From: a virus | Taxonomy: Duplodnaviria > Caudoviricetes | Virus record (IMG/VR): IMGVR_UViG_3300034523_000291 | Span: 1-57,545 of that record | DNA length: 57,545 bases | Direction: 5' to 3' (one strand) | Shown here: positions 1-57,545 of the stretch, piece after piece | Position numbering within the stretch: position 1 is the stretch's first letter | Layout: each line of letters opens with the position of its first letter | The notes under the pieces: model-generated | Database searches by the model: none | What the model was told of the DNA's origin: nothing | The model's input: only the letters and a program-made list of their open reading frames with translations | Position numbers and translations under genes: made by a program

Positions 1-1194
1 TTAGGGTGCGCTTATTTGAACTGGGACCAATTTGGGACCAATCTGGAGCTTTTGCATTTCGCTCCAGTCCGAGCTTGAGTTGATCCAACGCGCATAAGTC
101 GAGAGCAGCATCTGCACACTATGGCCGAGCTGCTGGGAGATGAAGGCGGGGTTCATGCCAGACATAATGCATATTGTCGCATAGGTGTGACGACAGTTGT
201 ATGGCGGCCGACGACGGATATTCAAAGCCTTCAGAGTCGGAATCCACTGCTTGTGCAGGTCGGACGTCTGTTTCACGTACTCCGAGTTCTTTGAAGGCGG
301 GAATATGAAAGGCGTTTCCAGCACCTTGCCCTTGCCACTTTTCCGACGATTAGCGTAGTGCCTGGCGAACTGCAGGGCGTGCATCGCTCGATCGTTCAGC
401 AGCACGAAACGGTCTGAACCAGTCTTCGTCCGCTCCACCACTTCCCCCAAAGCGATCCCTCGACAAACGTGGGCAGTCCTCTTCTCTTCGTCTACCGCAT
501 CCCAGCGCATCGCTAGAGCTTCGGATAGACGCATGCCGGTGAAAAACACAAACTCAAAAAATGCCGCATAGATCGTGCTGGGCCAATGATCATGCGCGTA
601 CATCTTGGCGATGATCTGATTTGCTTCTTCCAGGGTGAACGGGTCGATCTCTTTTTTGCTGCGCTTGGGCAACTCCAGAATAGCCGCCGGGTTCTTCGGA
701 ATCAGTTCCTCGGATACGGCTGAGTTCAGGATGGTGGAAAGCTTCGAGATGGCGTTGCGCTTCACTCCCGGCGACTTCCACTCGTTCGTCGCCATTATCC
801 GGCGAAGCAGGGTGGTGGTGATCAGGTCAATCCGCACCAGGGCCAAGCCGGGCATCCAATAGCGGTTCAACGCGCCCTTGTAGTTTCCCTTCGTTCCAGC
901 GACCACCTCACGACTGTCTAGCCAGAGCTGGGCATACTCGCCGAAGTTGATCTTCCCGCCAGCTACGTTGTTGGAACTAGGGAAAAGCTCGGCGTACTTG
1001 TCGTCGTCGAGCAACCCCAGCTTGATCAGCCCTTTTACTTGATCAACAACCTGTGAGGCAGACTTGATTCCTTTCGGTGTCGGAGGATAGGGGAGCGTTT
1101 CACTGCGCCGGCTGCCGTTCCACATAAAGCGGATGCGGATCGATCCGTGGTGGAGGTCCATTCCTGCGGGCAAACCCATTGGCTTTCGAGCCAT
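1..1194 (-). CDS. int: Tyrosine integrase with N-terminal Arm-binding domain
   Basis: TGMRLSE, YNCRHTY, LGHS and STYA catalytic motifs. Confidence 0.95.
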   Translation of the reverse strand: MARKPMGLPAGMDLHHGSIRIRFMWNGSRRSETLPYPPTPKGIKSASQVVDQVKGLIKLGLLDDDKYAELFPSSNNVAGGKINFGEYAQLWLDSREVVAGTKGNYKGALNRYWMPGLALVRIDLITTTLLRRIMATNEWKSPGVKRNAISKLSTILNSAVSEELIPKNPAAILELPKRSKKEIDPFTLEEANQIIAKMYAHDHWPSTIYAAFFEFVFFTGMRLSEALAMRWDAVDEEKRTAHVCRGIALGEVVERTKTGSDRFVLLNDRAMHALQFARHYANRRKSGKGKVLETPFIFPPSKNSEYVKQTSDLHKQWIPTLKALNIRRRPPYNCRHTYATICIMSGMNPAFISQQLGHSVQMLLSTYARWINSSSDWSEMQKLQIGPKLVPVQISAP

Positions 1195-1379
1195 TCGTAG
1201 TATCTCCTAATGCTGTACATAACGCGGCTGCCGTGCTTATTCCAGACGCCGAGGGGGATTTGGTTTCTGGCTCGCTTGGAGCGCAGGGCCGCTAGGGTGG
1301 TACCCAGGAGCTCGGCCATCTGCGCCTCGGGCACCTTATCTCCGGTAATACCGTCGTTGAGCTGTTCTGCTGCTGTCAT
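1035..1379 (-). CDS. Excisionase-like HTH protein overlapping the int 5' end
   Basis: AQMAELLGTTLAALRSKR HTH-like segment; position directly upstream of int; GGAGG before ATG at 1379. Confidence 0.7.
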   Translation of the reverse strand: MTAAEQLNDGITGDKVPEAQMAELLGTTLAALRSKRARNQIPLGVWNKHGSRVMYSIRRYYEWLESQWVCPQEWTSTTDRSASALCGTAAGAVKRSPILRHRKESSLPHRLLIK

Positions 1380-1381
1380 AC

Positions 1382-1603
1382 CTACCTCCCGCCGCCCGTC
1401 GTGGGACGCGCTTTCTTGATGATGTGTATTGCCAGGCCAAAGGTGATCAACAGCCAGGCGCAAGTGCCGGCGAAGGCGTAGATCAGTGCCTCAGTGGTGC
1501 CGGTGTTCAGAAGTTCGAGCCCGGCCCAAAAGAGCCAGCCGAGTGTTCCTACGAGGTACAACAAAGCGCCCAGCAGGATCAGGGTGAGTTTTATTGCGAA
1601 CAT
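1382..1603 (-). CDS. Small two-TM membrane protein
   Basis: Two hydrophobic segments; SD GAGGA. Confidence 0.7.
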   Translation of the reverse strand: MFAIKLTLILLGALLYLVGTLGWLFWAGLELLNTGTTEALIYAFAGTCAWLLITFGLAIHIIKKARPTTGGGR

Positions 1604-1720
1604 GGGGTGTCCTCGCCGCGCTGGGCGGCATATAGGGGATTGGAGTGATAGCTTTCTGCCTAGATGTCAAATAGGCCGAAAGCCGTGTACAAGAAGGTTC
1701 AATTAAGTTCGTGATGGGGC

Positions 1721-1969
1721 ATGGACGTGTCACACAACTTCGATGCTCCGATAGCGCACGCTTACCGGGGCCACGTGATGTTTCTTAAGTTCGACTGGCG
1801 GCGCCCGAACGATAAGAGCCCTGTTGCCGCACATATCATTGAACCAGCAGCCATCAATGGCTTAGGTGAGGTTGCAGCGAAGTTGGAAGGCCCTTGGCCA
1901 GACTATCCAGCAGCGCTTGATGACGCGATGGCGGCGGCCGAACGATGGATCGATAGTCAGTTGCCGTGA
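1721..1969 (+). CDS. Hypothetical protein (moron)
   Basis: 82-aa ORF oriented against the early operon. Confidence 0.65.
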   Translation: MDVSHNFDAPIAHAYRGHVMFLKFDWRRPNDKSPVAAHIIEPAAINGLGEVAAKLEGPWPDYPAALDDAMAAAERWIDSQLP

Positions 1970-2004
1970 CTCCGCTCACCGACAGGCATGTACGGAGATT
2001 GGGG

Positions 2005-2474
2005 TTAGGGGTGCTTCATGAACGTGATCCAGTGCGTTTTCTCGCGCTTACCGGACTTGTGGCCAAACAGCGGCTGCTCGTCGGCAAGCGCCAGGATTTC
2101 GCTGACCCGGATCTGGGTCTCGTTCCATTTGAAGATCAGGAACTGGCCAGGCCGCAGCACCCGGAAGCACTCAGCGAACCCCTTGCGGAGGTCGTCGCGC
2201 CAGTCGTCGGTGAGGATTCCATACTTCAGCCGCAGCCAGCTTCCCGGCCGGCGCGCACCAGGTGTGGTGGATCGAACACGACCATGTTGAAGCTAGCGTC
2301 GTGGAAGGGCAGGTGCCGGAAATCCATGATGACGTCTGGCTCAACCTTCAGCACCCGGCCATCACATAGCACATGCTCTTCATCGCGAATGTCGCCGAAC
2401 AGGGCGCGCTGGTCGCCTTTGTCGAACCACATCATCCGGCTGGCGCTACAGGGGTCTAGGACGCGTGCATTCAT
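2005..2474 (-). pseudogene. Class I SAM-dependent (DNA) methyltransferase, frameshifted near 2241
   Basis: VLDPCSASRMMW..FDPPHL continues in another frame as WLRLKYG..GFAECFRVLRPG..IFKWNE..THWITFMKHP*; one base is missing at GAA(A)GC. Confidence 0.85.
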
Positions 2475-2682
2475 GGCATAGCTCCGCCCGCCGCTCACCG
2501 GCAAGCTGTTGAGTTGGAAGAGGGGTACAAGGAGCGGTTGTTAGCCGAACCGCTATAGGGAACTTTCCAGTATGGTTTTGTACAAATTGTTGTTTCGTGT
2601 ATAAGTTTTACTGCCGCAATCAAGGTAGGAGAACTATTCGGTTAACTGGCTTGCAGGCCGCCACAGAACATTGAGCGCCACC

Positions 2683-2922
2683 ATGAGTTCCGCGGAAGAT
2701 CTACGATTTCAGGCACACGTTCTGCTTGTTGAGCTTGACGCTGCTACGACGCAGCTAATGATGCTTGTAGTGGCGGGCGAGCTTTCCGGCCCGAGCTGGG
2801 ATGATGCCTTCGCTCGTCATAGCTCTGCTTATTCAGCTTGGGTAACCGCCGTCAGAGGCGTCAAAGTCGACCCAATGCCAATTCTCGACGCTCGCCCTCC
2901 TGAAGAGCCGCTCAGTTGCTGA
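2683..2922 (+). CDS. Hypothetical protein (moron)
   Basis: ORF on + strand after an AT-rich promoter-like stretch. Confidence 0.55.
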   Translation: MSSAEDLRFQAHVLLVELDAATTQLMMLVVAGELSGPSWDDAFARHSSAYSAWVTAVRGVKVDPMPILDARPPEEPLSC

Positions 2923-2977
2923 GGCCACATCAACGCGGCTCCTTGGAGATGAACACGTAGGCGAAACAGGGTGGCGA

Positions 2978-3193
2978 TCATGGCGTCACCTCGACCAGTT
3001 TCCATTTGGTGTTGTTCGTCTGGCTGTGATCCGACTCGACCAGGCCTTCGCGCTTCATCAGTTCCAACTCGCGGCGGATCTGTTTGGTGGTGAACGGTTC
3101 GATATGGAACCGGAACCACCAGGTGCAGAACCAGTTATCCCGGGTACCGTCCGGGCCACTCATGTAGATGATGATCCGCTGGCGGAGGGTCAT
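2978..3193 (-). CDS. Small phage protein, winged-helix-like
   Basis: TTKQIRRELELMKREGLVES; ATGA overlap with upstream gene. Confidence 0.65.
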   Translation of the reverse strand: MTLRQRIIIYMSGPDGTRDNWFCTWWFRFHIEPFTTKQIRRELELMKREGLVESDHSQTNNTKWKLVEVTP

Positions 3194-3909
3194 GACGTCA
3201 CCCGCTTGAACTCGACCACCCAGACCCACGGATTGGCGCTCCAGTCGCCACCGACGCTTTGCCACAGGTTGCCGAAGGCGTTGCGGTTCGAGTCGAGGCA
3301 CTGCTCGTGACTGGTGTTTCTGTCCAACATCCATCCATTGCGCTGCGGGTGACGCGCTTCGGGTGCCGGGCAGGCACCGACCTCAGACCAGCCTTTCACG
3401 CCGTGTCCGCACCTGCGGCCGTAGTCGGTGAAAAAGCAGCCCTCAGCCTGGACCTGGTCTTCGGTGATGTCCTGCAACCGCTCGACGCGCACGTCGGTGA
3501 TCTCCAGCAGGATGCGGCTGGCCCAGCGGGGCATGTGGATGCTGGGCCTCCATGTCGGCTGGTCCTGCTCGTACGGGTTGAGGCCGTCGGCGGCGTACAC
3601 CAGGTCTCCGTCCTCTCGGGCCTGATCAAGGTCCTGCATGTCAGCAGGTTGTAGGTACGGCCCTTTCTGGACCTCGGAGTGATCGCAGTACCAGGTCTCG
3701 CGCACCCAAAGCCTGTCGCCGGGCTTGCCGTAGGGGCAAAGGTCAGCATTACCAGGCAACGCGAGAAAGGCCGGCTCAAACCCAGCGGCTAAACAGTCCA
3801 GCGCCGCTTGTTTCTTCACCTCGCGCCGCGTGACAGTCTTCCGACCTTCCAAGATGGCGCGCACCATCGGCGCCGAAAAGAGTATTGGCCGTTCCTTTAT
3901 TTCAGGCAT
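3190..3909 (-). CDS. ASCH/PUA-like conserved phage protein
   Basis: ERPILFSAPMVRAILEGRKTVTRR, PGDRLWVRET, PSIHMPRWASRI, NPWVWVVEF motifs. Confidence 0.85.
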   Translation of the reverse strand: MPEIKERPILFSAPMVRAILEGRKTVTRREVKKQAALDCLAAGFEPAFLALPGNADLCPYGKPGDRLWVRETWYCDHSEVQKGPYLQPADMQDLDQAREDGDLVYAADGLNPYEQDQPTWRPSIHMPRWASRILLEITDVRVERLQDITEDQVQAEGCFFTDYGRRCGHGVKGWSEVGACPAPEARHPQRNGWMLDRNTSHEQCLDSNRNAFGNLWQSVGGDWSANPWVWVVEFKRVTS

Positions 3910-3969
3910 GACTTCGTCCTTGCCGCTATAGCGGCTGACCATGATGTTTATGTTTAGTAGTCAATAAAT

Positions 3970-4758
3970 TTGCTAGAGTGGCTCTTTGATATTGCGAGGT
4001 ATGGGCTCTTGAAGCGTTTTTTTAATTATTGGGCAGAGCAAGCTCAGTGGTGGAGCAGCAGAAAATTAGAGTGGTGGGCTGCACATGTCACAGCTTTCTA
4101 TTTCGGCGGATCCCTACTCGTCATAGCAGCGAAGTTCGACGAACTAATACTTCTCAAACTAAATGAGATAGGTGACCTGGCCGCCGGAGTTTTCGGGCCC
4201 CTTGCCTTTTTGTGGTTGGTTTTGGGATATATCCAGCAGGGGCGTGAGTTAAGAATAAGTTCTGAATCTTTGAAAATGCAGGCTGATGAGTTGAGGGCTT
4301 CCGTAGAGCAGCAGACCGCTATGGTAGAGGTTTCCAGAAGACAACTTGAAGCCGATCTGGAGGCGTCTGCACATCAGCGTGAGCAAGTCGAACGCCAAGC
4401 AGAGCCAGATATCAGAGTGAAATACTATGACGTTGTTTACTCTCCTGGACGTAATGCTCGCTTTGAGATTTCCAATGTCGGACCTAAGTGTGAGTCTGTC
4501 GAGGTGATTCTGGAAAAAGAGAGCCATGAAGGCTACGAACTGTTAACTTCATTTGGTTACTTGGATGGCAGGGGTGTTCAGTTCATAACTTTGCCTTTTG
4601 CTTTGTTGAGTGTTAGCGAAAGTGTTTTTGTAAAATTTACGTATTTGAAGATTAATGGTAATAGATCCGCTCAAAGATTTGGTTTTTTAAAGGTGGAAAA
4701 TAACGGAAATCAGGACAGCGCCAAGGCGTATAAATATATTAGTCCTTCTCAAGTTTAG
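3970..4758 (+). CDS. Membrane protein with two TM helices and a coiled coil (moron)
   Basis: LNEIGDLAAGVFGPLAFLWLVLGYIQQGRELR; lower GC than neighbours. Confidence 0.75.
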   Translation: MLEWLFDIARYGLLKRFFNYWAEQAQWWSSRKLEWWAAHVTAFYFGGSLLVIAAKFDELILLKLNEIGDLAAGVFGPLAFLWLVLGYIQQGRELRISSESLKMQADELRASVEQQTAMVEVSRRQLEADLEASAHQREQVERQAEPDIRVKYYDVVYSPGRNARFEISNVGPKCESVEVILEKESHEGYELLTSFGYLDGRGVQFITLPFALLSVSESVFVKFTYLKINGNRSAQRFGFLKVENNGNQDSAKAYKYISPSQV

Positions 4759-4866
4759 TGATGTATTAAACATCTCGCCTTCGGCTAGGACGGCATTGCG
4801 GAGGACGATCTTATGATCATGACAATGTCCTATGCCGGGCTATGCCCGGGCGGTGGAGTGGGGGAG

Positions 4867-4953
4867 TTATGCGGCGCGTGCTTGGCGTTGCTCAGTGCGC
4901 CATGGATCGTTGGCGCGTGCCAGCGCTGCCATTGGCGACGGGCTGACGCTGTT
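4867..4953 (-). pseudogene. C-terminal remnant of a phage DNA cytosine methyltransferase
   Basis: NSVSPSPMAALARANDPW..AA* resembles C5-MTase motif X (GNSV.P) and the usual C-terminus; rest of gene absent. Confidence 0.65.
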
Positions 4954-5006
4954 GCGGTTGGTAGGTGATGTCAATATGCTCCCACTCTCAAACAAGGAGG
5001 TGAGCA

Positions 5007-6443
5007 GTGAGTAAATACGCGCCCTTAGCAGACTTTCTGAAAGCCCAGGCGCAGGACTCTGTCCAACTGGCATTCGGTCAGATCGATGCGCTAGTCAATG
5101 GCCTGCCGCCCAGTGCACGGAATCATGATGCTTGGTGGGCGAACTCGCGTACGGAGGATAGCCACACGTGGGCTCACTTATGGATCGCTGCTGGTTGGGA
5201 ATGTGTGTCCGTTAACAGGGCAAATGAAACCGCAGTTTTTCACCGAGCCTCAAATCGCTTAGCAAAGCCCATGCGGCGCTACTGGTGGGTTAATCACAAG
5301 CAAACTCATCTAAATGAGTATGCTGGCGGATACATTTGGTCTCCAAAAGAAAAGCGTAATGGTGCGACCAACCAGACGTATCTGAACCTCACTCTCGTGA
5401 GTCCCGGTGATGTAGTAATTTCGTATGCGGATGGGCTAATAAAGGCAGTAGGCGTTGCTTCGGATGCACATCGCGAAGAGCCTATCCCCGACAGTCATTG
5501 GCAGGCTGCTGAATACTGGCAAGCTCTTGGCTGGATGGTGCCGATCATGTGGGCCAGGCTGGATCATCCAATTTCTCCAAAATTACACTTAGATGCCTTG
5601 TTGGACCTTCTTCCAGAGAAGCATTCCCCATTACAGAAAAATGGCGATGGAAATCAGGGATGTTACCTCGCAAGTATTTCTCCAGCGCTAGGTGGAGTGA
5701 TTCTGGGTCTGGTAGCGGATCGCGATTTGAAAGCGTTGACAACAATTCGGGTTACAGCTTCGTCACAAGTGAATGGGCCAGGGGAGGATCACCGCCGTTT
5801 ACCTGCAGAGCAATTACGCAGTGTAACCCCTGAGTATATTTGGGAGGCAGTGCAAAGCTTGCTTCAGGGCCTGACCTCGGAGGAGTTTGGGCCGTCGATT
5901 GATTATGATTTGTTGGTTGATGAAGGGAAGCGACTGGCACCGAAGCAGGTGTTTGGACTTGCCGCAACAGCCGCTCTAGGGTTCACTCTCAAGTCTCGCC
6001 ACTTCACCGCGGGGAAGGGAACTGTTTGTTTCGAACTGCTGGAAGCCGCGGGTTATAAAATAGTCCCGAAAGGCGAGCAAGTCGAGGTGCTCGAAATACC
6101 CAATGACACTGAAGATAGGGAGTGGGCCGAGGGCCAAGTCAAGCTGGTGTATCACCTGAAACGTGAACGCTCACCGGGTCTATCTAGAGCCAAGAAGGCT
6201 TCATTTATCAAGAGGCATGGCCGGCTTTTTTGCGAGGAGTGCGGAACAGATCCTGTCGAAGCGTATGGCGATTTTGGTGTGGCTTGTATTGAGGTTCATC
6301 ATGAGGCGATCCAGGTTGCAGATATGGGCGAGCAGCACAAGACAACCCTAGACCAATTGCGGTGCCTGTGTGCCAACTGTCATCGTGTTCTGCATCGCAA
6401 ATTGAAGGCTCAGATTGTTCACCCTACACCAGCTAACACTTAG
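5007..6443 (+). CDS. Multidomain HNH endonuclease (type IV/McrA-like)
   Basis: N-terminal KYAPL..WWAN domain, EVE/PUA-like YWWVNHKQT..PGDVV, ScoMcrA-head-like DYDLL..PKQVFG, and CEECG..EVHH..CANCHR HNH domain. Confidence 0.85.
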   Translation: MSKYAPLADFLKAQAQDSVQLAFGQIDALVNGLPPSARNHDAWWANSRTEDSHTWAHLWIAAGWECVSVNRANETAVFHRASNRLAKPMRRYWWVNHKQTHLNEYAGGYIWSPKEKRNGATNQTYLNLTLVSPGDVVISYADGLIKAVGVASDAHREEPIPDSHWQAAEYWQALGWMVPIMWARLDHPISPKLHLDALLDLLPEKHSPLQKNGDGNQGCYLASISPALGGVILGLVADRDLKALTTIRVTASSQVNGPGEDHRRLPAEQLRSVTPEYIWEAVQSLLQGLTSEEFGPSIDYDLLVDEGKRLAPKQVFGLAATAALGFTLKSRHFTAGKGTVCFELLEAAGYKIVPKGEQVEVLEIPNDTEDREWAEGQVKLVYHLKRERSPGLSRAKKASFIKRHGRLFCEECGTDPVEAYGDFGVACIEVHHEAIQVADMGEQHKTTLDQLRCLCANCHRVLHRKLKAQIVHPTPANT

Positions 6444-7231
6444 CCCGACGCTATTTCCGCAGCGCTCGGTTGATAGTCGGCTTCAGCCATCTCGCAAAAA
6501 AAAGAGCAAGCTGGTAACGCCTCGTTTCGTCGGGGTTTACCAGGCGAAAGGTCACGTAGAGAGAAACGGATATTGGTCTTACGGTCGCGATGCAGGTACG
6601 AGCCTGAGCCAAGTTCGTCCTGGACACGGCAAAGCTCTTCAAATTGCTCCGGAAAGTCCTCGCGGATCGCTCGAAAGTAGCCTTCGCCACCTTTCACGCA
6701 GCCGATGCAGTTGGCGTTGTCGTAGCCCAGGCGGTACATCAGTGGCAACTCGATCCCAGCGCGCTGGATCATCGCCTTGCAATCCTCTTTGCCCAGGCCC
6801 GCGTCAATCAGCGGGGCAATAACAGGGCGATCAGGGTTTCGGTCTCGGAAGTCTTCCAGGCGGTCTACTTCTTCCATCGTGTAACCAAACACCATCACGT
6901 CGCCAGGGTTCTTCCATGCGTCGAGCAACCGCCGTTTCAACAGCTTTGTGCATGGCGCACCATTGCGCCCTTTCATGAAACGCTCGCGCCGGAAAACCTG
7001 AATGATGTCTGCGCCGTATTTCTCGTCACGCAGTTGCGCAATTCCCTGACCGAACCACTCCTGGCAGTCCAGCAAGAACCGCCGGTTATCTTCATGCTCG
7101 TTTGCCAGAAAAGCATTGATGATCTGCACGTCGTGCGTGGCGCCGTATTGTGCCAGGGCCATCTTTGTGGCCACAGCCGAGGCGGCGCCGCAGCTGAACT
7201 GGCAAACGATTCGGGGTCGTTGTGCGGACAT
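6440..7231 (-). CDS. PAPS-reductase/adenine nucleotide alpha-hydrolase-like protein
   Basis: FSCGAASA PP-loop variant; Cys motifs APC, NCIGCVK, CSFFC. Confidence 0.75.
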   Translation of the reverse strand: MSAQRPRIVCQFSCGAASAVATKMALAQYGATHDVQIINAFLANEHEDNRRFLLDCQEWFGQGIAQLRDEKYGADIIQVFRRERFMKGRNGAPCTKLLKRRLLDAWKNPGDVMVFGYTMEEVDRLEDFRDRNPDRPVIAPLIDAGLGKEDCKAMIQRAGIELPLMYRLGYDNANCIGCVKGGEGYFRAIREDFPEQFEELCRVQDELGSGSYLHRDRKTNIRFSLRDLSPGKPRRNEALPACSFFCEMAEADYQPSAAEIASG

Positions 7232-7341
7232 AGGGGATCCTCGCCAGCTGGCGTGTTACAGAAGAGTGGATTGCGTTAAGTAATGGAAACTTCTGTCGTT
7301 GGGCGGTGCTCTCCTATGGATCAACGAATAGGAGGTCAGAT

Positions 7342-7572
7342 ATGAATTGCTATCTTTGCGGGATGGAGGCGAAGGAGTCAGGAGAAGGTCAAGGCGAACA
7401 GCTTGTGGATTGCTCTGACTGCGGTACGTACCGAATCTCAAGTCTCGTCCTTAAGGAGCTCGAAACAAAGAAATTTGAGTTCTCGAAGATGCGGGATGAT
7501 TTGCACCGTCAGCGGCAGTTCAACGCCACCTCTGTCGCAGAGATCAATACAGAGACGGCCATCTGGTCTTGA
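7342..7572 (+). CDS. Small zinc-finger protein
   Basis: CYLC..CSDCG; GGAGG SD. Confidence 0.7.
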   Translation: MNCYLCGMEAKESGEGQGEQLVDCSDCGTYRISSLVLKELETKKFEFSKMRDDLHRQRQFNATSVAEINTETAIWS

Positions 7573-7680
7573 GCGGCAGCCGTGCTCCTGTACGTCTTTG
7601 AAGGCACCGATAAATTGGTGTTGAACCTCGATATGGGGTATTACGGGTGACCGGCATGGAGCCGGATCAAGGAGGTATGT

Positions 7681-7893
7681 ATGCGTAATTACAACTACGA
7701 AGCAGGCCTTCATGAGCTTCAAATCGCAAAGGAGGAAGCTGAGGCGGCTGCGGAAGATTTCTACGATAAATACTGGCCGTTCCAGACTGACGAGATAGCC
7801 GCTCAGTACAGGGATCTGCAGTTCACGGCGGTTATCATGCTCGCCGAGTTTGAACAATTTGCTCAGCAAGGCAGCATTAAGCCAGCACGGTAA
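7681..7893 (+). CDS. Hypothetical acidic protein
   Basis: Strong AAGGAGG SD. Confidence 0.65.
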   Translation: MRNYNYEAGLHELQIAKEEAEAAAEDFYDKYWPFQTDEIAAQYRDLQFTAVIMLAEFEQFAQQGSIKPAR

Positions 7894-7899
7894 CGCTCC

Positions 7900-8532
7900 T
7901 TAAGGTGTGTTGCTTGTTCCACAGTTCCGACAGTCTTCCCGATAGCGCTGGGCGTCGCTGATGAACCGGCCGCAGCCTTCACAATTGAACATCATCATTT
8001 TGGGTTTTTTCGGCTTGGGCAGCTTGATGCCGGTTCCCCGTAGAGCCTCCTTGATGTTCACGTCGTCGCGTTCGACCAACCGGCGGCTATGCGCGTCGAT
8101 GTACGGCCTGGGCCAGACCACTGCACCTGATTGACCGAGCTTGCCGATCCAGGTGACGGTGTGAGCCCTCGGCACCACGGCTGCCTTCGACAGATCGCTT
8201 GTGAATACTCCGTCTTCACAAAGCCAAATCAGGTTGTTGCCGTTCCAGCATTGCGGCTTCTGGACGTAAAACTCGGCTGCGTCGGGGTGTTGGTCCAGCG
8301 CCTCGCTCAAGGTGACATTCTGGCAATCGACACCGACTCGCGCCCTGGCGTCGACATAGGCTTTGGGCCAGGGGATGTCAGTGTCGCGGTGATCGCAAGC
8401 GCCGTCCCGGGTGAACACTTGGGCCTTGGCCAGATCAGTGACATAACCAGATCCGCCAAAGCCCCAGAACGATAACCCGTCGCCGACGTAGGCCTGGCTG
8501 CGGCTGTCTTGCAGGTAGAACTGGTCGTCCAT
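7900..8532 (-). CDS. Phage protein with internal duplication and C-terminal zinc ribbon
   Basis: Two FYxQ..TDL/SDL.KA..WP..Y.DA repeats; CEGC..CRNC. Confidence 0.8.
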   Translation of the reverse strand: MDDQFYLQDSRSQAYVGDGLSFWGFGGSGYVTDLAKAQVFTRDGACDHRDTDIPWPKAYVDARARVGVDCQNVTLSEALDQHPDAAEFYVQKPQCWNGNNLIWLCEDGVFTSDLSKAAVVPRAHTVTWIGKLGQSGAVVWPRPYIDAHSRRLVERDDVNIKEALRGTGIKLPKPKKPKMMMFNCEGCGRFISDAQRYREDCRNCGTSNTP

Positions 8533-8641
8533 GGATTATCTCCAGTCAGGCGCCGCCCTCCGTGACCGGTGGTGGCAATTTGGTTTTGGTTGGGGTATTA
8601 CAAGGGGCCTGCATCCGGCCGGCATTTTTGTGAGAGCTGTT

Positions 8642-8911
8642 ATGTCTATCGAGCCAACCCTGCGCACCAACTACGAGGATTACCTCAATCACGAGATAAG
8701 AGTTGAAGTGTTCGGTCCAGTGAAGACAAATCGCCAGGACACTAACTGCTCAATGACCCACTATGTGGCCAAACTCGCGATTTTTGAGTCTGGCTCAGAG
8801 GTCAATGGGACACGTGAATTGCTTCAAGAGCAGTACAGAGATATGAACGAGGCGGAGAGCGCCGCTTTTGCCAGAGGCCGTGAAATAGTTGGCCGGGTAA
8901 TGGTGCTTTAG
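8642..8911 (+). CDS. Hypothetical protein (moron)
   Basis: ORF preceded by a TGGCAA-N17-TATTAC promoter-like sequence. Confidence 0.6.
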   Translation: MSIEPTLRTNYEDYLNHEIRVEVFGPVKTNRQDTNCSMTHYVAKLAIFESGSEVNGTRELLQEQYRDMNEAESAAFARGREIVGRVMVL

Positions 8912-8948
8912 CCAAACGCTGTTGTTGGGTACCGTGAGAGGCGGCTGA

Positions 8949-9437
8949 TCAGTCGTTATCGCCGTCGTCAGCGGCGTTCATTTGGAGCGATTCGGCAAAG
9001 CCTGCTTGCCGTAATTTGCGCGCCACGTTTTCGGATATCTGGTAACCGTGGCGCTTAATTTCGAAGAGTGGCGCTGACTTCTCGGCGCCCAATGAATGGA
9101 CGTATGTGATCAGTCGCCAGATCGTCGCCCGATCCTTCGTCTCGCCGAGTTCGGCGGTGGTTGCCGCCAGCCGGTCGCGCATGGCCTGCCGGAAGTAGTG
9201 GCGGATGATTTCCGTCGGACCTTTAACCTTTGGCGGCGCCGGCGGCATATCCTCGGGCCGGCCATTCAGCACAAGCAGTTGCACCGCCTCGCTGACTTCT
9301 TTGATTTCATGCCATAGCATCAGCTCGTCGAGCATCTGCCGGGTGCCGTACGGGACTGTGTGCCGCAATTCCTGCTCGCCCAGTTCCTGCCGTTTCTCGG
9401 CAAGCCTGGCCGTTCGTTCTTCCTGGGTCACAGCCAT
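8949..9437 (-). CDS. Hypothetical phage protein
   Basis: 162-aa ORF in early-left operon; GAGG SD. Confidence 0.75.
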   Translation of the reverse strand: MAVTQEERTARLAEKRQELGEQELRHTVPYGTRQMLDELMLWHEIKEVSEAVQLLVLNGRPEDMPPAPPKVKGPTEIIRHYFRQAMRDRLAATTAELGETKDRATIWRLITYVHSLGAEKSAPLFEIKRHGYQISENVARKLRQAGFAESLQMNAADDGDND

Positions 9438-9506
9438 TCGCTACCTCTTCGATTTCGCTGGCCGTCAGTACGAGCCAGGTTTGACGTTTGCTTTGCTGGG
9501 TGCGGG

Positions 9507-9977
9507 CTATGCGGCGCATGAATCGACCTCCACCTGGCGCCAGGCGCCGACCGAAGTCAGCAAGGATGACAGTTGCGCCTCGGTTACCGTCTTTTCGCCA
9601 GGCACTGCCAGCCACCCCATACCTACTCGGTGATTCGGGTTGCAGTCGGCCTTCACTTCTTCATAGAAGTGCTCAAGGACGTCCGAAAGCCTTTCCACCA
9701 GGTGCACGCCGTCAGGTCTGATGTCGATCGATTTCATGTACTGGGCGCCATCTTGGCGAACACAGATGCTGGCGATGTATATCGTCCAGCGGTGTGCAAC
9801 ATCGCAGAGCGCGTCGGAAACCGTTCTCGAAAGAATCTGCTTTCCGTTCTTCCAGTTGATCATCACCTGCAGGCCGCTTGGATCGATGTTGATGACGGCA
9901 GCATGGTTGGTGTTGATCAGGGCCCGCATGCTGCGTTCGATCTGAACGCGCCGATTGCACGGCTTGCGCTTGCTCAT
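9507..9977 (-). CDS. Hypothetical phage protein
   Basis: ATGA coupling to upstream gene. Confidence 0.75.
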   Translation of the reverse strand: MSKRKPCNRRVQIERSMRALINTNHAAVINIDPSGLQVMINWKNGKQILSRTVSDALCDVAHRWTIYIASICVRQDGAQYMKSIDIRPDGVHLVERLSDVLEHFYEEVKADCNPNHRVGMGWLAVPGEKTVTEAQLSSLLTSVGAWRQVEVDSCAA

Positions 9978-10219
9978 AAAGCCTCCGCGAGTTTGCGCAG
10001 CGCCTTACGTTCTGCCGCTGTGATAGGCGGCTTGCGGCGCTTGAGGATGGTTTCGGGATCGATCTTGGTGGAGCGCTTCGGCGGTGGAGGGTTAATCGCC
10101 GGGCTTTCACCCAGGTAGATCGTTCCGCCAGCCGCCAGAAACTGCGCCGTGCGCTCCGATATTGACTCGGCGTGCTGACGCTGCTGCTCAACCAGGTTGA
10201 GGTGATTGCTGACGTACAT
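9974..10219 (-). CDS. Hypothetical phage protein
   Basis: FLAAGGTI motif; SD GAGG. Confidence 0.7.
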   Translation of the reverse strand: MYVSNHLNLVEQQRQHAESISERTAQFLAAGGTIYLGESPAINPPPPKRSTKIDPETILKRRKPPITAAERKALRKLAEAL

Positions 10220-10226
10220 GCCGACC

Positions 10227-10790
10227 TCACTTGATCCGGATCGAACTGTCGCCGCGCTCCAAGTGAGCCCAGGTAGGTTCGGGTAAAAGTTCGTGTTCAG
10301 CGTCTTCACCGGCTGCCATGCGCTTGCGCACCGCTTCGTTATGCTCGCGTATCTCCTTGAGCTTGGCGGCAATGGCCTTTTTATCCGGAGCAATGCTCGA
10401 CTTCACAGTGGTCAGTTCGTCCGGCACTGCATCTTCGTTGTCCACGATCACCCGCTCGCTGCCCATGGCCAGCGTGATGGTGAAGAGCGGACGCTTGATC
10501 GACTTGATGTTTGCGGCTTCCATGTTGCGGCGCAGGTAGTCGCCGATCTGCGACACGCTGTTGGACTTGATCCGCTTGAGTTCAGCCAGGCGCTCGATTT
10601 CGTTGTCGATAGCCGTCACGTCGCTTTCAATGTTCCGGCGCAACTTGACGATCTTGTCAGCCTTATCGTTGAAGTCGCCTTGCACTTCGTCCATGGCGTG
10701 CTGCAGGGCCTCTTTCAGGCCCTCATCATCGGTATCGGCCATGGCCTGAAGTTCGGCGAGTTTGCCGGTGAGTGCGTAGAGTTGGGTCAT
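10227..10790 (-). CDS. Siphovirus Gp157 family protein
   Basis: MTQLYALT..IDNEIERL..PDKKAI..IRIK pattern; next to annealase. Confidence 0.85.
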   Translation of the reverse strand: MTQLYALTGKLAELQAMADTDDEGLKEALQHAMDEVQGDFNDKADKIVKLRRNIESDVTAIDNEIERLAELKRIKSNSVSQIGDYLRRNMEAANIKSIKRPLFTITLAMGSERVIVDNEDAVPDELTTVKSSIAPDKKAIAAKLKEIREHNEAVRKRMAAGEDAEHELLPEPTWAHLERGDSSIRIK

Positions 10791-11530
10791 GCTGCGGCCT
10801 CCGTGCCTTTTTCAAGCACAGCTTTGCGCTCCTCGAATGCTCGAGTGATTCGCGCGATGAAGGTGGGTTCGTTGCGACGAGTTGCCTCGCGGATGTATTT
10901 CACGTTCAGAAGCTTGAGTTCGTGAGTCGTGACGGCCTTGCCAATGGTTTCGACCGCTGAGGCAAGCCAGTCGACACGCTCTTGTTTTTGGCGAAGTATC
11001 TCGGCGTCCTTGTCCTCGGCTTTTTCAAGCTTGAACTCTTCGGTGATGGTGTCGACGTAGGTCGGATCGTCGAACATGCCCATGTAGATGTCGGCGGCGA
11101 ACCCCAACGGCTGCAGGCATTTACCGATGGCGTCCGTCAGCGATTTTTTCGCTGCGTCCCAGTCAGTAAGAATCTTTCCCTGCTGCAGGTAGATAAATGG
11201 CGTATGGCCGTAGTGCTGAACCGTGCATTTTTGCCCGGCGTTGCCCAGGTACCAAAGCTCGATTTTTACGGTGTGCAGCTTCGCGCAGATCATTGGAGCC
11301 TCTGGCCACTCTTTAGTGGGCGCCTGAAGCGGTGCACCTTCGTCAAATCGATCCTCAAGGACATTCCAACCCCAACCCTCACCGCATGGTCCGAAAATCT
11401 CTGTTGCCTTGCGCATGAGGTAGGTTGGCCTGATCGCAGTGCCCTTAAAGCCACCCGCGCCAGTGTATTTTTTAGTAGCGTCAGGGTCGGTTGTGTTGAC
11501 CTGGTCCCAAATTCTCGTGTTCTCGGACAT
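10787..11530 (-). CDS. Sak/Rad52-like single-strand annealing protein
   Basis: ATEIFGPCGEGWG and KKSLTDAIGKCL..LGFAADIY motifs. Confidence 0.7.
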   Translation of the reverse strand: MSENTRIWDQVNTTDPDATKKYTGAGGFKGTAIRPTYLMRKATEIFGPCGEGWGWNVLEDRFDEGAPLQAPTKEWPEAPMICAKLHTVKIELWYLGNAGQKCTVQHYGHTPFIYLQQGKILTDWDAAKKSLTDAIGKCLQPLGFAADIYMGMFDDPTYVDTITEEFKLEKAEDKDAEILRQKQERVDWLASAVETIGKAVTTHELKLLNVKYIREATRRNEPTFIARITRAFEERKAVLEKGTEAAA

Positions 11531-12624
11531 TACTTATTCCTCCAGCCGTCAGCGCGCTTGACCAGTTCCTTGAAGGCAGTCGACGGCAGCCTGCTCATGT
11601 ATTTTTTGTTGTCGCGATACCATTCTTCCAGGGCGGTTTTGGGCGTCTGGATGGCAACGACGTGGGAGACCTGTTGCTTGTACGAAGTCGAGTTTGAAAC
11701 CTGAGAGTGGAAGGTCCGGCTCACCACTACGGTGTTGGTCATTCCCTGCTTGACCAGGTTGTTCAGTTCTTCCTGGGATTGAACGGCAATGGCACCGGGG
11801 TGCTTCTGCTGGAACAACCGGTAGCAGGCCTCCCGTACAAGCTCGGTACTGCCGTACTCGACATATTCAACGTCAGGAATACCAGCCTCGATCTTCTCCG
11901 CCACCTCATCCAAGCGCCCGGTGTCAATCCACGCGTTTTTCGACACCTGTTTCAAATCCCATCCGCTAACCGTTTGGCGGTCTCGCTCAAGCTGCAGATG
12001 CTCGGGGAGAATGTCATAGCCGTAGGTCAGATCGGTGTCGCATACGAAGAGGGTGCCGACGTACAGCTTGCCGGGCCGGGATGGCAGGATATGGCCGTAT
12101 TTGGTACCGATGACGTCGCTCATCGGCGGCTGCATACGCAGGCACATGTTCCGGATTTCCGTTTCGTCTTCCTCGGAGAGGCCGGAGACAACGAACTCAA
12201 CGCCCTGATTCTGCCTATGTGCCGGCGTCTCGTTGATGCACAGCACCTCCGCGTCGAACTGGTCGCTATGCCGGAACTCAGGCACCCACTGCTTATTGCC
12301 ATTCCAGACCTTCACGTCGTACCCGTTCCGGGTCAGTACCAACAGGGCGATTTTGTAGCCCTCGCCGAAGCTGCCGATGGCATCGGGGCGGTCGGACTTA
12401 GACGTGCTGCCTAGAACCAGGGTGCTGGCCTCCAGCCTTGCAAAGCGGCTGGTGATGAACAGCTGGCCGTTGGCGAAGGCGTATTCGAAAGGCGACTCGC
12501 TATCCAGCGCGTTCTGCACCAACTCCCGGATGGCTTCTTTCAGGCCCCAATGGCGGACGTAATCGCGGGACAGGGGAAGTTCGTAGGACTTGGACCGGAT
12601 GCGATCTGCAATAGCTGCGAGCAT
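11530..12624 (-). CDS. GHKL (HATPase-fold) ATPase
   Basis: AIRELVQNALD (N box), IGSFGEGYK (G2 box). Confidence 0.8.
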   Translation of the reverse strand: MLAAIADRIRSKSYELPLSRDYVRHWGLKEAIRELVQNALDSESPFEYAFANGQLFITSRFARLEASTLVLGSTSKSDRPDAIGSFGEGYKIALLVLTRNGYDVKVWNGNKQWVPEFRHSDQFDAEVLCINETPAHRQNQGVEFVVSGLSEEDETEIRNMCLRMQPPMSDVIGTKYGHILPSRPGKLYVGTLFVCDTDLTYGYDILPEHLQLERDRQTVSGWDLKQVSKNAWIDTGRLDEVAEKIEAGIPDVEYVEYGSTELVREACYRLFQQKHPGAIAVQSQEELNNLVKQGMTNTVVVSRTFHSQVSNSTSYKQQVSHVVAIQTPKTALEEWYRDNKKYMSRLPSTAFKELVKRADGWRNK

Positions 12625-12669
12625 GGCAATACTCCCGCGCCATCCTTGCGGGGCGCTGTGATGTGTTGG

Positions 12670-12786
12670 TTATTGAGTGATTCGATCAGCGAGGGCGCTG
12701 AGCAACATCAGAAAGGTGCAGACGGAGAGGGCAGAGAAGGAACCGCGCCAGATCAGCATGCGCCTGGTGCGCTGGTGGGGAGTCAA
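12670..12786 (-). CDS. Small membrane peptide (38 aa)
   Basis: TTG start overlapping upstream TGA; MTPHQRTRRMLIWRGSFSALSVCTFLMLLSALADRITQ. Confidence 0.5.
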   Translation of the reverse strand: MTPHQRTRRMLIWRGSFSALSVCTFLMLLSALADRITQ

Positions 12787-12977
12787 GGCCGAACCCTCAC
12801 CGCGATGCGACCACCCTTCAGGGTTGGCGCCAGGCGCTGTGGCAGATCCCGCACCAGGTCTTCACGCTTGCGGCCGATGAGCTCGTTGAAGGGAAGGCCG
12901 AAGCCCAGGATGGCAATGCGGCGCTCGATGTCGTCGAGCTGCTCGTCGATCAACGATTTAACCGGTGCCTTGGTCAT
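12783..12977 (-). CDS. Hypothetical phage protein
   Basis: Translationally coupled ORF. Confidence 0.65.
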   Translation of the reverse strand: MTKAPVKSLIDEQLDDIERRIAILGFGLPFNELIGRKREDLVRDLPQRLAPTLKGGRIAVRVRP

Positions 12978-13165
12978 GCAGCCTCCTTGCGGTGCCTGGT
13001 GATTTTCAGCAGGCGCTGGCAGTAGTGGTTGAATTCTTCGACGGTGATCGCGTCGCCGGTGAGCATGTTGGTGATCATCCGCACCACGAAGGCTTGGGCG
13101 CCGGGCTCACTGCTGGGATGCTCAAGTGCTTCAAGTGCCTCATCGATCAGGATGTGCGGACTCAT
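12974..13165 (-). CDS. Hypothetical phage protein
   Basis: Translationally coupled ORF. Confidence 0.65.
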   Translation of the reverse strand: MSPHILIDEALEALEHPSSEPGAQAFVVRMITNMLTGDAITVEEFNHYCQRLLKITRHRKEAA

Positions 13166-13599
13166 AGGTCGGCATCCACATCGTCTTCGCGCTCTTCCCG
13201 TTCTGCTGCTACTGCGTCTTCGGCATACGGTCTCAGCAGCGCTGCAGCGATCTTCTCGACCGCTTCAATAGGGCGTTGATGGCCCAGCAGGTCGGCTGCG
13301 TGTGCCCGAGCATCGCTCTGGCTGCCGAGCATCGCCGACAGCAGTAGGCGGGCAAACGAATCACGCTCGTCCAGGCCGTCGATCTGGCGCTGGTTCAGGT
13401 AGCCCTGCAGGGCCGTGCAGAACCGGTCGAACGTCACCACCTGCGGCTGGCCGTAGCGGCGCTTCCACTTGATGTCGACGCCGCACACCAGGCGCTCCGC
13501 CGAATGCTCAAGCCAGTCCGTCACCTCGTCGCTCTCGCTGACCTCTGGAGGCAACTGAGCGTCGTAACGCTCCTGGCAAATCTTCAATGCTGCGTTCAT
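13162..13599 (-). CDS. Hypothetical phage protein
   Basis: GGAGG SD before ATG at 13599. Confidence 0.7.
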   Translation of the reverse strand: MNAALKICQERYDAQLPPEVSESDEVTDWLEHSAERLVCGVDIKWKRRYGQPQVVTFDRFCTALQGYLNQRQIDGLDERDSFARLLLSAMLGSQSDARAHAADLLGHQRPIEAVEKIAAALLRPYAEDAVAAEREEREDDVDADL

Positions 13600-13827
13600 G
13601 GTCGCCTCCAAGGTGGCGGGTTGTTCACCTTTATTCGTCAACACTCATGCCTCCCGCTGGTTGCCGATGGGCGCGGGGGAGGAGTGCTGACGTAATAGAG
13701 GTGGGAAAGGGAGGACAGGTCATCCAACTTCGTTGAAGCTGCGCTTTTATTGCGGGGCAGTTGAGTGTACTGATAGGCTCAAAACAGCGATGTGCGAGAT
13801 CGCACCGCCAAATAGCGAGATTTTTGA

Positions 13828-14205
13828 ATGTTCAGATTTTTTCTAGCCACTATTTTTTCATTTGTTTTTCTCGGCGTAATTTCTGGTTGCTCTTCCACTG
13901 CCGAACAAGAAAAAACACTGAGCGCCGGGCTCGTTGCGCATTTGAATAAATTCAAGACGTACCCGATCGCCTCGCAACTGGCCGGGGTTGAAGGGACAAC
14001 CCAACTGCGCTTTACGATAGATGGCGACGGAAATGTCGTTTCTTATGAGCTGGTACAAAGTTCAGGCAATGTGGACTTGGACGCGGCCACTCTAGAATTA
14101 ATCCGTCGCGCCCAACCACTGCCGAAACCACCAGCCGATTTAATGAAAGACGGCCCAATTACGATCATTGCCCCTTTTATCTACTCCCTAGACGGGAATA
14201 TCTGA
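13828..14205 (+). CDS. Lipoprotein with a stand-alone TonB C-terminal domain
   Basis: Lipobox ISGC; YP..GVEGT..F.IDGDGNV..SSG..LDAA..PLPKPP. Confidence 0.85.
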   Translation: MFRFFLATIFSFVFLGVISGCSSTAEQEKTLSAGLVAHLNKFKTYPIASQLAGVEGTTQLRFTIDGDGNVVSYELVQSSGNVDLDAATLELIRRAQPLPKPPADLMKDGPITIIAPFIYSLDGNI

Positions 14206-14391
14206 GCAGGACTTGCAATCCGCCGCCGTCACTCGATGACCGTCTTCGCATTCAACGACGGAAACGCTGCTGGTGTAGCCACGTTCAGCGTTGAGCCTGT
14301 TTGTCTCGCTGATACAGGCGGCCAGGCTCTTGTCGGAAAATACCCGAAGTTCGCCGCGCAGGGTGATGTGGATGACTTTGTTCATGGTCAT
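14188..14391 (-). CDS. Hypothetical phage protein
   Basis: ORF after a hairpin linker with GGAG SD. Confidence 0.6.
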   Translation of the reverse strand: MTMNKVIHITLRGELRVFSDKSLAACISETNRLNAERGYTSSVSVVECEDGHRVTAADCKSCSDIPV

Positions 14392-14452
14392 GCTCCGGGT
14401 TGTTTTCCCAATGCCCACCGCTCTGGATGGGCATCAGTGAAAAGGTCCGCAC

Positions 14453-14584
14453 TCAAAAGAAAACGATGCAGCAAGGTCCGTCGTAGCCTTCTTCGCATAC
14501 AAATGCCTGGGCCTGCCCGGTAGACACCGTCCAGTCTTGAACGTAAATGGTGCCAGCGAAACGGCTTTTGATCATGATTTGCAT
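14453..14584 (-). CDS. Small protein (43 aa), first ORF of the pL operon
   Basis: GAGGA SD; MQIMIKSRFAGTIYVQDW..CCIVFF*; lies between two hairpin linkers. Confidence 0.5.
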   Translation of the reverse strand: MQIMIKSRFAGTIYVQDWTVSTGQAQAFVCEEGYDGPCCIVFF

Positions 14585-15262
14585 TTTCTTTTCCTCGTTT
14601 GATTTTCCGGATGACCCTGTCGCCAAGGTCATCGAGGAAATCTGTGGGGCCCAGGCCCGCTACTGGCGACGGCCTGGGGTTGTTGCGTCAGCGGTGTTGG
14701 CCAATTACCCGCTGCTGATTGCAGGGCTGGCCGGTCGTCTTCGGTGTGGGCTTCGAGCTTCCTACTCACAGCGTCAAACAGCATCTGTTCGCCGTGGATA
14801 ACAGGTCCTTACAACATGCACGCTACAGCTCTGAATGCCCTGACTGAATGGGGCAGGGTGCATGAGGTCCGGCGCGCCCAGCCGAAGCTATCGGGCCCGC
14901 TAATTTTTGAATCTGTTCTTGCTGCCGGTGTTACTCGCCACCGCCGGCTGGGCGATTACTTTTGATCGTGCGCCTTGATTACCACCTGGACTTAATCCAG
15001 TTCGCACCCGTTGTGTCACCTATCCGCGCCTTGCCAGTGCAAACCCCTCATCTTGGGATCTGGTAGGTGGCGGAATCAGTGCAACCCTCTGTTCGTATCT
15101 GCGTGGCCGGTCCGGAGTTTCGGTTGGCTGACGCGCTACGTGACTTTGAGCTGGCAGGGTTCTCCCTGCGATATCCAGTTCCAGAGCTGGCGTGGCATCG
15201 GCTGTTTGTTGCTCGCAGTTACCGGATCGGGTCCGGGGTAGTCGATGGCGAGGATCCTGAGC

Positions 15263-15274
15263 TTTTAAAGAGCG
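15263..15274 (-). promoter_or_regulatory. boxA antitermination element
   Basis: CGCTCTTTAAAA about 30 nt downstream of pL. Confidence 0.75.
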
Positions 15275-15308
15275 GTTCGCAGCGGCTGTGTGTTGCTGCG
15301 ATGAAGTG

Positions 15309-15350
15309 AATATAAGCCCGCTTATTTTATTCGTCAATAAGCAGGCTTAT
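15309..15350 (-). promoter_or_regulatory. pL promoter with two CI operators
   Basis: TTGACG-N17-TATATT on - strand; ATAAG-N4-CTTAT at 15312-15325 and 15337-15350. Confidence 0.85.
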
Positions 15351-15369
15351 ATATTTTCCTGCGGGCGAT

Positions 15370-15399
15370 AAAAAGCCCGCTCAGTGGCGGGCTCTTTTA
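15370..15399. terminator. Intrinsic terminator (likely bidirectional)
   Basis: AAAAAGCCCGC-loop-GCGGGCTCTTTT. Confidence 0.75.
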
Positions 15400-15648
15400 T
15401 GAGTCGCAGTACTCGTGCCAGCCGATTCTGACGGTGCCTCCATCCAAATGCTCAACCCTAATACCGGCCGTGTCACCGATCTCCTGGATTACCTGGTGCC
15501 AGGCTTCAGGGCTTTCATCGTCGCGCCTGGAGACCTCAACCAACTGAATCCGCTGTACCCGCGGAGAGGCGATCAACCGTTGCAGGCGATGGCCCACAAG
15601 TTCGTAGGAGTTTCTCGATTTTGGTGTGGGGTAGGGTGCCTGGATCAT
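15397..15648 (-). CDS. DUF1654-like protein
   Basis: SYELVGHRLQRLI.SPRVQ..W..V..EI..GI..DGGTVRIGW. Confidence 0.75.
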   Translation of the reverse strand: MIQAPYPTPKSRNSYELVGHRLQRLIASPRVQRIQLVEVSRRDDESPEAWHQVIQEIGDTAGIRVEHLDGGTVRIGWHEYCDS

Positions 15649-15667
15649 GCTTCGCTCCTTGCGAATG

Positions 15668-15683
15668 CTGTATTTGTGTACAG
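15668..15683. promoter_or_regulatory. LexA (SOS) box
   Basis: CTGTATTTGTGTACAG (CTG-N10-CAG) just upstream of the DUF1654 start. Confidence 0.8.
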
Positions 15684-15821
15684 TATTGGTGGTGACATAT
15701 CTTGGCAAGAGGGCGGCAGCAAGTTTCATGCACAAATGCATATTTCGCACGGCGGAGTCTTTTCGGCAGGCATGAAAAAGCCCGCGCGTAGCGGGCTGTG
15801 CTTGAATGCATGGAGCCAAAG

Positions 15822-16647
15822 CTACTTGCCGGAAGAGGCCCACCGAGCCAGCGTCCAATAGGTTGACTGACCAATCCTTGGCTCCTTTGCGTACTCTGTA
15901 GGGCGCTTCAAGCCGACCTGCATAAGATCGTCTCGCACCTGCAGGACAGTCCAGCGAATATCCCTCGCCAAGTCCTTTTGGTGGAAACAATTTTCCCCCG
16001 AGGTTCTGTCAGCCCAGGCGGTGAATTCTGACTGGTTATAGTGAAAGAGGGATTGATTGAAATCGGTAGCGGAAACGCAGCCAAAAGCTGAGCCGTCTAA
16101 AATAACCAGGTCGTCGGCTGATGCACGAAAGGTACCGGGCGCGGCAATGTGTGAGGCTACATTCGCCACCGGGAGCAAACGGTACGCGATCGCACCGATA
16201 ATGATTGCCACGAGACCAGAGCACAGCGCTACGAACAGCGCATTATTGCCAGCTGCCGAAGCTGCTCCCGAAATTACTTCTACAGACTCCGTGACAGGAC
16301 TCTGACTTTCTTGGTTGATGGGCCCTGCGTTATCGTCAGGCAAAACATCGGCGCCGCAATGTTTGCACTTTATTGCTGCGCGCTTGATGGTCTCGGCGCA
16401 CATTGGGCAAATCCTGTCAGAAGAGGCGCCGATCTCAGAGGGCAGCTTTTGTTCTGTATTCGCCGAAACCGACCATACGAGCGCTGCCACCCATCCAAGT
16501 GCTGTCCAGCCTAGCAACAGGTTCATCAAAAAAAATCGAGTTGCCGTTGCGATGCTTGCGCTTTGCAGCCACGAAGGTGGGCGTGAAATATATGACGAAG
16601 GCAGCCATTAGAAGCACAAAGCCGGCCAGTGGACTTCCACTATCCAT
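15822..16647 (-). pseudogene. T4 Imm-like superinfection immunity protein fused to a zinc ribbon and C-terminal domain; frameshift in an 8-nt homopolymer (16528-16535)
   Basis: YFTPTFVAAKRKHRNGNSIF joins LMNLLLGWTALGWVAALVW if one T is removed; CPMC..CKHC follows. Confidence 0.8.
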
Positions 16648-16776
16648 ACCAAAAAACTAGTCCATTGAATTGAGTTAGCACTTTATCATTCGTGGCGTAC
16701 AGCCACCATTGGCGGCGTACGGATTCAGGTCGGGTAGGGGAGATACAAGAAGCCCGGCGCTGGACCGGGCTTTTGA

Positions 16777-16908
16777 TCAGGAGCAGGTCCCGCCCTTATG
16801 GTGCGATCCTGTTCCACCTGTTGGGTGAGTGCCTTTTGGACACGCCGAGGCAGAGAAGGAAGCTATCGAAAGCAGGGCTACCAAGCCAATTACAGCGAAT
16901 TTTTTCAT
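16777..16908 (-). CDS. 43-aa secreted peptide precursor (absent from ORF track)
   Basis: GGAGG SD; MKKFAVIGLVALLSIASFSASA-CPKGTHPTGGTGSHHKGGTCS*; hairpin follows the stop. Confidence 0.75.
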   Translation of the reverse strand: MKKFAVIGLVALLSIASFSASACPKGTHPTGGTGSHHKGGTCS

Positions 16909-16988
16909 AGAGCCTCCATGCACTGCGGAATGCAGTATCAGGGCATCGGCGTGTCGAGATATTGCTTGAGTGAAGAAATTCGGTGAAT

Positions 16989-17315
16989 TCAGAAGGACGA
17001 TGCAATCGCCTGAGCCAGTTGCATGTCGCTCATCAAAGGCGAGCTGTAGGTCGCCCTGTAGTACCTGGAGGCTTGCTCAAACTGAGCGCCGCGAATTTCG
17101 CCGTCTGATCCTATGAATGCAAGCGCATCAGTCTTTGCTGATTTGAGTGGTTTTTGCGAATCGTCCGACGTATAGCTCGGTAACGTCGTCAAAGCGGTTG
17201 GCAAGATTGATGTGTAGGTCATCACTTTATCGAACGGGGTGGCCTTTTCATTCGCCGTTACGTGGTTGCCGATCAGCACCATCGCAGCGATTGCCAGAGT
17301 CTTCCATGTGTCCAT
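16989..17315 (-). CDS. DUF2388-like secreted protein
   Basis: Signal peptide; AKTDALAFIGSDGEIRGAQFEQA..SDMQLAQAI. Confidence 0.75.
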   Translation of the reverse strand: MDTWKTLAIAAMVLIGNHVTANEKATPFDKVMTYTSILPTALTTLPSYTSDDSQKPLKSAKTDALAFIGSDGEIRGAQFEQASRYYRATYSSPLMSDMQLAQAIASSF

Positions 17316-17423
17316 TCTTCGATACTTCCATTGCGATCAGAGGGCGCCACCATAGCAAAGCAAGGGGCTTGCCAGAAACAAGAGGCCCGGCGCTGGGCCG
17401 GGCTTAACCTATTCCGGGCTTTA

Positions 17424-18497
17424 TCAGACAACCCTGAGACGAGGAGGCGTTATCGGACGGTTCGGCTCGGGTTGCTCTCCTAGCACCCCTTGGAGAAGAG
17501 AGTCCATCTCATCGAGAGGAAGGTTAAGTTGATCGGCAATCGACTCCTTCGTATAGCGATCCTTCCAAAGCTCTTCAAGCACTTTTCGCCAAAGCACAGA
17601 GAATTCCCTATCCATAGATTGGGGTTCCTTTGTTCTATAGCCAGCTATTGCAATCTGCTTGCAGATCTCTCTGTAATGCCAATCAGATAAAATATTTACA
17701 TCCCTAAGGCTCCGAGCCAAAGCAGGTACAGAAACTCCCCATCTTTTCTTGCTGGCGATAATTTGTGAAATGGATCTTACTGAGGGAAGATTTGCAATCA
17801 AATCTTCCCTGGGTATCAACAGGTTAGACGCAAATGCGTCCGCATCTCGCTCAACATCAGAGCCTTCAGTATAACCATGCGCATGCATTAGCAAATGGCC
17901 CAGCTCATGAGCGGCGTCGAACCGGCTGCGTTCTGACGACTTTATGGTATTCAAAAAAATAAATGGAGTGCCATCTCTCCAAAATGAGAATGCGTCAACG
18001 TCACGACCTTCCGACAAAGTGAAGATCCGAACACCTTTAGATTCGAGAAGCTTGATCAAGTTTGGTATAGGACGGAACCCAAGGCCCCAATGACGCCTAA
18101 TTGATGCTGCAGCTGAAACTGGATCTTCATCTCTTAGATCGAGTAGGTCTTGTGTGGGAAGATTAAATTTACTTGCAACCCAGTCGTTGAATAGATACCC
18201 AAGCGCACCGCTGGCTAATGCCGCGTCTGTTTGTTTGGCAGTCATTGATTTTAGACTACGAAAACTTACCTGCTTGCTATGTAGCTCATCTACATCGTCA
18301 AGATAAAAGAACTCAACTGGATACTTTAAAGCCTTCGCTATTGCGGCTACTGTTTCTGTTGAGGGTTCAATGGTAACCCCTTTTGCTATCCTAGAGAGTG
18401 TGACTTGAGTAACTCCAGACAGCTCTGCGAGTTTTTTTTGCGTAAGCTGCCTGCGCTTTCTAGCGAAGTCGAGCCGTGAAAGATTGAGATTCGCCAT
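17424..18497 (-). CDS. XRE-HTH plus ImmA/IrrE (M78) zinc metallopeptidase
   Basis: N-terminal HTH LTQKKLAELSGV; RFDAAHELGH (HExxH); ERDADAFA. Confidence 0.9.
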   Translation of the reverse strand: MANLNLSRLDFARKRRQLTQKKLAELSGVTQVTLSRIAKGVTIEPSTETVAAIAKALKYPVEFFYLDDVDELHSKQVSFRSLKSMTAKQTDAALASGALGYLFNDWVASKFNLPTQDLLDLRDEDPVSAAASIRRHWGLGFRPIPNLIKLLESKGVRIFTLSEGRDVDAFSFWRDGTPFIFLNTIKSSERSRFDAAHELGHLLMHAHGYTEGSDVERDADAFASNLLIPREDLIANLPSVRSISQIIASKKRWGVSVPALARSLRDVNILSDWHYREICKQIAIAGYRTKEPQSMDREFSVLWRKVLEELWKDRYTKESIADQLNLPLDEMDSLLQGVLGEQPEPNRPITPPRLRVV

Positions 18498-18499
18498 CT

Positions 18500-19144
18500 T
18501 TATTTTTTCGAAATCAGAATTTCTGGCTCATCGACAATGCCTTCCGCCGCGGGAGCAGTCGCGAATTCCAGCAGGTCGATATCTTTATCAGCAACAAAAA
18601 TTCGGTCAAAGAAACCTACGAAGTGATCTTCTGTGAATGGTTTTGGCCTGGATACCTCAACCTCCAATCGTTTTGCGTTAGCCGATACGCAAACGAACCA
18701 TACCACCGGAAAGCTACCATCCGGACGACTGTCCACAACATCAGCCCTAGGGAAGAGACTTTGCGCATGAGGGGCAGCTACTAAATCACGTGTAGCCTCT
18801 CCTTTAGGTGAAATCGCTTGCGGCTCGATATCCTTGCAAGCGTGATCTACGTTTTGAAAACCCAGCATGATCCCAAGGTCGTCATTAACTACAATCTCGA
18901 TATTTCTGAAGTTGCCAGTTCTCCAACCGCTAGGAAGTGTCTCTAGGCGGAGGTGCCGAATCCCGGCCTGATAAGCTTGAGTACCAGGGAAGTTGACTGG
19001 GTCAACCCCTTCTAGGTATTCGGATCGAGCGCTCGCTGCTGCCATACCAATTTTGATGATCTGGTCAGAGGTGAGACCCAGGGCGTCAAGGCTGCGCTTA
19101 ATATCGTATGGCTGGTCGATAATACCGAGAGCATGATTGGACAT
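18500..19144 (-). CDS. Hypothetical partner of the HTH-peptidase
   Basis: Stop 2 nt before peptidase start; same reduced GC. Confidence 0.75.
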   Translation of the reverse strand: MSNHALGIIDQPYDIKRSLDALGLTSDQIIKIGMAAASARSEYLEGVDPVNFPGTQAYQAGIRHLRLETLPSGWRTGNFRNIEIVVNDDLGIMLGFQNVDHACKDIEPQAISPKGEATRDLVAAPHAQSLFPRADVVDSRPDGSFPVVWFVCVSANAKRLEVEVSRPKPFTEDHFVGFFDRIFVADKDIDLLEFATAPAAEGIVDEPEILISKK

Positions 19145-19270
19145 ATTTTCACCTGATGTTAATTTTTTCTTCCTACATTGTAGGTTAAAAAAATTAACAT
19201 GCAATGGCTGGTCGATGAGCGCGCAGGCCTTTCGGATTTACTTCAGTGATCCTGTCCGACCACAGTCGCC

Positions 19271-19513
19271 TCAAAAACGCGCGCCATAGAAGTGATTCAG
19301 CGCTATCAGTTCAACCACAGCCACGAAAACGCAGAGCACAACGAAGCCAGGGCTGAAGACCCGCTTGCGGCCGGATGAGCTCCAGCTAAGACCAGCTGCG
19401 TCGGAGTAGCCGGGGATCATCATAAGCAACGCCAGGCAAGCAATTACCCCAACCTTGCTCCAGAAGGACCGCTCTCGCCATGAGGTCGAAGGTTTTCCAA
19501 GGGCGGATGGCAT
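19271..19513 (-). CDS. Small membrane protein coupled to cI
   Basis: TGATG overlap with cI stop; two hydrophobic segments. Confidence 0.6.
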   Translation of the reverse strand: MPSALGKPSTSWRERSFWSKVGVIACLALLMMIPGYSDAAGLSWSSSGRKRVFSPGFVVLCVFVAVVELIALNHFYGARF

Positions 19514-20172
19514 CAGTAAAATTTCTGCAGCGCCTGCACAACCACGCCCACGATCCGGCAGTTCTCGTCCACCGCCTCGATCGGGTAGCTGGGGTTCAGC
19601 GGCTTCAGGAACAGTCGACCGCCATCGCTGACCAGCTTCTTGAACGTCGCTTCGTTGCTGTCTGGCAGCTTGGCTACCACCAGCTTGCCTGGGGCGACTT
19701 CGGCCTCAGTGTCCACCAGGATCAGAGTGCCTTCAGTGATGCTCTGACCGGCGGGCGCCGTCATTGAGTCACCTTTCACCTTCAGCCAAAACGCTGTGCC
19801 CTTGGAGTCGTACTCCGAAAACTCATAGCTGTCAGAGAATCCGGCCGGGTAGGGCTCAACAGCCTCCGCCCAGGCGCCGGCGGCAACCCAGCTGATTACG
19901 GGGTAGCGGAATGATTTGGTGGGCTGCGCGGCAATAGAGATATTTGACTCGGCAGCGCTTACACCTGTCATTGGCCCGGTATTTTCGGAGAGCCAAATAG
20001 CGTTCACACCACACACATGGGCGATCTTCGGCAGGTGTGCGCTTTGAAGGTTCTTTCCGGTCTCCAGCTGGGAGATTACCGGCTGCTCAACACCCACTTT
20101 TAAGGCGAGCGCCTTCTGCGTCAGCTTGGCGTGATTGCGTGCGGTTTTGATTCGTTCGGCGAGTGTGCTCAT
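19513..20172 (-). CDS. cI: CI-type repressor (HTH plus S24 peptidase)
   Basis: HTH; VAAG cleavage site; GDSM serine; TFKKL lysine. Confidence 0.93.
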   Translation of the reverse strand: MSTLAERIKTARNHAKLTQKALALKVGVEQPVISQLETGKNLQSAHLPKIAHVCGVNAIWLSENTGPMTGVSAAESNISIAAQPTKSFRYPVISWVAAGAWAEAVEPYPAGFSDSYEFSEYDSKGTAFWLKVKGDSMTAPAGQSITEGTLILVDTEAEVAPGKLVVAKLPDSNEATFKKLVSDGGRLFLKPLNPSYPIEAVDENCRIVGVVVQALQKFY

Positions 20173-20184
20173 CAGCTGGAATTT

Positions 20185-20245
20185 ATAAGTTCCCTTATCG
20201 GCTTGCAAATAAGTTTCCTTCTACTTAGGATATAAGCAGGCTTAT
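20185..20245 (+). promoter_or_regulatory. oR region: three operators and pR
   Basis: ATAAG-N4-CTTAT at 20185-20198 and 20232-20245, one-mismatch copy at 20209-20222; TTGCAA-N17-TAGGAT at 20203-20231. Confidence 0.85.
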
Positions 20246-20260
20246 CAGGAGGGTGCTCTT

Positions 20261-20473
20261 ATGACCCCTATCGAAAGGCTCGTCGACTTCTTCGGCGGGC
20301 AAACCAAAACCGCTATAGCGCTCGACGTTTCTCAAGCCGCAGTTTCGTACTGGGTTGCCGGGATTCACCCGATGCGCGCCGAAAAGGCTTTCAAGGCAGA
20401 AGAGTTGACCGGTGGAAAAATCACTGCTCGCGAGCTTTGTATTCCCGGAAAGGACGCCCAATCCGCCGCCTGA
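20261..20473 (+). CDS. cro: Cro-like repressor
   Basis: FGGQTKTAIALDVSQAAVSYW HTH; divergent from cI. Confidence 0.88.
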   Translation: MTPIERLVDFFGGQTKTAIALDVSQAAVSYWVAGIHPMRAEKAFKAEELTGGKITARELCIPGKDAQSAA

Positions 20474-20553
20474 CATCTCTGTCCGCCGTTCCATTGAGCA
20501 AATGATCGCCTCTGCACCTGCAGGGCGCCACGTAAAGAATTTCGAGGTGTTAC

Positions 20554-20979
20554 ATGCAGGACTTGATGAAGGCGATCTATGACGTTGTGGACGACCACGG
20601 GGCAGGGCGGATTGCAGAGGGCGCTAGCTTCTGTTCGAAGACGCTGCTTTCCCAAAAGGCGAACCCTGACTACGACAGCCACAAGCTGAACGTCCAGGAG
20701 CTGCACCGGATTATGAAGTTCACCCAGGACTTCCGCCCACTGAAGGCTTGGGCCGAGGCTTTCGGCTTCGACTTGGTACCGAAGGACAAGCCAGAAGGAA
20801 TCAACCTCAACACCGCGCTACTGCGCTTGCACACCGATCTGGCTGACGTGACCCGCCTTGCGTTCGACGCCCAGGCCGATGGCCGCGTTTGCACTCGCGA
20901 GAAGTCCGAGCTGCTCAAGGAGGCAGAGGAAGTGATCGTCAGCCTGGAAGTATTCAAGCAGTCCGTGAAGGCGGCCTGA
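20554..20979 (+). CDS. CII-family phage regulator
   Basis: LLSQKANPD..HKL..ADGRV..E pattern; follows cro. Confidence 0.8.
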   Translation: MQDLMKAIYDVVDDHGAGRIAEGASFCSKTLLSQKANPDYDSHKLNVQELHRIMKFTQDFRPLKAWAEAFGFDLVPKDKPEGINLNTALLRLHTDLADVTRLAFDAQADGRVCTREKSELLKEAEEVIVSLEVFKQSVKAA

Positions 20980-20990
20980 ATTACAGACAC

Positions 20991-21020
20991 AAAAAAGCCG
21001 ACGTACGAGGTCGGCTTTTT
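20991..21020 (+). terminator. Intrinsic terminator (tR-like)
   Basis: AAAAAAGCCGAC-loop-GTCGGCTTTTT. Confidence 0.75.
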
Positions 21021-21048
21021 CTACAGCAGTAAACAACTGGAGCGAATC

Positions 21049-21843
21049 ATGCACCAACACACCGAATCGATCAATAGCCCCAGCGTTCCGGCGCCACGAT
21101 TTTCGCAATCTGAAAACGTGGCGCGGACAATGTCGTCTCGGGAAATCGCTGAGCTTACCGGCAAGCGCCATTTTCATGTGACGACAGACATCGAGAGGAT
21201 GCTGACCGAACTGAAAGAAGATGCCACAGGTTTTCGTGCCATCTACCTGGACAGCATGAATCGTCAGCAGACGGAGTACCTGCTCGATCGCGAGCACACC
21301 GACTGCCTGCTGACCGGTTACAGCGCCGCTATGCGCATGACCGTGATTCGCCGCTGGCACGAACTGGAGTCGCAGGTGGCTCAGACTCAACCGCTTTCCA
21401 CCATCGAAATCCTGCAGATCGCCATGGAGTCTGAAAAGGCCCGCTTGATGCTCACTGCCCAAGTTGAGCAGCAGGCCACGAAGATCCACTCCCTGGAGAA
21501 CCTCTTCAAGGAAGGCATGACACACACCCAATTCTGCAAGGGTCTCAATGGCGTCAATGTCATGCAGGTGGGTAATTACCTGGAAGAGCGCAGTTGGCTC
21601 TACAACGAGAGCAAGTCCGGTACCCGTCACCGTGTTGGCTCGTACGCCCGCGACAAGTACATGACCGAGCACCAGGTCGAAGTCACCCCGCACGGGAAAG
21701 ATCCGTTTATCTCCTACACGCCCGTTCTGTTGAAGAAGGGCGCCGCACGCCTGTACGACCTGTACCTGGCCGGCGAGCTGCCCATGAAGAAAACCTGGGA
21801 CGGCCTGTTCACCCACGATAAAGCAGTGCGAGGTGCCGCTTGA
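21049..21843 (+). CDS. Rha family regulator with antirepressor-type C-terminal domain
   Basis: TMSSREIAELTGKRH..DI Rha motif; C-terminal KGAARLY. Confidence 0.85.
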   Translation: MHQHTESINSPSVPAPRFSQSENVARTMSSREIAELTGKRHFHVTTDIERMLTELKEDATGFRAIYLDSMNRQQTEYLLDREHTDCLLTGYSAAMRMTVIRRWHELESQVAQTQPLSTIEILQIAMESEKARLMLTAQVEQQATKIHSLENLFKEGMTHTQFCKGLNGVNVMQVGNYLEERSWLYNESKSGTRHRVGSYARDKYMTEHQVEVTPHGKDPFISYTPVLLKKGAARLYDLYLAGELPMKKTWDGLFTHDKAVRGAA

Positions 21844-22754
21844 GCATGGGCCTTATGGTAGCCGCGATGAAGCTTCGCGTCGGCAACCCATTGCGCAAGC
21901 TAGTGCTGATCAAGCTGGCTGACAACGCCAGCGACGTAGGCGAGTGCTGGCCGTCCTATCAGCATATTGCCGATCAGTGCGAGATCAGCAAGCGCTCTGT
22001 AATGAACCACATCACCGCGCTTTGTGAGGCAGGACTGCTGCGCAAGGAAATCCGAAAGGGTGGCCCGAAGGGGAACTCATCGAACGTTTACTTCCTGACC
22101 CTGGATGGTGGTGGTGCACCTCCTGCACCAGGGGTAGTGCAGCAGATTCACCAGGGTAGTGCAGCAGGTTCACCCCCTAGTGAATCTCCTGCACCAGAGG
22201 GTAGTGCAGCAGCTGCACCCAGAATCAGTAACTCTCTTGAACCAGTCATAGAACCGGTCATTGAACCAATTACGCCCCAGGCTACCGCCAAGGTCGTGAC
22301 GGGACAGGTCGTGCCATTCGTTCCCCAGCAACCACGAGTTGAGATTCCGGCCGACATGCCGGGGCCGAAAGACCAGACCTGCAAAACCTTTAAGGTCTGG
22401 GCGAACTACGCCATGGCCTACCGCAAGCGTTACGGCGCCTGGCCAGTGTGGAACGCAAAGATTGGCAAGCAGATGGCGCTGCTGGTTGACCGCCTTGGTG
22501 CTGACGTCGCCCACCACGTCGCCGCCCACTTCCTGAAAGCCAGCGATGCCGCCGTTCTGCGTAAGTGCCACAGCGTCAACGAGCTGCTGGTCAACGCCGA
22601 GAGCTATCACACCCAGTGGGTGACCGGGCAGCGCGTCAACGGCACAACTGCCCGCCAGATGGAACGAACCGAGGCCAACCTGTCCGCAGCGGAGCAGGCC
22701 GCTCAGATGGTTCTGGCCAAACGCCAAGCAGGTGACCGCAATGAATACCTCTGA
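21840..22754 (+). CDS. Replication initiator (HTH_36, O-like)
   Basis: KLVLIKLADNA..CWPSY.HIA..CEIS; internal iterons. Confidence 0.85.
   Translation: MSMGLMVAAMKLRVGNPLRKLVLIKLADNASDVGECWPSYQHIADQCEISKRSVMNHITALCEAGLLRKEIRKGGPKGNSSNVYFLTLDGGGAPPAPGVVQQIHQGSAAGSPPSESPAPEGSAAAAPRISNSLEPVIEPVIEPITPQATAKVVTGQVVPFVPQQPRVEIPADMPGPKDQTCKTFKVWANYAMAYRKRYGAWPVWNAKIGKQMALLVDRLGADVAHHVAAHFLKASDAAVLRKCHSVNELLVNAESYHTQWVTGQRVNGTTARQMERTEANLSAAEQAAQMVLAKRQAGDRNEYL
22113..22219. repeat. Replication origin iterons (5 x RGTGMA-N5-TKCACC)
   Basis: GGTGCACCTCCTGCACC, AGTGCAGCAGATTCACC, AGTGCAGCAGGTTCACC, AGTGAATCTCCTGCACC, AGTGCAGCAGCTGCACC inside the initiator gene. Confidence 0.8.
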
Positions 22755-23538
22755 AATGAATGATCAGCAGGTTGCCGGGCTGGCCGCTGCCATCTGCGCA
22801 ACCGCCGAGGCCATGGGGCAGGAAATGAACCCAGGCACCGCCGCGATGATGGCTGAAGACCTCTGCGCCTACCCGGTGCCCGTCGTCAAAGCCGCGTTGA
22901 AAGCATGTCGCTTTGAGGTGAAGGGCAAGCTGGCTATGGCTGACATCCTGCAGCGTGTTCAGACCTCCGACGGACGCCCGGGCAAGGACGAGGCCTGGGC
23001 CATCGCCATGACTACCAACGACGAATTCGAAACCGTGGTGCTGACCGACGAGATCCAGCTTGCTCTGGCCGCTGCGAAACCCATCTTGGATGGCGGTGAC
23101 AAAATCGGCGCACGCATGGCGTTTATTGACGCCTACCAGCGGTTCGTGGGCCAGTCCCGTGAGGATGCGACGCCGGTCAACTGGCACGTTTCCGTAGGCT
23201 TCGACGCCAACCGCCGAATCCAAGCTGTGACCAAGGCGATGGAGCTGAAGCGCATTCCGCGCGAACACGGCCAGAAGTACCTGGCAGACCTTAGTGTCGA
23301 GCCTGTCACCGAAGACGGACGCGCTATCGCAGGTCTGCTCACAGGCAACGTCACCCGGCCAGAGCCGGCGATTCGCCAGAAGCTGGAGCTGGTGAGGAAC
23401 TCGATGATGGAAATGCGGAAGGCCAGTGCTGAGCGGAAAACCGAAATGCGGATTGATGCGGCAAATGAGTTAGCTGATCGCCGCGCGCTGCTGATTAAGC
23501 AGGCCCGGGATCTGGAAGCGAAGAGGGCAGCGCAATGA
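22741..23538 (+). CDS. Replication accessory protein (P-position)
   Basis: Follows the initiator; DGRPG.DEAW motif. Confidence 0.65.
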   Translation: MNTSEMNDQQVAGLAAAICATAEAMGQEMNPGTAAMMAEDLCAYPVPVVKAALKACRFEVKGKLAMADILQRVQTSDGRPGKDEAWAIAMTTNDEFETVVLTDEIQLALAAAKPILDGGDKIGARMAFIDAYQRFVGQSREDATPVNWHVSVGFDANRRIQAVTKAMELKRIPREHGQKYLADLSVEPVTEDGRAIAGLLTGNVTRPEPAIRQKLELVRNSMMEMRKASAERKTEMRIDAANELADRRALLIKQARDLEAKRAAQ

Positions 23539-24050
23539 CCAAGCCAGCCAAACCCCGACCAATGCCCGTGTACCTGGTGCTGCGCCGATTGGTAGATCCA
23601 GCCACCGGCAAGGAGGTGGCCGCTTTTGTGCCGTCCTCCGACGCTGATCGGTCGATCCTTCGCGAGCGGGATTTCCGCATCAACACCAAGATCCGCGCCG
23701 ACCTCAAGCAGCCGCGCAACCCACGGTTCAACGGTTTGGTTCATGGCTTGGGCCGGGTGCTGAGCCAGAACATAGACCGGTTTTCCGGCAAGCAGTCCCA
23801 CGACGCGATCAAGGCCCTGCAACTGGAGTCTGGCGTCTACTGCGACGAGGAAGCATTCGACATACCTGGCCTGGGCCAGCTCACCCGCAAGACGCCGCGC
23901 AGCCTTTCATACGACTCGATGGGGGAGGAGACATTCCAAGACTTCTGGCGCCAATGCTGCGCGTACCTGGTGCTGCATGACTGGCCGACGCTTACCGAAG
24001 AGCGCCTGACCGAAATGGCAGAGTTCGAAGCATTCAAGGAGGCCGCATGA
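23535..24050 (+). CDS. nin-region protein (DUF1367-like)
   Basis: QPRNPRF..PRSLSYDSM.EE.F. Confidence 0.6.
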   Translation: MTKPAKPRPMPVYLVLRRLVDPATGKEVAAFVPSSDADRSILRERDFRINTKIRADLKQPRNPRFNGLVHGLGRVLSQNIDRFSGKQSHDAIKALQLESGVYCDEEAFDIPGLGQLTRKTPRSLSYDSMGEETFQDFWRQCCAYLVLHDWPTLTEERLTEMAEFEAFKEAA

Positions 24051-24682
24051 GGCGCACCCCGCTACAACGCAAAACCCCGCTCAAATCTGGCGCACCACGC
24101 CGCAAGCGCTGCCCGGAGTGCCGGGTGATGTTCGTGCCTGCGCGCAATGGGCAGGCAGTGTGCGGCGAGATCAAGTGCGCCATTGCTCATGGTCAATCGG
24201 AGAAGGGACGGGCAGTCGCCGGGAAAGCCCTGGCGGATGTAGGGCGTCGCGAGATCAAGGTCCGCAAGGAGAAGCTGAAGACCCGGGCGGCTCATCTGCG
24301 CGAAGCCCAGGCCGCAGTGAACGAGTACGTTCGCCTGCGTGACGCGCACCTGCCGTGCATCAGCTGCGACTCGACGCCGAACGACAACGACCTTATGACC
24401 GGCAGCCGCTGGGACGCTGGGCATTACCGCTCCGTTGGTGCCTGCCCGGAACTGCGCTACGAGCCGCTGAACATCCATCGTCAATGCGTGAAGTGCAACC
24501 GCAACCTGTCCGGCAATGCGGTGGAGTACCGCATCCGCCTGGTGCAGCGCATCGGCGCCGAGAAGGTGGTCTGGCTGGAAGGTCTGCACCCAGCCTGCAA
24601 GTACACCGTGGATGAGATCAAGGCCATCAAGGCCAAGTACCGGGCAATGACCAAAGAACTGAAAAAGGAGCAAGCCGCATGA
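24047..24682 (+). CDS. ninG: NinG/Rap recombination endonuclease
   Basis: RLRD..CISC..WDAGHYRS..NIHRQCVKCN. Confidence 0.9.
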   Translation: MRRTPLQRKTPLKSGAPRRKRCPECRVMFVPARNGQAVCGEIKCAIAHGQSEKGRAVAGKALADVGRREIKVRKEKLKTRAAHLREAQAAVNEYVRLRDAHLPCISCDSTPNDNDLMTGSRWDAGHYRSVGACPELRYEPLNIHRQCVKCNRNLSGNAVEYRIRLVQRIGAEKVVWLEGLHPACKYTVDEIKAIKAKYRAMTKELKKEQAA

Positions 24683-25224
24683 CCTATCGCAACGTTGTTT
24701 CAGCAGTAGTTCGAGCCCTCGCGGCCGAGACCATCAGTTCCGCCGGCGGCTGTGACTTCGAGCCCAAGGTGCAGTGCGCCAAGCAGAAGGGGGAGATCGT
24801 CGGTAAGGAGGCCGCTTTTCTCCAGGACTGCTGGGTGTTCGGCCGGCTGCACAAGGCTCTCACCCCGGCGCACTGGCGAGTACTCGTGGCGAAGTATTCC
24901 ACCCATGAGGAGCGTAAGCACGGCGCAATTCTGGAGCTTCTGCACTCGGTGAAGACGCCGGCCCCGAAGCGCTTCCGTGAATGCGCCGTGCTCACTTGGG
25001 CTATCCCGCAAGTCGCCGGTGCCGAGGGCAAGCGTTCATCTGCAGTATTGCCCGCCGCATGGTACGACATCACCAATTGGGACAACGACGGCAAGCCAGA
25101 GTCAACTCGGTACCGGTGGCGTTCGACGATTCGCAAGGTGCTGGATGACCAGGTGAACGAGGCGCTAACCGCCGCTCAGGAACTACTTGATGCGGAAGGC
25201 CTAATCGAAAGTTGTGCCGCTTAG
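24679..25224 (+). CDS. Putative late antiterminator (Q position)
   Basis: Position after ninG and before a promoter/terminator pair. Confidence 0.55.
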   Translation: MTYRNVVSAVVRALAAETISSAGGCDFEPKVQCAKQKGEIVGKEAAFLQDCWVFGRLHKALTPAHWRVLVAKYSTHEERKHGAILELLHSVKTPAPKRFRECAVLTWAIPQVAGAEGKRSSAVLPAAWYDITNWDNDGKPESTRYRWRSTIRKVLDDQVNEALTAAQELLDAEGLIESCAA

Positions 25225-25304
25225 CAAATAGACATTGCAACGAATGAGAAAGTGAGAGATTATTTATTCAATCTGTCGATCCTGCGCGTTAGGGATTCGC
25301 ATTG

Positions 25305-25333
25305 AAAGCCCAGCAAACACGCTGGGCTTTTTT
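25305..25333 (+). terminator. tR'-like terminator
   Basis: AAAGCCCAGC-loop-GCTGGGCTTTTTT. Confidence 0.8.
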
Positions 25334-25378
25334 GTGGGTGCCAAGTTGATGTATAGATGAGACTCAGTTTCCAGCCGG

Positions 25379-25879
25379 ATGGAGTCTCTAATGCACGAAT
25401 CTCAAGGTCAGACCAAAACTGTCGTAGAGGAATTGGATTTACTCAACGACAAAGCCTTCACAAAAACACAGTGGGAAGGGCGCCAGACTGATTGGCTATT
25501 GCAGTGGCTTGTTAAAAGCTCCAATCGAGCATCGCTAAGCATTGGTCTCACCTTATCTGTCGGTGGGTCAGTAATATCGGGCAAATTGATCCCCCACGCA
25601 GTGTATTTTGAGAGGCTTGCCGAAAGCTTTTCCGCCCCCTTCAGGGAGAAAGGTGATCACAATGCAGATGCGATCCAAGACATAATTCTTGGTTTCAATG
25701 TGACTCCCGGAGCTGAGTCTCCCGAAGAGGACGCCCCCTTCCAGTTCCTACACCTCGAAGATGCTAGAACCTACTTAGGTACATCGTCGTCAATTCCTGG
25801 CGAGACAGGCGCGCTTTGGCGCGGGAAAATTTCATCCATAGATGGCTTTACGCTTGGATTAATTAGTAATAACGATTAA
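25379..25879 (+). CDS. GvpU-like protein (moron)
   Basis: DWLLQWLV..IGLTLSVGG.VISG.LI..FLHL..LWRGKIS.IDGF.LG. Confidence 0.7.
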   Translation: MESLMHESQGQTKTVVEELDLLNDKAFTKTQWEGRQTDWLLQWLVKSSNRASLSIGLTLSVGGSVISGKLIPHAVYFERLAESFSAPFREKGDHNADAIQDIILGFNVTPGAESPEEDAPFQFLHLEDARTYLGTSSSIPGETGALWRGKISSIDGFTLGLISNND

Positions 25880-25953
25880 GCCATATCGATATAATCGACC
25901 GTGCAACTCACCTCTTTACGTTTATCTCGGCGCAGTTGAGCTCTGCAGTATTG

Positions 25954-25981
25954 AAGGCCCCGCGATTGCGCGGGGCTTTTT
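25954..25981 (+). terminator. Intrinsic terminator
   Basis: GCCCCGCG-loop-CGCGGGGC-TTTTT. Confidence 0.8.
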
Positions 25982-26277
25982 GCATTCAGCTCCGTTGGGC
26001 TAGCGAAGCGAGGGAAGTTGAATTTGCATAGGCGACATCTGTATTTCTTAATTCAAGCGCCCTTACCCCGATAAAGCGTGCACCGGTCCTAGACCCCTTT
26101 CGCCCGCATCTGTACCAAGCGCCAAGCTCGGAAAAAGCGAAATGTACCTGCGCTGTTTCTGCCAACGAAGGTGGCAAAAACGCTATTTAAGGAATTTTGA
26201 GAACGAATTGATGGCACATTGACTCATAGTGCCGCTGTCACTTAAGCGATCTTTCCTTAGAACTTGTTGGTCACAAA

Positions 26278-26790
26278 ATGAAGAAAATTATCCTATCGGC
26301 GTTGCTATTTTGCGCGGTCTGTAACGGCGCTCAAGCTGTAGAACTATCAGGTGCCCTCGGCGCGACTAGCCAAGGCGGCTTGACTGCCCGTACAGCACTG
26401 GGATTCAACTGGGACAAGGCATGGCTGGAAAGCTCTACAGGTAAGCTGACCGGATACTGGGACCTGGGTTATACATATTGGGAGTCGGGAAAAGAGGCTG
26501 GTGCTCGCCACTCTGTTTCCTTCTCCCCTGTGTTCGTTTACGAGTTTGGTCAAGGCGACATCAAGCCGTTCATCGAGGCCGGCGTCGGTGTTGCAATATT
26601 TTCGGGCACCAACGCTGGCGACCAGAAATTCGGATCTTCCTTCAACTTCGAAGACCGAATTGGCGCAGGCTTGAAGTTCGGTGATACGCAGAAGGTAGGT
26701 GTCCGGGTTACTCACTATTCAAACGCCGGCATCAAAGAACCGAACGATGGCATTGAGTCTTACGCACTTTTCTACAGTCATTCGATTTGA
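26278..26790 (+). CDS. pagL: Lipid A 3-O-deacylase (PagL family outer-membrane barrel)
   Basis: Signal peptide; PFIEAGVG, FNFEDRIGAG, catalytic HYSNAGIKEPNDG. Confidence 0.92.
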   Translation: MKKIILSALLFCAVCNGAQAVELSGALGATSQGGLTARTALGFNWDKAWLESSTGKLTGYWDLGYTYWESGKEAGARHSVSFSPVFVYEFGQGDIKPFIEAGVGVAIFSGTNAGDQKFGSSFNFEDRIGAGLKFGDTQKVGVRVTHYSNAGIKEPNDGIESYALFYSHSI

Positions 26791-27006
26791 TGTGCACAGG
26801 AACCCGCCACCGCGCCGGGTTTTTTATTGCCTAAATTTCCCAAAGCCCTCAGAGCCTCTGACTTGTCACGCTGATGAGAGACCTATTCAGGGCCTCGCCA
26901 TCGTGCGAGGCCTTTTCGTTTTCGGCCCCACCACACCCTTCGCTCTGAGCAGGGAGTGCTGCTGGAGCCGATTCAATTCCCAAACATGCCCCACGGAGTC
27001 GAGCGC

Positions 27007-27345
27007 ATGGAGTATCTACAGCGCCTGCTCGACAAGATCGACAGGTTCGAATTGCTGATTGCGGGCCTGATTGGGGCTGTCGTTGCGAGCTGGTGGCACA
27101 AGGACGACTTGTCTGACTGGCGCGCCTGGATGGTGTTCTTGATCACCGGGGTTGCCTGCTCGCTGTACCTGACGAGCATGGTCAGCGCCTACCTGAATGT
27201 CACGGAGCCCAAAATAGTCGCCGGGATTGGTTTTCTCCTGGGTACGTTCGGCGGCTCGCTCCTGGCAGCAATCAACCGAGCCATCAAAGCCGCTGACCTC
27301 TGGGCGCTAATTCGCCAGCGGTTCGGGGGAGGCAATCCACCATGA
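27007..27345 (+). CDS. Putative holin
   Basis: Three TM segments; at start of late operon. Confidence 0.7.
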   Translation: MEYLQRLLDKIDRFELLIAGLIGAVVASWWHKDDLSDWRAWMVFLITGVACSLYLTSMVSAYLNVTEPKIVAGIGFLLGTFGGSLLAAINRAIKAADLWALIRQRFGGGNPP

Positions 27346-27686
27346 ATCTTGAACTGATCAACTCCATCGCCTGCGGCCTTATCGCGCTGTGGGCAGCCTG
27401 GTGCGTACTGAGCGGGAAGGTGAGGGACGGCATCCTTGGGAAGCTGATCTACTCGACGATCGCCATCACCGGTTTTGTCGTGATGGTGCGCAGCCAGAAC
27501 ATCTTCTTCGGCCCAACTACCGCCGGACTGACGCTGCATGTCGCTCTGGCCCTGGCCGGTGCACGGCATATCTTCATGGTCACGTACTGGCAGCGGGTGA
27601 AGGTCTGGCTGTGCCGGACGCTGAACTGCGAGCACTGCCTGAACTGTAACAAGGCACCTGGCGGTGTCGAGCGCAGAGCCAAGTAA
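27342..27686 (+). CDS. Holin-associated membrane protein
   Basis: Three TM segments; ATGA coupling to holin. Confidence 0.65.
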   Translation: MNLELINSIACGLIALWAAWCVLSGKVRDGILGKLIYSTIAITGFVVMVRSQNIFFGPTTAGLTLHVALALAGARHIFMVTYWQRVKVWLCRTLNCEHCLNCNKAPGGVERRAK

Positions 27687-27695
27687 TGCGAGGGC

Positions 27696-28061
27696 CTACC
27701 ATCCCCCTGGAAACCACTGACGGGCGAGGCTTACCGTCACACGCAAAGCATGCTGACTTTGATCACACTCCAACTGCTGATCTTCGGGCGTTGCGGGTTT
27801 GCGCCACCTGAGATTTGCCGTTAAACCTTTGGCGTAAGATCGCTCAAATTCGGTATTCGCTTCTTTTGTAAGGCGCATGGCTTTCGCATAGTCCGCCTCA
27901 AGGTCATCAGGCAGCGATTCACAAGCCAGTTTGGCTTGCTGATACCTAACGGCATACATGTAGCCGTCAGTTGGGGCTTCGTCGTAGCTGTAGCGAGAGG
28001 GCTCCACAGCCATTGCTGGGCCAGCGATAAGTAAAGCGATGAGATACAGGCGTCCGTGCAT
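27696..28061 (-). CDS. Secreted hypothetical protein (moron)
   Basis: Signal peptide ending AMA; two Cys. Confidence 0.65.
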   Translation of the reverse strand: MHGRLYLIALLIAGPAMAVEPSRYSYDEAPTDGYMYAVRYQQAKLACESLPDDLEADYAKAMRLTKEANTEFERSYAKGLTANLRWRKPATPEDQQLECDQSQHALRVTVSLARQWFPGGW

Positions 28062-28176
28062 GGGTTTGAGTCTCGAAAAAATCAAATTTGGCGGAGTATA
28101 CCTGGCTCATCCGCGCCACGTTTTCGAATGCGCCAAATCGTGGCGCGGATTAGAGTTACCTGCTCAGTCAACCTAC

Positions 28177-28509
28177 TTATCCATTCATACGTGCCGCCAG
28201 TAAGGCTCGCTCCTTGCTGAGAGGTTTGAGCACCGCGGGTTGCTCTCCGATTTTCATGAACAGGAAATAATGGTCCTGATCATCGTGCAGGATACGGTAG
28301 ACGTCAGCTGTTCTGTCAGTGCTTGGCGAAGTCAGCTTGTCCACAATTAACGTGTAAGCGCTAACTCCCAGCTTCTCCAAAGCTGTCTGCAGCTCTGCGT
28401 CAATCCGTGATCGCCATTTTTTCATGTTGTGTCGATACGCTAGGACTGCAAGCACGATTGCCATTATTGGCATTACGCCGGCCGCGAAGACGGTAAATAA
28501 CGTATCCAT
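28177..28509 (-). CDS. Membrane-anchored hypothetical protein (moron)
   Basis: N-terminal TM segment. Confidence 0.65.
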   Translation of the reverse strand: MDTLFTVFAAGVMPIMAIVLAVLAYRHNMKKWRSRIDAELQTALEKLGVSAYTLIVDKLTSPSTDRTADVYRILHDDQDHYFLFMKIGEQPAVLKPLSKERALLAARMNG

Positions 28510-28584
28510 GATCTCTCTTTGTTAAATAAGAAAACTGTTTATGAATACCCGCAAGCTTGAAAGGCGGCAAGAGAAGGTCACGAT

Positions 28585-29199
28585 ATGATTCGACCAATGC
28601 CGCCACTATCGCTGCTTGAATTGTCCGACTTTGGTGTTCGCATTACCCCAGCTCCCGAGGTATGGGAATGGCTCCAAGCCGAGATCCTTGCCGACACCGG
28701 CATCATTCACAACGAAGACCATGCTCACCTACTGGATGCAGACATCCGGATCATGTGGGCGTCGTCGAGCTTCACCAAGCACGGCCGCACTGTCCTGGGC
28801 CAAGCCGAGCAGGTAGCGTTCCGCGCCGGTGGTTGGCAGAAAGCCCGGATGGAGCAGCAGATGCGTGACTGGTTCGGCGATGTGCCGGCTTTCATCATCA
28901 CGCTGGCCGCTGACTACTGCGCCCAGTGCAGCGACCTTGAGTTTTGCGCCTTGATCGAACACGAGCTGTATCACCTGGCTCACGCGACCGACAAGTACGG
29001 TCAACCAGCATTCACCCAAGACGGTGCACCTAAGATCAAGCTGCAGGGCCACGACGTCGGAGAGTTCGTCGGGGTTGTCCGCCGCTATGGTGCGAGCCCT
29101 GACGTTCAAGCGTTGGTGGATGCTGCAAACAGACCTGCTGAGGTGGGGAAATTGAACATTGCGAGGGCCTGCGGAACCTGTCTGCTCAAGTCGGCCTGA
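28585..29199 (+). CDS. Putative phage metallopeptidase
   Basis: LIEHELYH; HDV.EF.GVVRRYG. Confidence 0.8.
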   Translation: MIRPMPPLSLLELSDFGVRITPAPEVWEWLQAEILADTGIIHNEDHAHLLDADIRIMWASSSFTKHGRTVLGQAEQVAFRAGGWQKARMEQQMRDWFGDVPAFIITLAADYCAQCSDLEFCALIEHELYHLAHATDKYGQPAFTQDGAPKIKLQGHDVGEFVGVVRRYGASPDVQALVDAANRPAEVGKLNIARACGTCLLKSA

Positions 29200-29231
29200 T
29201 TCCATGACAGGTATTGACGGATGACAACCAT

Positions 29232-29708
29232 ATGGCAGTACTACGAAGCGAGGTCAAAGCCTTCATCGTTCAGGCTCTGGCCTGCTTCGATACGCCGTCC
29301 CAGGTGGTAGCAGCGGTCAAGACAGAATTCGGGATTGAGATCACCCGACAGCAATGCGAAACGCACGACCCGACAAAGTTTGCCGGGCAGAAGCTCGGCA
29401 AGACCTGGGTGGACCTGTTCCACGCTGCTCGCAAGCGATTCCGTGAAGAGACAACCGATATCCCCATTGCCAATCGCGCGTACCGACTTCGCGGTCTTGG
29501 GCGGCTGGCCGAGAAGGCTGAGAGCATGCGCAACCTGGCGCTGACTGCTCAGTTGTATGAGCAGGCCGCCAAAGAAGTGGGCGATGCCTACGTGAATCGC
29601 CGCCTTGAACCTGAAAAGCCTTTGGGCTCCCACGCTGACCAGCAGCACGCCGTTGCTGAGTACACCCTGGAGCCTGATGAGAATGTCCCCGCTACCCCGT
29701 ACCTATGA
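29232..29708 (+). CDS. Terminase small subunit (DUF2280-like)
   Basis: KAFIVQALACFDTPSQV..PIANRAYRL; upstream of large subunit. Confidence 0.8.
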   Translation: MAVLRSEVKAFIVQALACFDTPSQVVAAVKTEFGIEITRQQCETHDPTKFAGQKLGKTWVDLFHAARKRFREETTDIPIANRAYRLRGLGRLAEKAESMRNLALTAQLYEQAAKEVGDAYVNRRLEPEKPLGSHADQQHAVAEYTLEPDENVPATPYL

Positions 29709-31002
29709 CCCGCCGGTAAAGCTGACGCCGAAACAGGCGAACATTTACTGCTGGGGCTTCCAGCCTCAGGCGCGTTTCCGCGATGCTGTATGTGGTCGAC
29801 GGTTCGGCAAGACGTTCTTGGGCAAAGCTGAGATGCGCCGCGCAGCTCGCCTGGCTGCTGAGTGGGGCGTGAGCGTCGAGGACGAGATCTGGTACGGCGC
29901 GCCTACGTTCAAGCAGGCCAAGCGCGTGTTCTGGCGCCGGCTGAAGCAGGCGATCCCTGAAGCGTGGCGTGCACACCGCCCGAACGAAACTGAATGCTCG
30001 ATCACGCTCAAGTCTGGCCACGTCATGCGTGTGGTAGGGCTCGACAATTACGACAACTTGCGCGGCTCCGGTCTGTTCTTCGTCTTGGTGGATGAGTGGG
30101 CGGACTGCCCGTGGGAAGCATGGGAAGAAGTCCTTCGGCCGATGCTCTCGACCTGCCAATACTCGATACCGGGCATCGGTATGCGAAAAGGTGGTCACGC
30201 GCTGCGCATCGGCACGCCGAAGGGCTTCAACCATTGCTACGACACGTTCCTTGATGGCCGGCCAGGCCATGAGCCCGATCACAAGAGTTGGCTCTACACC
30301 TCGCTCGACGGTGGCAACGTTCCGGCTGAAGAGCTGGAAGCTGCCCGCCGCAAGATGGACCCTCGGACCTTCCGGCAAGAATACGAGGCCAGCTTCGAGA
30401 ACTACCAGGGCGTCGTCTACTACACGTTCAATCGTGAGGCGAACCGAACCAGCGAGACGATCAAGCGCGGCGAGGCGCTGCACATCGGCATGGACTTCAA
30501 CGTCATGAAGATGGCCGCCGTGGTGCATGTCATCCGTGACGATTTGCCATTGGCCCTCAGCGAGTTCTCCGAGGTGCGTGACACACCGGAGATGATCGAG
30601 AAGATCAAGCTTCGCTTCCCTGATCACAGCATTGCGATCTACCCAGACGCCAGCGGCCAGAACACAAGCAGCAAGAGCGCGAGCGAGTCTGATCTATCAC
30701 TGCTCAGGAAGGCTGGTTTCACCGTAGTGGTGGATTCGACCAACCCCGCGGTAAAAGACAGGGTTAACGCCATGTGCGCAATGTTCGCCAACACGTATGG
30801 CGAGCACCGCTACCTGGTCAACGTTGACCAATGCCCGAAATATACGCAGTGCCTGGAGCGGCAGATCTACACGGACAAGGGTGAGCCCGACAAGAAGGCC
30901 GGATACGACCACCTCGTGGACGCCCCTGGCTACTTCATTGCCAAGCGCTACCCGATCAAAACACGCACAGGCGGAACACGCCGAATTGGAGGCTTGGCCT
31001 GA
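29683..31002 (+). CDS. terL: Terminase large subunit
   Basis: Walker A GRRFGKT, Walker B VLVDE, IGMDFN nuclease motif. Confidence 0.95.
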   Translation: MSPLPRTYDPPVKLTPKQANIYCWGFQPQARFRDAVCGRRFGKTFLGKAEMRRAARLAAEWGVSVEDEIWYGAPTFKQAKRVFWRRLKQAIPEAWRAHRPNETECSITLKSGHVMRVVGLDNYDNLRGSGLFFVLVDEWADCPWEAWEEVLRPMLSTCQYSIPGIGMRKGGHALRIGTPKGFNHCYDTFLDGRPGHEPDHKSWLYTSLDGGNVPAEELEAARRKMDPRTFRQEYEASFENYQGVVYYTFNREANRTSETIKRGEALHIGMDFNVMKMAAVVHVIRDDLPLALSEFSEVRDTPEMIEKIKLRFPDHSIAIYPDASGQNTSSKSASESDLSLLRKAGFTVVVDSTNPAVKDRVNAMCAMFANTYGEHRYLVNVDQCPKYTQCLERQIYTDKGEPDKKAGYDHLVDAPGYFIAKRYPIKTRTGGTRRIGGLA

Positions 31003-32462
31003 TGCCAGTGCAATCGACAAACCCCGACTACGACGCGCACATCGCGGAGTGGGAGATGATGGACGACGCGCTCGAGGGTGAGTGCGCCGTGAAGCGCAAC
31101 GAGCGCAACCTGCCCAAGCCGAGCGGTATGGTTGAGGCCGAGAAGATCGACGCCGCGGGCAACAAGTACCTCTACGAGAACTACACCAGCCGGGCTCAGT
31201 ACGAGCATTGGGTGCGCGACTCGTTGCGTTCGATGATGGGGCTGGTGTCTCGGCTGATTCCTGAGATCGAACTACCGTCTGGCCTGAAAGGGCTGGAGGA
31301 CAACGCCACAGCCGACGGCTTCGGCCTGAAGCAGTTGTTCTTCCGGATGGTGCGCCAGGCCATTTCCCACGGCCGGGTACCGCTGGTGGTGAACATCGAC
31401 GAGAGCGGCGAGCCATACTTCTCGACGTACGCCACCCGCAACGCCATAAATTGGGACACTGCTGATCAGGGCGGGCGGCAGGATCTGGTCCTTTCGGTGT
31501 TCCGCGAGTTTCGCAAGAAGGGCGGCGATCGCTACAGCCACGATTGCGACACGGTTTTCCGGGAGTTCTTCATGCTGGGCGATGTTTGCTACACCTCGGT
31601 GCGAAATGAAGGCGGCGAGCTGGTCGAGGACGAAAAGCCGCTGGGCACCACCGGAACTAACAACCGCTTGGTCAAAGGCCTGCCATACCTGCCCGTGATC
31701 TACTGCGGTTCGACCGACAACTCCCCGGATGTTGATGAGGTGCCGCTGCTGACCATGGCGCGGTCCGCATTGAAGTCCTACCAGATCAGCGCTGACTACT
31801 TCAGCTCTCTGCATCAGACCAGTCACCCGCAACCGTGGGTTTCCGGTCTGGATGAGGCTGTAGAGCTGAGTGTGACTGGTCCTTCGGCAGCATGGGACCT
31901 TGGCCCAAGCGGCAAGGCTGAATATCTGGAGTTCAAGGGCACCGGCATTGAAGCCAACCGCAAAGCGATGGATGACCAGAAGAACGCCGCGCTTGAGGCA
32001 GGCGCCAAGGTCATGGACGTGGCCGGCACTGAGTCGGGCGAGGCGCGCAAAACGCGTCAGAACGACCAGCACGCCACGTTGCACAGCATCGTCATCACGG
32101 TGGCCGAGGCGGTGGAGCAAGGCTTGCGGTACGCAGCCGAGTGGAAGGGCTACGACCCCAAGCAGGTCAAGTTCAAGGTAAATCCTGAGTTCGTGACCCC
32201 GGTGGTCGACGCCCAAGTGCTCGCCGAACTGCTCAAGGGCGTGATGGCCGGCACGATCAGCGCCGACACCTACTGGCAGTACCTCACCACCGGCAAGCTG
32301 CCGGAGCGCCCATACGAAGACGAAGCCGAACTGATCAGCGATGAGCGCGAGTCGGCCGGCATCAACTTGGACAAAGACGATGCCAACGACAAACCTGGTG
32401 CAGGCGGACAGCCAACTGCTGGAGCAGACGACGCGCCACTCGGTAATGCTGGAGCGGCTTAA
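31002..32462 (+). CDS. Portal protein (DUF4055-like)
   Basis: Size and position after terL; YQISADY..LH..P motif. Confidence 0.85.
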   Translation: MPVQSTNPDYDAHIAEWEMMDDALEGECAVKRNERNLPKPSGMVEAEKIDAAGNKYLYENYTSRAQYEHWVRDSLRSMMGLVSRLIPEIELPSGLKGLEDNATADGFGLKQLFFRMVRQAISHGRVPLVVNIDESGEPYFSTYATRNAINWDTADQGGRQDLVLSVFREFRKKGGDRYSHDCDTVFREFFMLGDVCYTSVRNEGGELVEDEKPLGTTGTNNRLVKGLPYLPVIYCGSTDNSPDVDEVPLLTMARSALKSYQISADYFSSLHQTSHPQPWVSGLDEAVELSVTGPSAAWDLGPSGKAEYLEFKGTGIEANRKAMDDQKNAALEAGAKVMDVAGTESGEARKTRQNDQHATLHSIVITVAEAVEQGLRYAAEWKGYDPKQVKFKVNPEFVTPVVDAQVLAELLKGVMAGTISADTYWQYLTTGKLPERPYEDEAELISDERESAGINLDKDDANDKPGAGGQPTAGADDAPLGNAGAA

Positions 32463-33492
32463 GGCCGGCGAGGTCAAGAAGTTCGAGAAGTACCTACGCC
32501 AGATCGATAAGCTGGTGCGGGATCAACTCACCCGCAAGGAACTGACCACTTACAGCCGGGACCGCCTTGAGCAGTTCCTGGCCCGTGTGGACGGCAAGCT
32601 GCTGGAGATCTACAAGGCCTACCGCGACCTGGTGCAGGCCGATCTGGTCGACATCGCGCTGTATGAGTCGAGCTTTGAGGCCAAAAGCCTGAGCAATGCG
32701 CTCTCTATCGACGCTGTGGTGCCGACCAACACGGTGATCCGCGCTGCGGTGTTCTCCTACCCGCTACAGGTGAAGGGCATCGACGGCGGCAAGCTGCTGA
32801 AGAGCTTCGTCAGCGGCTGGACGCGGACCGAGACGATGCGTGTCACGAACACCATCCGGCTCGGCTTCGGCCAGGGCCAGACCAATGCCCAGATCATCCA
32901 GGCGATTCGCGGCACCGCGGCGCAAAACTTCACGGACGGCGTCCTGGCGGTGAGCAACCGCAACGCTGCCGCCGTGGTGCAGACGGCAATCCAGCATGTG
33001 GCCACCACGGCACGAATGGAGACGCTTAAGGCCAACAGTGACGTGGTGCTGGGCTATCGTTGGGTGTCGACGCTTGACCGCAAGACCTCGCAACAGTGCA
33101 AGGGCCTGGATGGGATGCGCTTCGACCTTGGCAAAGGCCCGCTGCCGCCAGCGCACATCAACTGCCGGTCAACCACGGTGCCGACCACCAGGCTCTCAGA
33201 GATGTTCGCCAAGGACGCCACGCGGGCTTCGGTGGGCGACAATGGGGGGGCGCAGGTCGATGCAGGTCTGAACTACTACGAGTGGCTGGCAACGCAACCG
33301 GCGAGGTTCCAAGACCATGCTCTTGGGCCGGTCCGGGGCAAGTTGTTCCGCGATGGCGGGCTGACTCCGGAGAAGTTTGCCAAGCTGCAGCTCGACAAGT
33401 CGTTCAAACCGCTGACCCTGGCGCAGCTGAAGAACGCAGAGCCCGACATGTTCACCCGAGCAGGCGTTACACTCGGCGCACCACCAGGTTGA
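32380..33492 (+). CDS. Minor head morphogenesis protein (Mu gpF-like)
   Basis: WVSTLD.KTS..C..LDG..PPAHINCRS. Confidence 0.88.
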   Translation: MPTTNLVQADSQLLEQTTRHSVMLERLKAGEVKKFEKYLRQIDKLVRDQLTRKELTTYSRDRLEQFLARVDGKLLEIYKAYRDLVQADLVDIALYESSFEAKSLSNALSIDAVVPTNTVIRAAVFSYPLQVKGIDGGKLLKSFVSGWTRTETMRVTNTIRLGFGQGQTNAQIIQAIRGTAAQNFTDGVLAVSNRNAAAVVQTAIQHVATTARMETLKANSDVVLGYRWVSTLDRKTSQQCKGLDGMRFDLGKGPLPPAHINCRSTTVPTTRLSEMFAKDATRASVGDNGGAQVDAGLNYYEWLATQPARFQDHALGPVRGKLFRDGGLTPEKFAKLQLDKSFKPLTLAQLKNAEPDMFTRAGVTLGAPPG

Positions 33493-33500
33493 GATAGCAC

Positions 33501-33986
33501 ATGCAGATCATCGTTGAGGACGGGAAGGGCAGGCCAGACGCGAATAGCTTCGTGCCGCTGGAGAAGCTGACCTTCTACCGCGACTACTACGGGTTCCGGA
33601 TACCTGAAGAAGAGGCTGACCAGGCCGGACTGCTGCTGCGCGCTGCGGCCGATATCAACGGTCGCCAGTGGAAGGGTCGCAAGGCCAATCCTGAGCAGGC
33701 AATGGCGTGGCCCCGCCGTGACTGCAAGATTGAATACCAGACGCTGTCCGAGACGTTCGTGCCCTTTGAGCTTGAATGGGGTCAAGTGCGGCTGGCAGTC
33801 GAGCTGTACGCTGCCGAGAAGGGCATCCAGATCGTGGAGCCAACGCATTGCACTGAGCCTAATGGCCGCCGCTCCCGGCTTAACCGCGATACGCCCGGGT
33901 TTCGCATGCGCCCGCCGCCATACGCGCCGAGCAGAACGCAATTCGCCGATTACCTGGTTATGCGCGGGCTCTCGATAGTCCGATAG
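33501..33986 (+). CDS. DnaT-like head-tail adaptor family protein
   Basis: IIVEDG.G..DANSFV..WKG..Q.MAWPR. Confidence 0.7.
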   Translation: MQIIVEDGKGRPDANSFVPLEKLTFYRDYYGFRIPEEEADQAGLLLRAAADINGRQWKGRKANPEQAMAWPRRDCKIEYQTLSETFVPFELEWGQVRLAVELYAAEKGIQIVEPTHCTEPNGRRSRLNRDTPGFRMRPPPYAPSRTQFADYLVMRGLSIVR

Positions 33987-34003
33987 AACACAGAATTCAC
34001 ACC

Positions 34004-34028
34004 AAGCCGCCCAATGGGCGGTTTTTTT
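34004..34028 (+). terminator. Intrinsic terminator
   Basis: GCCGCCCA-A-TGGGCGG-TTTTTTT. Confidence 0.7.
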
Positions 34029-34070
34029 ATGCCTGCAAAGCGGGCCGACCAAACCCAAGGGGTGCACCAA

Positions 34071-34808
34071 GTGGCAGACGAAAACCAGATTGATCTTGAA
34101 GACCCGGCAGTAAAAACCGCCATTGCCGCCGCAGTGGATGCAGCCACCCTGGGCCTCAAGAACAAAAACACCGAGCTGCTAGGCTCGCTCCGGACCACCA
34201 AGACCGAGCTGGACGGCTTCAAGTCCCAGTTCGAAGGCCTGGACATCGCATCAGTGAAAGGCCTGCTTAATAAGGTTGGTCAGGATGAAGAGACCAAGCT
34301 GATCGCCGAGGGCAAGCTGGACGAGGTCATCACCCGCCGCACAGAGCGCCTGCGCACCGACTACGACACCAAGCTGGCCGCCGAGAAAGCCCGTGCCGAC
34401 AAGGCTGAGCAATTCGCAGCTAAGTACAGCGACAAGGTGCTGGCCGACTCCATCCGCGCCGCAGCCATCAAGGCCGGCGCGCTCCCCGAGGCCGCCGAGG
34501 ACATCATCCTGCGCGCCCGGGGTACTTTCAAACTCAGTGAAGACGGTGAGGCGATTGCCACTGACCGTGACGGCGAGGTCGTTTACGGGAAGGACGGGAA
34601 GACCCCGCTGTCGCCGCTCGAATGGGCGGAATCCCTGCGTGAAACAGCAACACACCTGTGGCCAAGGGCTCAGGGCGCCGGGCAGACCGGCGACAACGGT
34701 GGCAAGGCCACGAAAAAGTGGGGCGAGTACACGGAAACCGAACGCGCTGCGATCGCCCGTGACAATCCCGATCTCTTCAAGAAAATCCAGGCCACCAAAG
34801 GAACCTAA
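34071..34808 (+). CDS. Capsid scaffolding protein
   Basis: Coiled coil GLKNKN.ELL; directly upstream of the capsid gene. Confidence 0.8.
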   Translation: MADENQIDLEDPAVKTAIAAAVDAATLGLKNKNTELLGSLRTTKTELDGFKSQFEGLDIASVKGLLNKVGQDEETKLIAEGKLDEVITRRTERLRTDYDTKLAAEKARADKAEQFAAKYSDKVLADSIRAAAIKAGALPEAAEDIILRARGTFKLSEDGEAIATDRDGEVVYGKDGKTPLSPLEWAESLRETATHLWPRAQGAGQTGDNGGKATKKWGEYTETERAAIARDNPDLFKKIQATKGT

Positions 34809-34811
34809 TCC

Positions 34812-35789
34812 ATGCCAACTACCCAATTGACCGACATCTTCGTCGGCGACTACTACGCCTCCCTGGCGCCGGTTAACAGCCCGGAAAAGACCGCTGTATA
34901 CGAGTCGGGCATCGTGACTCGCTCTCCTGTGCTGGACGCGATTGCTTCCGGCAGCCAGGGCACCGCTGAGATCAGCTACTGGCAGGATCTCAACGCCGAT
35001 GAAGCGCCGAACATCAGCAATGACGACCCGAATGACCAGGGCGAAGTCGGAAAGGTCACCCAGGACAGCATGCGTGCCCGGGTTCTGTACCTCAACAAAG
35101 GCTACGGTGTTACTGACCTGACCGCTGAGCTGGCGAACACCGAACCTCAGCAGCAGATCCGCAACCGCTTCGGCACCTACTGGACCCGCCAGTGGCAGCG
35201 TTACACCCTGGGCGCGGCTCGCGGCATCATCGCCTCGAACATCGCGAACAACGCCGGTGACATGGTCATCGACGCGGGCGCGACCATCAGTGCGAATGCC
35301 TTCCAGGATGCCGCGTTTACCGCCGGCGATGCGGCTGACCAGTTCGGCGCGATCGGCGTTCACTCAGTGGTGATGAACCAGATGGTCAAGCAGGACCTTA
35401 TCGAGTACCTGCGTGACTCGGACGGCAAGATCATCCTGGCCACCTACCTCGGCAAGCCGGTGTTCATGGACGACGCCCTGGTGTACGGCGCGGGCAAGTA
35501 CTTGTCCGTGTTCTTCGGCCAGGGCGCTTTCGGCTACGGCGAAGGCACGCCGAAAGTGCCGGTAGAGCTCGAGCGTAAGCCCGGCGGAGGTAACGGCGGC
35601 GGTGCCGAAGTGCTGTGGGAGCGGAAGACTTACATCCTCCAGCCTGCCGGCTTCAGCTGGAAGGGTTCCGAAGCTCAGAACCTCAGCCCAAACGCGACTC
35701 AGTATGCCTCCGCGGGCAACTGGGAGCGTGTATTCAGCCGCAAGCAGGTCCCGTTCGCCGCTGTGATCAGCGGTACCACCACGCCGTAA
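34812..35789 (+). CDS. Major capsid protein
   Basis: 325 aa; TYLGKPVFMDD, WER.TYILQP.GFSW; position. Confidence 0.88.
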   Translation: MPTTQLTDIFVGDYYASLAPVNSPEKTAVYESGIVTRSPVLDAIASGSQGTAEISYWQDLNADEAPNISNDDPNDQGEVGKVTQDSMRARVLYLNKGYGVTDLTAELANTEPQQQIRNRFGTYWTRQWQRYTLGAARGIIASNIANNAGDMVIDAGATISANAFQDAAFTAGDAADQFGAIGVHSVVMNQMVKQDLIEYLRDSDGKIILATYLGKPVFMDDALVYGAGKYLSVFFGQGAFGYGEGTPKVPVELERKPGGGNGGGAEVLWERKTYILQPAGFSWKGSEAQNLSPNATQYASAGNWERVFSRKQVPFAAVISGTTTP

Positions 35790-35844
35790 TCCGGCCCACA
35801 CAGCCTGGCGCCCTTATGGCGCCGGGATGCTTTTGAGGTGACTC

Positions 35845-36150
35845 ATGAAAGTAATCTACACGGACAAGCCGGGCAAAGAGCGCGGCGTGTGCTACCGCCT
35901 GCTGAGCGAATTCTTCGGTGTCATCGGTTCCGCTACCGAGGTGGTGGTTGATGGCGATGCCCCGGACATCTTCGACGCCTACCAAGCGGCCGGCATCAAG
36001 GTGTCCGACGGCAAAGATTCAGAGATCAAAGAAACCGATCCTCTGAAAATGAAGGTCCCCGAGCTGAAAGAATGGCTGACCGAGAAGGGCATTGCCTTCG
36101 ACCCGTCCGCCAAGAAAGAAGACCTGCAGGCCCTGGTGCCAGCGGAATAA
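35845..36150 (+). CDS. HeH/LEM-domain head-associated protein
   Basis: MKVPELKEWL.EKGI.F..AKKEDL. Confidence 0.75.
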   Translation: MKVIYTDKPGKERGVCYRLLSEFFGVIGSATEVVVDGDAPDIFDAYQAAGIKVSDGKDSEIKETDPLKMKVPELKEWLTEKGIAFDPSAKKEDLQALVPAE

Positions 36151-36160
36151 GGACAAGCAC

Positions 36161-36538
36161 ATGACCGACTTCATCACCGTTGCCGATGTTGACGCCCAGC
36201 TCGGTCCTGACTGGTCCGGCACCGGTGATCCGGTCCTTGCTGTGACTATGGCAAACGCCTGGCTCACAGCCAAGATTAAGCGGGCTGTTCCTGATCCGGT
36301 TCCGACCGAGATCAAAACAGCCGGCGCCCAGGTCGCCAAAGAGGCGGCGGCGGGCACACTGTACACAGCAACACAGAAGGAAGTGCAGAGTAAGACGGTC
36401 TCGGCTCAGTCCGGGACATCGGTGAGCAAAACCTACGTGGCGGGCTCGACCGATCAGTCGGCTGGCGTGAACTTCGCCCTGGCGCTGCTAGCGCCGTGGA
36501 TCAAGCGTTCCGGCGTGATGATGCTGAAAAGGATCTGA
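36161..36538 (+). CDS. Head-tail connector
   Basis: FITVADVD..; position. Confidence 0.7.
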   Translation: MTDFITVADVDAQLGPDWSGTGDPVLAVTMANAWLTAKIKRAVPDPVPTEIKTAGAQVAKEAAAGTLYTATQKEVQSKTVSAQSGTSVSKTYVAGSTDQSAGVNFALALLAPWIKRSGVMMLKRI

Positions 36539-36540
36539 TC

Positions 36541-36933
36541 ATGGGCATGCGTGAAGAGATCCAGGCCGAATTGGCCGAGTCGTTCGACGATCCTGATGGC
36601 CTGGCAGATGCCGTCAAGCCGGTGACAGGCGTTCGCAAGGTCGCTGGCGAGTATGATCCGGACCTGGGCGGCGAAACGCCGGAGACCACCGTGACGTACT
36701 CGGGGCGCGGTGTCTTTGGCAGCTACCTGTCTAAGGAAATCGACGGTTCACTGATTCAGACAACCGACAAGAAACTGCTGGTGCTGCAAAACGAGCTGTT
36801 CGTGTCGGCGGCCGGTGTTCCGACGGCGGTACCGGCCGCTCCGGCCATTGGCGATATCGTCAACGAGCTACGGGTGATGAATGTGTCTGCGGATCCTGCT
36901 GATGCAACGTGGACCATGCAGTTGAGGAAGTGA
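36541..36933 (+). CDS. Head closure protein
   Basis: YDP..IDG.LIQ.TD..DPA.ATW..QLR. Confidence 0.7.
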   Translation: MGMREEIQAELAESFDDPDGLADAVKPVTGVRKVAGEYDPDLGGETPETTVTYSGRGVFGSYLSKEIDGSLIQTTDKKLLVLQNELFVSAAGVPTAVPAAPAIGDIVNELRVMNVSADPADATWTMQLRK

Positions 36934-37006
36934 AAGACAGCGAGAAGCTGATAGCCTCATTGAGCTCTTTTGGCTTTTTTCTCAATTTGCACGTGTTTTT
37001 GAACGC

Positions 37007-37360
37007 CTAATAGCCAAGCATTTCATCCAGTTGGTCAAGTGTTTCTGTGTTCACCTTTCCATCCCTGAGTTCTTGCTCAAGCACAATTAAAAGTTCGATG
37101 GTTGCGTTAGAAAGTTCCAGGTTGGAAGGTATTTTACCTGTCGCAAACGTTGTCACCCACTCTGGGTGAGATTCTCTACAGCTTGCCGAAACGGCGTCCC
37201 GGAGTTTTTTTACGCTCTGGGTAAGATCTGCGCGGTTGGCCATGTCAGCTAGCACTCCCTTCCTTGCATTCTCGATGTTTTTCGCTGCTTGTTCACCAAA
37301 AGACAGCCCGTTACTTGGGACGCTAGATCGTTGAGTATGCGGCTTTTTCATAGAGATCAT
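37007..37360 (-). CDS. Hypothetical protein (moron in neck region)
   Basis: Opposite strand; AT-rich flanks. Confidence 0.6.
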   Translation of the reverse strand: MISMKKPHTQRSSVPSNGLSFGEQAAKNIENARKGVLADMANRADLTQSVKKLRDAVSASCRESHPEWVTTFATGKIPSNLELSNATIELLIVLEQELRDGKVNTETLDQLDEMLGY

Positions 37361-37479
37361 TTCCTTACGCGGGGGTTCTATAAGGGGTTAGCTAAATTAG
37401 CTTTACGAATTATTAGTCGAGGCGCCAGAGGCCTCAGTCTGCATGACAACCCGATTTTGTATCAGTTGCAGGTGCGATC

Positions 37480-38136
37480 GTGACGAACAAATACGCTAGC
37501 ATGAACGGTAGCTTCGCCGAGAACATTCGCGACTTCGCTGAGCGCGCCCAGGCTGGTATCGACGCGACCATCCGCGAGATTGTTATCGAGATCGGCAGCA
37601 GCGTTATCCGCATGTCACCGGTGGGCAATCCAGATATCTGGGCAGCGAACGTCGTTCACCGTCAGAGAAACACCCGGGCGGCCGACGACTACGACTTCAA
37701 GGTCGCAGTGCGCAACACGATCATCAACCTCAACGAATCAAACTTCACCAAAGCTGGCAAGCTGCGGCGCGGCGTGAAGTACGCCAAGCCCCTGACCAAG
37801 ACCGAGCGCGACCAGAACTTCAACGTGAACGGGTTAGTCGCGGGCAGGGACTACGTCGGCGGGAGGTTTCGCGGGAACTGGCAGTTTTCCATCGGCACGC
37901 CGGCGGAGGGCACGCTTGACCAAGTCGACCCGGTTGGCGGTGTGACGTTGGCCAAGCTGCGACTACAGGTCCAGGCGCTGACGGCGGGGCAAACGGCGTA
38001 CATCGTGAACAACCTGCCTTACTCTATTCCTTTGGAATATGGCCACTCCACTCAAGCTCCATCAGGAATGGTAAGAGTGACGCTTGCGAGATTCCAGCAG
38101 ATCGTCGACGAAGCCATAAGGAACAACCAGGTATGA
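37480..38136 (+). CDS. HK97 gp10-like tail completion protein
   Basis: SPVG..GRFRGNWQ..NNLPY..LEYGHS.QAP.GMVR. Confidence 0.85.
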   Translation: MTNKYASMNGSFAENIRDFAERAQAGIDATIREIVIEIGSSVIRMSPVGNPDIWAANVVHRQRNTRAADDYDFKVAVRNTIINLNESNFTKAGKLRRGVKYAKPLTKTERDQNFNVNGLVAGRDYVGGRFRGNWQFSIGTPAEGTLDQVDPVGGVTLAKLRLQVQALTAGQTAYIVNNLPYSIPLEYGHSTQAPSGMVRVTLARFQQIVDEAIRNNQV

Positions 38137-38549
38137 GCCACGCCATCATTGCATCCATTTACGAGGCCAAGCTGATTGCTTGGAGCAAGGGTAGGGCGGA
38201 GCCGGTCAAGGTTGTGTTTGAGAACGTCCAGTACGAGCCAGCCGATGGCGAGACTTATCTACGGGCATTCATGCTCCCAGGCGACACCGCAAGCAGCACG
38301 CTCGCTGGCGACCACCGCGCTTTCATCGGCGTCTACCAAGTCAGCATTGTGGCTCCGGCTAATACCGGGAAGACAAAAACGAACCCGCTTGTGGGTGAGC
38401 TGAGCGCACTGTTTCCACTGTACGCGAGAGATACGAAGGCGGGCGTCACCGTCGTCACGATGTCACCGGTAGAGCCTGGCCCTGGTATAACCGATCCACC
38501 CACGTTCACCGTACCTGTGTCGTTCGAATACCGAGCAGACACCGTTTAG
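38133..38549 (+). CDS. Tail terminator (DUF4128-like)
   Basis: Position; GVYQVSIV.P..G motif. Confidence 0.75.
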   Translation: MSHAIIASIYEAKLIAWSKGRAEPVKVVFENVQYEPADGETYLRAFMLPGDTASSTLAGDHRAFIGVYQVSIVAPANTGKTKTNPLVGELSALFPLYARDTKAGVTVVTMSPVEPGPGITDPPTFTVPVSFEYRADTV

Positions 38550-38932
38550 TCAGGATCAAACGGGCGAGTAGGCGTCCCTTGATGGAATAGCATTTGCCAA
38601 ATTCCAGCCTCAAGCTTCCAGATTGAAGATCTCCGCGCGTATTGCTTTGGTGCTCCGTCGCGGCTGGATTGGGAGGCTTCGTATACCAGTAGACAAGCGT
38701 CCTTGGATATCACGGTCAGTTTGAAATTTCGCGCCAAGATATCAACGCGAGACCTTTGAAGCGGCAAGCTTTCAACGGTATCAGCTTTTGAATAGAAGGC
38801 CCCTGAACGACCAATTTCATGGAAGTCTTTGTGCAACAGACGATTGAGTTGCTCAGGGTCATTTCGGACACTTACTTGATGCAAGCTGATCTCCATGTCT
38901 TGAAGCAGGTTGAGTAGCGAGACCTCTGTCAC
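38546..38932 (-). CDS. DUF4440/NTF2-like protein (moron)
   Basis: LLH.DF.EIGRSG..RSSIW..WQMLFHQGT. Confidence 0.85.
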   Translation of the reverse strand: MTEVSLLNLLQDMEISLHQVSVRNDPEQLNRLLHKDFHEIGRSGAFYSKADTVESLPLQRSRVDILARNFKLTVISKDACLLVYEASQSSRDGAPKQYARRSSIWKLEAGIWQMLFHQGTPTRPFDPD

Positions 38933-39052
38933 TTTGGTTTTCCCCTTTGCTCCATTCCAGATTTACCTGATTAGCACTTCCACCGCCCATAGGGCAAACC
39001 CAATAGCCCGCCTCTGTGCGGGTTTTGTCATTTCTGAAAAGAGGAAATACCC

Positions 39053-39700
39053 ATGGCCGTCTTTCTGCCGAATGGCTCTACCGTTGTCGTCGCATCCGGC
39101 TACGGCAATCCGATCGTCGTCACTGCGATCTCCAATGCTCTTGAAGCCTCGGTATCGGCGGCGGCTCACGGCCTGAAGGCTGGCGATTTTGTGGAGGTGA
39201 CGTCTGGCTGGGCCCGACTGAACAATCGCGTGCTGCGCGTGAAAACTGCTACCGCCGACGCGTTTGTCCTTGAAAAGGCAAACACTCTCAACGTAGCGCG
39301 CTATGTTGCGGGCGGCGGCGCTGGGTCTGTGCGCAAGATCACGGACTGGGTGCCCGTCAGCCAAGTGACGGAATCCGCGAAGTCCGGCGGTGATCAGCAG
39401 AACGCAACCTACTCCTTTCTTGAAGAGGATGACGAGCATCAGATCCCGACGACCAAGTCGGCGATCGCGTTCACGCTCACTCTGGCTGACGATCCCGATT
39501 TGCCTCACAACGACGTGCTGATTGAGGCAGATGACGACAAGAAGCCTCGCGCCGTGAAGGTGAACCTCGCTGCTGGCGGCTGCATCGTTTACAACGCCTA
39601 CGCCTCGTTCGACAACGTGCCGTCCCTCAACAAGAACAACATCATGACCGTCACCGCAGTGTTTGCAGTCGTCGCCAAATTCATTCGCTACGCGTCGTAA
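39053..39700 (+). CDS. Major tail tube protein
   Basis: LPNGS..ISNA..SGW..LN..GGDQQ..FLE..QIPT. Confidence 0.88.
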   Translation: MAVFLPNGSTVVVASGYGNPIVVTAISNALEASVSAAAHGLKAGDFVEVTSGWARLNNRVLRVKTATADAFVLEKANTLNVARYVAGGGAGSVRKITDWVPVSQVTESAKSGGDQQNATYSFLEEDDEHQIPTTKSAIAFTLTLADDPDLPHNDVLIEADDDKKPRAVKVNLAAGGCIVYNAYASFDNVPSLNKNNIMTVTAVFAVVAKFIRYAS

Positions 39701-39711
39701 GGGAAGGGCTC

Positions 39712-40092
39712 ATGGCTAAGTTCAAATTGATCCAGAAGCCGACCTTCAAGGCGCCGGTGATGATCCAGCGTGCCGGCTACAGCGCCGAGAAGGTGGAGTT
39801 CGAGTTCAAGTACCTGGACCGCACCGCGCTCGCCGAGCTGTACACCGGCTGGAACGAGCGGCACGACGAGCTGAGCAAACAGGTAGGAGACATGGACCTC
39901 AAGGCATTCACGGCTGCTCAGATCGATCTGCAGGCCGACCAGCTGCTTGATGTCGTCGTCGGGTGGGATATCGAGGAGAAGTTCACGCCTGAAAACGTAC
40001 GCATCCTCGTCAACTCGATCAACTCGGCCCCCAAGGCCGTGCTGAATGCCTACGCCGAAGCTTTCAACGAGGCCCGCCTGGGAAACTCCTAA
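39712..40092 (+). CDS. Tail assembly chaperone (G)
   Basis: KF.L..PTFKA.V..; ends at the slippery site. Confidence 0.85.
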   Translation: MAKFKLIQKPTFKAPVMIQRAGYSAEKVEFEFKYLDRTALAELYTGWNERHDELSKQVGDMDLKAFTAAQIDLQADQLLDVVVGWDIEEKFTPENVRILVNSINSAPKAVLNAYAEAFNEARLGNS

Positions 40093-40400
40093 GCGCTGCA
40101 CGCGCGCTCTATGAGCCGACGCTGGAGGGCACGGATGCCTTCGGATTCACCGCGGAGGACTATGGTTCAGAGGTCGGCATCTGGCCGGACAACTGGGAGG
40201 CCTTCAAGGTCTTTGAGGCCATGAGCACCCAGTGGCGCACAGGTGCGTGCGGCGTGACAGGCATGGACTACAGCGTTCTCTCCGGGGTTATTCGGATGTG
40301 TGGCGTACCGATCAGCCAGCGACAAACCATTTTCAGCGACTTTCGCCGTATGGAGGCTGAAGCCCTGCAGGTGATGGCGGAACAGAGAGAAAACAAATGA
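40080..40400 (+). CDS. Tail chaperone GT extension (DUF1799-like) via -1 frameshift at GGGAAAC
   Basis: X XXY YYZ heptamer at 40080-40086; -1 frame open (IWPDNW..TQWR..GMDY) to TGA at 40400. Confidence 0.8.
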   Translation, partial: GKLLSAARALYEPTLEGTDAFGFTAEDYGSEVGIWPDNWEAFKVFEAMSTQWRTGACGVTGMDYSVLSGVIRMCGVPISQRQTIFSDFRRMEAEALQVMAEQRENK

Positions 40401-43400
40401 GCACCAACTTCGCTTCCCTGGGTATTGCTGTCGAGTCGTCACAGGCCGCAAAGGCTGCTGATGATCTTGATAAGCTAGTCGATTCCGCTGAAGGCGCCCA
40501 GAAGGCCATTGATGACCTGGGCACAACGGGCGAAGGCCTGGTCGACACCGGTAAAAAGGTTTCCCAGGCCGAAGCGGATGTTGCGCAAAGCATCGATAAA
40601 TCAACGGCAGCGAGGGGTCGGCAAGCTGGAGCCAGTCGTAAGGCAGCTGACAGCGCAGTCGCGGAAATCTCCGTCATCAGCCAGCTAGACAAGGCTATGA
40701 CGGGCAATATTTCGAGCATGGAGTCGCTGGTTCAAGCCGAGGGTTTGCTGGAGCGCGCCCGCAAGGGCGGCTTGGTCACCATCGAAGAGCAGGCGAAATA
40801 TCAGGATCAGCTGGGAAAGGCCTACGACAAGATTGAAAAGGCAGAAGCCAAAGAGCTGGCGCAGAAGCAGAAGCTGATTGAAGCGGAAAATCGTCAGATT
40901 GAGGCGCTGAAGCGTACCGTCAACGGGATTGACCCGGTAACCGCCAAGTTGGCGAAGCTTGAGGCTCAGGAGAACGCGCTCAATAACCTGCATAAAGCTG
41001 GTCAGATCGATGCAGAGCGCTACAACGAGGCTCTGGCTAAGATCGGGAAGGACCGGTCGGGGCTTACTGAAGCCGCTAGCGCTTTCGACAAGCTGAAGCT
41101 CGGTACCCGTCAAGCTCAAGAAAACGTCATGCAGTTGGCTAACGCCATCCAGGCAGGCGATCTGGGCAGTGGGGCGCGTGCGATCGCTCAGCTGGGGGCT
41201 GGCGCCGGTGAATCGGCGAAAAGCCTGGCAGGGATGCTGATTCCGGCCGGCCTGCTGGTCGCTGTACTCGGCTCGGTTGGCTATGCCTACTTCGATGCGA
41301 TGAAGCAGGCGCGAGAGTTCAATGCTGCGATCAACGGCGGCACGAATGGCGCGGGGCAAGCTATTGCCAGCCTGAAGGATATGGCCGACGGCGTTGGGCG
41401 TGTTACCGGTAACCTGTTCGGTGCGCGAGAGGCCGTTGTTTCGCTTGCGTCTGGCGCGGCCACCAGCGGCACCCAGATGCGCAATTTGGCTGAAGCTGCA
41501 GCGGCAGTCAGCGAAGTTACCGGTCAGGGGGCGGGCGAACTCGCCAAGTCCTTTGCCACCGCTGGCGATACAGCAACTGAAGCCGCCAGCAAAATCAGCA
41601 GTCAGTACGGATTGATCACCCTCGAGCAGTACCAGGTGATCAAGGGGCTGGATGACCAGGGCGACAGCCAGCGTGCCTTGGATGTGCTCAGCGAAGATTT
41701 GAACCAGGCCGCGTTGACGCGCCTGAAGACTTATCGCGAATCGTTATCCGACGTGGAGCGCGACTGGGACAGGATCAAGAACGCCATCAAGGGCGCGTAC
41801 GCAGAAGTCCGGTCGGAGATATTCCCTGACCTGGCCAAGCAGATCGAGATCACCCAGCGTGTTCTTGATACCCGCAAGAGCGGCGGAATTGCTGGCGCCA
41901 TCTCTAACGGTCTCAGTTCCTTGAACTCGGCTCTTGGTCTGGGCACCGGTGAGCATGACGACTCAACTGAGGCGCTTGAGAAAAAACTTGCCGAGCTGAA
42001 GGCCAGACAGACTGCCAGCTCTAACCTGGCAATTGTCACCGGTGAGAACGCCGACGCTAACCAGAAGGCAATCGAGGCTCAGAAAGCGCTGGATGCGCAA
42101 CTAGACAACGTCAACCCTCTGAATAAGCGCAAAGCGGGACTGGAGAAGCTGAACAACCAGTTCAAAGCGCTTTACGAGAATGCAGAAAAGGCAGGGCAAA
42201 AGTCGCCACTGCTTGACGGTGTGAGCTACGACGGCAAAAAGTTTTCCGGTGGTGCGTACGACATTCTTTTGAAAGGCATTGAGGATAAAAACAAGGACCC
42301 GAAAACCGCCGCCACCCAAGTTGATCTGACCAGCTTCAACAACGCCAAGAACGACTTGGCGGCGATCACCGACACCTACAAAAACTACCAGAAGGAACTG
42401 GAGGCGGCCCAGAAGGCTGGCCTACTGTCTGAGGAAGACTATCTGCTGCGGCGCCAAGCGTTGATCGGGAATCAGCTCGACCAGACAACGGCAGCCTACG
42501 AAGCAGAGATTGCGGCGCTTGAGGCCGCCAAGGGCAAGAAGTCCACGTCGGCTGCGCAAAGCATCCAGCTGGACCAGAAGATCGCCGACGCGCGCGCCGG
42601 ATTGGTTAAAGCGCAGAAGGATGCCAACAGCCAGCTTGAAGTGCTCGCCACCAACGAAACCGGGCGCCTGGCAAAGCAGGAGCGGGCGATCAGCACGTAC
42701 GTGCAGGCGCTGGGGCAGCAACAGCGGGCTTTGGAACTGGCAGGCCAGCGCGCAGTGCTCGGCGTTGGGCAGGGCGATCGACAGAACGCACTCAGCGGCG
42801 AACTGAACAGCCAGCAGGACCGGTTTGCTCAGCAGTCGCTGGAGCTCGCCAATCAGAAGTCTGATCCGTCGCGCAACATGTCGGAGGAAGAGTTTAAACG
42901 GGAGTCGCAGGCGCTCGCAGACGCGAACAAGGCCGCGACGGACCAGATCCGGCAGAACTATGCGGATGTGGAGAACGCCGAGGGCGATTGGACGAAGGGC
43001 GCAACGGCAGCCTGGGATAACTACCTGGATTCGGCGCGCAACATCGCCGGGCAAACCAAAAGCCTGTTCGGCAACGCCTTCAGTTCCATGGAGGATTCCA
43101 TCGTCAACTTTGCCATGACCGGTAAGGCGTCGTTCTCGGACTTCGCCAAATCGATCCTGGCGGACATGGCGCGCATTGCGACACGGCAGGCAAGTTCGGC
43201 ACTGCTGGGCAGTCTGGTTGGCGCGGCGGCGAGTTACTTCGGTGGCAGCGCGGCCGGCGGCGGCAATGGCATGGCCGCCGGGTCTGCCGGTGCCACGTCG
43301 TCAAACCTCGGTGCCTCTTCGGCCGGCTACTCCAGCACCTACTTCCCGCAAGCCAAGGGCGGCGCGTGGTCGGGCGGTGTGCAGATGTTCGCCGATGGCG

Positions 43401-43747
43401 GTGCGTTCACGAACTCCATCGTCAGCAAGCCTACGGCTTTCGGGATGGCCAATGGCAAAACCGGCGTCATGGGTGAGGCAGGGGAGGAAGCAATCATGCC
43501 GCTGACCCGGACGTCGAGCGGCAAGCTCGGGGTTATGGCCATGGGCGGCGGCGGGACTGGCGGAACGCAGATCAATGTCGAAGTGCATATCGATGGCGAT
43601 GGCAACGCTACCTCCTCGGCTGATGCACCTGGCTATGACCTCTTCGGCAAGGAGCTGGCGACGTTCGTAGAGCAGAAGTATCAGGAGCTGCGGAGCAGGG
43701 ACATGCGCCAGGGCGGCGTCATCAACAAAGCAATTAAGGGGCGCTGA
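40397..43747 (+). CDS. Tape measure protein
   Basis: 1116 aa Ala-rich helical protein; lambda-type C-terminus; position. Confidence 0.93.
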   Translation: MSTNFASLGIAVESSQAAKAADDLDKLVDSAEGAQKAIDDLGTTGEGLVDTGKKVSQAEADVAQSIDKSTAARGRQAGASRKAADSAVAEISVISQLDKAMTGNISSMESLVQAEGLLERARKGGLVTIEEQAKYQDQLGKAYDKIEKAEAKELAQKQKLIEAENRQIEALKRTVNGIDPVTAKLAKLEAQENALNNLHKAGQIDAERYNEALAKIGKDRSGLTEAASAFDKLKLGTRQAQENVMQLANAIQAGDLGSGARAIAQLGAGAGESAKSLAGMLIPAGLLVAVLGSVGYAYFDAMKQAREFNAAINGGTNGAGQAIASLKDMADGVGRVTGNLFGAREAVVSLASGAATSGTQMRNLAEAAAAVSEVTGQGAGELAKSFATAGDTATEAASKISSQYGLITLEQYQVIKGLDDQGDSQRALDVLSEDLNQAALTRLKTYRESLSDVERDWDRIKNAIKGAYAEVRSEIFPDLAKQIEITQRVLDTRKSGGIAGAISNGLSSLNSALGLGTGEHDDSTEALEKKLAELKARQTASSNLAIVTGENADANQKAIEAQKALDAQLDNVNPLNKRKAGLEKLNNQFKALYENAEKAGQKSPLLDGVSYDGKKFSGGAYDILLKGIEDKNKDPKTAATQVDLTSFNNAKNDLAAITDTYKNYQKELEAAQKAGLLSEEDYLLRRQALIGNQLDQTTAAYEAEIAALEAAKGKKSTSAAQSIQLDQKIADARAGLVKAQKDANSQLEVLATNETGRLAKQERAISTYVQALGQQQRALELAGQRAVLGVGQGDRQNALSGELNSQQDRFAQQSLELANQKSDPSRNMSEEEFKRESQALADANKAATDQIRQNYADVENAEGDWTKGATAAWDNYLDSARNIAGQTKSLFGNAFSSMEDSIVNFAMTGKASFSDFAKSILADMARIATRQASSALLGSLVGAAASYFGGSAAGGGNGMAAGSAGATSSNLGASSAGYSSTYFPQAKGGAWSGGVQMFADGGAFTNSIVSKPTAFGMANGKTGVMGEAGEEAIMPLTRTSSGKLGVMAMGGGGTGGTQINVEVHIDGDGNATSSADAPGYDLFGKELATFVEQKYQELRSRDMRQGGVINKAIKGR

Positions 43748-44085
43748 TGGCTATTGAACGATTCAGATGGGCGACGGAGAAGGGCGCGGAGGGCGATATT
43801 GCCCAGCGCGTCCGCTCCAAGAAGTTCGGAGATGGCTACGAGCAGTCGGTCGAGGATGGTCTCAACAACCGGTCGCAATCCTGGCCGGTAACATTTACCG
43901 GCCTGAAGCCGCGCATTAAGGAAATCATGGACTTCATCGACCGACACAAAGGCTCGAAGGGCTTCCTCTGGGAGCCGCCCCTGGGTGAGCTTGGTCTCTA
44001 CAAGTGCAACGGCTACAAGCCAGTGCACCGTGGCGGCCAGGTCTACGCCATCACCGCGACCTTCCAGCAAACCTTTCATCCCTGA
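43747..44085 (+). CDS. Minor tail protein M
   Basis: FGDGYEQ..DGLN..FLW.PP. Confidence 0.9.
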   Translation: MAIERFRWATEKGAEGDIAQRVRSKKFGDGYEQSVEDGLNNRSQSWPVTFTGLKPRIKEIMDFIDRHKGSKGFLWEPPLGELGLYKCNGYKPVHRGGQVYAITATFQQTFHP

Positions 44086-44096
44086 GATAACCACCC

Positions 44097-44849
44097 ATGG
44101 CACTGATCACGGACATCCAGAAACTGGAGCCCGGCGGCGAGATTCGCCTGTTCGAAATTGATGGTACCGAGTACGGCGCCGATTACTTGCGCTTCCACGG
44201 TCACGCTATCCCGCACACGCCAGAAGAATTACTGGCCTATGAGGGCTCGGAAGAGGATCTGCCCGCCAAGTCGATTATCTGGCAGGGTCAGGAGTACGCG
44301 GCCTGGCCGGTGCAGATTGAGGGTATTTCCTCAAGCAGCGATGGCACCGCCTCTCGGCCGACTTTTGCCGCCGGCAACGTCAACGGGCGCGTCACGGCGC
44401 TGTGCCTGGCTTTCGAGGACATGCTCAAGTTCAAGCTCACAGTCCGCGAGACCCTGGCCCAGTACCTGGATGCGGCGAATTATCCGGAAGGCAATCCAAC
44501 TGCCGATCCAACCCAGGAGGCGTTGGAAATCTGGTACATCGACCAGAAAACCAGCGAGGACGGTGAGGCGGTGGTCTGGGAGCTGTCTTCCCCGGGTGAG
44601 ATCGATAATCACGGCCTGCCAGGGCGCCAAATGACGACGTTCTGCCACTGGGCCATGACCAACGGCTACCGTGGCCCGGATTGCGGCTATACCGGTGCGG
44701 CCATGTTCGACGGTGAGGATAACCCCACGGATGACCCGGCCCTGGACCAGTGCAAGGGATGCTTGTCGTCCTGCAAGTTGCGCTTCGGCGAGAACAACGA
44801 GCTCAGTTTCGGTGGATTTCCTGCAGTTTCTCTCGTGAGTAGGAGCTGA
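44097..44849 (+). CDS. Minor tail protein L
   Basis: Cys cluster C.W..YRG..C.Y..C..CKLRFG..FGGFP. Confidence 0.92.
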   Translation: MALITDIQKLEPGGEIRLFEIDGTEYGADYLRFHGHAIPHTPEELLAYEGSEEDLPAKSIIWQGQEYAAWPVQIEGISSSSDGTASRPTFAAGNVNGRVTALCLAFEDMLKFKLTVRETLAQYLDAANYPEGNPTADPTQEALEIWYIDQKTSEDGEAVVWELSSPGEIDNHGLPGRQMTTFCHWAMTNGYRGPDCGYTGAAMFDGEDNPTDDPALDQCKGCLSSCKLRFGENNELSFGGFPAVSLVSRS

Positions 44850-44851
44850 CC

Positions 44852-45616
44852 ATGCGTAAGCACATAATCGCGGCCATCCAAGCGCACGCGGCGGCGGAAT
44901 ATCCGCGTGAGTGCTGCGGCCTGCTGGTAGCCGCCGGGCGAGCACAAAAGTACTTCCCGTGCCGGAATATCGCTACGGAGCCGAACGAAGAGTTCCGGCT
45001 TGACCCAGAGGATTACGCCGCGGCGGAGGACTTGGGAGAGGTGATCGGCATCGTTCACTCACACCCGGACGCCACCAGCAGGCCGTCATCGCGTGACTTG
45101 GCCATGTGCGAGGCCACTGCATTGCCCTGGCACATCCTGTCATGGCCCGAAGGCGACATGCGAACGATCACACCGAATGGCAGGACACCGTTGCTCAATC
45201 GTCCGTTCGTACATGGTGCTTGGGACTGCTGGCAGGTCTGCGCTGACTGGTATCAGCGGGAGTGGGGGCTGGAGTTCGAAGCCTTCCAGCGCGCCGACGG
45301 CTGGTGGGAGAGAGCGGAGAACTCCAGCCTGTACGAACAGCACTACAAGGCCGCCGGCTTTGTTCGCGTCGATCGGCCGCAGCGCGGTGACATGATCGTT
45401 ATGCAGGTTGGCCGGACAGTTCACCCGAACCATGCTGGCGTTTATCTCGGCACCGATCCGTCGCTGCCTGGTGAGGATTCAGGCGTTTTCGGCCCAGGGC
45501 CGTTCATGCTGCACCATCTGTACGGCAGGCCGTCTGAAATTATCGTCTACGGCGGACCCTGGCATGACAGGACGCGCCTGATCCTCAGGCACAAAGACGC
45601 GAAACAATCAACATGA
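44852..45616 (+). CDS. Tail protein K (JAB plus NlpC/P60)
   Basis: YPRECCG, VHSHPD, DCW, NHAG. Confidence 0.92.
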   Translation: MRKHIIAAIQAHAAAEYPRECCGLLVAAGRAQKYFPCRNIATEPNEEFRLDPEDYAAAEDLGEVIGIVHSHPDATSRPSSRDLAMCEATALPWHILSWPEGDMRTITPNGRTPLLNRPFVHGAWDCWQVCADWYQREWGLEFEAFQRADGWWERAENSSLYEQHYKAAGFVRVDRPQRGDMIVMQVGRTVHPNHAGVYLGTDPSLPGEDSGVFGPGPFMLHHLYGRPSEIIVYGGPWHDRTRLILRHKDAKQST

Positions 45617-45801
45617 CGCGGCAGCGCCACCCGGTTGCCACTGGCATTCCATCCACGCTGACCGCTAGGACAGCGGGTAGACTACTTGAAGATGCGAGGG
45701 AACTTTTTCTTGCGATAATGTCAATTTGACATGTGTCTTTGCAGCTCGCCAGGGATGCCGACGATGCCGGTCGGATTTCCGGCAAACCAAGGAAGAAAAC
45801 G

Positions 45802-46227
45802 ATGAAATTGATTTTTGTAGTACTGCTGATGATTAGCGGCTACGCCTTTGCCGGCTGCGCCACCATTGGTGATTCGGACCAGCGCGCTTATTGCAGAGCT
45901 AAGGAGGGCAGTGGTACTTGCGGTTCGATCAGTAATCGGGACCTGCGTCATGCCTGCAATGCGGAAACGAACGGAGGTAGCTGCAATAGCATTGATGATC
46001 ACGATCAGCGCTATTTATGTAATGCAAGAACCAACCATGGTAGCTGCAGTTCGATCAACGATCGGGACTTGCGTCGTGCCTGCAATGCGGAAACGAACGG
46101 AGGCAGTTGTAATAGCATTGATGATCACGATCAGCGCTATTTATGTAATGCCAAAACCAATAACGGTACTTGCGGTCCAATCAACGATAGGGACTTGCGT
46201 GCGCAATGTGAAGCATTGAAACATTGA
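45802..46227 (+). CDS. Secreted Cys-rich tandem-repeat protein (moron)
   Basis: Signal peptide; six C..I...D.R..C units spaced 21 aa apart. Confidence 0.8.
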   Translation: MKLIFVVLLMISGYAFAGCATIGDSDQRAYCRAKEGSGTCGSISNRDLRHACNAETNGGSCNSIDDHDQRYLCNARTNHGSCSSINDRDLRRACNAETNGGSCNSIDDHDQRYLCNAKTNNGTCGPINDRDLRAQCEALKH

Positions 46228-46381
46228 TTGAAGATCACGAGAGCGGTCTTGGTGCACGAACAATATAAAATACGACCTCTAATACATCAGTTTTCAGCAG
46301 CGACGATGCATTGGAAAAGTCACTTTGAGAGATTTCGACGTCGGAAATGCTACAGTCCCGCCAAATCAAAGAGGGAACGAC

Positions 46382-46804
46382 ATGCGGATTTTGATAGCGG
46401 CTGTAGCGGTGGCGATGCTGGCAGGGTGTGCCTCATCGGCGATCTCGGTGCAGGATGCTAAGCCGGTGCCTTCGGATGAGATTTATGCCTTCCAGGCAAA
46501 GCCGGCCGGTGAAAGCGGGAAGATCACTGTTGTACGCGACTCCGGCGCTGTTGGCTCGGGGTGCGATATCGTGGTCTATATCGACGGGCGCAAGGCTGCG
46601 AAAATCGGTACTGGGCAACGAGCTACCTTTTATCTCCCCCCAGGCTCGCCGAATATCGCCGCCGGTCTCGCCGGATCAGGGCTTTGTGCGGGCGCTGCAA
46701 TTAGAACCATCTCTGCAACTGTCCAGTCTGGTAAGGAAAGCCTATACCGCATCAGCGGCGATATGGCCGGGTTCTACATTGGTCCCTACGTCGATTACAA
46801 CTGA
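46382..46804 (+). CDS. Lipoprotein (tail-region moron)
   Basis: Lipobox LAGC; followed by a terminator at 46819-46843. Confidence 0.8.
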   Translation: MRILIAAVAVAMLAGCASSAISVQDAKPVPSDEIYAFQAKPAGESGKITVVRDSGAVGSGCDIVVYIDGRKAAKIGTGQRATFYLPPGSPNIAAGLAGSGLCAGAAIRTISATVQSGKESLYRISGDMAGFYIGPYVDYN

Positions 46805-46859
46805 CAAACGAAAACCATAAAGCCGCCTTCGGGCGGTTTTTTTACGCCTGGAGAAATTG

Positions 46860-47453
46860 ATGCAGACCTCAGCGATCAACTACCAAACAATGACGACCAT
46901 TCGCTTGCATGGACAGCTCCGGCAGTTCGGGAAGTCGTTCAGGCTTGCGGTGAAGTCGCCAGCCGAGGCCATCAAGGCGCTGTGCGTCCAGATCCCCGGC
47001 TTTGAGCGGTTTCTATCGAATGCTAAGTCACGCGGGCTTGAATTCGCGGTATTTCGCGACAAGCGCAACATTAGCGAGAAAGAACTGGCCTACCACGGCG
47101 CCGGGGATATTCGCATTGCCCCCGTAGTGGTAGGTAGCAAGCGTGGCGGCATTCTTCAGACGATTGTCGGCGCGATTCTGATTGTGGTTGGGGTGGTCTT
47201 TGCGGCCACGCCATTCGGTACTCCTCTTATTGGCGCCGGCATCGGGCTCGTTGCTGGCGGTGTTATCCAGATGCTTAGCCCTCAAGCCAGCGGCCTGAAG
47301 ACTAGTGCTGCCCCCGAGAACACGCCCGGCTATGCCTTCGGCAGCGCCAAGAACACCACCGCATCCGGTAACCCGGTTCCGCTCTGCTATGGAAAGCGGC
47401 GAGTGGGCGGGGCGATCATCAGTGCTGCGATCTACGCCGAAGACCAGATGTAG
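46860..47453 (+). CDS. Tail assembly protein I
   Basis: IRLHG.L..FG..A.EAI.AL..GNPVPLCYG. Confidence 0.9.
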   Translation: MQTSAINYQTMTTIRLHGQLRQFGKSFRLAVKSPAEAIKALCVQIPGFERFLSNAKSRGLEFAVFRDKRNISEKELAYHGAGDIRIAPVVVGSKRGGILQTIVGAILIVVGVVFAATPFGTPLIGAGIGLVAGGVIQMLSPQASGLKTSAAPENTPGYAFGSAKNTTASGNPVPLCYGKRRVGGAIISAAIYAEDQM

Positions 47454-47513
47454 CCAACATTCGTAGTACCGCAGCCGCCCCCCGAGGCGGTTTTTTATTG
47501 CCTGGAGAAAAGC

Positions 47514-50500
47514 ATGGGCGCAGCACAGCAGCTCGATATTTACGGCGCCAAGGGTGGCTCCGAGAAGCCAAAAACGCCCACCGAGGCCCCTGACAGCCTG
47601 CGCTCTATCGCCATTGCCAAAATGCTAATCGCTATCGGTGAAGGAGAATTCGAAGGCACGCCTACCGCGCGCGATATCTTTCTCGACAACACCCCGCTGC
47701 AAGATCCCCAGGGAAACATGAACTTCCCGAACGTGAAGTGGGAGTGGCGCACCGGAGCGGTGGATCAGAGCTATATCCAGGGCATCCCCTCGATCGAAAA
47801 CGAGACCACGATCAGCACCGAGCTGCGCAGCGGGACGCCATGGGTTCGCGCTATCAACAACACGCAGCTCTCTGCTGTTCGTGTGCGTTTCGCATGGCCA
47901 GCGCTCCAGTCCGTGGATGCCGGGGGCAACATCAACGGGTACCGGATTGAGTACAAAGTTGAGTTGGCCACCGACGGCGGCGCCTACCAGCAGGTGCTTA
48001 GCGAAGCGGTCGATGGAAAGACCACCAGCCTTTACGAGCGCACGCGCCGCATCGATCTTCCCAAGGCAATCACCGGCTGGCTGATGCGTATCACGCGCCT
48101 GACCATCAATCAGAACAACAACAAAATCTCCGACACGATGCAGATCTCAGGCTTCACTGAGGTCATCGATGCGAAGGTTCGATACCCAAACACCGCGCTG
48201 CTCTACATTGAGTTCTCCGCCGAGCAGTTCCGCAGTATCCCGGCCGTGACGGTCGAGACCAAGCTGAAAAAAATGCAGGTGCCGAGCAACTACGACCCTG
48301 TATCGCGCACTTACTCTGGCGTGTGGGATGGCACGTTCAAGCAGGCGTGGACTGACAACGCCGCCTGGATGACCTACGACATCACCACGGCCGACCGCTT
48401 CGGCCTGGGCCGGCGCATCAAGCCTTGGATGGTGGACAAGTGGGAGCTGTATCGCATCTCGCAGTACTGCGACCAACTGGTGCCGGACGGGAAGGGCGGC
48501 CAGGAGCCACGCTTCATCTGCAACCTGAACCTGCAGAGCAAAGCCGACGCCTGGTCACTGCTGCGTGACATCTCGGCGATCTACCGAGGCATGACCTATT
48601 GGGCCCAGGGTCAGGTGTTCACCCTTTCGGACATGCCGCGCGCTACCGACTTCGACTTCGCTTACACCCGGGCCAACGTCATTGACGGCAAGTTCACTTA
48701 CTCCAGTGCTTCGGAGCGCACCCGGTACACCCGGGCGCTGATCAGCTACGACAATCCACTGAACAACTACGACACTGACGTTACTGCTGTGACTGATGCC
48801 AAGCTGCAGCGTCGCTACGGCGACAACCCGCTGGAGATCAGTGCCATCGGTTGTACTCGTGAGTCGGAAGCGCAGCGCCGCGGTAAGTGGGCGCTGCTTA
48901 CCAACTCCAAGGACCGGGCCGTTACCTTCAAGGTCGGTCTGGACGGGCGTATCCCGCTGCCTGGCTACGTAATTCCTATCGCGGACGAACTGCTGGCTGG
49001 GCGCCCCGTGGGTGGGCGTATCTCCGCAGTGAATGGCAAGGTCATCACGCTGGACCGCGATACTCAGGCCAAGCCCGGTGACCGGCTGATCCTCAACCTG
49101 CCAGACGGCAAGTGCGAGGGGCGAACCGTGCAGTTGGTCAGCGGCCGGCAGGTCACCGTTACCGTTGCCTACTCCGTTCCGCCCGAACCTGAACTGGTGT
49201 GGGCGCTGGATGCCGACGATTTGGCAATCCCGTTGTACAGGGTGGTAAGCGTGGCCCGCCCGGAGCCAGGCGTGTTCGAGATCTCGGCCGTGCAGTACGA
49301 TCCAAGCAAGTTCGCTCACATCGACACCGGGGCGCGGCTTGAAGAACGGCCAATCAGCGTTGTGCCAATCACCGTAGTTCCCGCGCCGGCAAGCGTCACG
49401 CTCACATCGAGCTACGCCGTGAACCAGGGCATCGCGATTAGCACCATGAACATCTCGTGGCCGGCTGTCACCGGCGCCGTCGCGTATGACGTGGAGTGGC
49501 GTAAGGACAGCGGCAACTGGATCAAACTGCAGCGCACTGGCGCAACAAGCGTGGACGTCACCGGCATCTACTCAGGCGCCTACCTCGCCCGGGTGCGCTC
49601 GGTGAGCGCTTTCGAGATCTCGTCTATCTGGAAGAGCTCCAACCTGACCAACCTGGAAGGGAAGGTTGGCTTGCCGCCGGCGGTTTCGTTCCTGACCACC
49701 ACCAGCGAACTGTTCGGCATCGGCATCAAGTGGGGCTTCCCTGCTGGCGCCGAGGATACTCAGCGCACCGAGCTATGGTATGGCCCGGCCAGTGACCTGA
49801 GAGCATCGACCAAGCTGGCAGACCTGGCTTATCCGCAGGCTGATTACCGCATGCAGTCGCTGCTGGCGGGCGCAACCCTGTTCTTCTGGGCGCGCTTGGT
49901 GGACCGCACCGGCAACATCGGGCCGTTTTATCCGGTTGTGAATGGGGTGATGGGCCAGGCCAGTTCGGATGCTGGGCCCATCCTTGAGCAGATCAAAGGG
50001 CAGATTGACGAAACCGCCCTGGGCCAGCACCTGAAGGACCGAATCGACCTGATCGACGGAAACGGACCAGGCTCGGTGAACGGTCGCATTGACGCGGCCA
50101 AGGATGAGCTGGAGCAGCTGATCGGGGAGGTGGTCGATGCGCTGGAGTACGTTCCATCCAAGGCCTACGCGCTGAACGACATCGTTCGCGTGGGCCAGCA
50201 CCTGTACCAGGCCAACGGCGCGGTGCCGGCGAACAACCCGCCGCCTAACGCCACCTATTGGACCGACATCGGCACCGTCACGCAGACGGTCAACGCCCTG
50301 GTGACCCAGGTTCAGCAGAACTCGGCGACGATTAACCAGCACGGCCAGGACATCACCGCCCAGGCCTCGCAGCTGAACGCGGTGAAAACCACGGTGAACG
50401 ATCCTGTCACCGGCGTAACCGCCACAGCGAGCGGGCTTAGCACGCTCAAGACCTCGGTGACCACGCTCGACAACAAGGTCACCACCACGGCGCAGCGCGT

Positions 50501-51239
50501 CGATGGTATTTACCTGCAGGTCAACCCGCCTCTCCAGGGTGACGACAGTGCGCTTATGGGGTCGGAGGCGAGCTACGTGGGGGTATGGTCAACCCAGTCC
50601 GCGCTTATTGAGGGCGACCTGGCGCAAGGCCAGCGCACGGACGCGGTGGAGGCCAGCGTTGCGGCTAACGCTGCGGCGATCGTCAGCGAGCAAACCGCAC
50701 GCATCAATGCCGACGGCGCCCTGTCGTCCAGCATCGAAACCGTTAAGACAACGCTCAACGGTAATACCGCGGCGATCCAGACCAATGCCACGGCCATCCA
50801 AGCAGTGAACGGAAAGGTGACGCTGAGCTGGTCGGTGCGACTGCAGTACGAGTCCGCTACGGGAGTATACAAGTGGGCAGGGGTGGGCCTGGGACTGGAG
50901 AACGGGCCGGGTGGCCTGCAGTCGAAGTTCGTCATCGACGCAGACCTTTTCGCCATCGGGCAGGCAGGTACGGTGCCGTTCGCTGTGCAGGGTGGGCAGA
51001 CCTTCATCAAGGCCGCGTTTATCCAAGACGGCACGATAACCAACGCCAAGATCGGGGCTTACATCAGTTCGACCAACTACATCGCGGGTCAGCAAGGATG
51101 GATCCTAAACAAGGATGGCACCTTTGAGATTAACGGCGTCGTCCCTGGGCAAGGCCGTTCGATCATGACGAATCGGTCTTTGCGTTTTTGGGATGTGAAT
51201 AACGTCAAACGGGTGCAAATCGGAGATCTAACAGAATGA
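47514..51239 (+). CDS. Tail tip/host specificity protein J
   Basis: Lambda J motifs, FN3 region, DUF1983-like C-terminus. Confidence 0.93.
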   Translation: MGAAQQLDIYGAKGGSEKPKTPTEAPDSLRSIAIAKMLIAIGEGEFEGTPTARDIFLDNTPLQDPQGNMNFPNVKWEWRTGAVDQSYIQGIPSIENETTISTELRSGTPWVRAINNTQLSAVRVRFAWPALQSVDAGGNINGYRIEYKVELATDGGAYQQVLSEAVDGKTTSLYERTRRIDLPKAITGWLMRITRLTINQNNNKISDTMQISGFTEVIDAKVRYPNTALLYIEFSAEQFRSIPAVTVETKLKKMQVPSNYDPVSRTYSGVWDGTFKQAWTDNAAWMTYDITTADRFGLGRRIKPWMVDKWELYRISQYCDQLVPDGKGGQEPRFICNLNLQSKADAWSLLRDISAIYRGMTYWAQGQVFTLSDMPRATDFDFAYTRANVIDGKFTYSSASERTRYTRALISYDNPLNNYDTDVTAVTDAKLQRRYGDNPLEISAIGCTRESEAQRRGKWALLTNSKDRAVTFKVGLDGRIPLPGYVIPIADELLAGRPVGGRISAVNGKVITLDRDTQAKPGDRLILNLPDGKCEGRTVQLVSGRQVTVTVAYSVPPEPELVWALDADDLAIPLYRVVSVARPEPGVFEISAVQYDPSKFAHIDTGARLEERPISVVPITVVPAPASVTLTSSYAVNQGIAISTMNISWPAVTGAVAYDVEWRKDSGNWIKLQRTGATSVDVTGIYSGAYLARVRSVSAFEISSIWKSSNLTNLEGKVGLPPAVSFLTTTSELFGIGIKWGFPAGAEDTQRTELWYGPASDLRASTKLADLAYPQADYRMQSLLAGATLFFWARLVDRTGNIGPFYPVVNGVMGQASSDAGPILEQIKGQIDETALGQHLKDRIDLIDGNGPGSVNGRIDAAKDELEQLIGEVVDALEYVPSKAYALNDIVRVGQHLYQANGAVPANNPPPNATYWTDIGTVTQTVNALVTQVQQNSATINQHGQDITAQASQLNAVKTTVNDPVTGVTATASGLSTLKTSVTTLDNKVTTTAQRVDGIYLQVNPPLQGDDSALMGSEASYVGVWSTQSALIEGDLAQGQRTDAVEASVAANAAAIVSEQTARINADGALSSSIETVKTTLNGNTAAIQTNATAIQAVNGKVTLSWSVRLQYESATGVYKWAGVGLGLENGPGGLQSKFVIDADLFAIGQAGTVPFAVQGGQTFIKAAFIQDGTITNAKIGAYISSTNYIAGQQGWILNKDGTFEINGVVPGQGRSIMTNRSLRFWDVNNVKRVQIGDLTE

Positions 51240-51562
51240 GCTCGGGAGTTCGCATATGGGGGCCGACTGGACTTCTGGAACTGGATGAAAATTCATTTAC
51301 TGTAATGGTTGTACATTCAGAGATAGTTCAGTCGAGCGGTCGCAGCCGCTTTATAGCTATCCCAGGCGTCAGCCCATCTACACATTCGGCAGTTTGCGTC
51401 CCAATTGCTGCATATGACACAACCGCACAAATGTGGACGGCGATTCAATATACGCCAATTGTAACTTCCGGAGGGGTTACAGTTTATTTTGGAAGTCCAG
51501 CAGCCAATACCGGGCCAACTGGTTCAAGCCCACAAAGATTGCTAGTTATGAGGTATCGCTAA
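51236..51562 (+). CDS. Tail tip accessory protein
   Basis: GVRIWG..G..LDENS; coupled to J. Confidence 0.7.
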   Translation: MSSGVRIWGPTGLLELDENSFTVMVVHSEIVQSSGRSRFIAIPGVSPSTHSAVCVPIAAYDTTAQMWTAIQYTPIVTSGGVTVYFGSPAANTGPTGSSPQRLLVMRYR

Positions 51563-52227
51563 TGTCTTTCGGAATGAGGTTCACAAACGATTCCGATGTT
51601 GTGACTCTTGACTCTGAATTCTCAAGGCTTGTTGTGCTTGAGAAAGGCTCATGGAGCGGGAACGGCTCAGGGGTTTATGTGCCATTTGCTAAGACAGTTA
51701 CGACCGATGAACCGCCGCTTGTATTTGTTAGGCCTGATGCAGCAAATGGTTATGTTTACTTTTGCCTTATTCATGGGGGAAGGGGGGCTTGGACTGGTTT
51801 TAGTTTTCAAGCTAATAGGAATATATCTACCAATGGTAAATGGTTTAGTGGGTCCTTCGCTTCGCAGGCTAAAGCAGAATATGGACTTCGCTTGTGGGAT
51901 TCATCCTCCAAACTCCTGTTTGATAGCGGGACGCCTTGCGCGCAATTTACGAGAACTATCACGGGCTGGACATACCTTGGCGCAGTAGGCAATCCGCCAG
52001 GGTCTGGGCAGTATAGGTATAGTTGGACCGCGCCCTCACCTCTCGATACTGGCGACTATATGCTCTTGAACAATATTGCCATGGATATTGCTGGTGTCGT
52101 ATCTAGGCAAGGAAACATATATGCAATTTGGGAGTATGGCAATAATCGTCTAGTTATTCAGGCGGTGGGGGTTGATCTCCCATCTGCGCTTTATATGCCA
52201 GTCGTTTTTGCTAAGCCGATTAGTTGA
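51562..52227 (+). CDS. Tail tip accessory protein
   Basis: YGLRLWD..LLFDSG motif. Confidence 0.7.
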   Translation: MSFGMRFTNDSDVVTLDSEFSRLVVLEKGSWSGNGSGVYVPFAKTVTTDEPPLVFVRPDAANGYVYFCLIHGGRGAWTGFSFQANRNISTNGKWFSGSFASQAKAEYGLRLWDSSSKLLFDSGTPCAQFTRTITGWTYLGAVGNPPGSGQYRYSWTAPSPLDTGDYMLLNNIAMDIAGVVSRQGNIYAIWEYGNNRLVIQAVGVDLPSALYMPVVFAKPIS

Positions 52228-52259
52228 ATTATAAATTAATTTGGAAGGGCTCATAATTT

Positions 52260-53033
52260 ATGGCAAGACAAGAAATCAACCTTGGCGCGGCACCAACCGG
52301 CGCCGGTGGAGATACCACGCGCAGCACTGCCGTGAAAATAAATGCGATGACCTTAGAGCTCTACCAGGGAATTGGTACCCCTGCTGCGCCTCTTCCGGTT
52401 TCAAAAGGTGGGAATGGCGGAGCAGCTATCGTAATCGGTAACGGCGCCAACTGCGATACGCTAGTCGACGCATCTTTGTATGCGTTGAACGGTACTTTTA
52501 CTAATGGGCCTCCATCGTTTGGGTCTGCTGCTTTTTTCTTGCGGGTTTCCGTGCATGGCGTCGGATACGAAGCACAGGAAGCGTTCGGCATTACCCATGG
52601 CGGACGCGCCGAGCGTCGTAGGATTAACGGTGTATGGCAGCCCTGGGCCAATATATACAACGGAATAAACGCCACGCTTGATCCAACCGGCACTGGAGCG
52701 GGTCTTATGTCTAGTGCGTTAGTTGGTGGTTATGCTGTAAGTAAATACGCCAACGGCGAAATAAATGTTAGAGGGACTGCGCCATTAACCGCAAGCTTTG
52801 CGGCAAACGAATTACGGGTAGTTATGGTAACGCTGCCCATTACTTTAGTTAACGGCGCCATAGGATTCGCTTATAAATCTAGTACGAATGCGCAACCGCA
52901 ACAGACCTATGATTTTTATGGGGTTATTGCGGAGTATATGTCGGATACTAGCACCGCGGCTTTCGTCATAAGAAATGGGTTAACCGTTCAAACATTTCAA
53001 CCAACTATTAACGTATGGGGGCGCTGGAAGTGA
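52260..53033 (+). CDS. Tail fibre protein
   Basis: QEINLG.AP.G.GGD..R; knob-like W.PW; ends GRWK. Confidence 0.8.
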   Translation: MARQEINLGAAPTGAGGDTTRSTAVKINAMTLELYQGIGTPAAPLPVSKGGNGGAAIVIGNGANCDTLVDASLYALNGTFTNGPPSFGSAAFFLRVSVHGVGYEAQEAFGITHGGRAERRRINGVWQPWANIYNGINATLDPTGTGAGLMSSALVGGYAVSKYANGEINVRGTAPLTASFAANELRVVMVTLPITLVNGAIGFAYKSSTNAQPQQTYDFYGVIAEYMSDTSTAAFVIRNGLTVQTFQPTINVWGRWK

Positions 53034-53416
53034 AGATTAAGATGTTTCCTTTTTTGTCCGATTGGCCGCTTGAGGCTTCTGTGTCGGGCGATGTAATCAC
53101 CATCAACGGTGAAGACATTGATTTGTCTGGTATACCGGACGGATACCGTCTCCCCGCATCCGCTGTGGGCAATAAATTCTTTCTCAGTGGTTCAGGCGAC
53201 TACGTGGAAAGGATAGGTAGAACTCTTCATTTTTCTTTAAAGCTTCCGGTAAGTATGGAGAGCCCCAATGAATATCGTAGTCCACTAGAACCTATGATTA
53301 TTGATGCGCGCAGTGGTCCGGTGAAGTTTCCCGACACCTCGCCTGTAGTGATCCCTGCAGCTGAACTTCCTGATATCCGAGAAGGACAAGAAAATGGTGG
53401 ACTTGAGCAAGCTTGA
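53030..53416 (+). CDS. Tail fibre-associated protein
   Basis: GDVITINGE..DLS.IPDG..LP. Confidence 0.7.
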   Translation: MKIKMFPFLSDWPLEASVSGDVITINGEDIDLSGIPDGYRLPASAVGNKFFLSGSGDYVERIGRTLHFSLKLPVSMESPNEYRSPLEPMIIDARSGPVKFPDTSPVVIPAAELPDIREGQENGGLEQA

Positions 53417-53606
53417 ACCGATTAAAACGGCGCAAGACATAACGGATGAATTGAGCCTGGGTCAGGCTCGGGCGTACCTGAGCCAGACCAACTGGCATGC
53501 CTTCGCTCTGCTTGAGGATGGCACACCGATTCCGGACGACATCAAAGAAGCACGCGCAGCAGCTCGCGCAACCATCAACCGGTTGAGCCCTCCACCAGCG
53601 TCTTGA
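53394..53606 (+). CDS. Tail fibre assembly-like small protein
   Basis: ARAYL..T.W..E.G.PIP.DI..R..AR. Confidence 0.65.
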   Translation: MVDLSKLEPIKTAQDITDELSLGQARAYLSQTNWHAFALLEDGTPIPDDIKEARAAARATINRLSPPPAS

Positions 53607-53664
53607 GTTTTTGCCAAACACCGCCACCCGCCATGAGCGGGTATTTTTTTGCCTGGAGAAAGTT

Positions 53665-54198
53665 ATGCCGATCACCGAGCAGCAATTGCTGCATATCTTA
53701 CCGAACGCCGGCCGCCAAGCCGGCGTTTTTGTTCCTGCCTTAAACACGGCCATGAGCCGTTACGGCATCGTGGGCACCGTGCGGGTGGCGGCGTTCATCG
53801 CCCAAGTAGGGCACGAATCTGGACAGTTGCGATGGGTGCGCGAAATCTGGGGCCCCACCGCGCAGCAGGCCGGCTACGAAGGCCGCGCGGACCTGGGCAA
53901 TACACAGAAGGGCGACGGCTCCAAGTACCGCGGGCGCGGCCTGATCCAGATCACGGGCCGGGCGAATTACACGGCATGCGGCGAGGCGTTGGGCCTGGAC
54001 CTCATCAGCAATCCGGAACTGCTGGAGCTACCGCAGCACGCCGCGATGTCGGCGGCTTGGTTCTGGTCGACTAATGGGCTGAATACACTCGCTGATCAGG
54101 GGCAGTTCGCGAAGATCACCAGGCGTATCAATGGCGGGCTCACCGGCCAGGACGACCGCCAGGCGCTATACGATAAGGCGCTGAAGGTGCTGGTATGA
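53665..54198 (+). CDS. Endolysin, glycoside hydrolase family 19
   Basis: AFIAQVGHESG, YRGRGLIQITG..NY, RRINGG. Confidence 0.93.
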   Translation: MPITEQQLLHILPNAGRQAGVFVPALNTAMSRYGIVGTVRVAAFIAQVGHESGQLRWVREIWGPTAQQAGYEGRADLGNTQKGDGSKYRGRGLIQITGRANYTACGEALGLDLISNPELLELPQHAAMSAAWFWSTNGLNTLADQGQFAKITRRINGGLTGQDDRQALYDKALKVLV

Positions 54199-54713
54199 CG
54201 CCGGTGCAGAAGCTGGCGGGCCTATTGGTGCTGATGCTGGGGCTGATGGCCGGTACCGCGGGCGTGACCTGGCAGGTGCAGAACTGGCGGATGGGCAAGA
54301 AGCTGTCCGAGCAGGCCGGCCTGCATCAAGAAGATCTGACCAGGATCAGCATGGTCGCTGCCGCCCAGGCCCGCGCCGATCAGAGCAAGCGCCTGGCCAC
54401 CGAGCAACAGCTCGCCATCCAGGACCAACAACACATACGAGAATTATCCGATGCTCAACGTACCCAGGCTGCTCTGCGCGATCGCCTTGCCACTGCTGAT
54501 GTGCGGCTGTCAGTCCTTGTCGACGCAGCGGATACAGCCCGTGGCTGCAATGTGCCTACCGCCGCCGGCGCCGTCGGCGTGGTTCATGCAGCCCGTCGAG
54601 CCCAACTTGACCCAGCGCATGCTCATCGAATTATCTCCATCACCGATGCCGGCGACCAAGGATTGATCGCGCTGCGGGCGTGCCAGGCGTATGTCAGGGC
54701 CATTGCGCCCTGA
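54195..54713 (+). CDS. i-spanin (Rz)
   Basis: N-terminal TM, coiled coil, ALRACQAYV. Confidence 0.88.
   Translation: MTPVQKLAGLLVLMLGLMAGTAGVTWQVQNWRMGKKLSEQAGLHQEDLTRISMVAAAQARADQSKRLATEQQLAIQDQQHIRELSDAQRTQAALRDRLATADVRLSVLVDAADTARGCNVPTAAGAVGVVHAARRAQLDPAHAHRIISITDAGDQGLIALRACQAYVRAIAP
54451..54666 (+). CDS. o-spanin (Rz1) nested in Rz
   Basis: Hydrophobic leader ending LMCGC; Pro-rich CLPPPAPSAWFM; different frame within Rz. Confidence 0.8.
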   Translation: MLNVPRLLCAIALPLLMCGCQSLSTQRIQPVAAMCLPPPAPSAWFMQPVEPNLTQRMLIELSPSPMPATKD

Positions 54714-54780
54714 CCTACATGCCCAATCGCAAAAATTAGCATGACCCCAAAAAACACCCACTTTGCAAAGGATTGCAAAA

Positions 54781-55575
54781 ATGACAAACCCAATCGTTCC
54801 ATGGATGGGCGGCAAGCGTCGCTTGGCTGATCGCCTCATTCCTCTTTTCCCACCGCACGAATGCTACGTTGAAGTTTTTGCTGGTGGTGCTGCGCTTTAC
54901 TTCATGCGCCCTCAGGCCGCCCCGGTTGAAGTTCTCAACGATATCAATGGCGATCTGGTGACGTTGTACCGGGTCGTGCAGAACCACATGGAGGAGTTCG
55001 TACGCCAGTTCAAATGGGCCCTGAGCTCGCGCCAAGTGTTTGAGTGGCAGAAGATGACCCGACCGGAAACCCTCACCGATATCCAGCGAGCTGCCCGTTT
55101 TTTCTACCTGCAGCACCACGCCTTCGCCGGGAAGGTCAGCGGCCAGACCTTCGGCACTGCTACTACGGGCCCGGCTATTAATCTGTTGCGGATTGAAGAG
55201 AACCTTTCCGCAGCCTGGCAGCGCCTCTCCGGAACCTATGTCGAAAACTTAGGGTGGCTCGAATGCGCCGAGCGCTACGACCGGCCCCACACCTTCCACT
55301 ACATGGACCCACCTTACTGGCAGACCGCGGGCTACGGGGTGGACTTTCCGTTCGAAAACTATGAGCGAATGGCCGACTTCATGCGTCGTTGCAAAGGCAA
55401 GGTCATGGTGAGTATTAACGACCATCCTGATATCCGGCGGGTGTTTGAAGGGTTCCACTTTGAAACGCTGGACATTCGCTACAGCACCACCAATCAGCGA
55501 CAAGGAAAAGCCGAGGTCAGCGGCGAGCTTGTGATCATGAACTGGAAACCTTCTGACCTCGGCGGGCTGTTTTAG
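54781..55575 (+). CDS. DNA adenine methyltransferase (Dam/D12 class)
   Basis: WMGGK, YVEVFAGG, NDIN, DPPY. Confidence 0.92.
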   Translation: MTNPIVPWMGGKRRLADRLIPLFPPHECYVEVFAGGAALYFMRPQAAPVEVLNDINGDLVTLYRVVQNHMEEFVRQFKWALSSRQVFEWQKMTRPETLTDIQRAARFFYLQHHAFAGKVSGQTFGTATTGPAINLLRIEENLSAAWQRLSGTYVENLGWLECAERYDRPHTFHYMDPPYWQTAGYGVDFPFENYERMADFMRRCKGKVMVSINDHPDIRRVFEGFHFETLDIRYSTTNQRQGKAEVSGELVIMNWKPSDLGGLF

Positions 55576-56252
55576 GGTGCAGGTAGTATCAGGTTGGGCC
55601 CCTTGTTCCGGACGTTCCCAACGGCCGTATCGACCTTGAACCATTCAAAGGCATCTGCTGGCTCGCCCTGGTGCAGTACCATCTGCTCGGCGCGTTCCTT
55701 GGGCGTGGCCGGGTCCAACCATTCACGGGCAAGTTCAGGACTCAGCACAACGGGCCGCCGGTCATGGATGTCCACCATGCCGCCGGCGCTGTCGGCGGTG
55801 ATGATCACGAAGCCGTCATGCTCACCTGGGCCTTCGTCAGCGTTGGACAACTGGCCGATAGCTGCGCAGTAGATCGGCGCGCGGTCGCGCCGGCGGATCA
55901 GGTAGGGCTGCTTCTTCGGCCCACCCTCATCGACCCATTCAAACCAGTTATTGATCGGTGTGATTGCTCGGTGCGGCCAGATTGCCCGGAAGAACGGGCC
56001 GTGGGCCACCTTCTCGACACGAGCGTTGATCGGCGCGGCGCGGTCCTTGGCCCAATGCGGTCGCCATCCCCAGCTCACCGGATCAGCCAGCAGCAATTCG
56101 CCTTGTACATGGAGCAGGGCGACCTGAGTGGTGGGGGCGACGTTGTATCGTTCCAGAGGCAGCTCGCCAACTGAGTTGACCATGGCATTCGGCATGCTTA
56201 GGGCCGCAACGAAGTCATGAATGCCGCTGTACTGTGAAAGGCGTCCGCACAT
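55572..56252 (-). CDS. SOS response-associated peptidase (SRAP/HMCES/YedK-like)
   Basis: N-terminal MCGR, YNVAPT, INARVE, IHDRRP. Confidence 0.92.
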   Translation of the reverse strand: MCGRLSQYSGIHDFVAALSMPNAMVNSVGELPLERYNVAPTTQVALLHVQGELLLADPVSWGWRPHWAKDRAAPINARVEKVAHGPFFRAIWPHRAITPINNWFEWVDEGGPKKQPYLIRRRDRAPIYCAAIGQLSNADEGPGEHDGFVIITADSAGGMVDIHDRRPVVLSPELAREWLDPATPKERAEQMVLHQGEPADAFEWFKVDTAVGNVRNKGPNLILPAP

Positions 56253-56335
56253 GACTGTCTCCGCTCGTCGGGCTTGATGAACAGCCGCGCGCCGGCCGAT
56301 CTCTACACTGTAGACACCGGCACCGGAGATTCGTC

Positions 56336-56545
56336 ATGACAACCGATATACAGCAGGTCAACGAGATGGAAGCGTGGCATGCGCTGCTCAATGACGCCGA
56401 ATTCACGGCAGGTGGACCCGAGTATCGCTATGAAACGCGCCTGGCACTGGCCGACAATATGCTGGAGCGAGGCGTGATTGACAGCGGAGAATGGCGCGAG
56501 CTGGTCGAGGAGGCTGTTGCTGGTTATGCGGACGACGTCGGCTGA
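56336..56545 (+). CDS. Small acidic hypothetical protein
   Basis: GGAGA SD; 69 aa. Confidence 0.65.
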   Translation: MTTDIQQVNEMEAWHALLNDAEFTAGGPEYRYETRLALADNMLERGVIDSGEWRELVEEAVAGYADDVG

Positions 56546-57249
56546 GTGCCAGCTGTACTGACAAAGCCGTTACCTGCGCAGTTGCTGCAATCTTCGCGCT
56601 GTCCGAATCGGTCCAGGCAGGCACCGCACTTGGTGAACTGGGCAGAGAGGAGTAGGGGGCGGGCCTTTCGATAGCTCTCAAAATCGCGGCTTTCCAAGGC
56701 GACCTGTGCGCAATCTACCAGCGCACGATAGGTATCGGCATCGCAGATGATTGGGTAGACCTTCCCATAGATAAACTGCGCGGTCTGTACCAAATCGTAC
56801 AGCTCACCAGATGGCGCGGTAAGCACCAGCCCATTTATCGCCCAAGCCTGGTTGTCGCTCCGAAACACCAAACGCAAGTCAGTCTTATCGCGAAATACCT
56901 TTCCATCAAACCCATCAGTACCTGGGCCTATGGCTGAGTAGTAGGTGTTGCTTCGGATGTACCCGATGCACTCCGATGCCGCTCGTTGAATGACGTCATA
57001 GTAGCCGCCATACGTGTACCCAGCAGGCATGGTGACCAGCTCTTCAACGGCATGCCAGTAAGCCGCGTCGGCCAGCTCATCCATATCAAATTTTTCCATC
57101 TCGTCAATGACCCCTGCCTCCAACATGTCCCGAGTCTCCCAACGGCACATCATTCGATGAGCTTCGGGGTTATCGATCCGGGACGCGCTGTCGTCGAGGA
57201 TTCTTCGCCATTTGGCCAGCCATTCCTTTTTGAGTTCTGTAGGGGGCAT
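56524..57249 (-). CDS. SOS-boxed hypothetical protein with C-terminal zinc finger
   Basis: CGAC..CSNCAGNG; LexA box upstream. Confidence 0.75.
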   Translation of the reverse strand: MPPTELKKEWLAKWRRILDDSASRIDNPEAHRMMCRWETRDMLEAGVIDEMEKFDMDELADAAYWHAVEELVTMPAGYTYGGYYDVIQRAASECIGYIRSNTYYSAIGPGTDGFDGKVFRDKTDLRLVFRSDNQAWAINGLVLTAPSGELYDLVQTAQFIYGKVYPIICDADTYRALVDCAQVALESRDFESYRKARPLLLSAQFTKCGACLDRFGQREDCSNCAGNGFVSTAGTQPTSSA

Positions 57250-57270
57250 GTGAGTGACTGCTTATTTCTA

Positions 57271-57286
57271 CTGTATGGGTATACAG
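57271..57286. promoter_or_regulatory. LexA (SOS) box
   Basis: CTGTATGGGTATACAG (CTG-N10-CAG). Confidence 0.82.
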
Positions 57287-57335
57287 TAATCGAGCTTTGC
57301 CACTGATGCGACTCGAGGCGACGAGCTGTAAGACA

Positions 57336-57545
57336 TCACTCTGGCGACATCAACACCGCCAATGTGAGCTTGATGAATTCCTCATTGTGACTGAGCGTGT
57401 CCAGTGCGCCGCGTACATTCGCAGCAACCTCAGCGGAGCCGCGCTGCTCCACCCAGTTTGATAACTCCATGATCGATGCTTCGAGTGCCAGCTGATTTTC
57501 ATAGAGCTTGGAAACCAGGGAGGGGAGTAGGTCTGAATTCAGCAT
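57336..57545 (-). CDS. Hypothetical protein
   Basis: 69-aa ORF at window end. Confidence 0.6.
   Translation of the reverse strand: MLNSDLLPSLVSKLYENQLALEASIMELSNWVEQRGSAEVAANVRGALDTLSHNEEFIKLTLAVLMSPE

What the first reader, a model, noticed from the sequence alone, without database searches (positions are those of the whole stretch)
4867..7231. PAPS-reductase-like enzyme plus multi-reader HNH nuclease apparently replacing a cytosine methyltransferase
Seen: a Cys-rich PP-loop protein (6440-7231, -) and a four-domain HNH nuclease (5007-6443, +) converge with a 4-nt overlap. Just beyond lies an orphan 28-codon tail, NSVSPSPMAALARANDPW, resembling C5-MTase motif X and C-terminus. From recollection, related prophage cytosine MTases start MSAQ, as the PP-loop gene does. 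Known: PAPS-reductase folds (e.g. DndC) act in DNA modification, and EVE/ScoMcrA-type domains on HNH nucleases mark modification-dependent restriction. Inference: this two-gene module replaced the MTase and may be an undescribed modification/restriction pair. Alternatively it is a 5mC-cutting anti-phage nuclease that is incompatible with keeping the MTase.
Basis: partly seen in the sequence, partly recalled or inferred. Interest (0 to 1): 0.8.

Follow-up and report, generated by a model that had tools for sequence, protein, structure and literature searches.

The report
Prophage methyl-cytosine nuclease replaced its methylase
In a Pseudomonas prophage, a nuclease gene that probably cuts methylated-cytosine DNA sits where the phage's own cytosine methylase used to be, leaving only the methylase's last 28 codons, while the neighbouring sulfur-enzyme-like gene is an ordinary backbone gene and not its partner.

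Summary
6440-7231(-) encodes a Cys-rich PAPS-reductase-like protein. 5007-6443(+) encodes a four-domain HNH nuclease. The two stop codons overlap. 4867-4953(-) is a true C-terminal remnant of a ~700-aa phage C5-cytosine methyltransferase.

The PAPS-reductase gene is a common backbone gene: 65 of 80 related loci have it without the nuclease, and it often sits beside an intact methylase. Nuclease relatives also occur without it, or next to a decayed copy.

Nuclease residues 91-238 form an EVE domain like that of VcaM4I, a 5mC/5hmC-dependent enzyme (E 2.9e-35), and all three base-pocket residues are conserved. The third domain resembles only the function-unknown 'head' of ScoMcrA. The HNH domain is McrA-like.

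Whole-record census for a C5-methylase:
- 0 of 13 EVE-nuclease prophages of this family have one.
- 40 of 65 siblings without the nuclease have one.
- 2 of 5 siblings whose nuclease lacks EVE have one.

The same remnant junction recurs in nine loci, and two other methylase wrecks lie beside related nucleases. Counter-example: two distant EVE-HNH genes sit next to intact methylases.

Verdict: a new architectural variant of a known type IV restriction enzyme, with a clear replacement history. Interest is moderate.

The parts
5007..6443 (+). Nuclease gene (478 aa, GTG start), antisense to the surrounding minus-strand early operon. Predicted type IV (modification-dependent) restriction endonuclease.
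   Evidence: ORF and translation. AF2 model with pLDDT 84. 1071 homologues at E<=1e-3 among 8000 scored candidates. dN/dS of 0.14-0.19 against three relatives with 451-456 of 479 identical codon positions.
5007..5276 (+). Domain 1, residues 1-90: DUF7662 (function unknown). In relatives this position is swapped for other N-terminal domains.
   Evidence: Pfam PF24698, E 1.1e-15 for the whole protein and 1.9e-17 for the domain alone. Relatives carry PF26345, PF28530 or no Pfam domain (precomputed hits). L041 and L008 carry a different N-terminus.
5277..5714 (+). Domain 2, residues 91-236: EVE (PUA-superfamily) modified-cytosine reader.
   Evidence: phmmer against VcaM4I (PDB 6yex), residues 2-148, E 2.9e-35. 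Profile E 1.9e-56. Foldseek E 6e-16. The VcaM4I pocket residues P24, W82 and Y130 (abstract of PMC7897488) align to P113, W171 and Y220; the residue-number mapping was counted by hand from the alignment.
5715..6116 (+). Domain 3, residues 237-370: small winged-helix-like alpha/beta domain resembling the ScoMcrA 'head' domain (function unknown).
   Evidence: Domain model with pLDDT above 90 over about residues 30-120. VIA-align Z 8.2 to 5zmm_A residues 5-107, next best Z 3.9. Foldseek top hit 5zmm_B, E 0.12, prob 0.99. No Pfam hit at E<=10.
6117..6443 (+). Domain 4, residues 371-478 plus the stop codon: McrA-type HNH nuclease with CxxC...CxxC and a His-His motif.
   Evidence: PHROG HNH families, E 1.1e-7 to 4.5e-4. 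PADLOC mREase_IV, 6.3e-5. phmmer against EcoKMcrA (6ghc), E 0.002 over residues 399-468.
4994..5001 (+). Shine-Dalgarno sequence AAGGAGGT, 5 nt before the GTG start of the nuclease gene.
   Evidence: Read from the sequence.
4867..4955 (-). Remnant of the last 28 codons plus stop of a ~700-aa phage C5-cytosine methyltransferase (motif X onward). The rest of the listed ORF 4867-5073 is not methylase-derived.
   Evidence: BLASTP against P0007 residues 695-722, E 3e-11. DNA homology to intact methylase 3' ends starts at 4955. The same junction occurs in 8 other loci.
6440..7231 (-). PAPS-reductase-like (PP-loop, Cys-rich) gene. It is a conserved backbone gene of this prophage family and a close homologue of PDB 21fy 'PptA'.
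   Evidence: phrog_424, 4.9e-47. PDB 21fy_C, E 4.9e-63 over residues 1-247. 114 related viral stretches found, 80 kept. dN/dS of 0.084 against L028.
3970..4758 (+). Second antisense cargo gene (262 aa, TTG start as listed; phrog_9267, function unknown) in a low-GC stretch. It is a neighbour of the nuclease, and whether it belongs to the same unit is unproven.
   Evidence: GC is 0.47-0.48 at 4001-5000, against 0.54-0.62 across 1-4000. Relatives lie beside the nuclease in L022 and L107, but also without it in L045, L047 and L075.
3190..3942 (-). phrog_874 backbone gene that marks the far side of the variable slot.
   Evidence: phrog_874, E 6.8e-76. Syntenic in L057, L061 and L094 beyond the methylase.

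Best explanation
The window is a complete Pseudomonas (fluorescens-group) provirus. Its minus-strand early-left operon once ran PAPS-reductase-like gene -> C5-cytosine methyltransferase -> phrog_874 gene.

An antisense gene with its own ribosome-binding site replaced methylase codons 1 to about 694. Only the last 28 codons are left.

The incoming gene encodes a type IV (modification-dependent) restriction endonuclease with four domains: DUF7662, an EVE domain, a ScoMcrA-head-like domain and a McrA-type HNH domain.

Inferred mechanism:
- The EVE domain flips 5-methyl- or 5-hydroxymethyl-cytosine out of incoming DNA into its P113/W171/Y220 pocket.
- The HNH domain then cuts.
- The lysogen therefore excludes phages whose DNA carries modified cytosine, including the majority of sibling prophages that still encode the methylase.
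- A phage that expressed both genes would cut its own DNA on induction. This explains why the methylase is gone.

The PAPS-reductase-like gene is an independent, older backbone gene (PptA-like, a DndC/SspD relative). It is probably a phage DNA-modification or counter-defence enzyme. It is adjacent only because the slot behind it is where cargo is exchanged.

Shown here: gene structures, domain homologies, the remnant, synteny, breakpoints and co-occurrence statistics.

Inferred: substrate specificity, expression in lysogeny, and incompatibility as the cause of the methylase loss.
For: Replacement:
- Against L057, L094, L063 and L068 (PAPS -> methylase order), homology runs through the PAPS gene to about 6470-6476 and resumes at 4955 in the methylase tail. 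In L057 and L094 it then continues into the phrog_874 gene. L061 has the same gene order but gave no tail hit at this threshold. The nuclease gene fills the gap.
- The tail is 21 of 28 identical to P0007 residues 695-722.
- The same junction (…TNRN|SVSPP…) lies upstream of the nuclease start in 8 of 10 regions examined (window, L003, L004, L010, L011, L022, L107, L108). L004 and L107 are frameshifted and L108 has an early stop. L041 has it too. This points to one old event.

Reader and nuclease:
- EVE against VcaM4I, E 2.9e-35, with all three pocket residues conserved.
- HNH against EcoKMcrA, E 0.002.
- dN/dS of 0.14-0.19.

Exclusion, PF00145 searched in whole records:
- 0 of 13 EVE-nuclease records of this prophage family.
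- 40 of 65 sibling records without the nuclease at E<=1e-3, 35 of 65 over the cut-off.
- Fisher p = 2.5e-5. For records at least 90% complete, 0 of 9 against 28 of 40, p = 1.4e-4. Collapsed to about 7 lineages, p = 2.3e-3.
- Nucleases with the same head-like and HNH domains but no EVE coexist with a C5-methylase in 2 of 5 records.
- 14 further records with EVE at 47-60% identity: none over the cut-off.

Independent wrecks:
- L013 keeps only the first 40 residues of a 307-aa methylase family behind an EVE nuclease.
- L012 keeps only the last 43 residues in front of a related nuclease.
- EVE-less L008 keeps that methylase intact.

PAPS independence:
- 65 of 80 PAPS-anchored loci have no nuclease hit, and 11 of 80 carry the full-length methylase, on either side of the PAPS gene.
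- Complete proviruses G006 and G085 have nuclease relatives and no PAPS match.
- PAPS is split over two reading frames in L005 and L007, and only residues 176-245 remain in L107, each next to an intact nuclease.
Against: - No biochemical data exist for this protein. For VcaM4I the authors report only moderate EVE specificity and a cleavage preference for 5hmC over 5mC (PMC7897488, abstract and Discussion). A 5mC methylase might therefore be tolerated.
- Direct counter-example: in L025 and L026 (EVE 45-46% identical, pocket residues present), a 314-328-aa EVE-HNH gene lies 130-135 nt from an intact C5-methylase gene.
- The census records are related phages, so the Fisher p-values overstate independence.
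- The nuclease and the downstream-type methylase compete for the same slot, which alone produces some exclusion.
- L012's nuclease has no EVE hit, yet it sits beside a methylase wreck.
- The promoter scan found no promoter-like site upstream of the nuclease gene between 4759 and 5006. Expression in lysogeny is inferred only from orientation and the Shine-Dalgarno sequence.
- 8 of 9 viral loci with the head-like and HNH modules have the PAPS gene immediately convergent. A functional link is unlikely but not formally excluded.
Confidence: 0.65

Rival explanations
1. The PAPS-reductase-like enzyme installs a DNA modification (for example a phosphorothioate-like or other sulfur mark). The multi-domain HNH nuclease either reads that mark or is blocked by it. 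Together they form an undescribed modification/restriction pair that displaced the methylase.
For: - There is tight convergent adjacency with overlapping stop codons.
- 8 of 9 viral loci with the head-like and HNH modules, and L108, have the PAPS gene directly behind the nuclease.
- P0002 is a DndC/SspD relative (PADLOC SspD, 1.8e-6).
- Domain 3 resembles part of the PT-dependent enzyme ScoMcrA.
- DUF7662 is of unknown function and could be a reader.
Against: - 65 of 80 PAPS loci lack the nuclease.
- PAPS is decayed next to intact nucleases in L005, L007 and L107.
- Complete proviruses G006 and G085 have nuclease relatives without PAPS.
- 72 of 78 bacterial genome loci with the EVE domain gave no hit to any other query, PAPS included; only 3 of the 78 had a PAPS hit within about 6 kb.
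- The ScoMcrA-like part is the head domain, not the sulfur-binding domain.
- The provirus has no DndE, DUF4007/SspB or cysteine-desulfurase match. The first two searches had no positive control.
- The synteny breakpoints show that only the nuclease gene is new.
Confidence: 0.07
2. The nuclease is a modification-dependent enzyme, but its relevant target is not the 5mC written by phage methylases. It could be 5hmC or glucosyl-hmC phage DNA, or another base. On this reading the absence of the methylase is a by-product of cassette exchange at one recombination hotspot, not of incompatibility.
For: - VcaM4I-type enzymes cleave 5hmC DNA better than 5mC DNA (PMC7897488 Discussion).
- L025 and L026 keep an intact C5-methylase next to an EVE-HNH gene.
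- The slot behind the PAPS gene is very variable: 226 ORFs of at least 110 aa fall into 126 clusters over 80 loci.
Against: - The methylase also occurs upstream of the PAPS gene in 6 of the 11 loci with a full-length copy, so slot competition cannot explain 0 of 13 in whole records.
- EVE-less versions of the same nuclease coexist with methylases in 2 of 5 records.
- Two further independent methylase wrecks lie beside related nucleases.
Confidence: 0.18
3. The gene is not a defence nuclease. It could be a selfish homing-type HNH, or a toxin whose EVE domain binds RNA or another ligand. Its insertion into the methylase would then be accidental.
For: - HNH genes in phages are often homing or packaging factors (general knowledge).
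- EVE domains were first linked to RNA biology (PMC7897488 Discussion).
- The nuclease has no PADLOC hit stronger than 6.3e-5.
Against: - The EVE domain is 40-50% identical to a crystallographically proven DNA 5mC/5hmC reader, with the pocket conserved.
- The McrA-type HNH and the ScoMcrA-like head domain are both type IV restriction hallmarks.
- The gene is under purifying selection.
- The gene is non-randomly exclusive with C5-methylases.
Confidence: 0.08

Closest known systems
VcaM4I / TspA15I-group EVE-HNH modification-dependent restriction endonucleases (PDB 6yex; PMC7897488, PMC6765204)
   Same: - The EVE domain is clearly homologous (E 2.9e-35).
- The three base-pocket residues are conserved.
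- A C-terminal HNH nuclease is present.
- The expected action is NTP-independent cutting of DNA that carries 5mC or 5hmC.
   Different: - VcaM4I has two domains (309 aa).
- Its HNH matches EcoKMcrA rather than the VcaM4I HNH. VcaM4I aligned only over the EVE domain and linker, residues 2-148.
- It is prophage-borne and occupies the place of a methylase.
- Only the abstracts of both papers and the Discussion of PMC7897488 were read.
ScoMcrA (PDB 5zmm; PMC6224610), a phosphorothioate- and 5mC-dependent type IV HNH endonuclease
   Same: - It has a four-domain beads-on-a-string layout ending in an HNH domain.
- Domain 3 here has the fold of the ScoMcrA head domain (Z 8.2, rmsd 5.1 over 78 residues).
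   Different: - No sulfur-binding domain or SRA domain was detected here.
- The head-like domain is internal here, not N-terminal.
[quoted passage not shown]
EcoKMcrA (PDB 6ghc)
   Same: The HNH domain is of the same type, with Zn-binding Cys pairs (E 0.002 over residues 399-468). Like EcoKMcrA, it is prophage-encoded and type IV (from my own recollection, not from a call).
   Different: The reader domains are unrelated. Only the nuclease domain aligns.
PptA (PDB 21fy) and phage PAPS-reductase-like proteins (phrog_424; DndC/SspD relatives)
   Same: - P0002 aligns over residues 1-247 with E 4.9e-63, including the PP-loop-like motif and the Cys pairs.
- Homologues are found in Vibrio, Pseudoalteromonas and Mycobacterium phages among others: 90 phage records.
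   Different: - I found no paper describing PptA, so its activity is unknown to me.
- A phage PAPS reductase that helps evade Dnd is cited second-hand (Piel et al. 2022, cited in PMC13551039, passage read). That paper is not held.
- No Dnd or Ssp partner genes were found in this provirus.
Epigenetic conflict between a methyltransferase and a type IV endonuclease (PMC8989522, search listing and start of the abstract only)
   Same: The concept is the same: a modification-dependent nuclease and a methylase cannot share a cell unless one of them is lost or silenced.
   Different: Here the conflict is inferred within a single prophage lineage, and it is fossilised as a methylase remnant beside the nuclease gene.

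Membership tests
EVE-HNH modification-dependent restriction endonucleases (VcaM4I type) | An EVE (PUA-superfamily) domain homologous to that of characterised members | tested here: met
   phmmer E 2.9e-35 to 6yex residues 2-148. Profile E 1.9e-56. Foldseek E 6e-16.
EVE-HNH modification-dependent restriction endonucleases (VcaM4I type) | A hydrophobic pocket for the flipped 5mC/5hmC base (P24, W82, Y130 in VcaM4I) | tested here: met
   The gap-free alignment places P113, W171 and Y220 at these positions (counted by hand from that alignment). The residue list comes from the abstract of PMC7897488.
EVE-HNH modification-dependent restriction endonucleases (VcaM4I type) | A C-terminal HNH (beta-beta-alpha-Me) nuclease domain | tested here: met
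   PHROG HNH, 1.1e-7. PADLOC mREase_IV, 6.3e-5. EcoKMcrA, E 0.002. It is a different HNH subtype from that of VcaM4I.
EVE-HNH modification-dependent restriction endonucleases (VcaM4I type) | Two-domain architecture (reader, linker helix, nuclease) | tested here: not met
   There are four folded domains: DUF7662 at residues 4-79 and a head-like domain at residues 237-370 are extra. For this reason it is filed as a variant, not a plain member.
EVE-HNH modification-dependent restriction endonucleases (VcaM4I type) | Cleavage depends on modified cytosine | not testable with these tools
   This needs nuclease or restriction assays. The only indirect support is the exclusion from C5-methylases: 0 of 13 against 40 of 65.
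ScoMcrA-type phosphorothioate-dependent endonucleases | A sulfur-binding domain (SBD, about 10 helices) that recognises PT-DNA | tested here: inconclusive
   There is no Pfam hit other than DUF7662. Fold searches matched only the head domain of 5zmm (residues 5-107). No segment of the model is a 10-helix domain. Absence from a fold search is not proof.
ScoMcrA-type phosphorothioate-dependent endonucleases | An SRA domain | tested here: inconclusive
   The PUA-superfamily reader here is an EVE domain, with best matches to VcaM4I, EVE and YTH structures. No SRA entry appears among the rows shown.
Dnd / Ssp phosphorothioation modification modules (for the PAPS-reductase-like gene) | A DndC/SspD-type PP-loop enzyme | tested here: inconclusive
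   PADLOC SspD only at 1.8e-6 and 25.9 bits. No Pfam or NCBIfam hit. The closest match is PDB 'PptA'.
Dnd / Ssp phosphorothioation modification modules (for the PAPS-reductase-like gene) | Partner genes encoded alongside (DndD/DndE or SspB/SspC, and a cysteine desulfurase) | tested here: not met
   The complete provirus has no match to PF08870 DndE, PF13182 DUF4007 or PF00266. The first two searches lacked a positive control. The neighbouring ORFs have no PADLOC hit. A host could still supply partners in trans.
C5-cytosine DNA methyltransferase (for the 4867-4955 remnant) | Motifs I-X of PF00145 in one open frame | tested here: not met
   Only the last 28 codons (motif X onward) remain. There is no PF00145 match anywhere in the window. 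It is a remnant, not a gene.

The most novel reading that the evidence does not exclude
The nuclease is a weapon of prophage against prophage. It reads exactly the 5mC mark that most sibling phages of this family (40 of 65) write on their own DNA with the methylase this prophage discarded. A lysogen would therefore specifically exclude its closest competitors.

The swappable N-terminal modules (DUF7662 and others) would act as second sensors that tune which modified DNA is attacked. DUF7662-bearing nucleases, with or without EVE, were never seen with an intact C5-methylase in the records searched.
Probability: 0.3. Interest if true: 0.6.

Novelty: new variant of a known kind. Interest (0 to 1): 0.42.

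Why it matters
It is a clean natural example of an epigenetic conflict resolved inside a phage genome. A reader-nuclease for modified cytosine took the place of the writer of that modification. The fossil junction is conserved across many prophages, and related wrecks occur elsewhere.

It offers a testable case of prophage-encoded type IV restriction aimed at related phages.

It also adds an uncharacterised four-domain architecture to the EVE-HNH enzymes: DUF7662, EVE, a ScoMcrA-head-like domain and a McrA-type HNH.

Finally, it corrects a tempting wrong inference, that the adjacent PAPS-reductase-like gene is the nuclease's modification partner.

Tried and rejected
Literature and notes
- Four literature searches for 'PptA' found no relevant paper.
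- Piel et al. 2022 is not held, so the anti-Dnd claim is second-hand.
- Supplements were not consulted.

Searches that gave nothing usable
- The ESM Atlas gave no usable hit for residues 237-370 or 1-90.
It was rerun with the single protein. That scan returned mostly EVE-only hits in diverse bacteria: 72 of 78 loci gave no hit to any query other than EVE. It therefore could not test PAPS linkage beyond Pseudomonas prophages.
- PDB sequence searches with three neighbouring proteins found no partner chain of entry 21fy.

Slot behind the PAPS gene
- Ten antisense cargo ORFs from this slot in other loci were scanned. Nine had no Pfam or PADLOC hit and one was an integrase.
- I therefore call the slot 'variable', not a 'defence hotspot'. 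Some of these ORFs may be spurious.

Promoters, terminators and transcription
- The scan gave one promoter-like site (4712-4740, inside the upstream ORF) and no terminator, which is not above the shuffled expectation.
- An RNA-library contig from a peat metatranscriptome (X18), about 94% identical, covers 5001-6663. Contigs cannot show strand or level, and DNA carry-over is possible. It is only a weak hint that a relative is transcribed.
- Parts of the stretch without cover in these runs mean nothing.

Other


Full report
**Context**

The window is a complete provirus record (CheckV 100%) with a tyrosine integrase at 1-1194(-). Close relatives of its genes lie in Pseudomonas prophages. Pseudomonas palleroniana and P. 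cedrina contigs carry the nuclease at 95% identity, and the nearest phage-database hits are Pseudomonas phages.

The genes around the finding run on the minus strand, from about 8532 down to the integrase. Two ORFs, 3970-4758 and 5007-6443, are the only long plus-strand ORFs there. They sit in or next to a GC dip: 0.47-0.48 at 4001-5000, against 0.54-0.62 across 1-4000.

**Observation**

- P0002 (6440-7231, minus strand) has 263 aa and 10 Cys. It has a PP-loop-like FSCGAAS motif and two Cys pairs, and it matches phrog_424 'PAPS reductase' at 4.9e-47.
- P0001 (5007-6443, plus strand) has 478 aa.
- The two stop codons interlock: TAG at 6441-6443 and TAA on the other strand at 6440-6442.
- The 28-codon tail (4867-4953, minus strand) matches the extreme C-terminus of large phage proteins in ten other loci. 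They end …HMCGNSVSPPPMAALARANDPW….
- One of these, P0007 (722 aa, L057), is a PF00145 C5-methyltransferase (E 1.7e-24). It aligns with the tail at 21 of 28 identities, E 3e-11.
- The rest of the listed ORF 4867-5073 is just the antisense of the nuclease gene's start region.

**The nuclease**

Pfam sees only DUF7662 at residues 4-79.

A profile of 63 homologues hits the crystal structure of VcaM4I, an EVE-HNH endonuclease, at E 1.9e-56. The single sequence hits it at 2.9e-35 over residues 91-238, and the AlphaFold2 model (pLDDT 84) hits it at Foldseek E 6e-16.

The VcaM4I paper states in its abstract that the EVE domain flips 5mC or 5hmC into a pocket formed mainly by P24, W82 and Y130. In the gap-free alignment these positions are P113, W171 and Y220 in P0001.

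Residues 237-370 have no sequence-detectable relatives. I modelled them separately from 15 natural sequences.
- The best structural match is the N-terminal 'head' domain of ScoMcrA (5zmm_A residues 5-107): VIA-align Z 8.2, rmsd 5.1 over 78 residues.
- The next row has Z 3.9, and the rest are generic winged-helix proteins.
- Foldseek also ranks ScoMcrA first (E 0.12, prob 0.99).
- The ScoMcrA authors describe the head as small and of unknown function (passage read).

The C-terminal domain is an HNH of the McrA kind: EcoKMcrA E 0.002, PHROG HNH 1.1e-7, PADLOC type IV enzyme 6.3e-5.

The 'four-domain' description is therefore right, and the 'EVE/ScoMcrA-type' recollection was good. Only one of the domains is an established modification reader.

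The gene is under purifying selection, with dN/dS of 0.14-0.19 against three relatives. It has a strong Shine-Dalgarno sequence.

The family is modular. Relatives swap the N-terminal domain (DUF7662, PF26345, PF28530 or none) and the nuclease type (PF13391 HNH_2 in shorter forms).

**What was replaced**

I mapped eight query pieces onto 106 loci by tblastn.

Among the 80 loci anchored on the PAPS-reductase gene (the best 80 of 114 confirmed stretches):
- 13 have the head-like plus HNH nuclease convergent directly behind the PAPS gene.
- 2 more have a DUF7662-EVE gene a little further on.
- 65 have neither.
- 11 carry a full-length methylase of the P0007 family: 5 downstream of the PAPS gene, where the window has the nuclease, and 6 upstream.

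DNA comparison with L057, L094, L063 and L068 shows homology through the PAPS gene down to about 6470-6476. It resumes at 4955 in the methylase tail. In L057 and L094 it then continues into the phrog_874 gene. L061 shares the gene order but gave no tail hit at that threshold.

Only the nuclease gene and its 50-nt leader are therefore new relative to the PAPS -> methylase -> phrog_874 arrangement. The PP-loop gene was there before.

The 'MSAQ' coincidence carries no weight, because the PAPS-reductase N-terminus is matched from residue 1 in loci with an intact methylase.

The remnant is old and shared.
- The same junction precedes the nuclease start in window, L003, L004, L010, L011, L022, L107 and L108. 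That is 8 of the 10 upstream regions I translated.
- It is decayed to different degrees: frameshifts in L004 and L107, an early stop in L108.
- L041 has it as well.
- L010, L011 and L022 come from records with no PAPS-reductase match. The remnant therefore travels with the 5' end of the nuclease gene.

**Is the PP-loop gene the nuclease's partner?**

The evidence says no.
- 65 of 80 PAPS-anchored loci lack the nuclease.
- The complete proviruses G006 (L008) and G085 (L022) have nuclease relatives but no PAPS-reductase match.
- In L005 and L007 the PAPS-reductase match is split into two reading frames, judged from HSP coordinates.
- In the P. palleroniana locus L107 only residues 176-245 remain. 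In each of these three loci the nuclease beside it is intact.
- Of 78 bacterial genome loci found with the nuclease, 72 gave no hit to any query other than EVE. Only 3 of the 78 had a PAPS hit.
- The provirus has no DndE, DUF4007/SspB or cysteine-desulfurase match. The first two searches had no positive control.

What the PP-loop protein does remains open.
- Its nearest characterised relative is PDB 21fy 'PptA' (E 4.9e-63). I could find no paper on it.
- A 2026 NAR paper notes that phage PAPS reductases are DndC/SspD homologues clustering in variable, anti-defence-rich regions. It cites Piel et al. 2022 for one that promotes evasion of Dnd (passages read). That primary paper is not held.
- Homologues occur in 90 phage records, and one (vB_Pae_U5) is annotated as 'integrase'.

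**Is the nuclease incompatible with the methylase?**

I searched whole records for PF00145.

| Group of records | With a PF00145 match |
|---|---|
| EVE-nuclease records of this prophage family | 0 of 13 |
| Sibling records without the nuclease, E<=1e-3 | 40 of 65 |
| The same siblings, over the curated cut-off | 35 of 65 |
| Same head-like + HNH nuclease but no EVE | 2 of 5 (G006, G013) |
| 14 further viral records, EVE 47-60% identical | 0 over the cut-off |

The 13 EVE-nuclease records are the window plus the records of L003-L007, L029-L031, L041, L073, L072 and L085.

- Fisher's exact test gives p = 2.5e-5. For records at least 90% complete it is 0 of 9 against 28 of 40, p = 1.4e-4. After collapsing to about seven nuclease lineages it is 2.3e-3.
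- These records are related, so the p-values are upper bounds on significance.
- The single sub-threshold match among the 14 further records is itself a wreck. L013 retains 28 of 40 identities to the first 40 residues of the 307-aa methylase family and then stops, just behind an EVE nuclease.
- L012 has the last 43 residues of the same methylase family immediately in front of a DUF7662 nuclease.
- EVE-less L008 keeps that methylase whole.

Against the model:
- The two most distant viral hits, L025 and L026 (EVE 45-46% identical, one lineage), encode a VcaM4I-like 314-328-aa EVE-HNH only 130-135 nt from an intact C5-methylase, with a further gene that could be its restriction partner.
- VcaM4I itself prefers 5hmC in cleavage assays (Discussion read).
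- L012's nuclease lacks an EVE hit.

Incompatibility is thus well supported within this prophage family. It is not a universal property of EVE-HNH enzymes, and it may depend on sequence context or on the other domains.

**Mechanism proposed**

Shown: the architecture, the homologies, the replacement and the exclusion.

Inferred:
- The antisense gene is expressed from the prophage.
- Its EVE domain recruits it to cytosine-modified incoming DNA, and the HNH domain cuts.
- The lysogen thereby resists modified phages, including its methylase-bearing cousins.
- The methylase had to go, because on induction it would have marked the phage's own DNA for the nuclease.

Expression evidence is weak. One metatranscriptome contig at about 94% identity covers 5001-6663, but it cannot show strand or exclude DNA. 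No promoter-like site was found between 4759 and 5006.

**Verdict**

- The finding is real and its coordinates are exact.
- The headline interpretation, a new modification/restriction pair, is not supported.
- It is a new architectural variant of a known enzyme class with an unusually legible evolutionary history. Interest is moderate (0.42).
- The slot behind the PAPS-reductase gene is highly variable: 226 ORFs fall into 126 clusters. Nine of ten sampled antisense cargo ORFs have no family hit, so other unknown cargo genes may deserve a look.

Noticed in passing
window 3970-4758 (+): A second antisense cargo gene just upstream of the nuclease: 262 aa, phrog_9267, with no Pfam, NCBIfam or PADLOC hit, in a stretch of 47-48% GC. 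Relatives lie beside nuclease genes in L022 and L107, and beside the PAPS gene without a nuclease in L045, L047 and L075. Its function is unknown.
   Followed up: partly
L025 4709-6942 and L026 3821-6984: A VcaM4I-like EVE-HNH gene (314-328 aa) lies divergently next to an intact C5-methyltransferase, with a further 273-364-aa gene convergent with the methylase (a possible restriction partner). This is a counter-example to simple EVE/methylase incompatibility. The methylase target motif would be worth knowing.
   Followed up: partly
L013 4833-5210 (-) and L012 4654-4818 (-): Two further methylase wrecks from a different (307-aa) C5-methylase family. L013 keeps an N-terminal 40-residue fragment behind an EVE nuclease. 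L012 keeps a C-terminal 43-residue fragment in front of a DUF7662 nuclease that has no EVE hit.
   Followed up: yes
L005 2595-3390, L007 5576-6332, L107 7490-7699: The PAPS-reductase gene appears frameshifted in L005 and L007 (two tblastn pieces in different frames). In L107 it is reduced to residues 176-245. In each locus an intact nuclease gene lies next to it. The frameshifts were judged from HSP coordinates only and could be assembly errors.
   Followed up: partly
L001 4853-5653 (Pseudomonas phage vB_Pae_U5, PP003917.1): The homologue of the PAPS-reductase-like gene (78% identical) is annotated as 'integrase' in the public record, which looks like a mis-annotation. The same phage has a 626-aa 'DNA methyltransferase' further down the operon.
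   Followed up: no
L070 6777-7961 (-) and 8377-9462 (+): A nuclease variant whose N-terminal ~150 residues are neither DUF7662 nor the VcaM4I-type EVE. From its sequence it may be another PUA-like domain; this was not tested. It coexists with a 361-aa C5-methylase-like gene (PF00145, 1.5e-14).
   Followed up: no
80 loci L027-L106, first ~2.6 kb after the PAPS-reductase gene: The gene content here is very variable: 226 ORFs of at least 110 aa fall into 126 clusters. Many are antisense ORFs with no Pfam or PADLOC hit (9 of 10 sampled). Some may be spurious high-GC ORFs.
   Followed up: partly
window 5001-6663: A contig from a peat metatranscriptome library (coded run X18) covers the whole nuclease ORF and the 3' end of the PAPS gene at about 94% identity. 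It begins 6 nt before the start codon, next to adapter sequence. Another contig in the same run diverges exactly at 4955, the methylase-tail breakpoint.
   Followed up: no
window 7438-7869 (-) and 7900-8532 (-): The two genes upstream of the PAPS-reductase gene in the operon (143 aa with no family hit; 210 aa in phrog_2457, annotated 'DNA binding protein' in phage Dolphis) have no PDB or Pfam match.
   Followed up: no

Follow-up and report, generated by a model that had tools for sequence, protein, structure and literature searches.

The peptide gene and its surroundings

The minus strand of the window (the whole 57,545-nt stretch of DNA that was analyzed, a Pseudomonas-type prophage) carries a short open reading frame with its own ribosome-binding and terminator-like signals. 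The Shine-Dalgarno motif and the stop codon were read directly, and the gene is laid out as follows.

16741..16772, minus strand: intrinsic-terminator-like hairpin with a T-rich tail (stem-loop 16772-16750, 9 pairs, then CTTGTAT)
16777-16908, minus strand: open reading frame of 43 codons, precursor MKKFAVIGLVALLSIASFSASA/CPKGTHPTGGTGSHHKGGTCS (the slash marks the predicted cleavage)
16777..16779, minus strand: stop codon TGA
16780..16842, minus strand: predicted mature 21-residue peptide CPKGTHPTGGTGSHHKGGTCS, which begins with Cys
16843..16908, minus strand: predicted signal peptide, residues 1-22, with MKK, the hydrophobic core FAVIGLVALLSIASF and SASA
16913..16917, minus strand: Shine-Dalgarno motif GGAGG, with the ATG (16908-16906) 4 bases downstream

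These are the elements that the original prediction had described, namely an ORF with a GGAGG motif, a signal peptide ending in ASA, a mature peptide and a hairpin of its own, and all of them are present in the sequence. The same prediction had called the gene unannotated, which is true of this record, while a few homologues elsewhere are labelled "hypothetical protein" or "YHYH domain-containing protein."

The precursor has the features of a Sec substrate cleaved by signal peptidase I (a charged N terminus, a hydrophobic core and small residues at positions -3 and -1), from which export and the cleavage site are predicted. Residues fitting the signal peptidase I rule [AVSTGLI]-x-[AGS] at -3/-1, applied like the lipobox below as a simple pattern and not through a prediction tool, occur in 273 of 275 distinct family proteins, with a strict A-x-A in 233. 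Because a Cys directly follows the signal peptide in every member, we also considered that the product might be a small lipoprotein acylated at Cys+1, like the receptor-masking lipoproteins of the Cor or Llp type of other phages; a permissive PROSITE-style lipoprotein pattern would indeed accept ASAC. This is very improbable, however, given that the lipobox [LVI][ASTVI][GAS]C fits only 4 of the 275 proteins, that Ala occupies position -3 in 241 and Phe or Met position -2 in 174, and that another invariant Cys, at the opposite end, suits a disulfide better than a lone thiol. Cys1 and Cys20 are both invariant in a 61-sequence alignment (A3), and a Cys1-Cys20 disulfide probably closes the mature peptide. 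An AlphaFold2 model had a mean pLDDT of 70, with the loop at 62 to 70, which is a low confidence and too weak for fold searches.

The surrounding features of the provirus that bear on the gene are listed below.

16989..17315, minus strand: DUF2388 protein of 108 aa, the upstream neighbor (Pfam PF09498, E 2.9e-17)
17374..17405, minus strand: second copy of the terminator repeat, 91% identical, after the RmrA gene
17424-18497: protein with HTH_3 and Peptidase_M78 domains
19513-20208: cI-like S24 repressor

A place between cI and pL had been proposed for the gene, and it is supported by the position of the S24 repressor and by palindrome repeats. The cI-cro gap contains a 14-bp palindrome, ATAAGCAGGCTTAT (20232-20245), which is found again at 15337-15350 (100%) and 15312-15325 (86%), and these two repeats would, as expected, mark oL. 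The nearby "HTH-zinc peptidase" could be identified as the HTH_3 and Peptidase_M78 protein. Cargo close to the gene includes the RosmerTA system (RmrT, RmrA) and, directly downstream, an Imm_superinfect gene. The anatomy that had been proposed, a small Cys/His peptide that is exported, has a terminator of its own and occupies a lysogenic cargo slot, stands. The DUF2388 gene is separate cargo, which is next to the peptide gene in this provirus and its close relatives only.

The terminator stem-loop begins 5 bases past the stop codon, and in 29 of 35 Pseudomonas-type modules a similar hairpin lies 5 to 6 nt past the stop; among 128 non-redundant loci, 81 carry, within 45 nt, a hairpin at least as stable as -8 kcal/mol. 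The window terminator belongs to a 32-nt direct repeat, whose two copies bracket the DUF2388 gene together with the peptide gene. In 11 of the 35 Pseudomonas-type modules, the preceding terminator ends 66 to 69 nt before the ATG, which leaves space for little beyond a promoter and a leader. The isolated phage phiAH14a has the flanking backbone in common with the provirus, and no copy of the peptide gene was found there; a blastn search of 801 nt against phages likewise returned the flanking backbone only.

Conservation and distribution of the family

We compared the gene across the 128 non-redundant loci, whose 110 distinct 60-nt cores encode 23 peptides. Core codon identity was close to 100% at positions 1 and 2 and only 30 to 75% at position 3, and dN/dS was about 0.05, values to be read with the knowledge that the loci were collected with peptide patterns, so that conservation at patterned positions looks inflated. 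The mature part is nearly invariant in relatives while the signal peptide drifts (18 homologue clusters found). Scans turned up 87 relatives among species genomes and 64 among viral contigs, and an exhaustive profile search gave 89 representative clusters at E<=0.001. The wobble positions of the peptide are the second positions of an antisense ORF at 16692-16910, which is thus not the conserved frame. Overall, the codon pattern across the loci shows purifying selection on the peptide gene.

The short reading frame could in principle be a chance ORF or a decayed remnant rather than a functional gene. The conservation data contradict this and leave it with next to no probability: variation is synonymous only across the 110 distinct cores, the profile search recovers its 89 clusters, and start signals and terminators are conserved, an SD-like motif being found at 106 of the 128 loci. 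RNA-labelled runs had small shares only in a run search, and four sequencing runs searched against positions 16400-17500 gave no contig over the ORF, a result with no bearing on expression either way. We conclude that the ORF is very probably a genuine gene with an exported product.

The family extends over Pseudomonas, many Enterobacterales, Caballeronia, marine gamma-proteobacteria and Acinetobacter, and in Acinetobacter a longer form is a core gene. What is conserved is the 20-residue Cys-to-Cys loop, as opposed to a short C-terminal tail. Within the wider family, conservation is seen at the Gly, Cys, Pro and HKGG positions but not at most His positions, and the tails of the long forms are mostly rich in Lys, Ala and Thr (K 20%, A 19.5%, T 14%).

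The peptide belongs to no family in Pfam, NCBIfam, PHROGs or PADLOC. A profile search of the PDB returned only a stretch of ribosomal uL2 (HPHGG-GSHQKGGT), a resemblance that we attribute to chance (E 3.7). In the ESM Atlas, the peptide matched unnamed clusters at up to 0.87 and gave a lead to the YdcA family at 0.77, which is below the trustworthy level; with a long form as the query and the search restricted to named entries, nothing was found. A tblastn search with the peptide yielded nothing in 50,697 phage or 72,556 plasmid records, but the low-complexity filter may mask the Gly/His core, so that these blanks are weak. A megablast search of complete E. coli genomes with an Enterobacterales module was also empty.

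The YHYH domain (PF14240) deserves mention, since two homologues are so named in their source records. According to passages of PMC7824862 and bioRxiv 10.64898/2026.10.18.759936, zinc binding by such domains through His is a prediction and not a demonstrated property. The YHYH profile gave no Pfam match for the window peptide (E<=0.01) or for 14 relatives (E<=1), and NCBIfam had nothing for four short forms and no YHYH-named match at E<=1. The label looks like an automatic carry-over. The literature found on YHYH, on arbitrium (in Gram-negative bacteria, prophages or Pseudomonas) and on small secreted phage proteins held no description of the peptide, and the supplementary tables of small-protein catalogues, PMC11188072 among them, may list the family. 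The family is widespread, its members are very small secreted proteins, and none of the protein-family libraries searched describes it; genes so short routinely escape annotation.

We then looked at where the gene sits. Marker genes near the 128 loci were of the immunity region at 22, lysis at 15, tail at 8, Q/Rha at 4, and lysis together with Q/Rha at 1. The gene occupies at least four unrelated prophage positions, including tail clusters and sites beside lysis cassettes or the antiterminator Q, and it is also present at many non-phage chromosomal sites. In a set with one genome per species, 7 of 77 loci adjoin the phage marker genes used, and the nearest flanks in the species genomes are ordinary or other accessory genes. 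A mostly non-phage distribution of homologues was one half of what the original prediction had named as speaking against it, and these counts largely agree with that half. The upstream neighbors vary as well, among them RmrA, a HATPase_c_3 protein, RhuM, YafO, DUF2388, tail genes and a holin. The peptide gene is best read as a mobile self-contained moron with a predicted promoter, in the sense of "The moron comes of age" (PMC3594210).

The lead idea of the original prediction had been an arbitrium-like signal, or another communication peptide exported by the lysogen, that steers the lysis-lysogeny decision. What speaks for it is that the precursor is short, carries a signal peptide and is encoded among the immunity genes of a temperate phage. 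This idea is not supported and appears highly improbable. Among the loci compared, no regulator or receptor gene recurs beside the peptide gene, and what lies between cI and the peptide gene changes from one phage to the next; the same gene moves among the positions just described, phage and chromosomal, and its long form is core in Acinetobacter. Moreover, the whole 20-residue loop is the conserved unit, a route across the outer membrane is absent, and the predicted promoter, as described below, is of the host flagellar type without a tie to cI. The original prediction had also named a periplasmic metal-binding peptide and a receptor blocker, and either of these may yet apply.

A predicted sigma-28 promoter and the leader

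A simple sigma-70 scan found no promoter for the peptide gene. Upstream of the ATG we found instead the following two features.

16922..16936, minus strand: small ACTGC-ATTCC-GCAGT hairpin, located at the 5' end predicted for the transcript
16943..16969, minus strand: predicted sigma-28 (FliA)-type promoter, -35 TCAAG (16969-16965), 14 further bases, -10 GCCGATGC (16950-16943)

The box, TCAAG-N14-GCCGAT, is placed 36 nt before the ATG and is the sole match to THAAR-N14-GCCGAT on both strands of the 57.5-kb window, where 0.14 would be expected by chance. In excerpts of PMC7286023 and PMC12784957, the FliA consensus is given as TAAAGTTT-N11-GCCGATAA, i.e., TAAA-N15-GCCGATAA. Expressed in these terms, the window promoter reads TCAA-N15-GCCGATGC at 16969-16943, and its -10 element differs from the consensus at the last two bases. 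The variants TCAAG, TTAAG, GCCGATAG and GCCGATG are all present among the ChIP-mapped FliA promoters of E. coli reported in passages of PMC4183435. By the numbering of P. aeruginosa fliC, as it appears in the same excerpts (PMC7286023, PMC12784957), transcription would start near 16935.

The sigma-28 box was found at 37 of the 128 loci compared to 7 of 2308 control windows, the 37 loci not being independent, since the box is confined to Pseudomonas-type modules that are mostly of shared ancestry. Spacing is identical in all 37, and the box lies 34 nt from the ATG in 31 of them. In an alignment of these regions (A4), the -35 and -10 elements are conserved, with a variable spacer between them. 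When one Pseudomonas genome was searched, the pattern matched 12 places, compared to 1 in the reversed control. These matches precede the peptide gene, a CheW+REC (CheV-like) protein, three MCP-type proteins and FlgK; the six others are unrelated or unknown. Taken together, these observations make FliA control of the peptide gene rather probable. The predicted promoter, which had been missed earlier, seems to tie the gene to the motility regulon of the host and not to the cI/pL switch.

The Enterobacterales copies have a different upstream signal, and their modules carry a 15-bp palindrome, CTGAT-N5-ATCAG, which could be assigned to no familiar regulator. Acinetobacter, which harbors a long form, is not known to be flagellated. 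Both points indicate that the core function is not specific to the flagellum.

The ACTGC hairpin appears both when the single sequence is folded and in the consensus structure of 30 modules. Its pairs never vary and thus provide no covariation evidence, and the helices that remain in the consensus fold show almost no covariation. We infer that the hairpin may act as a 5' stabilizer or as a regulator site. A long-range pairing of the leader with the cleavage-site codons was dropped, as it was lost in the consensus fold of the 30 modules.

The timing implied by FliA would be explained if the peptide protected the cell against, e.g., flagellum-dependent phages. In such a scheme it would be a periplasmic superinfection-exclusion factor or entry blocker, binding a part of the entry route or an incoming phage protein and protecting motile lysogens. 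The prophage copies sit among defense and exclusion cargo (RosmerTA and Imm_superinfect here; YafO, RhuM, a 666-aa HATPase_c_3 protein and a Rap1a immunity protein near other prophage loci), and a sigma-28 promoter would restrict expression to cells that display flagella. A moron neighborhood is weak evidence, however, and the peptide matches none of the known exclusion families; in species genomes the majority of copies have no phage genes beside them, and a long form is an Acinetobacter core gene. We regard an exclusion function as unlikely.

Marginally better placed, though still improbable, is a periplasmic binding module whose Cys loop docks on a stator, a ring protein, the sensor domain of a chemoreceptor or an envelope polymer. 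Long forms would add a polycationic tail to this module, and the prophage forms would be the bare module. This would fit the wider family, in which the same loop is joined to Lys/Ala/Thr-rich tails with Gly, Cys, Pro and HKGG retained and most His not, as well as the apparent coregulation with MCP, CheV-like and FlgK genes. On the other hand, no partner is co-conserved with the peptide. An MCP gene is close by at 9 of the 128 loci, several of them orthologous, but MCP genes are so numerous in Pseudomonas that this is about the chance level, and we put the linkage down to chance.

Proposed function and comparison with known systems

In the reading that we favor, the unit would run from a sigma-28 promoter through a short leader, which contains the 5' hairpin, and a ribosome-binding site to the 43-codon frame and its intrinsic terminator. 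The promoter would turn the gene on in motile cells, together with flagellin, chemoreceptors and other late motility genes. Sec would export the precursor, and signal peptidase I would cut after ASA to release the 21-residue peptide beginning with Cys. The periplasmic Dsb system would most likely join Cys1 to Cys20, giving a Gly/His-rich ring. From its size of about 2 kDa and the absence of an exporter nearby, we infer that the peptide is probably retained in the lysogen's periplasm and acts there. This whole chain (moron, export, disulfide, FliA and periplasm), with the metal step left out, is a tentative reading that falls somewhat short of probable.

As a first guess at activity, the peptide may use His6, His14 and His15 to bind a transition-metal ion (Cu, Zn or Ni); taken on its own, metal binding is possible but doubtful. 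The 20-residue cores have a mean of 3 His in 26 short forms (tail <25 aa) versus 1.4 in those with long tails, and 26 of 128 long tails are at least 15% His+Met, with repeats such as MKHDQM and MPMKMD. The three His are invariant in the short forms, which were themselves collected with patterns, and in wider alignments only the His of HKGG is at least 90% conserved. Among the neighbors examined, no metal-homeostasis gene recurs.

A more far-reaching proposal is that temperate phages of Pseudomonas bear a mini-gene run by the flagellar sigma factor of the host, with a disulfide-closed 21-mer, made in the periplasm of motile lysogens alone, shielding a flagellum-linked entry route or retuning motility and chemotaxis, possibly via a metal ion. 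We offer this as speculation that is probably wrong in at least some part. If it were true, phage cargo would read the motility state of the host and not the phage switch, and the peptide would have a fold not yet described. A peptide of 21 residues can be synthesized, which makes tests of metal binding, partner binding and phage protection cheap.

Several known systems resemble parts of this picture. The arbitrium system of Bacillus phages comprises the AimP hexapeptide and the receptor AimR. Like the precursor described here, AimP is a short secreted precursor encoded near temperate-phage immunity genes. However, the peptide gene has no AimR-like neighbor and no fixed place in the genome, its conserved unit is a Cys-closed 20-mer rather than a C-terminal hexapeptide, and its host is Gram negative, with an outer membrane in the way. 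Exclusion proteins of the T4 Imm and Spackle type are likewise made by a resident phage and act in the envelope, and an Imm_superinfect gene is the next one downstream here; they differ in that there is no sequence similarity, and in that the peptide family is also chromosomal, with its long form core in one genus.

With regard to metal chemistry, His/Gly-rich and Met/His-rich sequences are both known to bind Cu. The peptide shares with His/Gly-rich Cu-binding motifs and Met/His-rich periplasmic Cu proteins a His next to Gly-Gly and several His within 21 residues, and some long-form tails here carry Met/His repeats as the latter proteins do. Unlike in these, only one His is conserved family-wide.

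There are also parallels with morons and with FliA-dependent genes outside the flagellar clusters. The bor and lom genes of lambda are examples of morons, i.e., independent promoter-gene-terminator units. As with prophage morons in general, the peptide gene is a small unit with its own terminator and apparently its own promoter, lying between backbone genes at varied positions, and some relatives have it while in others it was not found. It differs from them in that it encodes a soluble peptide of 21 residues from an undescribed family and in that its promoter is predicted to be of the sigma-28 and not the housekeeping type. For the promoter, flxA and ynjH of E. coli offer a comparison; flxA is part of a cryptic prophage, and YnjH is made with a signal peptide. 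Both genes lie outside flagellar clusters with a sigma-28 promoter, as the peptide gene appears to do, and both are FliA dependent without a known motility role (passages of PMC4183435). The -10 element of flxA, GCCGATAG, is the one found in most modules here. FliA dependence is experimental for flxA and ynjH and predicted for the peptide gene, with no sequence similarity claimed; if sigma-28 control is real, the peptide gene would be a clear case of prophage cargo wired to a developmental regulon of its host.

The peptide gene and its conservation

The window, a 57.5-kb provirus record, has a lambdoid layout that includes a Gp157-type early gene. The original prediction described a small secreted Cys/His peptide, and every element of that observation, namely the GGAGG SD, the signal peptide, the mature peptide, and the hairpin, is present in the sequence. 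The relevant features are as follows.

1-1194: integrase
15312-15325 and 15337-15350: recurrences of a 14-bp palindrome, about 4.9 kb left of its cI-cro copy
16741-16772 and 17374-17405: 32-nt terminator repeats
16772-16750, minus strand: nine-pair hairpin followed by a T-rich stretch, beginning five bases 3' of the peptide-gene stop
16908-16777, minus strand: peptide ORF of 43 codons, MKKFAVIGLVALLSIASFSASACPKGTHPTGGTGSHHKGGTCS
Minus strand, ending four bases 5' of the ATG: GGAGG (SD) of the peptide gene
17424-19204, minus strand: RosmerTA matches (RmrA, E 8e-134; RmrT, E 4e-29)
19513-20208, minus strand: cI-like HTH/S24 repressor
20232-20245: palindrome copy in the cI-cro gap
20554-20979, plus strand: CII-like gene

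The palindrome, ATAAGCAGGCTTAT, lies between cI and cro and recurs twice within 15312-15350, and its copies are candidate oR and oL operators of the window phage. The left pair looks as oL would, so the peptide gene does occupy the slot between cI and pL to which it had been assigned; in lambda, this slot holds rexAB. The neighboring "HTH-zinc peptidase" and the 234-aa ORF preceding it match the RosmerTA anti-phage toxin-antitoxin pair, and the slot after cI is therefore a defense island.

Other cargo was also seen in the window. A superinfection-immunity gene (PF14373, then a zinc ribbon; 15822-16647, minus strand) is split in two frames at an 8-T run near 16527-16536. Related loci have 7 T (L084) or 6 T (L082); by sequence reading, the 7-T run leaves the frame intact. 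One metatranscriptome contig is one base shorter at this run, which is either a phase-variable tract or a homopolymer sequencing error. A 125-aa ORF of the early-left region, encoded on the opposite strand (13828-14205, plus strand), combines a signal peptide and a Cys after SG with a C-terminal TonB domain and may be further envelope-directed cargo. Near the integrase end (5007-7231), a 478-aa DUF7662 protein with an HNH-like C terminus and a convergent 263-aa PAPS-reductase/SspD-like ORF may be further defense-type cargo.

A word-indexed protein search returned 18 clusters of 41 to 69 aa, in which the mature part is nearly fixed while the signal peptide drifts. Pattern scans of a one-genome-per-species collection found 87 relatives, of which 80 were kept, and those of IMG/VR contigs found 64; 128 loci remained without duplicates and without five loci missed by the pattern. 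In these loci, 110 distinct 60-nt cores encode 23 peptides, with codon positions 1 and 2 about 100% identical and position 3 30 to 75% identical, conservation being forced at the pattern positions by the way the loci were collected. The dN/dS was about 0.05 in the 134 of 400 sampled pairs with an estimable dS. An exhaustive profile search, independent of the pattern words, gave 89 representative clusters at E<=0.001, of which 19 reached E<=1e-10. The antisense ORF (16692-16910) was ruled out as the conserved frame, the variable sites being its second codon positions. Judged by this pattern of substitution and by the profile clusters, the peptide ORF is conserved and is a real gene.

Wider family and genomic contexts

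Many of the profile-search representatives are 80 to 150 aa long; they share the signal peptide and the Cys loop (C-P-x-G-x-x-x-x-G-G-x-G-x-x-H-K-G-G-x-C), to which a low-complexity tail is added. A scan for such long forms found 206 relatives, and Acinetobacter accounts for 78 of the 79 loci kept. In 77 of these 79 (L145-L223), the Acinetobacter long form lies at one conserved chromosomal locus, shared with what we take, from reading the sequences, to be ychF-, purT-, and glnE-like genes. A Crp/Fnr-like upstream neighbor, judged by eye, was seen in 57 Acinetobacter loci, at a median of 172 nt before the long form. The 128 tails are composed of K (20%), A (19.5%), T (14%), and H and M (4.3% each); His and Met together reach at least 15% in 26 of them, with repeats such as MKHDQM or MPMKMD, and some Acinetobacter tails are Met/His repeat arrays. 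In the same set, the core has about three His in the 26 short forms (tail below 25 aa) versus 1.4 in the long-tailed forms.

No model in Pfam, NCBIfam, PHROGs, or PADLOC matches the peptide, and the sole match in a PDB profile search, to a ribosomal uL2 loop, was at the level of chance. Two homologues carry a "YHYH domain" label, which no profile match bears out. Literature searches returned no description of the peptide, which supplementary tables of small-protein catalogues might list. The peptide gene is a mini-protein module that is widespread and so far undescribed. Two copies at separate loci were seen in Caballeronia pedi, Cedecea neteri, and one Enterobacteriaceae isolate (locus pairs L036 and L045, L035 and L050, L055 and L076).

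The ORFs around each locus were called and clustered, cluster representatives were annotated, and context classes were assigned by recurring phage marker clusters.

Context classes of the 128 loci
22 of 128: immunity region, by S24 repressor or cII gene
15 of 128: beside a P21-type holin, lysozyme, and Rz cassette, divergently transcribed from it
8 of 128: by tail genes, between K and I/J or adjoining the tape measure gene
4 of 128: by antiterminator Q and Rha
1 of 128: both lysis and Q/Rha markers
78 of 128: none of these markers

Of the 51 loci in viral contigs, the window among them, 43 had a marker, versus 7 of the 77 species-genome loci. At each of the 70 species-genome loci without a marker, the closest large ORF to either side was taken (136 in total), and 106 were submitted to Pfam after 30 had been dropped by hand, without a row-by-row check, as repeats of already annotated loci. 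Ordinary chromosomal genes (MCPs, regulators, transporters, and enzymes) were found, together with accessory genes (transposases, toxin-antitoxin parts, Hcp, and autotransporters), and P63C was the sole phage-type domain recognized. With such non-phage flanks at most species-genome loci, the peptide gene is thus, by its genomic contexts, a small mobile module, frequent in phages but not peculiar to them.

These contexts do not support the lead interpretation of the original prediction, an arbitrium-like signal. In the immunity-region loci, the genes from cI to the peptide vary between phages (RmrA/RmrT, a 666-aa HATPase_c_3 protein, RhuM, YafO, and DUF6932), and no receptor-like gene is co-conserved. 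Positions within prophages are varied, many sites are non-phage, and Acinetobacter has its long form; we consider such a signaling role very improbable.

The boundaries of the module could be drawn in 35 Pseudomonas-type loci, where about 65 nt 5' of the ATG are alignable. A hairpin follows the stop by 5 to 6 nt in 29 of the 35, and in 11 a similar hairpin, which terminates the gene before it, ends 66 to 69 nt before the ATG, so that little more than a promoter and leader fits between. In the window, the two 32-nt terminator copies are direct repeats, 91% identical, that flank a DUF2388 gene and the peptide gene, and such shared terminators could act as recombination points for cargo swapping. 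The isolated phage phiAH14a has in its own immunity region the 100-nt backbone adjoining the module (window 16668-16772), and no copy of the peptide gene was found in this phage.

Predicted sigma-28 promoter and other upstream signals

The leader contains two conserved blocks, T[C/A/T]AAG and GCCGAT(A)(G), separated by 14 freely varying bases, which appear to form a sigma-28 (FliA) promoter. The sigma-28 consensus is given in PMC7286023 as TAAAGTTT-N11-GCCGATAA. The P. aeruginosa fliC promoter is described with TCTAAAG at -36 to -30 and GCCGATAA at -15 to -8 (PMC12784957), a spacing matched by the window box, TCAA-N15-GCCGAT. The -35 and -10 variants of the peptide modules all occur among the ChIP-mapped E. 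coli FliA promoters reported in PMC4183435, which contain TCAAG (flgKL), TTAAG (ycgR), GCCGATAG (flxA), and GCCGATG (trg).

When both strands of the window were scanned, THAAR-N14-GCCGAT had a single match, at 16969-16945, with 0.14 expected by chance. A correctly spaced box was found in 37 of the 128 loci, mostly related modules rather than independent events. Among 2,308 control windows of 150 nt drawn at random from the same loci, 7 had one. In 31 of the 37 box-bearing loci, 34 nt separate the end of the -10 element from the ATG. The argument for sigma-28 lies in the conserved elements and their free spacer. In a complete Pseudomonas genome with the module (G001), the pattern matched 12 places and the reversed pattern one. 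Six of the matches precede the peptide gene, a CheW+REC (CheV-like) gene, three MCP-type genes (one seen only up to its HAMP domain), and flgK; the other six precede a DUF3530 gene, a YceD fragment 230 nt away, and four ORFs without a Pfam match. By analogy with the fliC numbering, the predicted transcription start lies near 16935, where a small hairpin has its base:

16936-16922: small hairpin 5' of the SD

A simple sigma-70 scan found no promoter in 16300-17500. The RNA-labelled sequencing runs retrieved contained flanking pieces only, and in the four runs aligned with this region no contig spans the ORF. The Pseudomonas prophage copies appear, from their leaders, to be wired to the flagellar sigma factor. 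Predicted expression in flagellated cells and the company among defense cargo would both suit a periplasmic exclusion factor, a role that we nonetheless regard as improbable.

The Enterobacterales modules were without a sigma-28 box. In 28 of the 128 loci, all from this order (e.g., L023, L029, L038, and L109), a 15-bp palindrome, CTGAT-N5-ATCAG, lies 48 to 76 nt before the ATG (61 to 76 nt in 26 of the 28), and the same pattern occurs in 22 of 2,352 control windows. A TATATT-like -10 follows it in several loci. The palindrome is a putative site for a different regulator on the same module and was matched to no regulator that we could name. In Enterobacterales prophages, a second small secreted ORF of 50 aa was seen 32 nt after the peptide gene (L108:6165-6314, plus strand; same place in L109-L126). 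Its mature part, GNCQHPDDTAADGSRCGGRSADSRPGGQ, is Asp-rich with two Cys, and the ORF matches phrog_14503, a "membrane associated protein" of the moron category.

Predicted export and possible activity of the mature peptide

Because a Cys directly follows the signal peptide, the product could be a lipoprotein. Residues before the cleavage site were tallied over 275 distinct family proteins: Ala occupies position -3 in 241 and position -1 in 267, and Phe or Met occupies position -2 in 174. Scored by textbook patterns, 273 fit the signal peptidase I rule and only four the standard lipobox, which makes the lipoprotein reading very improbable. Most probably, therefore, the mature product is a free peptide of 21 residues with Cys at its N terminus. 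In an alignment of 61 sequences, distant relatives among them, neither Cys1 nor Cys20 varies, and a periplasmic Cys1-Cys20 disulfide closing a 20-residue ring would be the natural reading. In the AlphaFold2 model, the pLDDT of the loop is only 62 to 70.

We propose that FliA-RNA polymerase would transcribe the peptide unit in motile cells, that the precursor would pass through Sec, that signal peptidase I would release the 21-mer, and that Dsb would join Cys1 to Cys20. The 2-kDa ring would be retained in the periplasm because no exporter is associated with it and a peptide of this size is large for general porins. For its activity there, transition-metal binding is our tentative first choice. 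It would fit the short forms, with their three invariant His set among Gly, the fourth His in most Enterobacterales forms, and the long tails, a fifth of which contain Met/His repeats. P0103, a distant metagenomic relative (72 aa, E 2.4e-4) with two tandem His/Gly motif copies and no Cys, also fits. However, only the HKGG His is conserved family-wide, and no metal genes recur nearby. Less probably, the peptide could serve as a module that binds some component of the envelope or of the motility apparatus. Overall, a peptide module wired to the flagellar sigma factor, as predicted here, would be a mildly surprising variation on the prophage moron, and one that is easy to test.
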